Origin: a virus
Taxonomy: Duplodnaviria; Heunggongvirae; Uroviricota; Caudoviricetes
IMG/VR virus record: IMGVR_UViG_2917855067_000004
DNA: 29,767 nucleotides
Direction: 5' to 3' (one strand)
Both the position numbers and the translations under genes were made by a program. Within the stretch, counting starts at the first letter, position 1, and the number at the start of each line of letters is the position of its first letter. The notes under the pieces are model-generated. The model was given only the letters and a program-made list of their open reading frames with translations, did no database searches and was not told the origin of the DNA. Positions 1 through 29,767 of this stretch are shown here, piece by piece.

Positions 1-213
<213 letters not shown>

Positions 214-253
214 TAACGCATTCACGCCACATCCAAAGCGTGTTATTAAACAA

Positions 254-281
254 GGGGTTAGCGAATTGCTAACCCCTTTTT
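254..281 (+). terminator. Intrinsic terminator on phage-side DNA directly downstream of rplS
   Basis: Perfect 9-bp stem GGGGTTAGC/GCTAACCCC with loop GAATT followed by TTTTT; lies inside the prophage arm, so it is phage-supplied. Confidence 0.6.
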
Positions 282-334
282 GATTGGTGGTGGCGGCAAA
301 TTGGCGGCAGAGATTGACGTGATGGCTACAGATA

Positions 335-357
335 TAAAAAAACCTGCCGAAGCAGGT
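335..357 (-). terminator. Intrinsic terminator downstream of ogr
   Basis: Minus-strand hairpin CCTGC-TTCG-GCAGG followed by a U7 run, immediately after the ogr stop codon. Confidence 0.5.
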
Positions 358-576
358 TCAAAGCCAAAGTTGTTGTTGCTGGTTTCTGACGGGGTGGGGT
401 GGGGCAGGATCAATAGCACCCGGTTTCACGATAAACCTTGATAGCGTCTCAAAAGTGATAAATGTGCAGCCGCAATTGATGTTCTGGCACTGGTGATAAC
501 GTTCTTTCGTTTCGGTGCTAAGGTATCGGCTAGTGCGAGCATGCGCGGCGTTTTGGCATAACGGGCAGTGCATCAT
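358..576 (-). CDS. ogr: Late-gene transcriptional activator Ogr (C4 zinc-finger)
   Basis: 72 aa, MMHCPLCQNAAHARTSRYLSTETKERYHQCQNINCGCTFITFE...; CxxC...CxxC motif and length match P2 Ogr from memory. Confidence 0.9.
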   Translation of the reverse strand: MMHCPLCQNAAHARTSRYLSTETKERYHQCQNINCGCTFITFETLSRFIVKPGAIDPAPPHPVRNQQQQLWL

Positions 577-651
577 AATTTTTCCCCCTGCTGGCGCGTT
601 TGAGGGAATAATAAACTCTAGGGTTGCATTTGCAAGTTATGATTTGCTTTT

Positions 652-1821
652 TCAATTCATATCTTCCTCTGAACTGTACTCCACTTCCGAAAGCTGAACC
701 TCAAGCTCTAGCCCCGTCGTGAAGCCATTATTATTCAGATTGTGAGTTACCTTACTGATTAACCAAGATTGCTCGTCTATGACGCGCTTAAAGCCTGATA
801 CGCGCACTGGCGTCTCGGGAAATAAATCAGCGCGACCGAGCGCCAGCGTAATTGAAAACTCGGCAACACCTCGTTGCAGCTTATCCCACTTAGCCTGAGC
901 GGCGCGCATCGCCTGTGCCTTTGATGCGTAGACCGTCGTCAGCGCCAGCACGTTATCGGCTTCACCGGTCATGTACTCACCCTCGCGCGCTTCCTGCTCT
1001 TTTTTGGCCTTTGTCTTTTTGCTGACCGGCTTTGCTTTCGGGTGTTCCAGTGCGCGCAGGTGTTTCTCTTTTGGCTGGCGTTTCAGCGTAACTTTCTGCT
1101 TTTGCGGCTTCGGGTCTTTAGTGTGCAACCATTTAGCGGTTACGCCGGTATAAGCCCCACGGTCAGCGATAGCAAACTGATGACGGTCACCGTCGCTACG
1201 GGTCAACGTCATTTGCGGAATTGGCTTACCGCTGACCGTCGTCGCGCTCCCCGCTTTCATAAACAGCAGTTTCCCCGCTTTCACTGATACCGCAGCTCCG
1301 TTTCGGTCAGCCAGTCGGGTCAGAAATACCGAGTCGGACTCCTGCGACTGGTCGATATGCGATACTGGGATTTTTTTTAGTGCATCCGCTACGCTGGCCG
1401 TCAGTTTGTTGCGTTTCGCAATGGTGCTGACCAGTTCGTCGAGGGTGGTGTCATGCCATGATTCTTCACGCCTAGAATTGAGCGAACCGCGAAAGTCTGC
1501 ACTGCGTGCCCGGATGGTCAGGGTATCAGGCGCGCCCCGGTGCTCAATCTCATCGACCGTGAAATCACCCTTATTCAGAAGTGCCGAACCCTGCCAGCCA
1601 AGCCACAACGTTAGCACCGCCCCGCGCAGGGGTAATTCGACTTTGCCGTCAGAGTCGTCGAGCTCAATGTCGAGCTGGTCAGCTTCAAAGCCCCGGTTGT
1701 CGGTCATGGTAAGAGAAATCAGCCGGTCACTAAAATTGCTGGTAATGTCCTGGCTGTTCAGCGTCAGCATAAATGCCGGTGCAAGACTGGCACCGGCGTC
1801 AATGGTCATGCCCGTAATCAT
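652..1821 (-). CDS. D: Tail protein D (late control gene D family)
   Basis: 389 aa; MITGMTIDAGASLAPAFMLTLNSQDITSNFSDRLISLTMTDNRGFEADQLDIELDD... closely resembles P2 gpD; position after U matches P2 order. Confidence 0.92.
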   Translation of the reverse strand: MITGMTIDAGASLAPAFMLTLNSQDITSNFSDRLISLTMTDNRGFEADQLDIELDDSDGKVELPLRGAVLTLWLGWQGSALLNKGDFTVDEIEHRGAPDTLTIRARSADFRGSLNSRREESWHDTTLDELVSTIAKRNKLTASVADALKKIPVSHIDQSQESDSVFLTRLADRNGAAVSVKAGKLLFMKAGSATTVSGKPIPQMTLTRSDGDRHQFAIADRGAYTGVTAKWLHTKDPKPQKQKVTLKRQPKEKHLRALEHPKAKPVSKKTKAKKEQEAREGEYMTGEADNVLALTTVYASKAQAMRAAQAKWDKLQRGVAEFSITLALGRADLFPETPVRVSGFKRVIDEQSWLISKVTHNLNNNGFTTGLELEVQLSEVEYSSEEDMN

Positions 1822-2303
1822 GCTGTAAGTCCTCCGAGCGAACCCTGCAGCTTATCGACCACATTTCCGGCAGAGCCGAGAAGCTCACTGGCCTGTTTAT
1901 TCAGGTCGCCAAACATCGCCGTCAGTGATTCGTCGACCCGTTTAAGCGAAAGAGTGAAATCAATCTTTCTGGCTGCACCGTCGCTGAAAAACTCAGTGTG
2001 CGTGGTCGATACTCTGTCGACGATATACATCCCGAGAATGTTGCCGGTTCCCTCTATCAGCGGCCATGCTCTGCCCTCGTTAGCCATCACCTCGACAGCC
2101 TTTAAGGAAATCCAACCGCCGGTAATTGCAGGGTAAAGCGTACCGGCAAGCTGGCGAGATGTTTCCCCCTCACCAAGAAACTGATACGCAGGCGGCTTAC
2201 CGACCCGGTCATTAGATACCCAGCGGTAATCTTTCGAGTGCTGCATCGACTGATAAGGCAGGGTACGGCGTTCAAACACGAACATTCCAAGCGAAAGCAT
2301 CAT
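1818..2303 (-). CDS. U: Tail protein U
   Basis: 161 aa, overlaps D start by 4 nt; position and size match P2 gpU. Confidence 0.85.
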   Translation of the reverse strand: MMLSLGMFVFERRTLPYQSMQHSKDYRWVSNDRVGKPPAYQFLGEGETSRQLAGTLYPAITGGWISLKAVEVMANEGRAWPLIEGTGNILGMYIVDRVSTTHTEFFSDGAARKIDFTLSLKRVDESLTAMFGDLNKQASELLGSAGNVVDKLQGSLGGLTA

Positions 2304-2317
2304 CGTTTTATTCCTCC

Positions 2318-4762
2318 TCAGTAGTCGTGGGTCATACTGGCACGCTGACGGGCGCGTTTATCACGCTCAACCTGTTCGAGCGTGTCACGTAACTGTCGGT
2401 CGAGTTGATGCCCCGGCGCAACGCCACCCGGTAGAGTGATGTTATATTCGCTTTTGCTCTGGTCGATGTAAGAGCGCCCCGCCGGTGCGGTAACGGGCTG
2501 ATAAGCCTGATAGCCGCCATATGTGCTGGTTGCCGGGATGTAGGAATTACCCTGTGTGGCGGCATTGGTTTTGGCTGCGGTCTGGTCGAGACTGTCCGAC
2601 TCTTTGTTGATGATACCGAGCTTTTCGAGAAGCCAGTCGACGCCGCTGCGCAGCTTGTTAAAAACATTGAGCGGAGCCATCAAGGCAGAGGCCAGCGTCT
2701 GACCAAATATGACGCCGACATTTTTGCAGCTATCGAGCGTCTCCTGCGTGGCCTTGACTGGTGCAATCAGGTCTTTAAACCACTGCCAGACGCCACGCAG
2801 CTTCTCGCCGAGGCCGTCAAAGATGGGAGCCAGTGGTGTGAACATTTCCCCGACTGGCGCAAAGGCGCTCATGATGCCCTCAATCACCCCCGAAAAAAAT
2901 GCACTGATGGGCTCCCAATATTTACGGATGAGTAGCGCCCCGGCCACAATCGCCGCACCGACGGCCACAATCGGCCAGGTAATCGCGCCGAGTGCGGTCA
3001 CAATTGCACTGCCAACGACAGTAAAGACCGTACCTAACACGCCAGCAGCGGCGATAATGGCGTTAATTCCCATGACAACCGGCCATGCAACAAGACCAAT
3101 GCCGCCGATGATACCAATCAGAGCAAGTGCGCCACCGGCAATGATGCCGATAGTTGTCGCAAGACCTTTGTTTTTCTGGATCCAGCCGTCGAGCTTTAAC
3201 ACATATTGCGTGGCGGTTTGGGTGAGTTTACGCAGCGAGCCCTCTTGCTGGTCAAAAAGGTCGGTACCGACTGCCTCATAAGCAGACTGGAACTCTTTGA
3301 AGTCGCCGCCGAGGTTATCCTGCATAACCTTGACCAGTTCCTCGGTTTTACCGTCAGAGGCTTTAAACGCGGCGGTGAGCTGGTCGAGTTTGCCGCTTGA
3401 GGCTGCTTCCATTAGTACCGCCGCCGCCGAGCTGGCCTCCTCGCCAAAAATGGTTTTCATGTACTCGCCGCGCTGGCTTGTCCCGAGGTTGTTTTTCTCA
3501 AAGCTGCGCTGCATTTCTTTCAGGATGGAGAATATCGGGCGCGTGTTCCCCTTGCTGTCGGACGTTTTGACGCCGAGCTCCTTAATGGCCTCAAACGCTT
3601 TTCCGGTGGGAGCCTGCAGGCGACTTAGAATGGCGCGGCTACCTGTGCCCGCCATTGACCCGGTGATTTTGGCGTCGTGCAGCGCCCCGACCATTGCGGC
3701 GGTTTGCTCGATGCTCACCCCGGCATTTTTTGCCACCGGCGCGGCATAGGTCAGAGCGTCGCTCAGTCCGTCAAAATCGGCGGCGGTTTTGTTCATCGTC
3801 ATCGAGAGAACGTCGCCAATATGCGCAATCTTGTCGTTTGAAAGCTGAAACGCTGATTTCATCCCTGTCAGCAGCGCAGCGTTTTCTTCCATCGTTCGCC
3901 GGTTTGACAGTGCCATATTCAGCGTGACCGGTGTCGCCGCCTGAATGGCAGCAGCGTCACCACCGCTTTTCGCAATGATGATTTGCGCGCTCGCTGCGTC
4001 ATCTGCAGAGGCGGCAGTATTGTCGCCGAGCTGGCGCGCCTGTTTGCGTAGCGCCTGCATTTCTGGCGACTGCTTATCGACCCCGAGCACGGCCTGCAGT
4101 TCGGAATTTTTCTGCGCAAAGTCATAACCGGGCATCAGTAATTTAACCCCGGCCATCGTTCCCGCTGTCGCGATACCGACCCCGGCGGCACCTGCAGCGG
4201 CCATGTTACCGGCAAGCTCCTTGCCTGATTTATATCGCTCTTTCACCCGGACTAATTTCGCCTGCTGTGCACTGACGCGCGCCAGTGCCTCGCGCTGGCG
4301 GTTAAGCTGCGCCGTCGTTTCACTTATGCGACTTTTTAATCCTCGCTCGTCATTGGCAAGGTTGCGGGTATTAATTCCCGCCGCACCCAGCTCGCGTTGC
4401 TGACGTTTTATCGACTCGGTAAGGCTGCTGTATTTAACCTGCAGACCATCAGCTGCACGCTTTGCCGATTCAAGCACCTGCGCCTGCGCACGAGTTGGTC
4501 GCTCGGTGTTTTTAAATTGGGTAGCAAGCTCCTCGGCTTCACGCTTCGCTTTTTCAAGCGACTGTCCCGTTACGGCCAGTTGTGCACTGGCCTTACGAAA
4601 GCCGTCAATTTTTGCTGCTTGCCCGTTAAGGTCACGCAGCCCTTTTTGTGTGTCGCGAATATCCGCCGTCAGGGCTTTACTCTCAGCCTGAATGGATTTA
4701 AGCGGTCGGGTCGCCTGGTCGACCGCTTTCAGCAAAACCTCAAGCCTCAGGTTATTACTCAT
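2318..4762 (-). CDS. T: Tail tape measure protein T
   Basis: 814 aa, coiled-coil N-terminal part and Gly/Ala-rich hydrophobic segments; size matches P2 gpT; start ATG at 4760-4762. Confidence 0.92.
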   Translation of the reverse strand: MSNNLRLEVLLKAVDQATRPLKSIQAESKALTADIRDTQKGLRDLNGQAAKIDGFRKASAQLAVTGQSLEKAKREAEELATQFKNTERPTRAQAQVLESAKRAADGLQVKYSSLTESIKRQQRELGAAGINTRNLANDERGLKSRISETTAQLNRQREALARVSAQQAKLVRVKERYKSGKELAGNMAAAGAAGVGIATAGTMAGVKLLMPGYDFAQKNSELQAVLGVDKQSPEMQALRKQARQLGDNTAASADDAASAQIIIAKSGGDAAAIQAATPVTLNMALSNRRTMEENAALLTGMKSAFQLSNDKIAHIGDVLSMTMNKTAADFDGLSDALTYAAPVAKNAGVSIEQTAAMVGALHDAKITGSMAGTGSRAILSRLQAPTGKAFEAIKELGVKTSDSKGNTRPIFSILKEMQRSFEKNNLGTSQRGEYMKTIFGEEASSAAAVLMEAASSGKLDQLTAAFKASDGKTEELVKVMQDNLGGDFKEFQSAYEAVGTDLFDQQEGSLRKLTQTATQYVLKLDGWIQKNKGLATTIGIIAGGALALIGIIGGIGLVAWPVVMGINAIIAAAGVLGTVFTVVGSAIVTALGAITWPIVAVGAAIVAGALLIRKYWEPISAFFSGVIEGIMSAFAPVGEMFTPLAPIFDGLGEKLRGVWQWFKDLIAPVKATQETLDSCKNVGVIFGQTLASALMAPLNVFNKLRSGVDWLLEKLGIINKESDSLDQTAAKTNAATQGNSYIPATSTYGGYQAYQPVTAPAGRSYIDQSKSEYNITLPGGVAPGHQLDRQLRDTLEQVERDKRARQRASMTHDY

Positions 4763-5242
4763 TGTGGTTTCCGCTACGCTGCAGCGCCTTTTCGCGCCAT
4801 GTGATGAGCTCGGTCAGGCTCAGGGAATAGAGCTCTGATGGCGACCAGTGGAATATCACCGCAATATCCGCCATCAGGTCATCGGTCGACAGGTCGGGCG
4901 GGAAATCTATTCCGCCGAAGCCGGTGACAAAAAACCAATCACCTTAGCGGCCAGCGACAGCATATCGGGCAGGTTCATCGCGGTAAGCTCCTGCGCCGTG
5001 AGGGCGGGATAGGTCATGCGGGGCAGCACTTTAATCAGCGCATCGACTTCGGACTGCGCCACCGCTGCCAGACTGACACCGCGCAGGGTACCGGCGTTCG
5101 GCTCAATCAGTGTGACTTTATCAATCGTCTGACCGGCACGCTTAATCGGCTTGTCGAGAGTCACGACGTTCGGGTTTACGGTGTCTATTTCATTGCCAGC
5201 CGTATCTACAAATTCAGCGGTTTTACGTGGTACTTTTGCCAT
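4755..5242 (-). CDS. Tail assembly chaperone E+E' (-1 programmed frameshift product)
   Basis: Minus-strand T_TTT_TTG heptamer (plus coords 4928-4934) in phase with E; the -1 frame stays open to a TAA at 4755-4757, overlapping the T start, as in P2 E/E'. Confidence 0.7.
4907..5242 (-). CDS. E: Tail assembly chaperone E (zero-frame product)
   Basis: 111-aa ORF directly upstream of T; contains the slippery heptamer near its 3' end. Confidence 0.8.
   Translation of the reverse strand: MAKVPRKTAEFVDTAGNEIDTVNPNVVTLDKPIKRAGQTIDKVTLIEPNAGTLRGVSLAAVAQSEVDALIKVLPRMTYPALTAQELTAMNLPDMLSLAAKVIGFLSPASAE
4928..4934 (-). other. Slippery heptamer T_TTT_TTG for the E/E' -1 ribosomal frameshift
   Basis: Heptamer read directly in the E reading frame. 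Confidence 0.7.
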
Positions 5243-5305
5243 GATGTTTTTCTCTGCTCTGAAAGGGAATTAATAACCGGCCAGCAACACTGACCGGTCA
5301 GGGAT

Positions 5306-5824
5306 TTACAGCCCGATTGCGCGGCGGTGCTGTTCCAGACGGTCGACGCCGTTCACCTTCTCGACCATGTTGACGGTGTCGATTTCGATGACGTCGCTAC
5401 CATCAATTGTGAGGCGGTAATAGGTGCAAACGGTCGACAGTTTGGTCGAGGTGTTTTCACCCTGCTTATTCTCGCCGCCGTCGATTTCTTTATGACGGCC
5501 ACGCATGACCACCTCGACCGCGATGATTTCGCCAGTGTCGTCGCGTTGGTAAGAGCCAGCAAAACGCAGCGGCACGGCGTCAGCACCCGGCGCAGCGTAT
5601 TGCGCCCACAGCGTCACATCGGGCAGGCCACCGACAGACCATTCGACGGTTAACGCATCATCGTCGAGACCGAGGTCAATCGCCGCCGCGCCATTCATAC
5701 CACCGCCGCGATAGTTTTCGAGCTTGCGGGTCAGCTTCGGCAGCGTCACGGATTCAACAACGCCCATGTAGCTGAGGCCATCGTTGAACATGTTCAGATA
5801 TTTGAGTTTGCGGGGTAGTGCCAT
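5306..5824 (-). CDS. FII: Tail tube protein FII
   Basis: 172 aa; position between E and FI and size match P2 gpFII. Confidence 0.9.
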   Translation of the reverse strand: MALPRKLKYLNMFNDGLSYMGVVESVTLPKLTRKLENYRGGGMNGAAAIDLGLDDDALTVEWSVGGLPDVTLWAQYAAPGADAVPLRFAGSYQRDDTGEIIAVEVVMRGRHKEIDGGENKQGENTSTKLSTVCTYYRLTIDGSDVIEIDTVNMVEKVNGVDRLEQHRRAIGL

Positions 5825-5839
5825 GTTGTTTCAGGCTCC

Positions 5840-7018
5840 TTAGCTGTTGACCGATTCGGCCAGATTCACCAGATATTTATCGGTGATTCGCTGGCGCAGG
5901 GTCAGGCTTTCCAGTGGTGGAACCGGCGTATAGTCGTAGTCGATATACAGTTTCCCGGCCTTGAGGGTTTCCTTATCGTTCGATTCCTCGTCGAACCAGC
6001 ATTCACCGTCCACGATGTAGCCATTTGATTTCAGCTCGCGGAATTTGGCGTTAATGCCGTCGACAATGTCACGGATAAGCGATGCGGTGATGGGCTTATC
6101 GACCGCCCACATGTGCGCCTCTGCCATCGTGTCGGCCAGAACCTGCGCGGTGCGGGTGTAGTTCTCAAACAGGAAAAGCGGGTCATCAGAGCAGGTGCGG
6201 TTACCCCAGAAGCGGAAACCATCCTTGCGCACCAGCGTTGTGACCCCGGCCTCGTTGAGCAGGTCAGCATCGGTACCGGATGCCTGCAAATCCCAAAAGA
6301 CTGACGCACTGATGCCGGTGACACCCTGCACGCCGACGTTAGACAGGGTTTTGTGCCAGCCGACGGTTTGGTCGATGTAGGCACGCAGACCGAGTGCGCG
6401 AGCGGTGGCGTAGGCCGTTGCGGTGGCGTTCGCGGTGGTGTCCCATGCGAGGAAGTCAGGCCAGATAACCATCAGTTCGCGCTGACTGAAATTCTCGCGA
6501 TAGGCCATCGCTTCGGAAATGGTCTTACAGCCCCATGCGCTGACATAGCCAAACGCGCGCAGGTTGATACAGACCGAAGCAAGTGCGACTGCAACCTCTT
6601 TGGTATCGAGACCCGGTACGCCTAGAATGCGCGGCTTAACGCCGGTTACCGCTTCGGCAGTTAACAGCGCTTTTATACCGGTGTATTTACCGTTCTCATC
6701 CGTGCCGCCGATAATGTTAGAAATAGTCTGTGCTTCGGCGTCATCGCCAGAGCCTTCGGCAACGCGCACGACAACGGTGACAGGTTTTGACTGGTCGGCG
6801 ATGGCCTGCAGGGACGCGGCCAGCGTGCCTTTTTTTCCGGCTTTCGCAATGGCGCTCTGCACATTGGTAATCAGTACCGGCTCGTTGAGGGGAAAGGTTG
6901 CCGCATCCGCATCGCTGGCCGTGCAGACCATGCCGATGATTGCGGTTGCAACAGTGGATATGACGCGGGTGCCGTCGTTAATCTCAAGCACCTGCACGCC
7001 GTGGTGAAAATCACTCAT
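5840..7018 (-). CDS. FI: Contractile tail sheath protein FI
   Basis: 392 aa; size and position match P2 gpFI. Confidence 0.93.
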   Translation of the reverse strand: MSDFHHGVQVLEINDGTRVISTVATAIIGMVCTASDADAATFPLNEPVLITNVQSAIAKAGKKGTLAASLQAIADQSKPVTVVVRVAEGSGDDAEAQTISNIIGGTDENGKYTGIKALLTAEAVTGVKPRILGVPGLDTKEVAVALASVCINLRAFGYVSAWGCKTISEAMAYRENFSQRELMVIWPDFLAWDTTANATATAYATARALGLRAYIDQTVGWHKTLSNVGVQGVTGISASVFWDLQASGTDADLLNEAGVTTLVRKDGFRFWGNRTCSDDPLFLFENYTRTAQVLADTMAEAHMWAVDKPITASLIRDIVDGINAKFRELKSNGYIVDGECWFDEESNDKETLKAGKLYIDYDYTPVPPLESLTLRQRITDKYLVNLAESVNS

Positions 7019-7120
7019 CCGGTTAACTCCGTGGTTAGTGGGCGAGTGTTATTGTCCTGGCTGGTCTAGTGAGGGGCTATTTGTCGGCGATGGCTAGGCG
7101 ATGGCACATAAACAAATCAT

Positions 7121-7143
7121 AAAAAAAGACGGGCATCAGCCCG
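7121..7143 (-). terminator. Intrinsic terminator after the tail-fibre genes (between G and FI)
   Basis: Minus-strand hairpin CGGGC-UGAU-GCCCG followed by U7. Confidence 0.45.
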
Positions 7144-7149
7144 CCTGCA

Positions 7150-7572
7150 TTACTCCGGTTTAACCGGCCACTCGATATCCGGTGCCGTGGAAGTGTCGAC
7201 TGCGTTCAGCGCCTGAATGTATTTCATCCACGCAATGAGGCTTGCTTTGTCAGCATCGCTGATGATGCCGAGCTGCAGCTCAGTCTGCCACAGGCTTATG
7301 TGCTCTTTTGCAGAAAACAATAATTCGCTGCGCTTTGCTTCGACCTGTGCAATCAGTTGCGCTTCTGTAAGCGGAGGAATATCTATCCAGCACGGATAAC
7401 CTTTTTTATCATTACTTCTAATTTTCCCATCAGGAGGCACCCCACTGAACACCTCAAAAACCCCCTCATCAACGTCAACGCCACTTTCCGGCCAGACATC
7501 TTCTTTCAAATAATCATCTTTCAATGTCCACGGATAAAAAGCATTTGTTGCTGCGCTATATCTGTATTTCAT
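7150..7572 (-). CDS. G: Tail fibre assembly protein G
   Basis: ORF downstream of H; start placed at ATG 7570-7572 (MKYRYSAATNAFYPW...), 2 nt after the H stop and with a GGGG Shine-Dalgarno; the track's longer 7629 start overlaps H. Confidence 0.7.
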   Translation of the reverse strand: MKYRYSAATNAFYPWTLKDDYLKEDVWPESGVDVDEGVFEVFSGVPPDGKIRSNDKKGYPCWIDIPPLTEAQLIAQVEAKRSELLFSAKEHISLWQTELQLGIISDADKASLIAWMKYIQALNAVDTSTAPDIEWPVKPE

Positions 7573-7574
7573 CG

Positions 7575-8537
7575 TCAATACCCCACTGCAATATACGAGA
7601 GGTTGAATCCTCCGGCACCACTCATCCACGCCTGAAACCCTGTTCGGGTTTGTGAGGCGGTAACCACACCATAAGACATAGCTGTACTCGGTACCGCGCC
7701 ACCGGTAGTAACATCTGACCAGGTTAGGTTAACCACAGCACCTGAAGCAAACGCTACCGGGAATGTTGCACTGGATAAATTCGACCCAATTCCAAATCCA
7801 AGTGAGCCTTTTTGAATAATTAACCCGCCAACAGTTTTAACCCAGTTAGCCCCATAACTCTGATAGCTCATGTCAGGAATTTGCCCCTGACCAACACCAA
7901 CATTTTTCGTTGAGGCCGTTCCTAAACCGAGGTTTTTAATGACTTCTGTCGTTAATCCTGCGTCGGCTATTTCTTTAAGTGCATTTGCGATGAGCAAATA
8001 CTGCTTATGCGGATTCGCGGTAGCAACGTGGTTTTTCATCAGGTCATCAGCATAGGCTTTCACCTCGATAATCTTGTCGTCAACATACTGACGCGTTGCC
8101 AGCACGACCGACGGGTCGATTTTCAGGGTGATGGCCGATGTGCTCGACACAATCAGAATCATGCGAATGGTCTGTGTGCGGCCGCTTCCCTCCTGCAATT
8201 GCGGCTTGTAGGTCTCCGGGCAGTTCGCCACGGCAATCAGAATGCCGTCGTCATCGTAGAGACCAATCTCGCGGATCCAGAAACCGCCCTCATTCTCGGG
8301 AATAATCTGTTCCGCGATAATCTGGTTGGTATTGGCCGGGTCAACGGTCAGCAGGTTCAGTGGCGCGATGCGCTTTTGGTTAATGAGCTTCGTCTGCGCC
8401 GGGTCAGGGGTCGGCAGCGTACCATTCGCATCACCGACGGCCATCTGCGTCAGGTTGAGTCTGGTACCGAGAGCCGCCGCGTTCGCCAGCCGCGCCGCGC
8501 CCTGATTGGTCAGAATGGCAAAATATTTTGCGGTCAT
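7575..8537 (-). CDS. H: Tail fibre protein H (short form, 320 aa)
   Basis: N-terminal ~150 aa (…MAVGDANGTLPTPDPAQTKLINQ…GGFWIREIGLYDDDGILIAVANCPETYKPQLQEGSGRTQTIRMILIVS…) resembles the conserved P2 gpH N-domain; the C-terminal part differs. Confidence 0.8.
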   Translation of the reverse strand: MTAKYFAILTNQGAARLANAAALGTRLNLTQMAVGDANGTLPTPDPAQTKLINQKRIAPLNLLTVDPANTNQIIAEQIIPENEGGFWIREIGLYDDDGILIAVANCPETYKPQLQEGSGRTQTIRMILIVSSTSAITLKIDPSVVLATRQYVDDKIIEVKAYADDLMKNHVATANPHKQYLLIANALKEIADAGLTTEVIKNLGLGTASTKNVGVGQGQIPDMSYQSYGANWVKTVGGLIIQKGSLGFGIGSNLSSATFPVAFASGAVVNLTWSDVTTGGAVPSTAMSYGVVTASQTRTGFQAWMSGAGGFNLSYIAVGY

Positions 8538-9142
8538 GCGTTCACTCTCAGGTTATCAATCAAATGGATGGCCGAGGCCGGGTAATATTCACCGCCGACG
8601 ACAATTTCCTCGGGGGTGTAGGGGTAAACGGTCAGCGCGTCGCCGTCGTAGCATCCCGCGCCGACGTACAGCTCGCCGGTTGCACTCAGACTGATAGCCA
8701 GCCCCGTCAGGTGACGACTTGCCGGTTTGGCGTCTTCAATCAGGCGCTCAAGTTCCTGATACATTTCGTCAGTGATGCCGCTGTCGAGCACACCGACAAC
8801 GAGACGGAATGTTCCAGGCTCCTCATTGAGTTGCCACCATTCGCGCACCTCAATCAGAAAGCCGAGCGGCTCGACCACCCGACGTAATGCGCTGATGGTG
8901 CCTTTGTGCTGATGGACGAAAAACGAGGATGCGCAGACGCTGCGCTTTGTCGCCTCCGGCCACTTTTCATCCCACCGGTCGACCGATAGCGCCCACGCCA
9001 GATACGGCAGCAGGTTTACCGGGCAGGTACGCCAGTTCCACAGGGTGCGCAACGGTACCGGTACGCGCTGAATCTCAGAGAGTGCAGTAGCGGCGGCAAC
9101 TTCCAGCGGCGACGAGCCAACGGGTAACAGCCGGTCACTCAT
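8534..9142 (-). CDS. I: Baseplate protein I
   Basis: 202 aa, position between J and H; stop overlaps the H start (ATGA). Confidence 0.85.
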   Translation of the reverse strand: MSDRLLPVGSSPLEVAAATALSEIQRVPVPLRTLWNWRTCPVNLLPYLAWALSVDRWDEKWPEATKRSVCASSFFVHQHKGTISALRRVVEPLGFLIEVREWWQLNEEPGTFRLVVGVLDSGITDEMYQELERLIEDAKPASRHLTGLAISLSATGELYVGAGCYDGDALTVYPYTPEEIVVGGEYYPASAIHLIDNLRVNA

Positions 9143-10043
9143 CCGAGCCCCCGATAGTTATCTGATACTCGGTGCAGTTCGACGCCTGCGACTTACTCAG
9201 CACAATATCGGCCTGCGGTGATGCCAGCTCGACACGCTGCACCCCCTCAACATGCAGCGCCGCGTAAATGGCCGACAGACGGATATCACGCCCGAGGCGG
9301 TGCTGTGCGCTGATGTAGCTCTGCAGCTTTTGCTCTGATGCCTGCCTGATGGGCTCAGACTCGGGGCCGGGGTATACGTAGAGCATCGCGTCAATCTGGT
9401 ACGGCACAATCTCGGCTGACTGGACAGTAACCCGGTCGGCCACCGGGCGCACATCTTCGGCATTCAGCGCTTTATCAACAATCGCCAGTAAATCAGGACT
9501 GGCGGTGCCGTCACCCTCGCGTGATAACACGGTAATTGTCACGCAGGCTGGCGAAGGGCTGGCGACCGACACGTCAGCGACCCGCCCGTCGGCGCTGCGG
9601 CCGTGATACTCGTATGCGCCTACCGGACCCGCTACACTTAACCCCTCAAACGCCTGTTGTGTGCGCAGACGCAGGTCGGTATCAGACTCCATAACGGCAG
9701 GCGTCGGCGGGATGGTGGTGTCATCCGCCGGGGTGATGGTCAGGCGTTCGGTATTGTTGTTCCCGGCCACGACGTCGAGGTCGTTATCGGCGGAATAGGC
9801 CAGCGTCACCGCCTGCGCAGCTTCGTTCACCCGCTGACGCCAGATAACTTCACGGTAGGCGTTTTCCTGCAGCAGTTTAACAATCGGCTCCGACTCAAGT
9901 GCCAGTGTCCGGGCAATGGCCTCCTGCTGGTCTTCGGGATAGAGCGAAATCAGCGTCGCAATGCGCTCCGCAAGGATGGTTTCATAGTCCAGTTCCTCAA
10001 CCACGTCGGGAACGGGTAACTGACTCAGGTCAACGGTTGCCAT
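9135..10043 (-). CDS. J: Baseplate protein J
   Basis: 302 aa, same size as P2 gpJ; position matches. Confidence 0.9.
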   Translation of the reverse strand: MATVDLSQLPVPDVVEELDYETILAERIATLISLYPEDQQEAIARTLALESEPIVKLLQENAYREVIWRQRVNEAAQAVTLAYSADNDLDVVAGNNNTERLTITPADDTTIPPTPAVMESDTDLRLRTQQAFEGLSVAGPVGAYEYHGRSADGRVADVSVASPSPACVTITVLSREGDGTASPDLLAIVDKALNAEDVRPVADRVTVQSAEIVPYQIDAMLYVYPGPESEPIRQASEQKLQSYISAQHRLGRDIRLSAIYAALHVEGVQRVELASPQADIVLSKSQASNCTEYQITIGGSDE

Positions 10044-10049
10044 AGTGAT

Positions 10050-10397
10050 TTAACTCAGTGAAACAGTGGTTGAAACTGACGCACCAGTATCGGTACGCAT
10101 CCCGGTAATATCGACATACATTTCGCCAGCGCCGCTGGTCTCAAAGCTGATAGCGGTAAGCCTTATGCGCGGCTCCCACTTCTGGATAGCCGAATAGCAC
10201 GCCACCATAATTTGCAGCCTGAGCGCCGGGTTTTGCGGCATATCAATCAGCGTCGACAGCAGCGAGCCATATTCACGACGCATCACCCGCGAACCGACCG
10301 GCGTCAGCAGTATGTCGCGCATGCTCTGGCTGATGTGCTCAGTGTCGCTGATGCCGAGGCCGGTATTTCGGTTCATACCCTGATAGCGCGCCGTCAT
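10050..10397 (-). CDS. W: Baseplate wedge protein W (gp25-like)
   Basis: 115 aa, same size and position as P2 gpW. Confidence 0.88.
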   Translation of the reverse strand: MTARYQGMNRNTGLGISDTEHISQSMRDILLTPVGSRVMRREYGSLLSTLIDMPQNPALRLQIMVACYSAIQKWEPRIRLTAISFETSGAGEMYVDITGMRTDTGASVSTTVSLS

Positions 10398-11029
10398 AAC
10401 GGAGCCCCCGTTTGCCCGCCGCTGTCGCCGGGGTGTTTATGGAGGTGGAGTACCTTGCCATTAGACGACAGTGACCCGCCGGAATGTTCGACATTGCCTT
10501 TCATCGTGCCGCCCTTTTGCACCTCAAGCGTCGCCGTCGTCAGCTTATTAGTGCAAATCACCTCAGGGGTGTCGAGGGTGATACTGGTCGAGGCTTTCAC
10601 CAGTACCAGCGGCACGGTTGCGGTGATGGACTTCGATGCCGTCACGTCGGCAGTTTTGATGCCGCTGACCGTCAGCGCGCCGGTCTCGGGTTCGTACTCA
10701 ATGACCGCACCATCAGGGAAAACCACATGCCACGCATCCGCCGAGGCAGACGGGGCGGGGTTATCGTCGGAGAAAATACCCGGCAGCACGAAAGCAGTAT
10801 CGAGCTCGCCACCGATTGCCAGCAGCAGAACCTGCTCACCGACCGAGGGAGCCCACCACGTCCGCGAACGACCGGCGCGGGTGGTCAGCCAGTTCAGCCA
10901 TGTAGTCTGGATCCCGCCGCTTTGTACGCGGCACAGCCCCTGCACGGTATCAACCTCAGTCACCACACCTGAGCGGATGAGGTTGCGAATCGCGCGCGCG
11001 AGCTCCTGTATCGTGGATAACGTATTCAT
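10394..11029 (-). CDS. V: Baseplate spike/assembly protein V
   Basis: 211 aa, same size and position as P2 gpV. Confidence 0.85.
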   Translation of the reverse strand: MNTLSTIQELARAIRNLIRSGVVTEVDTVQGLCRVQSGGIQTTWLNWLTTRAGRSRTWWAPSVGEQVLLLAIGGELDTAFVLPGIFSDDNPAPSASADAWHVVFPDGAVIEYEPETGALTVSGIKTADVTASKSITATVPLVLVKASTSITLDTPEVICTNKLTTATLEVQKGGTMKGNVEHSGGSLSSNGKVLHLHKHPGDSGGQTGAPL

Positions 11030-11097
11030 AGTGCAAGGATGCCTCTGGTCTGGAGTCGCGCCAATTCGCGCGGCTCCGGTGGTGGTTCACACAATAT

Positions 11098-11547
11098 TTA
11101 TTTGCCGAGGTGCCTGATAATGACGTCTTCAATCATCTGCTCATCGTCGCGGGTGAAACCGAGTAACGGGCGCGCCTCGTACTGCACATCCCGGCTGTTG
11201 CGGTTTGGTCTGTCTTTGAGCCCGTACTGATGCACCCGCGCCATGCGCTGCACCTTGCCGGTAAACTCCACCACCGCCGCACTGTCGCTGCCTTTGGCTT
11301 TCATAAAGCGACTGGTGCGCAGTTTGGCGAACATTTCACGTTTAATCCGACCTTTCTTGCTCCGCACCGGCTGGCGCTTTCGTGCCGCATACGGGGTGCC
11401 GTCGGGTGCCTGCTGGCGCTTGATGCGCTGTTGCTGACTGGTCCGCAACTTTTTCGCAATCTCAGCCGCCATTTGCCGACGCGCCGCCGGTGACAGGCTG
11501 GCAATCAGACCGGCAAGACGTTCCTGCAGTGCGGTTAACTCACTCAT
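11098..11547 (-). CDS. S: Tail completion protein S
   Basis: 149 aa, position and size match P2 gpS. Confidence 0.8.
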   Translation of the reverse strand: MSELTALQERLAGLIASLSPAARRQMAAEIAKKLRTSQQQRIKRQQAPDGTPYAARKRQPVRSKKGRIKREMFAKLRTSRFMKAKGSDSAAVVEFTGKVQRMARVHQYGLKDRPNRNSRDVQYEARPLLGFTRDDEQMIEDVIIRHLGK

Positions 11548-12016
11548 CCCACTTACTCACCAGTTCGCCGTTAACGTACAGCCCGACCGGGCGCGCCACC
11601 GGCTCTGGCAGCGGCGGTTCAGGGGCATAGCTGACATGCAGCGCACCGTCGACCTCTTTGACGAGCGTGCGCTCGGTGAGTCTCAGGCTGATACTGATAT
11701 CGAGCGAATCGTCGTTATTGATATCAATCATCCAGGTGAATCCTTTCTCACGCCCGTCGTTGGTGGTCATAATGTCCGGCTGATGTTCACGCAGCCACGC
11801 TTGCACTGGCACGAATATCAAATCGAGGTCGCCGGTGAAGTCGGTCACCACCACGTTAAGCACATACACCTTTTCGAACGACAGCGAGTTCGCCAATCGG
11901 GAATCGGTATGGCCGTTGTCGGCAAACAGGCGCAGCATATCGGGGTTGTTTCGGAGCTGCGGCACGGCGTTAATCAGCGCTTTGCGCAGGCTTTTGTGCT
12001 TCTGCATCGAGTTCAT
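11540..12016 (-). CDS. R: Tail completion protein R
   Basis: 158 aa, position and size match P2 gpR. Confidence 0.8.
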   Translation of the reverse strand: MNSMQKHKSLRKALINAVPQLRNNPDMLRLFADNGHTDSRLANSLSFEKVYVLNVVVTDFTGDLDLIFVPVQAWLREHQPDIMTTNDGREKGFTWMIDINNDDSLDISISLRLTERTLVKEVDGALHVSYAPEPPLPEPVARPVGLYVNGELVSKWDE

Positions 12017-12260
12017 CCTGACAGTGTTTGACGGTTTTGACCTGCAGCGCGCAGGCGATCAGCGCGCCCTCAAGGCGGCGGATATCCGCGCTCAGGTCAC
12101 CATTGGTTTTCGGGGCACTTCCCGGCATCGGGCAAAGGCTCACTCTCGGGCATCCGCTGACCACAATCACCGGCGCTGGCGCAGGCGGCGCGGGTGTGCA
12201 GCCGACGCACAACATCAGGTAAAGCAGCGTTATACCAGCGGCGAAAGGCTTCATTTTCAT
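11970..12260 (-). CDS. lysC: LysC-like outer-membrane spanin lipoprotein (Rz1-type), embedded in and extending past lysB
   Basis: 96 aa; signal peptide with lipobox-like LCVGC followed by a proline-rich CTPAPPAPAPV; good Shine-Dalgarno (GAGG, 7 nt) before the ATG at 12258-12260. Confidence 0.7.
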   Translation of the reverse strand: MKMKPFAAGITLLYLMLCVGCTPAPPAPAPVIVVSGCPRVSLCPMPGSAPKTNGDLSADIRRLEGALIACALQVKTVKHCQDELDAEAQKPAQSAD

Positions 12261-12528
12261 TAAGTAACCTCGTTATTGTCTGCTCGCGGCGGTTGGCTTC
12301 CTCGCTGGCCTTTGCGAGCTGTTCACGCAGTGCCACCTGCGCAGACTCATTACGTCTGGCAAGCTGACCGGCAACACTGAGCTGATTTTTCAGCATGCCA
12401 ATCGTCGTCTTTTGTTCGCTCGCGACGCGGTTTGCTGTCTCAAAGGCGCGGGATAAATTGCCGTTCTCATGGCGCAACCACAACATCCCGAGCACAGCCA
12501 GCACCAGAAGTGTAATCAGGATTTTCAT
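12097..12528 (-). CDS. lysB: LysB-like inner-membrane spanin (Rz-type)
   Basis: Start placed at ATG 12526-12528 (MKILITLLVLAVLGMLW..., N-terminal TM then coiled-coil), overlapping the K stop as ATGA. Confidence 0.72.
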   Translation of the reverse strand: MKILITLLVLAVLGMLWLRHENGNLSRAFETANRVASEQKTTIGMLKNQLSVAGQLARRNESAQVALREQLAKASEEANRREQTITRLLNENEAFRRWYNAALPDVVRRLHTRAACASAGDCGQRMPESEPLPDAGKCPENQW

Positions 12529-13022
12529 GCCATTACCCCGCCAGCGGTGCGCCATACGGTGACCAGTTTGTCGAGGCTGTGCTCACGTTGGCCGTAACCG
12601 GCACCCGGTAACGACGCCCAGATATTGCGGCAACGTGAAATTGCCCGCTCAATACGCCCCGCCTTAATATCCTCAATGGCACCGCGCTCGCGGATTAACT
12701 GAATCGCAAGTTTGTCCTGCGACAACGGGCTGAAATCAGGCAATACGAGTTGTTTCTGATAGTGCGGCCAGTAGAGATAAAGCTGCTGGTAACGCCCTGA
12801 TGCCGTGGATTTTTCGCCGCGTCGATTAAACACTTTCGCTGGTCTGCCATGTGCGAAAGGGTGGTCGGTGTAGTCGGTGAAAATTTCCGGCTTGCCATCA
12901 AGGCCAGTGACAATGACGTCGTAACCACGATTTTTCGTCAGCGGATGCGTCGCCGTCCCTTCGGAATAGGCCAGCATGTCCAGAAACGCGGCGATATTCT
13001 GGTGAGTATTAATGACCGGCAT
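12525..13022 (-). CDS. K: Endolysin K (lysozyme)
   Basis: Start moved to ATG 13020-13022; 165 aa MPVINTHQNIAAFLDMLAYSEGTATHPLTKNRGYDVIVTG... matches P2 gpK from memory; the track's 242-aa form starts at TTG. Confidence 0.88.
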   Translation of the reverse strand: MPVINTHQNIAAFLDMLAYSEGTATHPLTKNRGYDVIVTGLDGKPEIFTDYTDHPFAHGRPAKVFNRRGEKSTASGRYQQLYLYWPHYQKQLVLPDFSPLSQDKLAIQLIRERGAIEDIKAGRIERAISRCRNIWASLPGAGYGQREHSLDKLVTVWRTAGGVMA

Positions 13023-13305
13023 CGCTATCCCCCTGCTGTGACTTAAAGCGGCGCTGAATGGCGATTTCCACCACCTGATAACCTGCAATGCCGAGCATGG
13101 ATCCAATCCCACAAACGGCAGGCAGTGACATATCTGGAAACTGCACCAGAACAACACCTGCGACCATTGAAACAAAACCGCCGAGCAGCATGCGGCCGAT
13201 AAACAGGCGCGGGGTAATGGGCTCACCACCCGCCAGCACTTTTCCGACAACAATCATCACGCCAATCACAAACAGTGACAGGACGCCTTTTTCCCCTTCT
13301 GTCAT
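13009..13305 (-). CDS. Y: Holin Y
   Basis: 98 aa with hydrophobic TM segments, MTEGEKGVLSLFVIGVMIVVGKVLAGGEPITPRLFIGRMLLGG... matches P2 gpY from memory. Confidence 0.85.
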   Translation of the reverse strand: MTEGEKGVLSLFVIGVMIVVGKVLAGGEPITPRLFIGRMLLGGFVSMVAGVVLVQFPDMSLPAVCGIGSMLGIAGYQVVEIAIQRRFKSQQGDSDAGH

Positions 13306-13308
13306 GGT

Positions 13309-13512
13309 TTACTCCCAAAGGTTGATAGTTTCTGTTACGGGTGACGATGCCACGTCGGGCAAGTCAATCTCCGTGCCATGCGGCAGAATGACGCCCAGCT
13401 CAGACAGACCGGAATTAGCCTGCAGCACCGTCTCGACCACGTTCTCAGTGCGCCCGTAATACCGGGCGCAAAGCGCGTCGAGGGTGTCGCCCTGCATCGC
13501 GTAGACTTTCAT
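13309..13512 (-). CDS. X: Tail protein X
   Basis: 67 aa, same size and position as P2 gpX. Confidence 0.85.
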   Translation of the reverse strand: MKVYAMQGDTLDALCARYYGRTENVVETVLQANSGLSELGVILPHGTEIDLPDVASSPVTETINLWE

Positions 13513-14021
13513 CAGAGCTGACCCACGATGCAGCGCGGCTTATCCTGCAGGCGCGAGACCGACCAGCGCATATCCCGCCACAGGTCATCAATGGTGGTTT
13601 CGACGCTGTCGGCTTTTTTGTCACCCTTGCCGGTGGCCTCAACCCCGCGATAACGCTCATACAGGGTGGCGGTCGCCATCGCCGTCACGGCGCTGAGGTA
13701 GTGGAAAATGCGCACATTCTCGCCGTCGATTTCCTCGGTGTCAGGCACCTCGGCCAGTGTCTTAAACCCTGCGGCAATCTGGCGCAGCCGGTAGTCGTAA
13801 AGCTCCGCATTGGTTTCCGCCATGCCGGTCTTGATGGCGTTACGCAGGCGCGCATCGGAAACCGTCTGCTCAAGGCGCATCAGTTCGCGCACCCGCTTCG
13901 GATCCACATCAGGGAAAAAGAACGTGTTTTTAATCACTGCGTCGCCCGTCTCCGGTGCGGGAATCACCACGCCCGGTACGTCCTGCGGTTCGTCGGGCTG
14001 ATTCAGTATTACTGTCGTCAT
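13512..14021 (-). CDS. L: Head completion/stabilisation protein L
   Basis: 169 aa, same size and position as P2 gpL. Confidence 0.85.
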   Translation of the reverse strand: MTTVILNQPDEPQDVPGVVIPAPETGDAVIKNTFFFPDVDPKRVRELMRLEQTVSDARLRNAIKTGMAETNAELYDYRLRQIAAGFKTLAEVPDTEEIDGENVRIFHYLSAVTAMATATLYERYRGVEATGKGDKKADSVETTIDDLWRDMRWSVSRLQDKPRCIVGQL

Positions 14022-14114
14022 GACAACCTCATTAGGTTGGGCGGTGGACGCCGGTCGCCGTCAGGGTCAAAACCCGCTTTGACCGGCGTGCCGCCCGGCT
14101 CGGGGAGCGTTTAG

Positions 14115-14864
14115 TTAACCGGCGGTTTTTACCGCCTTTGGTGGACGCCCGCGCTTTGCCGCCGGTTTGGTGGCAGGTTTGCGCGTGCGCGGTTTAGTCG
14201 TTTTACGGGGCGTGGCATCGGGCTTAGGCTTCAATGCCCGCTCCAGTCGCTCAATCTCTTTGCGCACACCGGCATTGCGGTCGAGCTGCATCGCGCGCTG
14301 AAACTGCGCCAGCGCTTCGGCACTCTGACCGGCATCTCGCAGGGTCAGGCCGGTCACCTTATGCAGGCGGGCGCGCACCATATCGGGAACGTCAGCGGTG
14401 TCGGTCAGGCTGAGGGTGGTCAGCAGTAATGCGAGGTCGACAGGCTCACCGGCATCGCGCAGGCGCAGCGCGGCAAGCGCCACTTCTTCAACCAGCATGT
14501 AAGGTGTGGTGCGACGATGGTCTGAGGTGAGGCCGTATTTCAGCGCGTAGGGCGCAATCTCCAGCGCGCCAGCGATATCACCAGCATCGAGACGCCACAG
14601 CATGACGGTCATCAGAATGTCATCCTGCGCGCCACGGCCATCAGCCAGCACACCGGCAACCCACGGCGCATAGAACGGCAGCAGTTCGCGCTTTTTCGCG
14701 GCTTTCAGTTCGTTTGAACGGATGGTTTTTAACGTGCGGCGGTCATCGGCCAGCTTTACCAGCATCTGCTCATAGGCGGTTGCATGGCGCAGCGGGGCTT
14801 GTTCCCGCTGCGCGGCTTGAGAGGCCGAGACCCGCATCATGTGACGCTGTGCGGGGCTCGTCAT
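14115..14864 (-). CDS. M: Terminase endonuclease (small) subunit M
   Basis: Start moved to ATG 14862-14864 (MTSPAQRHMMRV...) with a GGAGAG Shine-Dalgarno, 5 nt after the N stop; 249 aa, close to P2 gpM. Confidence 0.85.
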   Translation of the reverse strand: MTSPAQRHMMRVSASQAAQREQAPLRHATAYEQMLVKLADDRRTLKTIRSNELKAAKKRELLPFYAPWVAGVLADGRGAQDDILMTVMLWRLDAGDIAGALEIAPYALKYGLTSDHRRTTPYMLVEEVALAALRLRDAGEPVDLALLLTTLSLTDTADVPDMVRARLHKVTGLTLRDAGQSAEALAQFQRAMQLDRNAGVRKEIERLERALKPKPDATPRKTTKPRTRKPATKPAAKRGRPPKAVKTAG

Positions 14865-14868
14865 GGGC

Positions 14869-15936
14869 TTACTCTCCGCTTTCCGGTGTTTTTGGTGCGG
14901 TGAAATCGCCCAGGGTGATGTTTTCCAGCAGACACCCGGCGGCATATGCCTCGACCACATAGTCGATATTCATCGACTCGTAGTTTTCCACGCGGTCTTT
15001 TTTCGGGTTCTCATCAATGCTGCGGCGGTGGCTCTCATCCATGAAGTAGACAGAGAGGTTTTCCAGCGTGGTCACGAATACCGCATTCGCCGGGAAATAC
15101 GGCACACGCACGGCAGGCAGGTTGCCGATGCGCTTCTGGCTGATGATGATATCCGCCGCGAGCGACTCGGTGTTTTCCTGCTGCTTGTTCACCAGCGGGA
15201 AATATTTGTCGGCCAGCAGCTTACGGCCAACGATAGCAACGAGTTTCGGGTCATCCTGATAAATCTCGTCAATCAGGGTGTTGGTACCGTCCATCACCAG
15301 AGCGTCGAGGTTCTCATAGTCGCCATTCTTACCGACGCGAATCACGTCAGAAATAACGCTACCGCCCTCAGCGGTGATTTTGCTCATCACGCGCGCCGGG
15401 GCTTCGTTGCGGTATTTCTGCAGCCAGCCTACGGCCACATCCTGCAGCATCGGGTTTTTGCTGCGGTCAGAGGTGTCAGCACGGGTGGTACCGTTGAACC
15501 CGGCCATGATGAAATCGAGCGCCTGACGCTGGACAATAGCGTCGCGAATACGGCGCTGGAAGTCCTGGAAACGCGCCCACAGGTCAAGGCGTTTATAGGT
15601 CAGGTGGAAGTCAAAGTTAATCTGGTTGCACTCGTACTTGTTGGACTCAAGCGCGGTGAAATCTGCGGTCTGGCGCTCCTTGTCACCTGAGGTGTCGGTC
15701 GTGCTGGCGATGGTGCCGGTCACACCGACGCCGATTTTCTCGCCCTTCATTTCTGCGACCGGCAGAATGTTAATCATCTGCAGAAATGCGGATGACGCCT
15801 GTACGGTGTTCATCAGCGTTTGCGTGACGGACGGCTCAACGGTGAATTTCTTGCTGACATCATCAACGCTGATGCCGTTCAGTTTGGCGAGCTGGGTCAG
15901 ATAGGCATTGAACTTAAAACGGGTTTCCTGACGCAT
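14869..15936 (-). CDS. N: Major capsid protein N
   Basis: 355 aa; size and position match P2 gpN. Confidence 0.95.
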   Translation of the reverse strand: MRQETRFKFNAYLTQLAKLNGISVDDVSKKFTVEPSVTQTLMNTVQASSAFLQMINILPVAEMKGEKIGVGVTGTIASTTDTSGDKERQTADFTALESNKYECNQINFDFHLTYKRLDLWARFQDFQRRIRDAIVQRQALDFIMAGFNGTTRADTSDRSKNPMLQDVAVGWLQKYRNEAPARVMSKITAEGGSVISDVIRVGKNGDYENLDALVMDGTNTLIDEIYQDDPKLVAIVGRKLLADKYFPLVNKQQENTESLAADIIISQKRIGNLPAVRVPYFPANAVFVTTLENLSVYFMDESHRRSIDENPKKDRVENYESMNIDYVVEAYAAGCLLENITLGDFTAPKTPESGE

Positions 15937-16011
15937 AGTATTTCCTGTTTAAATTAATCGGTTAGTCACAGCATTGGGCGGGGTTACCGCCCGGTTTCGG
16001 TCTGCGGTTTA

Positions 16012-16866
16012 TCAGCAGTCAGTCAGCAGCTCATCGCCACCACCGCCGCTGGCTTTCGTGCGTCGCGGCTGGCTGAAACTTTCTGTTTTGTCGAGGGTGG
16101 TTTTCAGGGCGGAAAATGCCTGGCTGGTTTCTTCAACCTTGCCGGTCAGTTCCTGTTTGAAAGTGGCAAACGCGGTTTCCATAGCGGAAAGACGCTCGTC
16201 CTGTTTGGTCAGGTTAGTCTGCACATGTTCGCTGACGGTGGTCACCGCTTCATGCACATCGTTCAGGCGTGCATCGTCGCTGACCTGCTTACGGCTGAAA
16301 ATGGCTTTCACCTTATCGGCCAGGCTGTTGAGTACCGTGTCGGGAACGTCTTCAAATTCCAGCTCGGCCAGCGTGGCGGCGGAAAAGACGTTTTCAGGGT
16401 TGGCCTTAAAGCGCTGCAGCGGGTTGTGCTTCGCGTTGCGGCAGAATTCGAGGTATTCAGTGCCGAGGCTCGCCGGGTCATCGGTGACCGCAAGGCCGAC
16501 GAGGTAGCATTTGCCGGTATTGGCAAAATTCGGCTGAATTTCCATTGAGGTGTAGACCTTCTGCGCGGCTTTATTCATCGCGATAAGGTCATCGGTCGGG
16601 GTGATTTTAGCGAACAACGCCCATTTGCCGTTAAGCGCAGAATCGTCGTCAATCTTCTCGGCTTTCAGTTCGACCACATCGCCATAACGCTTGAATACGC
16701 CATCGGGCAGCAGGCCGCGCAGGTGTTCAAGGTTGATACGGCAACCGTAGACGCGCGGGTCATAGGTTTCGGCCATTTCCTGAATATCGCTGGCGCTGAT
16801 AATGCGCCCGTCGCAGGTATCACCCTCGACGCCGATGCGAAAGAACTTTGAGACTTTTTTTGCCAT
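16012..16866 (-). CDS. O: Capsid scaffold protein O
   Basis: 284 aa, same size as P2 gpO; divergent from P. Confidence 0.9.
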   Translation of the reverse strand: MAKKVSKFFRIGVEGDTCDGRIISASDIQEMAETYDPRVYGCRINLEHLRGLLPDGVFKRYGDVVELKAEKIDDDSALNGKWALFAKITPTDDLIAMNKAAQKVYTSMEIQPNFANTGKCYLVGLAVTDDPASLGTEYLEFCRNAKHNPLQRFKANPENVFSAATLAELEFEDVPDTVLNSLADKVKAIFSRKQVSDDARLNDVHEAVTTVSEHVQTNLTKQDERLSAMETAFATFKQELTGKVEETSQAFSALKTTLDKTESFSQPRRTKASGGGGDELLTDC

Positions 16867-17031
16867 TGTCAGGAGTCCTGAGGTTGGGGTTACTGGTCAC
16901 CGCCAGTTTCCAGACTCAGGACACGCCAGACCACCAATGACGACTGGACAACCGCCCACACAACAGCACCTTAGCGAATCACTGACGGCCATTAAGTAGC
17001 CTTGCCCTGAATCCACTAAGGCGAGGCATCA

Positions 17032-18801
17032 ATGACCATTTCCACCGATACAACCTTGTTGCATGACCCGCGACGGCAGGCATCGCTGCTTTACTGGCAG
17101 GGTTTTTCCGTGCCACAGATTGCCGAAATGCTGCAGGTCAAGCGCCCGACAGTGCAGAGCTGGAAGCAGCGCGACGGCTGGGACGGCATCGCACCGATTT
17201 CCCGCGTCGAAAGCAGCCTTGAGGCCAGGCTGATTCAGCTCATCGCCAAGCCGCAAAAGTCAGGCGGCGACTTCAAAGAGATTGACCTGCTCGGGCGGCA
17301 GATTGAGCGACTGGCGCGCGTTAACCGCTACAGCCAGACCGGCAACGAGGCCGACCTTAATCCCAATATCGCCAACCGCAACAAGGGCGAGCGCAAGAAG
17401 CCAAAAAAGAACTTTTTCAGCGACGAGGCTATCGAGAAACTGGAGGAACTATTTTTCGACCAGTCTTTCGAGTACCAGTTGCAGTGGTACCGTGCAGGAC
17501 TGGCGCACCGTATTCGCGATATTCTCAAATCCCGTCAGATTGGCGCGACGTTCTATTTCTCCCGCGAGGCGCTGCTGCGCGCGCTCAAGACCGGCCACAA
17601 CCAGATATTTCTGTCGGCCAGTAAAACGCAGGCTTACGTGTTCCGTGAATACATCATCCAGTTTGCGCGACTGGTCGACGTCGACCTGACCGGTGACCCG
17701 ATTGTCATCGGCAACAACGGTGCAAAGCTGATTTTTCTCGGTACCAATTCCAACACCGCGCAGAGCCATAATGGCGACCTGTATGTCGATGAAATATTCT
17801 GGATCCCGAATTTTCAGAAGCTGCGCAAAGTCGCGTCGGGCATGGCCTCGCAAAAGCACCTGCGCTCGACCTACTTTTCGACACCATCAACACTGGCGCA
17901 CGGCGCTTACCCCTTCTGGTCTGGCGAGCTGTTCAACAAGGGGCGCAGCCGTATTGCCGACCGCATCGAAATCGACATCAGCCACAGCGCGCTCGCCGGT
18001 GGTCAGCTCTGCGACGATGGCCAGTGGCGGCAGATTGTCACCATTGAGGATGCCCTTGCCGGTGGCTGCACCCTGTTCGACCTCGACCAGCTCAAACGCG
18101 AAAACAGTGATGAGGACTTTAAAAACCTGTTTATGTGCGAGTTTGTCGACGATAAAGCGTCGGTATTCCCGTTCGAGGAGCTGCAGCGCTGCATGGTCGA
18201 CGTGATGGAGGAATGGGAGGACTTTGCCCCGTTCGCCGACCATCCGTTCGGCTCGCGCCCGGTCTGGATTGGCTACGACCCGTCACACACCGGCGACAGT
18301 GCCGGGTGCGTCGTTCTCGCGCCGCCGGTGGTCTCGGGTGGCAAGTTCCGCATGCTGGAGCGCCACCAGTGGAAAGGCATGGACTTTGCCGCTCAGGCTG
18401 AGGGCATCCGTAAGCTGACCGAAAAATACAACGTCGAATACATCGGCATTGACGCAACCGGCCTCGGTCTCGGCGTGTTCCAGTTGGTGCGCTCGTTCTA
18501 CCCGGCGGCACGCGGCATCCGTTACACCCCCGAAATGAAAACCGCGATGGTGCTCAAGGCAAAAGACACCATTCGCCGTGGTTGTCTGGAGTACGACGCC
18601 GGGGCGACCGACGTCACGCAGTCGTTTATGTCCATCCGCAAAACCATGACCAGCAGCGGGCGCAGCGCCACCTACGAGGCCAGCCGCACCGAGGAAGCCA
18701 GTCACGCCGATATCGCATGGGCGACCATGCACGCCCTGTTAAACGAACCTCTTTCCGCCGGTAGCGGCATGCAGCCTAAATCTATTCTGGAGTTCAACTA
18801 A
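17032..18801 (+). CDS. P: Terminase ATPase (large) subunit P
   Basis: 589 aa; divergent from O as in P2; size matches gpP. Confidence 0.95.
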   Translation: MTISTDTTLLHDPRRQASLLYWQGFSVPQIAEMLQVKRPTVQSWKQRDGWDGIAPISRVESSLEARLIQLIAKPQKSGGDFKEIDLLGRQIERLARVNRYSQTGNEADLNPNIANRNKGERKKPKKNFFSDEAIEKLEELFFDQSFEYQLQWYRAGLAHRIRDILKSRQIGATFYFSREALLRALKTGHNQIFLSASKTQAYVFREYIIQFARLVDVDLTGDPIVIGNNGAKLIFLGTNSNTAQSHNGDLYVDEIFWIPNFQKLRKVASGMASQKHLRSTYFSTPSTLAHGAYPFWSGELFNKGRSRIADRIEIDISHSALAGGQLCDDGQWRQIVTIEDALAGGCTLFDLDQLKRENSDEDFKNLFMCEFVDDKASVFPFEELQRCMVDVMEEWEDFAPFADHPFGSRPVWIGYDPSHTGDSAGCVVLAPPVVSGGKFRMLERHQWKGMDFAAQAEGIRKLTEKYNVEYIGIDATGLGLGVFQLVRSFYPAARGIRYTPEMKTAMVLKAKDTIRRGCLEYDAGATDVTQSFMSIRKTMTSSGRSATYEASRTEEASHADIAWATMHALLNEPLSAGSGMQPKSILEFN

Positions 18802-18802
18802 A

Positions 18803-19849
18803 ATGGGTAAACAAAAATCCCGCAAAGTCGCTGCGCAGAAGGCCAGCAAGCCACAACAACTGACCGCCAGCGCACCGCCAAAAACAACTGCTTTTACCTT
18901 CGGCGAGCCGGTGCCGGTGCTCGATAAGCGCGATATTCTGGATTACGTCGAGTGCATCAGTAACGGCAAATGGTACGAGCCGCCGGTCAGCTTCTCCGGG
19001 CTGGCAAAGAGTCTGCGCTCTGCTGTACATCACAGCTCGCCGATTTACGTTAAGCGCAACGTGCTCGCGAGCACCTACATCCCGCACCCACTGCTGTCCC
19101 GTCAGGATTTCAGCCGCTTTGCGCTCGACTATCTCGTATTTGGCAACGCCTTTCTTGAGCAGCGCCACAGCGTTACCGGTCAGTTAATCAAACTGCTGGC
19201 CTCACCGGCCAAATACACCCGGCGCGGGATCGACGATTCGATTTTCTGGTTTGTGGAAAACTTCACTCTGCCGCATGAGTTCGCGCCTGATACCGTATTT
19301 CACCTGCTGGAGCCCGACATTAACCAGGAGATTTACGGTCTGCCCGAATATCTCAGCGCGCTTAATTCCGCCTGGCTGAATGAATCCGCGACGCTGTTCC
19401 GTCGCAAGTATTATCAGAACGGCGCGCACGCGGGTTACATCATGTATGTGACCGACCCGGCGCAGAGCGCGACCGACGTCGAATCGCTGCGCGAGGCGAT
19501 GCGCAACTCAAAAGGGCTCGGCAACTTTAAGAACCTGTTTTTCTACGCACCCGGCGGAAAACCGGACGGCATCAAAATCGTGCCGCTGAGCGAGGTCGCC
19601 ACAAAGGATGACTTTTTCAACATTAAAAAAGCCAGCGCTGCCGACCTGATGGACGCGCACCGCGTGCCGTTCCAGCTCATGGGCGGCAAGCCCGAGAATA
19701 TCGGTTCACTCGGTGACGTTGAGAAGGTGGCAAAGGTATTTGTGCGTAACGAGCTGTCACCCCTGCAGGACAGGTTCAGGGAGGTAAACGACTGGCTCGG
19801 CATGGAGGTCATCAGGTTCAAAGAGTACACCCTCGACAACCCGGAATAA
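18803..19849 (+). CDS. Q: Portal protein Q
   Basis: 348 aa immediately after P and adjacent to cos, as in P2. Confidence 0.9.
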   Translation: MGKQKSRKVAAQKASKPQQLTASAPPKTTAFTFGEPVPVLDKRDILDYVECISNGKWYEPPVSFSGLAKSLRSAVHHSSPIYVKRNVLASTYIPHPLLSRQDFSRFALDYLVFGNAFLEQRHSVTGQLIKLLASPAKYTRRGIDDSIFWFVENFTLPHEFAPDTVFHLLEPDINQEIYGLPEYLSALNSAWLNESATLFRRKYYQNGAHAGYIMYVTDPAQSATDVESLREAMRNSKGLGNFKNLFFYAPGGKPDGIKIVPLSEVATKDDFFNIKKASAADLMDAHRVPFQLMGGKPENIGSLGDVEKVAKVFVRNELSPLQDRFREVNDWLGMEVIRFKEYTLDNPE

Positions 19850-19857
19850 TCCCCCTC

Positions 19858-19881
19858 AAGCCGCCAGCATGGCGGCTTTTT
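19858..19881 (+). terminator. Intrinsic terminator after Q
   Basis: Hairpin AAGCCGCC-AGCAT-GGCGGCTT followed by TTTTT. Confidence 0.6.
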
Positions 19882-20025
19882 CATACCCCGCCACCATCAC
19901 GCCTCAGACGCGCCACGCGCGCACGACCACACAAGACCACCTACGAACCGACAGCATCCACTACAGCGCCATCACGACGCGCTCAGACGATAATTTTTAT
20001 TATTACGCACCACCGCTGGCGCGCA

Positions 20026-20044
20026 ATGCTTTCCCCGCCACGCC
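20026..20044. other. cos site (19-nt cohesive-end sequence of P2/186 type)
   Basis: The reverse complement reads GGCGTGGCGGGGAAAGCAT, which matches the 186 cohesive end as I remember it (P2 differs at 2 positions); it sits downstream of Q as expected. Confidence 0.75.
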
Positions 20045-20204
20045 TGCCCGCTTTATAGGGCGGTTTTAATGCAGTTGCATGATCACTCTGGATCCGCGCC
20101 AGCTCAGGCGGCGCACGGCCAGAACGGGCCCCCCCGGCGCATGCAAAACCATGCACCTGTTGCATGCACGGCTAAAAAACAGGGAAATCGCGTAAAAATG
20201 GCAT

Positions 20205-20247
20205 AAAAAAAAACCGGCATTCGCGGTGCCGGTTTCGGTCTGATTTT
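20205..20247. terminator. Bidirectional intrinsic terminator (strongest for the minus strand)
   Basis: A9 run, hairpin CCGGCA-TTCGCGG-TGCCGG, then a T-rich run; on the minus strand the hairpin is followed by U9. Confidence 0.6.
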
Positions 20248-20254
20248 GTCGCGA

Positions 20255-20356
20255 TTACTGGCCGCGCAATGCGCTGATAACACTATTGAGGCACATGCTG
20301 GCAACAATCAGCAGAAAAATTGTCGTCCACGGATTTTCATAAACGAGAGATAACAT
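20255..20356 (-). CDS. Hypothetical 33-aa single-TM peptide (MLSLVYENPWTTIFLLIVASMCLNSVISALRGQ)
   Basis: ATG at 20354-20356 with AAAGGA upstream; ~20-residue hydrophobic core; stop TAA at 20255-20257, directly followed by the strong terminator. Below the ORF-track length cutoff; not matched to a known family. Confidence 0.4.
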   Translation of the reverse strand: MLSLVYENPWTTIFLLIVASMCLNSVISALRGQ

Positions 20357-20372
20357 ATTGATATAGATCCTT

Positions 20373-20564
20373 TTATTTGTGCATTCTGATGTGGTTTAAC
20401 AGGTGTTTGATAATGGTCGTAAGCTCATCTTTACTGGCGTGCTCTACCATTTTTGCGGTGTAGCTTTCCACCTCGCGAGAGCTCAGGTCGTTATTTAAAG
20501 CCATTACAGTCAGCTTTTTTGCCCAATCGGCAAATGGGTCTATCGATGAAAGGGAATTATGCAT
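20373..20564 (-). CDS. Hypothetical 63-aa protein (MHNSLSSIDPFADWAKKLTVMALNNDLSSREVESYTAKMVEHASKDELTTIIKHLLNHIRMHK)
   Basis: Internal ATG at 20562-20564 with a GAGG Shine-Dalgarno 9 nt upstream; 16 nt upstream of the 33-aa peptide gene; AT-rich. The 91-aa track form starts at a weaker site. Confidence 0.5.
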   Translation of the reverse strand: MHNSLSSIDPFADWAKKLTVMALNNDLSSREVESYTAKMVEHASKDELTTIIKHLLNHIRMHK

Positions 20565-20995
20565 GTCCAAAAACCTCGAATTATTTAACCAGCAGACGGC
20601 GGAAATCTTTGCGGTGTTATGGGATAACTTCCCGGTGCCACAGGTCATTACCTACGAAAAATTTAAACGCCGCGCTACCTGATGACTACTTTGACCAACT
20701 TAACTCACCGGAAATGAAAGCACTGAATCAGTTGCGCAGTGTGGTTGAGGGTACATTCACTTTTCTCAGTGAAAACGGCTACATCCAGTACGGAACAGAC
20801 CACCAGACCTATTTTTATGATGTGCGCCTGACCGAGAAAGCACTCGCCGTGCTTAACAAAAAGCCCGAGGCGCTCGGCGGTAATGAAACAATGGGCGATA
20901 AGATTATCAGTGCAGTGAAAGACGGGACGCCGGGAGTGATTGCCGGTGCGGTGACAAACCTGCTTACCCTCGGTGTCAATCTGGTAACCAGTTAA
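20563..20995 (+). pseudogene. Frame-disrupted hypothetical gene: 39-aa frame-1 ORF (20563-20682) plus ~105-aa continuation in another frame to 20995
   Basis: ATG 20563 with AAGGGA 7 nt upstream gives MSKNLELFNQQTAEIFAVLWDNFPVPQVITYEKFKRRAT then tandem TGATGA; protein-like sequence continues one base out of frame (LPDDYFDQLNSPEMKALNQ...GVIAGAVTNLLTLGVNLVTS) to a TAA at 20993-20995. Confidence 0.4.
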
Positions 20996-20996
20996 C

Positions 20997-21052
20997 GCCT
21001 CGCGGGGCGTCGTTGTTCAACCCCGTCAGCACTGAAAGCGAGTTTCAGCGCT
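20997..21052. repeat. Structured repeat element R1 (GC stem-loop plus 10-bp hairpin with GCGAG loop)
   Basis: GCCTCGCGGGGCGTCGTTGTTCAACCCCGTC then AGCACTGAAA-GCGAG-TTTCAGCGCT; homologous to R2 about 405 bp away. Confidence 0.5.
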
Positions 21053-21062
21053 GAGACGTTTG

Positions 21063-21272
21063 CTATCGTCGACGTGGTGGAGGTGCGTATTTTGTCGGTC
21101 TGCTGATGCTATCCAGCTTGCCGCAATTATCCCTGACTATTTCGGCACACCCGACCAGCTCGGTGGGTGTCAAATTCTCATTGACCATTATCTGCTGCAG
21201 GCGATGAACGATAGCCATTAACTTAATATTTCTGGTCTGGTGCTGCGGTATTTCACCTGGTAGTCGATGCAT
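21063..21272 (-). CDS. Hypothetical 69-aa protein
   Basis: ATG at 21270-21272 with a GAGGG Shine-Dalgarno 7 nt upstream; lies between R2 and R1; no family recognised. Confidence 0.45.
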   Translation of the reverse strand: MHRLPGEIPQHQTRNIKLMAIVHRLQQIMVNENLTPTELVGCAEIVRDNCGKLDSISRPTKYAPPPRRR

Positions 21273-21401
21273 ATTATCACCCTCAATGAATTTTAATCAG
21301 TGCCGTCAAAACGCCACTATAAAACCCTCTCAGGTCATGCCTCATTCATCACTGGCGTGTCATCAATAGCACATTGAGAAATTTTGAAAGGCAGGACTAA
21401 A

Positions 21402-21455
21402 GCCTCGTGGGCTCGTTACTCAACCCCGTCGACGCAAAAAGCTAGTTTTTGCGCC
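21402..21455. repeat. Structured repeat element R2 (homologue of R1; hairpin with GCTAG loop)
   Basis: GCCTCGTGGGCTCGTTACTCAACCCCGTC then GACGCAAAAA-GCTAG-TTTTTGCGCC; stem differs from R1 by base changes that preserve pairing. Confidence 0.5.
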
Positions 21456-21471
21456 AACACGGTTATCATGT

Positions 21472-21702
21472 TTAACGCCAGCTATCGTCTTCCCAAATCT
21501 CTTGTAATATGCCGCTTAATGTTTCTTTGTCTGCTTCTTTATCGAATCCGATAACCTCTACACCAGTCATTGACCCTTTCTTGACGTTAACTTTTATTGC
21601 AGGAAAAACGCATTGTACTCGATGTGTTATTTCATTCTGAAAAGCATCAATGATCTGTTGCCCTAATTTTTGTTCTTTATCCAACGTGATATTGATTCTC
21701 AT
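21472..21702 (-). CDS. DinI-family protein (likely the C-terminal part of a Tum-like SOS-inducible antirepressor)
   Basis: 76 aa MRINITLDKEQKLGQQIIDAFQNEITHRVQCVFPAIKVNVKKGSMTGVEVIGFDKEADKETLSGILQEIWEDDSWR resembles E. coli DinI (MRIEVTIAK...ILQETWE) from memory. Confidence 0.8.
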   Translation of the reverse strand: MRINITLDKEQKLGQQIIDAFQNEITHRVQCVFPAIKVNVKKGSMTGVEVIGFDKEADKETLSGILQEIWEDDSWR

Positions 21703-21705
21703 AAT

Positions 21706-21888
21706 CTAATCAGCCTTATAAAAATTATCATCTTCGGTTTCGTTATTCTCGCTGTTTGCTAGGTCTGCAATGAGAGTGAGCGCGAGCTTTAAGTCTGATG
21801 GCTTGCAGTTTGCAATCAGAGATACCTCGGCAATAAATTGCACACAAGCCCACTTTTGCTGCGTTCGGCTGAAATGTTCGTCAACCAT
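21706..21888 (-). CDS. Hypothetical 60-aa protein, first gene of the LexA-box operon (possible Tum N-terminal part)
   Basis: ATG at 21886-21888 with AGGAGG 6 nt upstream; ends at a TAG that is in frame with, and one codon before, the DinI-like ATG. Confidence 0.55.
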   Translation of the reverse strand: MVDEHFSRTQQKWACVQFIAEVSLIANCKPSDLKLALTLIADLANSENNETEDDNFYKAD

Positions 21889-21907
21889 GGAATCCCTCCT
21901 ACAGGGT

Positions 21908-21927
21908 TACTGTATGTTTATACAGTA
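21908..21927. promoter_or_regulatory. LexA operator (SOS box) upstream of the orf60/DinI-like operon
   Basis: TACTGTATGTTTATACAGTA: CTGT-N8-ACAG with palindromic flanks, about 20 nt upstream of the orf60 ribosome-binding site. Confidence 0.8.
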
Positions 21928-22001
21928 GCACGTATTGGTAAAAGATGGGAAGAAAAAAAACGAATAGGGCGATTGTCGTATGTACATGATATGGATATAA
22001 A

Positions 22002-24296
22002 TTACTCTGATATTGGTTTTGATGCTTCAGCTATCGCAGCAACACGATTAAGGATTTTTCTGGCTTTAGCCTCATGCGATGGTGCTGTGGAAAATATTTC
22101 TCCTTTGGCCGTTCCGCGTAGCCATTTACCATCAAAACAACTTTTACCACCGGCCATCAGGTGCAGAGCTTCGCCCCGGCTGATATTAATGCCGGTTGTC
22201 AAATGTATCTCTTCGATAGTTTTCGCTATAGCTGCGTTTTGCTCATCCGTTCCGTGGACGAATTTTCGCCGTGCTGCTGGCTTTTGCTTCCTGAGTCGGT
22301 TGGTCAACTCTCGTCTTTCACGCCGACTCAGTGGTTTTGTTAAATCCAGTATCGGTGGATCGCTTTCGCTTCCCGTACAGTTATTGACAGAACTCCGAGG
22401 GACGGCTTTGCCGTCCTGAAGGTCAACGGCCAAATCAACAGCATGCTTCGGAACAATCTTCCACTGAGTGAGTCGGGTTAATATCGGGCTCCCTGCACCT
22501 ATGGAGGAATCGTAGACCCCCTTAATACATACCGTTTCCTCACCGTACTGATTAAGCTCGGTACGCGGTTCATACAGTGTGCGCACCTGTAAATCATCGC
22601 GACGGACAAACGGTCCACCCTGCGCATTAACATACCCAGCCCAGTCACCAGCGTCGGCGGCATCATGGACGGCGGCAAACTCAACGCTCAGTCCGTGCGC
22701 GGTTTCGGTATCAGCGAGGCGACGCAACTCACGGTAAACCGTCACCGGCGCACCACCGATAAACTGAAACTGACGGATGTGCCAGCGCGAAGCCCATGCT
22801 GAAACGGCGGGGGCTGTCTCTTTCAGCAGTTCACCACTTTCATCATCGGTTTCACCATCGAGAGCATAACCGTCGATATTTTTTGAGATGTATTTAGCAA
22901 CATAGCCGGTTGCGCTGCCTTTCTCCGGGTCAATGGACTCGGCGTGGAAACGTGCTTTTTTGGATTTATCGCTTTTCAGTTCGTGGCGGTCTTCTTTCCA
23001 TGCGTATTTACGGACGATGGAGCGAACATATTCAACATCTTCCGGCAGCATGAACATCAGCATGTGCCAGTGTGGAGTGCCGTCGTGATGGGGCTCGGCG
23101 ACACGAATACCGAAAATACGGACATCTTCCCGATGTAGTTTGGCACGGATGCGCGCCCAGATACCGGTTAGATAGTTTTGCGTGTCAGCCGGGCTGGCAC
23201 CGCTCCATTTGCTGTTACGGTAACCGGCTTTAGTTGTGGCGTGATATTTTGACGGCGCGGTTAGAGTGTAAAACTCACCGACATAACCGAGCTCATTACA
23301 GATGTTTTCAAACCCACGAATGCGGGTCATGAGCTCACAGCGGCGAATCGCAGGGTTAGCAACTGAGCCATCATATTTTTCAATTAGGCTGATACGGTTG
23401 CCGTCTTCGTCTTCGAGATCCAGACCTTTGAGAAATTCACGAGTTCGGCGCTTTTGTTCACGCCAGTCAGTCACGCAGTTTTTACTCGCATAGGTGTTTT
23501 TTTTCTTGCTGACGTTGCCGACTGCAATTTGCAGGTGTTCGCGCCATGTAGCTGCAACCCGGCGCAAACGACCACGCCACCACCCATCGTTAAACATCTT
23601 GGCGATAGCCGGTGCGATTTCATCCGCTCCGACATATTTTTTTGCAACCCGATCCCAATGGGGTGGGATAACGTTGAACTGGAGGGAAATAAAGCCAGCA
23701 CGATTATACCAAGTGTACAGCGTTTTAAGCTCGCCGAATCCGTGGTCATTAATGCTGGCAAGTTCACCACGAATGAAATTAGCAATATCGGCGGCCAACA
23801 GGTCAACATCAGCGCGCGACATATCCGGGAGGCGGTTATATCGGGCGACCATATTAACCATGCGTGACGCCAGATATTGCATAAGCTGGGTATCAAAATG
23901 ACTTCCAAAAACAGAGGTTGATACCTTGCTGTTGATACCCGCGCATTCGTATTTTTTTGCGACCAATTCAAGACGCGGCAATGCCTTTTTGCAGAAGCTG
24001 ATCAAAAAGGCATTGGCTCGTTGAATGCCCTGATTTTGCTCCAGCACTGCCGCAGTGCGATAAACATCTAACCGCACGCAGTCGGGCTGGAGAGAAAGCA
24101 CCTTTTTCGCATGCAGCAAAGCCGCGAACATACGGTCGCGGCGATGCTGTTGCTCGTAAGTAAGGTATGGGCTGGCTATAGCCGACCGTGGAGCATTCCA
24201 CGGATAAGCAAAAGTAATATCTAATGCCCCTCCGTCATGTATCATCTGTCGACTTTCTTTTTGATTCCATAACATTGGTCGTGTAGCCTCCCACAA
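22002..24296 (-). CDS. A: Replication initiation protein A (rolling-circle nickase)
   Basis: 764 aa; size and position match P2 gpA; contains a His-hydrophobic-His motif (PHWHMLMF) and a YVAKY motif consistent with rolling-circle Rep proteins. Confidence 0.93.
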   Translation of the reverse strand: MWEATRPMLWNQKESRQMIHDGGALDITFAYPWNAPRSAIASPYLTYEQQHRRDRMFAALLHAKKVLSLQPDCVRLDVYRTAAVLEQNQGIQRANAFLISFCKKALPRLELVAKKYECAGINSKVSTSVFGSHFDTQLMQYLASRMVNMVARYNRLPDMSRADVDLLAADIANFIRGELASINDHGFGELKTLYTWYNRAGFISLQFNVIPPHWDRVAKKYVGADEIAPAIAKMFNDGWWRGRLRRVAATWREHLQIAVGNVSKKKNTYASKNCVTDWREQKRRTREFLKGLDLEDEDGNRISLIEKYDGSVANPAIRRCELMTRIRGFENICNELGYVGEFYTLTAPSKYHATTKAGYRNSKWSGASPADTQNYLTGIWARIRAKLHREDVRIFGIRVAEPHHDGTPHWHMLMFMLPEDVEYVRSIVRKYAWKEDRHELKSDKSKKARFHAESIDPEKGSATGYVAKYISKNIDGYALDGETDDESGELLKETAPAVSAWASRWHIRQFQFIGGAPVTVYRELRRLADTETAHGLSVEFAAVHDAADAGDWAGYVNAQGGPFVRRDDLQVRTLYEPRTELNQYGEETVCIKGVYDSSIGAGSPILTRLTQWKIVPKHAVDLAVDLQDGKAVPRSSVNNCTGSESDPPILDLTKPLSRRERRELTNRLRKQKPAARRKFVHGTDEQNAAIAKTIEEIHLTTGINISRGEALHLMAGGKSCFDGKWLRGTAKGEIFSTAPSHEAKARKILNRVAAIAEASKPISE

Positions 24297-24318
24297 AGTT
24301 GAGTGTTAAAAAGGTGCT

Positions 24319-24624
24319 GTGATGCAACATAAATTATTCAAGATGAAAGACAGTTTGAATCTGCCGCCATATGATTCGGCCCTGTCTGCGTGGCTTGAGA
24401 ATCAGCAGGAATCCATTCCTGGAGTTCCATATAAAATCCTTGTCTGCAATGAGAATGTTTTTTACAGGGCTCTCACCTGTGATGGATTGGGAGAGTACGC
24501 CGCAGCGTGTGAATTTCTCCACTCTCTGGGTCTAGTAGATGCCTCGGATTACGGAATGGGTCTGAAAGATTACGACTCAGTATTTTTAAGTCAGGAGTAT
24601 ATTGACCGAGCATTTTCTCAATAG
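24319..24624 (+). CDS. Hypothetical 101-aa protein, opposite orientation to the early operon, AT-rich
   Basis: ATG 24319 with AAAAGG 7 nt upstream; protein-like throughout; weak hairpin plus T-run after the stop; overlaps the 3' end of the convergent 134-aa ORF by ~150 bp, so one of the two is partly spurious. Confidence 0.4.
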   Translation: MMQHKLFKMKDSLNLPPYDSALSAWLENQQESIPGVPYKILVCNENVFYRALTCDGLGEYAAACEFLHSLGLVDASDYGMGLKDYDSVFLSQEYIDRAFSQ

Positions 24625-24877
24625 CATTGGCGAATAATACGCCCATTTTTTCTATTTCTACGACCATCTCTTTAAGTGAAGTTATGGTCGAATTCTGAAT
24701 ATGACGGTGAATTAATCCTGAAATAAGTTGTTCAATTTTTGGGTAATATCCGATGGCATCAAGCCATTCCTCGCCAGATTTTTTCCCGGATTGAGCGACT
24801 TTCTTTTCATTAAGGATAAATTGATACTGGTCGCTAGTAATAATCCATTTGTCACCTATTTCGATTCGAAAACTCAT
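24473..24877 (-). CDS. Hypothetical protein (134-aa ORF; the first ~90 aa look most protein-like)
   Basis: ATG 24875-24877 with AGGGG 7 nt upstream, immediately after the TraR-like stop; the C-terminal ~45 aa are Pro/Arg/His-rich and overlap the plus-strand ORF. Confidence 0.5.
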   Translation of the reverse strand: MSFRIEIGDKWIITSDQYQFILNEKKVAQSGKKSGEEWLDAIGYYPKIEQLISGLIHRHIQNSTITSLKEMVVEIEKMGVLFANAIEKMLGQYTPDLKILSRNLSDPFRNPRHLLDPESGEIHTLRRTLPIHHR

Positions 24878-25099
24878 TTACACGCCCCTGTAGTGTTTTG
24901 ATTTGAGCTCGGCGATTTGCTGACAAGTCACGCAAAATGCCACCCCCTGAATTGCCGCACGGCGGGCTTCCTGGATTGGTGCGTCACATTCTTCGCATAG
25001 GAAAGGAGAGGTCGCTGCAATACGGCAGCGCGCGTTGCTGATGTGGCGTTCGCGGTCTTCCTGCTCGCGCAGTTGTGCTAAATCCATTGCGTCGGCCAT
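24878..25099 (-). CDS. TraR/DksA-family C4 zinc-finger protein
   Basis: 73 aa with CEECDAPIQEARRAAIQGVAFCVTCQ (two CxxC pairs), as in the phage/plasmid TraR-like small zinc-finger proteins. Confidence 0.8.
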   Translation of the reverse strand: MADAMDLAQLREQEDRERHISNARCRIAATSPFLCEECDAPIQEARRAAIQGVAFCVTCQQIAELKSKHYRGV

Positions 25100-25326
25100 T
25101 AGTGCAGCTCCTGTGATTCGTTTTCGTAGCGGTTGGCTTCACGTCGCAGCAGTTCAGCGGCTTCGGTGCCGTTCATGCCCTCTTTAGTGATATGGATAGC
25201 CAGCGCCTCAAGACGGATTGAAACGGCGAGTGCGCGGTCTTTGCGTTCTTCTTTTTTGGCATCTGTCAGCAGCACGGCCAGAGTATCACTATCAGTATTA
25301 AAACTACGGGATTCGGTATTACGCAT
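25099..25326 (-). CDS. Hypothetical 75-aa early protein
   Basis: ATG 25324-25326 with AGGAG 8 nt upstream; stop overlaps the TraR-like start (TAATG). Confidence 0.5.
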   Translation of the reverse strand: MRNTESRSFNTDSDTLAVLLTDAKKEERKDRALAVSIRLEALAIHITKEGMNGTEAAELLRREANRYENESQELH

Positions 25327-25378
25327 AACTAACTCTCCTGATTTTGGGCAATAAAATGCCCGACGGGTTTACGCCAGA

Positions 25379-25398
25379 TAATTAATTGTGATTAATTA
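25379..25398. promoter_or_regulatory. Perfect AT-rich palindrome TAATTAAT-TGTG-ATTAATTA (candidate operator)
   Basis: 8-4-8 inverted repeat in the intergenic region between two early genes, overlapping the upstream stop codon. Confidence 0.4.
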
Positions 25399-25596
25399 GC
25401 TATAGCCAAATACAACGGCAGGTTTACTTTTTAACTGGCTGATAATCTCAGCTTTCAGGCCATCCTTAAACTCTTTGCAGCACTCCCACTCAGGGTCAAC
25501 GCGAAGTATTGCACCATCGCGGGTTTTAATTTCAAAACCGTCTTCCATATTCGGAATCATGGCTCCTAAAACAATTCTTAATTCATCACGTGACAT
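25396..25596 (-). CDS. Hypothetical 66-aa early protein
   Basis: Start moved to ATG 25594-25596 (MSRDELRIVLGAMIPNMEDGFEIKTRDG...) with AAGGGA 6 nt upstream; the track's longer form starts at TTG. Confidence 0.45.
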   Translation of the reverse strand: MSRDELRIVLGAMIPNMEDGFEIKTRDGAILRVDPEWECCKEFKDGLKAEIISQLKSKPAVVFGYS

Positions 25597-25810
25597 GCTT
25601 AATCCCTTTAATAATAAAGTGGACAATACGAATAATTAAAAAGCCTGACGACTTCGACTGCTTAGATTTCAGCCCTTTTAATAATTCGGACTGAGAGCGG
25701 CACGGGTGCCAGCGCTTACCATCTTTACCTGCGATCCAGCCGTGACCGTAATGCATACCTGGACTTTGCTTAACGAGCAGAGATGCGAATGAGGGTTCAT
25801 TTTTCAGCAT
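25586..25810 (-). CDS. Hypothetical 74-aa early protein
   Basis: Start moved to ATG 25808-25810 (MLKNEPSFASLLVKQ...), 8 nt after the cII stop with a GAGG Shine-Dalgarno. Confidence 0.45.
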   Translation of the reverse strand: MLKNEPSFASLLVKQSPGMHYGHGWIAGKDGKRWHPCRSQSELLKGLKSKQSKSSGFLIIRIVHFIIKGIKHVT

Positions 25811-25817
25811 AAACACC

Positions 25818-26327
25818 TCATACCAAACCAAATGTTGCGCCGATGCCGGTCATGGTATCAACCACGCTCGACATTGCCGGGTTAGCCTGTAGACGCGCCT
25901 GTAACGCCAGCGCCGACAGAGACAACATGCGGATGCCTGCATTAACACTCTCAACCATGTTGTGTTTGCGGTCAGAGGTCATACGTTCATTTGATACCGC
26001 ACCGCTCGCCAGTTCGCCGAGTTCACTCATTGCGCGCATCACATAAGACTGCAATTTCTCTTTAGCCAGCTCATTAACTGGCACGCATGGCAGACAATGT
26101 ATCTGCGCCAGAAAGCCATCAACGAGGGTTGAGTCTTCGGTCAGGTCAGTCAGCAGCCACAATTCAGGCGGTGTGAATTGGTGAGGCTGTTCTGGGTTGA
26201 GCTTGTTACGTAACGTTTGAACGTTCATACCCGCACGCTCGGCCAGCTTCGCCATGTTGTGACGCTGCGCAAAAGCCCGGCACGCTTCGTCATAGTGAGG
26301 ATGTTTAGAAATCTGAAAATCAAACAT
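25818..26327 (-). CDS. cII: CII-like transcriptional activator (186 type)
   Basis: Start moved to ATG 26325-26327 with GAGGG 9 nt upstream, giving 169 aa MFDFQISKHPHYDEACRAFAQRHNMAKLAERAGMNVQTLRNKL...; matches 186 CII length and my recollection of its N-terminus. Confidence 0.8.
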   Translation of the reverse strand: MFDFQISKHPHYDEACRAFAQRHNMAKLAERAGMNVQTLRNKLNPEQPHQFTPPELWLLTDLTEDSTLVDGFLAQIHCLPCVPVNELAKEKLQSYVMRAMSELGELASGAVSNERMTSDRKHNMVESVNAGIRMLSLSALALQARLQANPAMSSVVDTMTGIGATFGLV

Positions 26328-26359
26328 GGTTAAATTCCCTCTAACTTGCATAATCAAAT

Positions 26360-26731
26360 TCAGTTAAGAGCGATGCGGTGGTCGATGTAGCGACAATCAA
26401 TCGCTTGCTGGGTTAGTTTGTCGCGCCATGCTTTCACGTTTACGAGGGTGCGGCTTCGTTTTCCAGCCTCTTCCTTGTTGGAAAAGTCTTTAGTTGGAGC
26501 TTTGAGGAGGATTCCCTCATCAAGCCATTGCCAGACCAGCCGCTCGCTTACACCGCGAGTGGCGGCAAAGTCTTTCACTGTCATTGTGTCTGACATAGCG
26601 GAGCGGATCATTGTCTGCAGAGCTGGCAGCATAGCGGTAACGATCGCATCAAACTGAGCCGGATCTAACAGCACAGTTTGATTTTGTGAGTTTTGCGAAT
26701 CATGCGTCGAGATTGATTTTGCATCTGACAT
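26360..26731 (-). CDS. apl: Apl/Cox-like excisionase and transcriptional regulator (start uncertain)
   Basis: Divergent from cI; HTH-like ...MTVKDFAATRGVSERLVWQWLDEGILLKAP...; the 123-aa ORF is longer than 186 Apl (87 aa), so an internal start is possible. Confidence 0.65.
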   Translation of the reverse strand: MSDAKSISTHDSQNSQNQTVLLDPAQFDAIVTAMLPALQTMIRSAMSDTMTVKDFAATRGVSERLVWQWLDEGILLKAPTKDFSNKEEAGKRSRTLVNVKAWRDKLTQQAIDCRYIDHRIALN

Positions 26732-26844
26732 ATCGCATTATCTCCTGTTGTTTGAAATGTTGTGCAGTGGTGTGCATCTTGGTCGATGAACACCAATATA
26801 GATCGCTAAATTTTTGTTGTAAACAAAATTCTTGTTGGTGCTAT

Positions 26845-27690
26845 ATGTCTAAAAATGATGTCAATGCGTCTGCCGCTTTAGAGCGAGTCCTTTCTGCATA
26901 CGGTTTTAAGCAGCAAAAAGAACTAGCTGAAAGGCTTGGTATTCATGCGAACAACGTAAGTAGTTGGCTTGCAAGAAACGTGATCCCAAGCAACGTTTTC
27001 GTTGAGTGCGCTCTTGATACAGGGGCTGACCTGCGATGGCTTGTTAATGGTGAACTTGCAAATACAAAATATGACGAGAGGCAAGTAAATCTCAAAGGTA
27101 AGCAACTCTATGATGAAATCATGGCTAATGGAGGAAGGGCGGTTCTGCGTCGTATTCTCGATGCGTATGGTTTTACTATGCAAAAAGAGTTGGGAGATTT
27201 ATTAGGCATATCCTCTGGTACTATAAGCACTTGGGTCAGACGCGATTTTTTCCCTGGTGATGTGGTTGTAACCTGCGCCCTCGATACAGGCGTATCGTTA
27301 GAATGGTTATCTACGGGAAAAGGCCAGATGCGTAACAGCAAGGATGGTGAGTCAGCTAATTCTTTAACGATTAGAAAATGCCGCCTTGAGGCAGGTGAAC
27401 TCAAGGATATCGGGCGTTGGACTCCTGATGTCTCTATGGTTCCGGCAAACACTGATGATTTAGTCTTTATTGATGGCGTGAGTGCATCTTGGCTTGTTGA
27501 TTGTTCTAACTCAAAGATAGGAAATGGTCGTTGGCTTATTGGTATTGATGGTGCGCTCGATATTTTTGACGTAATCAGATTGCCCGGAGGAAAGGTCAGG
27601 CTATCAAATAAGTCTGTTGAGTTTGAATGTAATCTTTCTGATATCACACCATCAGGTGCCGTTTTCTTTACTTTGGAAAAGCATGTTTAA
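26845..27690 (+). CDS. cI: CI immunity repressor (186 type) with tandemly duplicated N-terminal DNA-binding domain
   Basis: Start placed at ATG 26845 (MSKNDV...); two homologous ~65-aa segments (...LSAYGFKQQKELAERLGI...CALDTGADLRWLVNGE and ...LDAYGFTMQKELGDLLGI...CALDTGVSLEWLSTGKG) followed by a ~125-aa C-terminal domain. Confidence 0.75.
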   Translation: MSKNDVNASAALERVLSAYGFKQQKELAERLGIHANNVSSWLARNVIPSNVFVECALDTGADLRWLVNGELANTKYDERQVNLKGKQLYDEIMANGGRAVLRRILDAYGFTMQKELGDLLGISSGTISTWVRRDFFPGDVVVTCALDTGVSLEWLSTGKGQMRNSKDGESANSLTIRKCRLEAGELKDIGRWTPDVSMVPANTDDLVFIDGVSASWLVDCSNSKIGNGRWLIGIDGALDIFDVIRLPGGKVRLSNKSVEFECNLSDITPSGAVFFTLEKHV

Positions 27691-27699
27691 GGGGCAGTA

Positions 27700-27963
27700 A
27701 TGAAAAAGTTTTTATTTGGAATGGTCTGTATTGCACTTTCTTCCTCAACATTTGCTGCTGAAAAGTTCAAAGAGATTGATAGTAAATCTTTTGGTGGTAA
27801 ATGGCCGCTAACCTTTGAGCATGCAAAGGTATCTTGTGTAAATCGTCACTACGTTTTTGTTTATGATATTGATACTGATGAACGATATCCCCTAAGCGGT
27901 ATGGCTAAAAAACGCCGTCAAATCAGGAAAAATGGAAGGGCGAGATTTAAAAGAAGTGCTTAA
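27700..27963 (+). CDS. Small secreted protein (signal peptide; tentative YebY/DUF2511-like), between cI and int
   Basis: AAGGGG Shine-Dalgarno 5 nt before the ATG; MKKFLFGMVCIALSSSTFA signal peptide; mature part ...GGKWPLTFEHAKVSCVNRHYVFVYDIDTDERYPLSGMA... and a basic tail; AT-rich. Confidence 0.6.
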   Translation: MKKFLFGMVCIALSSSTFAAEKFKEIDSKSFGGKWPLTFEHAKVSCVNRHYVFVYDIDTDERYPLSGMAKKRRQIRKNGRARFKRSA

Positions 27964-28063
27964 AAAAAGACCCTGACGATCCATTAGAAAGCGCTGATAT
28001 AGGCCCGGTTTTCAGTGAAGCTATAGCGCTGTGTGAATAATATTTTTTTGTCTCGGTGTAGCT

Positions 28064-29113
28064 ATGACAGTAAGTAAGCAAAAAAATGGTAAATGGTTAT
28101 GCGAGCTTTATCCAAATGGCCGGGAAGGACGGCGTATACGTCGTCAATTTAATACCAAAGGTGAGGCCGAGGCATTCGAATCATTTACCAAAAGCGAGAG
28201 TGAATATAAGCCGTGGCTCGGCAAGAAAGAAGACCGCCGACGCTTAAGTGAGATTATCCAGCTTTGGAACAATTTGCACGGTCAGGCGTTAGTCGCCAGT
28301 AAGTCGCGGTTGGCAAAGCTTCAAATCGTGTGTAATGGTTTAGGTGACCCTATCGCATCCCGCCTTACTGCTAAAGATTGGGCTCACTATCGTGATAAAC
28401 GGCTTCGTGGTGAAATAGATAATGGATATCACAAAGACCCTGCAAAATGGATCGCCAAACCGATAACCGTCAACCGTGAGCAGCAGTATTTAGAAGCTGT
28501 TTTCAATGAGCTAAAGCGGCTAGGGGAATGGACCCAACCTAACCCGCTTGATGGTATTCGTATATTTAAAGAAGCTGAGAAGGAAATGTCATGGCTGACG
28601 CTTGAACAAATCCCGCAGCTTTTATCGGCATGTCATCAGTATGGACATGAAGACCTTACGCAGATTGTCGAGGTTTGTTTGGCGACTGGTGCCCGATGGG
28701 GTGAGGCCGAACGAATAACCCGTCCTCAACTTTCGCCCTACAAACTTACTTTCACAAAAACTAAAGGCAAAAAAAATCGCACAGTCCCGATCCCAAAATG
28801 GCTTTACGAAAAGTTATCTACGCGTCAGGGGCGAATGTTTAAGCCTTGCTATCAGGAGTTCAAAAAAATGCTTTTGCTTACTGATATCGAGCTGACTGAA
28901 GGGCAGAAAACGCACGTTTTACGTCACACCTTTGGTGCGCATTTTATGATGAATGGCGGCAATATCCTTGTACTCCAGAAGATACTCGGTCACGCAAATA
29001 TTCGTGAAACAATGAAGTATGCGCACTTTGCTCCTGACCATCTTGAACAAGCTGTCACCTTAAATCCGTTGTCACTGTGTATTGGCGACAACGTGGCGGC
29101 AGAGGTTGCGTAA
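28064..29113 (+). CDS. int: Tyrosine integrase (P2 family)
   Basis: 349 aa; C-terminal catalytic region ...HVLRHTFGAHFMMNGGNILVLQKILGHANIRETMKYAHF (R/H-x-x-R...Y); adjacent to attR. Confidence 0.93.
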   Translation: MTVSKQKNGKWLCELYPNGREGRRIRRQFNTKGEAEAFESFTKSESEYKPWLGKKEDRRRLSEIIQLWNNLHGQALVASKSRLAKLQIVCNGLGDPIASRLTAKDWAHYRDKRLRGEIDNGYHKDPAKWIAKPITVNREQQYLEAVFNELKRLGEWTQPNPLDGIRIFKEAEKEMSWLTLEQIPQLLSACHQYGHEDLTQIVEVCLATGARWGEAERITRPQLSPYKLTFTKTKGKKNRTVPIPKWLYEKLSTRQGRMFKPCYQEFKKMLLLTDIELTEGQKTHVLRHTFGAHFMMNGGNILVLQKILGHANIRETMKYAHFAPDHLEQAVTLNPLSLCIGDNVAAEVA

Positions 29114-29194
29114 CGCTGCAATTCACTGCATTAAAAATTGCATTAACTAATTGTTTTATATGGTAAGTGTTTGTTTGTTATGGGGTGTTAATAG

Positions 29195-29207
29195 GAGCGT
29201 CTTAACT
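29195..29207. other. attR core (13-nt identity with attL)
   Basis: GAGCGTCTTAACT followed by AAG, which would restore a native ...AAC TAA rplS ending in the uninterrupted host site. Confidence 0.55.
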
Positions 29208-29239
29208 AAGATTTCGCTTAAGCGACATCCTGTTAAGAA

Positions 29240-29268
29240 GGGCTGGCCAATTGGCTGGCCCTTTTTTT
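29240..29268. terminator. Host bidirectional intrinsic terminator between rplS (native position) and yfiB
   Basis: GGGCTGGCC-AATT-GGCCAGCCC perfect stem followed by T7 on the plus strand. Confidence 0.6.
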
Positions 29269-29285
29269 ATTTATTGAAATTGCGT

Positions 29286-29767
29286 TTACGGTGCACTAAT
29301 CACCACAGCGACGCGGCGGTTCTCGGCGCGACCCTGTGCGGTCTTGTTACTGGCGATGGGGTATTTTTTCCCTAAGCCTGAGTGGTGAGATTGCTGCGAG
29401 GAATTTGTCCACCTTCTGCCCACGCATCGGCGACGACATTTGCCCGCTTCAGCGATAAAGCTTCGTTGTAACTGTCTTCGCCGTAATTGTCGGTATGTCC
29501 ATCCATACGGGCATGGGTTAAGCCCGTGGAGGTCAGTTTTGCGGCCATGGTCTGGATCTGTTGCTGACTTTCCGGGAGCAGTTTGTAGTCATTTTTAGCA
29601 AACAGAATGGTATCAGATAAGCCCAGCGACCAGTCGCCAGCGGATTCAGTAAAACCATAAGACTGCATAGCGGCGACTTGTTCTGGAGTAAACTTCCCTT
29701 GTGGTGACTGGCAGCCAGTCAGTATCAGTGAAGAGAACACCAGGGGAACTACCAGTTGCTTTATCAT
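29286..29767 (-). pseudogene. yfiB: OmpA-family lipoprotein YfiB, disrupted by a 1-nt deletion (or homopolymer sequencing error) near 29376-29378
   Basis: ORF 29372-29767 gives MIKQLVVPLVFSSLILTGCQSPQGKF...SNLTTQA then stop; shifting one base continues GLGKKYPIASNKTAQGRAENRRVAVVISAP to a TAA at 29286-29288, matching the expected OmpA-like C-terminus. Confidence 0.75.

What the first reader, a model, noticed from the sequence alone, without database searches (positions are those of the whole stretch)
27700..27963. Secreted small protein encoded between cI and int
This 87-aa ORF has a strong ribosome-binding site and a classic signal peptide. It sits in the lysogenically expressed cI-int operon and in AT-rich DNA, the typical position for lysogenic-conversion or superinfection-exclusion cargo. 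It tentatively resembles YebY/DUF2511 periplasmic proteins but ends in a basic tail.
Basis: partly seen in the sequence, partly recalled or inferred. Interest (0 to 1): 0.45.

Follow-up and report, generated by a model that had tools for sequence, protein, structure and literature searches.

The report
Frameshift-broken prophage yebY-like gene
The 87-codon ORF is the front part of an ordinary 112-codon prophage gene for a small periplasmic YebY/DUF2511 protein, and its odd basic tail is out-of-frame reading caused by two extra A's, probably sequencing errors.

Summary
The ORF exists at 27700-27963, with a Shine-Dalgarno site, a Sec-type signal peptide and low G+C, between cI and int of a 186/PSP3-like prophage. 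The host is Escherichia sp. E3356 (cryptic clade II). It is not an 87-aa protein with a basic tail. It is a 112-codon DUF2511/YebY-family gene (27700-28040) broken by two single-A insertions in A runs: A5 to A6 at 27907-27912 and A6 to A7 at 27962-27968.

An independent contig that is 99.8% identical differs only by these two gaps and four substitutions, and it encodes the intact protein. All other homologues are 111-112 aa and end in a conserved Cys that the 87-aa form lacks.

The source genome is a 40x Ion Torrent assembly. The yfiB gene next to the prophage carries a frameshift seen only in that project's data. The breaks are therefore most likely homopolymer artefacts (about 75%), otherwise a recent pseudogene.

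The family, its periplasmic location, its fold and its cI-integrase context are already published. What the phage-borne copy does has not been tested. Low interest.

The parts
26845..27690 (+). cI repressor gene (281 aa; two tandem Phage_CI_repr HTH domains plus Phage_CI_C), the first gene of the lysogenic operon
   Evidence: Pfam PF07022 x2, E=8e-49, and PF16452. Called as a gene in the source assembly.
27689..27694 (+). Shine-Dalgarno-like AAGGGG, 5 nt before the ATG, overlapping the cI stop codon
   Evidence: Read directly from the sequence.
27700..27756 (+). Signal-peptide coding part (MKKFLFGMVCIALSSSTFA, predicted cleavage after A19)
   Evidence: n/h/c-region anatomy and the -3/-1 rule. 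Published analysis predicts signal peptides for the vast majority of family members, and E. coli YebY is reported as periplasmic (PMC8689200).
27700..27963 (+). The 87-codon ORF as deposited: codons 1-70 are authentic, codons 71-87 (KRRQIRKNGRARFKRSA) are read out of frame
   Evidence: Pfam and PHROG profiles match only up to about residue 74. The exact 87-aa protein is on record from one contig only.
27700..28040 (+). Full span of the yebY-like (DUF2511, phrog_2950) gene: 112 codons plus stop once the two extra A's are removed
   Evidence: The restored translation equals P0016 exactly. Pfam DUF2511 covers positions 6-87 of 87, E=2.8e-13. phrog_2950 covers 1-112 of 112, E=2e-47.
27907..27912 (+). 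First frame break: A6 here, A5 in the 99.8%-identical intact allele
   Evidence: blastn of L009 against the window. E. coli alleles read AAGAAC at this place.
27911..27961 (+). Middle segment, still coding NAVKSGKMEGRDLKEVL in frame +1
   Evidence: Three-frame translation. Identical to the homologues.
27962..27968 (+). Second frame break: A7 here, A6 in the intact allele
27969..28040 (+). C-terminal segment DPDDPLESADIGPVFSEAIALCE plus stop in frame +2. It holds the conserved C-terminal Cys (Cys111).
   Evidence: The Cys aligns with YebY's C-terminal Cys in 7n0j.
28064..29113 (+). Tyrosine integrase gene (349 aa)
   Evidence: Pfam Int_N and Phage_integrase.
29235..29266 (+). Terminator-like hairpin plus T run after int: 14 stem pairs, the longest stem among the sites listed for the scanned stretch
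29195..29207 (.). 13-bp att core GAGCGTCTTAACT (right copy; the left copy is at 199-211, at the 3' end of rplS). It lies well downstream of the ORF, so the ORF is not att-arm sequence.
   Evidence: The empty site is seen in L006.

Best explanation
The ORF is the 5' 62% of a conserved 112-codon accessory gene of 186/PSP3-like prophages. That gene encodes a small Sec-exported, disulfide-stabilised periplasmic protein of the YebY/DUF2511 fold, and it is probably co-transcribed with cI and int in lysogens. In this deposited sequence the frame is broken twice by one extra A in an A run (A5 to A6, then A6 to A7). The first break produces the Lys/Arg-rich 'tail' and an early stop. Because the genome is a 40x Ion Torrent assembly, the two extra A's are most likely homopolymer-length errors, and the real phage most likely makes the normal 112-aa protein.

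Shown: family membership, fold, signal-peptide anatomy, gene context, and the two insertions relative to an intact near-identical allele.

Inferred: that the insertions are artefacts; that the gene is co-transcribed with cI; and that the protein acts in the periplasm of the lysogen as a small binding or modulator protein, by analogy with YebY (which damps YebZ/YobA copper import) and MlbQ (proposed to bind a lantibiotic).

The confidence given (0.75) is for the whole statement including the artefact part. That the ORF is a frame-broken copy of the 112-codon yebY-like gene is close to certain (about 0.97).
For: - L009, an independent Logan contig from SRR25169919, is 99.8% identical over 2994 nt. 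It has 4 mismatches and exactly two gaps, both single A's in A runs, and it encodes an intact 112-aa protein.
- My frame-restored translation is found letter for letter in the protein collection (P0016).
- The full-length homologues found are 111-112 aa; the one shorter hit (P0009, 94 aa) is itself a broken allele. There are 546 family representatives, and among the best 150 listed nearly all matches run to profile position 111-112.
- No homologue carries the basic tail. The 87-aa protein is on record from one contig only.
- The slippery-looking runs are not conserved: site 1 reads AAGAAC in E. coli alleles and GTTGAT in phage SI22.
- The source is Escherichia sp. E3356, sequenced on Ion Torrent with single-end reads at 40x.
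- The neighbouring yfiB has a 1-nt deletion. Its truncated product is found only in three Logan assemblies whose SRR numbers adjoin those of this project, so they probably belong to it. The exact restored 160-aa YfiB is present on 34 contigs, in sources that name it for Escherichia whittamii and other Escherichia.
- Assemblies of sister runs carry homopolymer indels in rplS, rimM and trmD. The NCBI assembly of sister strain E4736 has these genes intact.
- A second assembly, from SRR6148328, is 100% identical to the window over 4101 nt and probably comes from E3356's own reads. Its contig stops at 27945, inside this gene.
- Family and fold: Pfam DUF2511 E=2.8e-13; PDB YebY 7n0j E=6e-6. The AlphaFold model of P0001 (95% identical, pLDDT 73.5) matches 7n0j with TM 0.75/0.88 and rmsd 1.5 A, then MlbQ.
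Against: - The two breaks cluster. Ninety-one homopolymer runs of 5 or more bases in 37 other intact genes of the window show no frame-breaking error, whereas 2 of 6 runs in this gene do. If errors fell evenly across runs, both landing in this gene has a chance of about 0.3%. Some local cause is needed, such as low coverage of 38%-G+C DNA, or the changes are real.
- The independent assembly of what are probably the same reads also shows A6 at site 1, so most reads probably support it.
- Truncated alleles broken near the same KK codons occur in Salmonella assemblies (P0020 on 18 contigs, P0009, P0025). Genuine inactivation of this gene therefore happens in nature.
- No raw reads could be inspected.
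Confidence: 0.75

Rival explanations
1. The two A insertions are real slipped-strand mutations. The gene is then a recently inactivated pseudogene in this prophage. Its 87-aa product lacks the C-terminal Cys and is probably unstable.
For: - Both changes fall in the one clearly dispensable gene, while 37 other phage genes are intact.
- A6 is reproduced in a second assembly that probably comes from the same reads.
- Truncated alleles recur in Salmonella.
- Replacing either Cys of YebY abolished its expression (PMC8689200), so the truncated form would be non-functional, as expected of a pseudogene.
Against: - Only 4 substitutions separate the window from the intact allele over 3 kb. Two independent indels within 55 nt in so short a time is unlikely without a mutator background.
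- The platform is known for exactly this error type (plus general knowledge of Ion Torrent).
- The yfiB frameshift beside it is confined to assemblies that appear to come from the same project.
Confidence: 0.21
2. The 87-aa protein with a basic C-terminal tail is a genuine, functional new variant: a secreted half-domain with a cationic tail, for example one active on membranes or nucleic acids.
For: The ORF is open, has an SD site and a signal peptide, and NCBI annotates it as a protein (WP_240781957.1).
Against: - The tail is exactly the +1-frame reading of the conserved coding sequence.
- The downstream frames still encode the family's C-terminus without stops.
- It is a singleton among 15 billion proteins.
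- It lacks helix 101-111, strand 93-97 and the disulfide partner Cys111 of the fold.
Confidence: 0.02
3. The A runs are programmed frameshift or phase-variation sites that switch the gene on and off.
For: Breaks occur at A runs. Other broken alleles lie near the second run.
Against: - The runs are short (5-7 bases) and not conserved among homologues.
- Two successive +1 shifts would be needed to make the full-length protein.
- All intact homologues are single ORFs.
Confidence: 0.02

Closest known systems
E. coli YebY (PDB 7n0j), the DUF2511/PF10709 protein of the yobA-yebZ-yebY copper-uptake operon
   Same: - Same Pfam family and fold.
- Signal peptide and about 11-kDa mature size.
- Conserved Trp, and a Cys pair equivalent to YebY's Cys48-Cys113.
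- PMC8689200 already reports family members encoded between a phage CI-type repressor and a XerD-like recombinase in Enterobacteriaceae.
   Different: - Only about 26% identity to YebY.
- Encoded in a prophage lysogeny operon, not next to yobA/yebZ.
- Copper binding and any effect on YebZ are untested for the phage copies.
- In this window the gene is frame-broken.
PSP3 gp28 and the DUF2511 proteins of Salmonella phages SW9/SI22/SEN1, Escherichia phage Midge and Klebsiella phage RCIP0057 (phrog_2950)
   Same: - Orthologous 112-aa genes, placed between cI and int in SI22, in 186/PSP3-like (Eganvirus-type) phages.
- E. coli prophages at the same rplS-yfiB site carry it between cI and int, at 87% DNA identity.
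   Different: 48-65% protein identity to the listed phages. Those copies are intact; this one carries two 1-nt insertions.
MlbQ, lantibiotic self-resistance lipoprotein of Microbispora (PDB 2mvo, 6qfp)
   Same: Same fold (Foldseek E=4e-4, TM 0.65). The disulfide is in the same place (PMC8689200).
   Different: MlbQ is a lipoprotein with a long linker and sits with ABC-transporter genes. The phage protein has no lipobox and no such neighbours.
Phage 186 orf69 (CP69)
   Same: A small accessory ORF carried in the same lysogenic cI-int operon, so it is a positional analogue.
   Different: It lies after int rather than between cI and int, and tblastn with the restored protein found no match in the 186 record.

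Membership tests
DUF2511 / YebY family (PF10709) | Profile match above Pfam's gathering score | tested here: met
   The 87-aa ORF scores 24.5 bits against a cut-off of 21, covering profile positions 6-50 only. The restored protein scores 50.5 bits, covering 6-87 of 87.
DUF2511 / YebY family (PF10709) | N-terminal signal peptide (extracytoplasmic protein) | tested here: met
   n/h/c-region anatomy with TFA|AE cleavage site and no lipobox. This was a heuristic check only; SignalP was not available.
DUF2511 / YebY family (PF10709) | Two strictly conserved Cys forming the stabilising disulfide (Cys48-Cys113 in YebY) | tested here: not met
   For the ORF as deposited, only Cys46 is present; the partner is lost to the frameshift. 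For the frame-restored gene the feature is met: Cys46 and Cys111 are invariant or nearly invariant and align with YebY's pair.
DUF2511 / YebY family (PF10709) | YebY fold (four-stranded antiparallel sheet packed by helices) | tested here: met
   Tested on the intact 95%-identical homologue P0001. The AF2 model has pLDDT 73.5. Foldseek against 7n0j gives TM 0.75/0.88 and rmsd 1.5 A over 92 columns. The 87-aa form lacks the last strand and the last helix.
phrog_2950 (phage protein family, function unknown) | Full-length profile match | tested here: met
   Restored protein covers 1-112 of 112, E=2.4e-47. The deposited ORF covers only 1-74 of 112.
AZY-operon YebY (copper-import modulator) | Encoded with yobA (CopC) and yebZ (CopD) | tested here: not met
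   The neighbours are cI and int. The same holds in all related loci fetched.
AZY-operon YebY (copper-import modulator) | Copper binding, or an effect on YebZ-dependent copper uptake | not testable with these tools
   Needs biochemistry. For E. coli YebY, see PMC8689200 and PMC11923076.
MlbQ-type lantibiotic immunity lipoproteins | Lipoprotein signal peptide and linkage to immunity ABC-transporter genes | tested here: not met
   No lipobox. No transporter genes nearby.
Known anti-phage defence / superinfection-exclusion proteins | Match to a described defence-protein model | tested here: not met
   No PADLOC hit at E<=0.01. This does not exclude an undescribed exclusion function.
Programmed ribosomal frameshift / phase-variable gene | Conserved slippery tract, with both frames used in homologues | tested here: not met
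   The tracts are not conserved. Homologues are single ORFs.

The most novel reading that the evidence does not exclude
Phage-borne YebY homologues made constitutively from the cI-int lysogeny operon may be true lysogenic-conversion factors. They could act in the periplasm by damping host YebZ/YobA copper import, or by sequestering an envelope-acting peptide or an incoming phage component. On this reading, the frame-broken alleles at the A tracts (here and in Salmonella) reflect real, recurrent switching-off of that function rather than sequencing noise.
Probability: 0.12. Interest if true: 0.4.

Novelty: already known. Interest (0 to 1): 0.08.

Why it matters
It matters mainly as a quality-control result. 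A feature that looked like an unusual secreted protein with a cationic tail is an ordinary family member read out of frame, in an Ion Torrent draft genome. RefSeq currently carries the 87-aa form as a protein (WP_240781957.1).

One modest biological point remains. A YebY-fold periplasmic protein is a regular passenger of the lysogeny operon in one subgroup of 186-like prophages of Escherichia, Klebsiella, Enterobacter and Salmonella, and nobody has tested what it does for the lysogen.

Tried and rejected
- I looked for the two single-frameshift intermediates (91 aa each) and for ten possible C-terminal fragments that an independent assembly of the same reads might have yielded. None is on record, so the read-level state of the second A run could not be established.
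- The exact look-up of the window's integrase found only the NCBI contig.
- The genome-contig scan with the family alignment returned a single locus, in Enterobacter vonholyi. The peptide patterns it used were too narrow for a survey of gene contexts.
- NCBIfam and PADLOC gave no hits.
- The promoter scan found no more sites than shuffled sequence (5 against 5.6). It did not identify a pL-type promoter, so co-transcription with cI rests on analogy with phage 186.
- I considered a high general indel error rate across the window and rejected it. Thirty-seven other phage genes align in a single frame over the conserved parts of an E. coli relative's proteins, with no frame break.
- I considered that the region might be att-arm sequence and rejected it. 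The 13-bp core lies at 29195-29207, downstream of int.
- A literature search for 'YebY' with 'prophage' found no functional study of phage-borne copies.

Full report
**What is in the sequence**

The window holds a complete 186/PSP3-like (P2-family) prophage. It is inserted between rplS (1-213) and yfiB (29289-29767, minus strand). A 13-bp direct repeat, GAGCGTCTTAACT, lies at 199-211 and 29195-29207.

At the right end the order is apl-like gene (26360-26731, minus), cI (26845-27690), the ORF in question (27700-27963), int (28064-29113), and then a terminator-like hairpin with a 14-pair stem (29235-29266).

The ORF is real as an open frame. It starts with ATG, 5 nt after an AAGGGG that overlaps the cI stop codon. 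Its first 19 residues have textbook Sec signal-peptide anatomy: MKK, then the hydrophobic core FLFGMVCIAL, then SSSTFA|AE, with no lipobox. Its G+C is 38%, against 53% for the window. Pfam DUF2511 scores 24.5 bits against a threshold of 21.

**The basic tail is a frameshift product**

A three-frame translation shows that the family's C-terminal half is still encoded just downstream, in the other two frames. NAVKSGKMEGRDLKEVL is in frame +1 (27911-27961), and DPDDPLESADIGPVFSEAIALCE plus a stop is in frame +2 (27969-28040).

Intact 112-codon genes lie in the same place in six E. coli prophages (87% DNA identity) and in Salmonella phage SI22. DNA alignment with two of those E. coli genes and with SI22 shows two 1-nt insertions in the window.

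The decisive comparison is with L009, an independent Logan contig from run SRR25169919. It matches window 26229-29224 at 99.8%. The differences are:
- four substitutions;
- exactly two gaps, both a single A in an A run;
- GCTAAAAAC in L009 against GCTAAAAAAC in the window (27907-27912);
- CTTAAAAAAG in L009 against CTTAAAAAAAG in the window (27962-27968).

L009 encodes an intact 112-aa protein. That protein is letter-for-letter the sequence I had reconstructed by deleting one A at each site (P0016).

The 87-aa product is on record from one contig only, the source assembly. The full-length homologues found are 111-112 aa; the one shorter hit (P0009, 94 aa) is itself a broken allele. Among 546 family representatives at 50% clustering, nearly all of the best 150 matches run to the last profile positions. 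Profiles match the deposited ORF only up to about residue 74: Pfam positions 6-50 of 87, phrog_2950 positions 1-74 of 112. They match the restored protein end to end.

The tail (KRRQIRKNGRARFKRSA; the last 18 residues carry net +10) is what A-rich coding sequence gives when read one base off.

**Artefact or real mutation?**

The window comes from contig PDIE01000013.1 of Escherichia sp. E3356, a cryptic clade II strain. The genome announcement states that the 16 strains were sequenced on Ion Torrent with single-end reads, E3356 at 40x, and assembled with MIRA and SPAdes (PMC6639607). Homopolymer-length miscalls are the characteristic error of that platform (general knowledge).

Three observations show that such errors survive in this data set.

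1. yfiB next to the prophage has a 1-nt deletion relative to E. coli. Its truncated 131-aa product is found only in three Logan assemblies whose SRR numbers adjoin those of this project. The exact restored 160-aa protein is on 34 contigs, in sources that name it for Escherichia whittamii and other Escherichia.
2. Those sister-run assemblies differ from one another by run length inside essential genes: rplS T6/T7/T8 and rimM T5/T4. They also share a C2-to-C1 change in trmD. The NCBI assembly of sister strain E4736 has these genes intact.
3. A second assembly, from SRR6148328, is 100% identical to the window over 4101 nt and probably comes from E3356's own reads. Its contig ends at 27945, inside this gene. 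That fits read heterogeneity or thin coverage there.

Against a simple artefact reading, several points stand.
- Ninety-one homopolymer runs of 5 or more bases in 37 other intact genes show no frame-breaking error, whereas two of the six runs in this gene do. If errors fell evenly across runs, the chance of both landing here is about 0.3%. A local cause is needed, or the changes are real.
- The second assembly also shows A6 at the first site.
- Truncated alleles broken near the same Lys-Lys codons exist in Salmonella assemblies (P0020 on 18 contigs, P0009, P0025).

I put the artefact at about 75% and a genuine recent pseudogene at about 20%.

Either way the 87-aa form is not a functional variant. 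It lacks the last strand, the last helix and the C-terminal Cys. For E. coli YebY, replacing either Cys abolished expression (PMC8689200).

Programmed frameshifting or phase variation is unlikely. The runs are short and are not conserved among homologues: site 1 reads AAGAAC in E. coli alleles and GTTGAT in SI22. Two successive +1 shifts would also be needed.

**What the intact gene is**

- The restored protein hits Pfam DUF2511 over the whole profile (E=2.8e-13).
- It hits phrog_2950, listed as 'unknown function' (E=2e-47).
- It hits the crystal-structure sequence of E. coli YebY (7n0j, E=6e-6), residues 33-111 against 15-93, ending at the C-terminal Cys.
- An AlphaFold model of the 95%-identical Klebsiella homologue P0001 has pLDDT 73.5 and pTM 0.61.
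- That model superposes on YebY with TM 0.75/0.88 and rmsd 1.5 A. [quoted passage not shown]
- Invariant W35, C46 and near-invariant C111 correspond to the conserved Trp and the disulfide pair described for YebY.

It is therefore a member of the YebY family: a soluble periplasmic protein of about 10 kDa held together by one disulfide.

**Context**

The gene sits between cI and int in every related locus I fetched. These are E. coli prophages at the same rplS-yfiB site and Salmonella phage SI22. tblastn also finds homologues in PSP3 (gp28), SW9, SEN1, Midge and Klebsiella phage RCIP0057.

Phage 186 itself has cI and int overlapping with nothing between them, and carries a different small ORF (orf69) after int. 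Its annotation shows that pL and pE transcribe this 'lysogenic operon'. Expression of the yebY-like gene in lysogens is thus a reasonable inference from gene order, the 9-nt gap after cI and the lack of an intervening strong terminator. It is not shown here.

**Likely mode of action**

Shown or strongly supported: export to the periplasm, the YebY fold, and a place in the lysogeny operon.

Inferred: the protein acts in the lysogen's periplasm as a small binding or modulator protein.

The two characterised relatives suggest candidates. YebY lowers YebZ-dependent copper accumulation and binds copper weakly when reduced (PMC8689200, PMC11923076). MlbQ is proposed to bind the lantibiotic NAI-107 (cited). 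A role in superinfection exclusion is possible but has no support; there is no PADLOC hit. I rate any specific function as low confidence.

**Novelty**

[quoted passage not shown] RefSeq names the homologues DUF2511 proteins. The one feature that made this copy look unusual is a frameshift, probably a sequencing error. The finding is ordinary and scores low.

Noticed in passing
window 29289-29767 (- strand), break near 29377: yfiB is split by a 1-nt deletion (GGG to GG on the coding strand) relative to E. coli. The truncated 131-aa product occurs only in Logan assemblies of runs whose SRR numbers adjoin this Ion Torrent project's. The exact restored 160-aa protein is on 34 contigs, named for Escherichia whittamii and other Escherichia. 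Probably a platform artefact.
   Followed up: yes
window 199-211 and 29195-29207: A 13-bp direct repeat, GAGCGTCTTAACT, marks the prophage ends. The phage integrates at the 3' end of rplS and supplies a replacement end (stop TGA instead of TAA). The empty site is seen in sister strains (L006).
   Followed up: partly
window 26845-27690: The cI repressor is 281 aa, with two tandem Phage_CI_repr HTH domains plus the CI C-terminal domain. The annotated cI gene of phage 186 is only 579 nt. The duplicated-HTH form is shared by the related E. coli prophages.
   Followed up: no
window 19850-22000: The variable cargo region between portal gene Q and replication gene A differs from the E. coli relative, which has 249-aa and 275-aa hypothetical genes there. 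Here there are ORFs of 180 aa (20453-20995, +) and 91 aa (20373-20648, -), neither with a PADLOC hit, plus a largely ORF-poor stretch at 19870-20300.
   Followed up: partly
window 7150-8537 (- strand): Tail-fibre gene H matches the relative only over its N-terminal 190 residues, and the assembly protein G only over its last 67 residues. This is a swapped host-range cassette, as is usual in P2-like phages.
   Followed up: no
L006, L007, L008 (Logan assemblies of SRR6148330/26/24): Probable sister Ion Torrent runs give contigs with run-length differences inside essential genes: rplS T6/T7/T8, rimM T5/T4, and trmD C2 to C1 in all three. The NCBI assembly of sister strain E4736 (L019) has these genes intact.
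   Followed up: yes
P0009, P0020, P0025 (Salmonella enterica assemblies): Truncated alleles of the same phage yebY-like gene (90-95 aa, ending ...EVLKKT or ...KK[N/T]LAIH) break at the Lys-Lys A tract that is also the window's second break site. P0020 is on 18 contigs. The tract may be a natural hot spot for inactivation.
   Followed up: partly
L005 18519-19355 (E. coli TUM14697 prophage): The closest E. coli relative carries a pentapeptide-repeat protein gene inserted between baseplate gene V and gene S. It is absent from the window (11029-11098).
   Followed up: no
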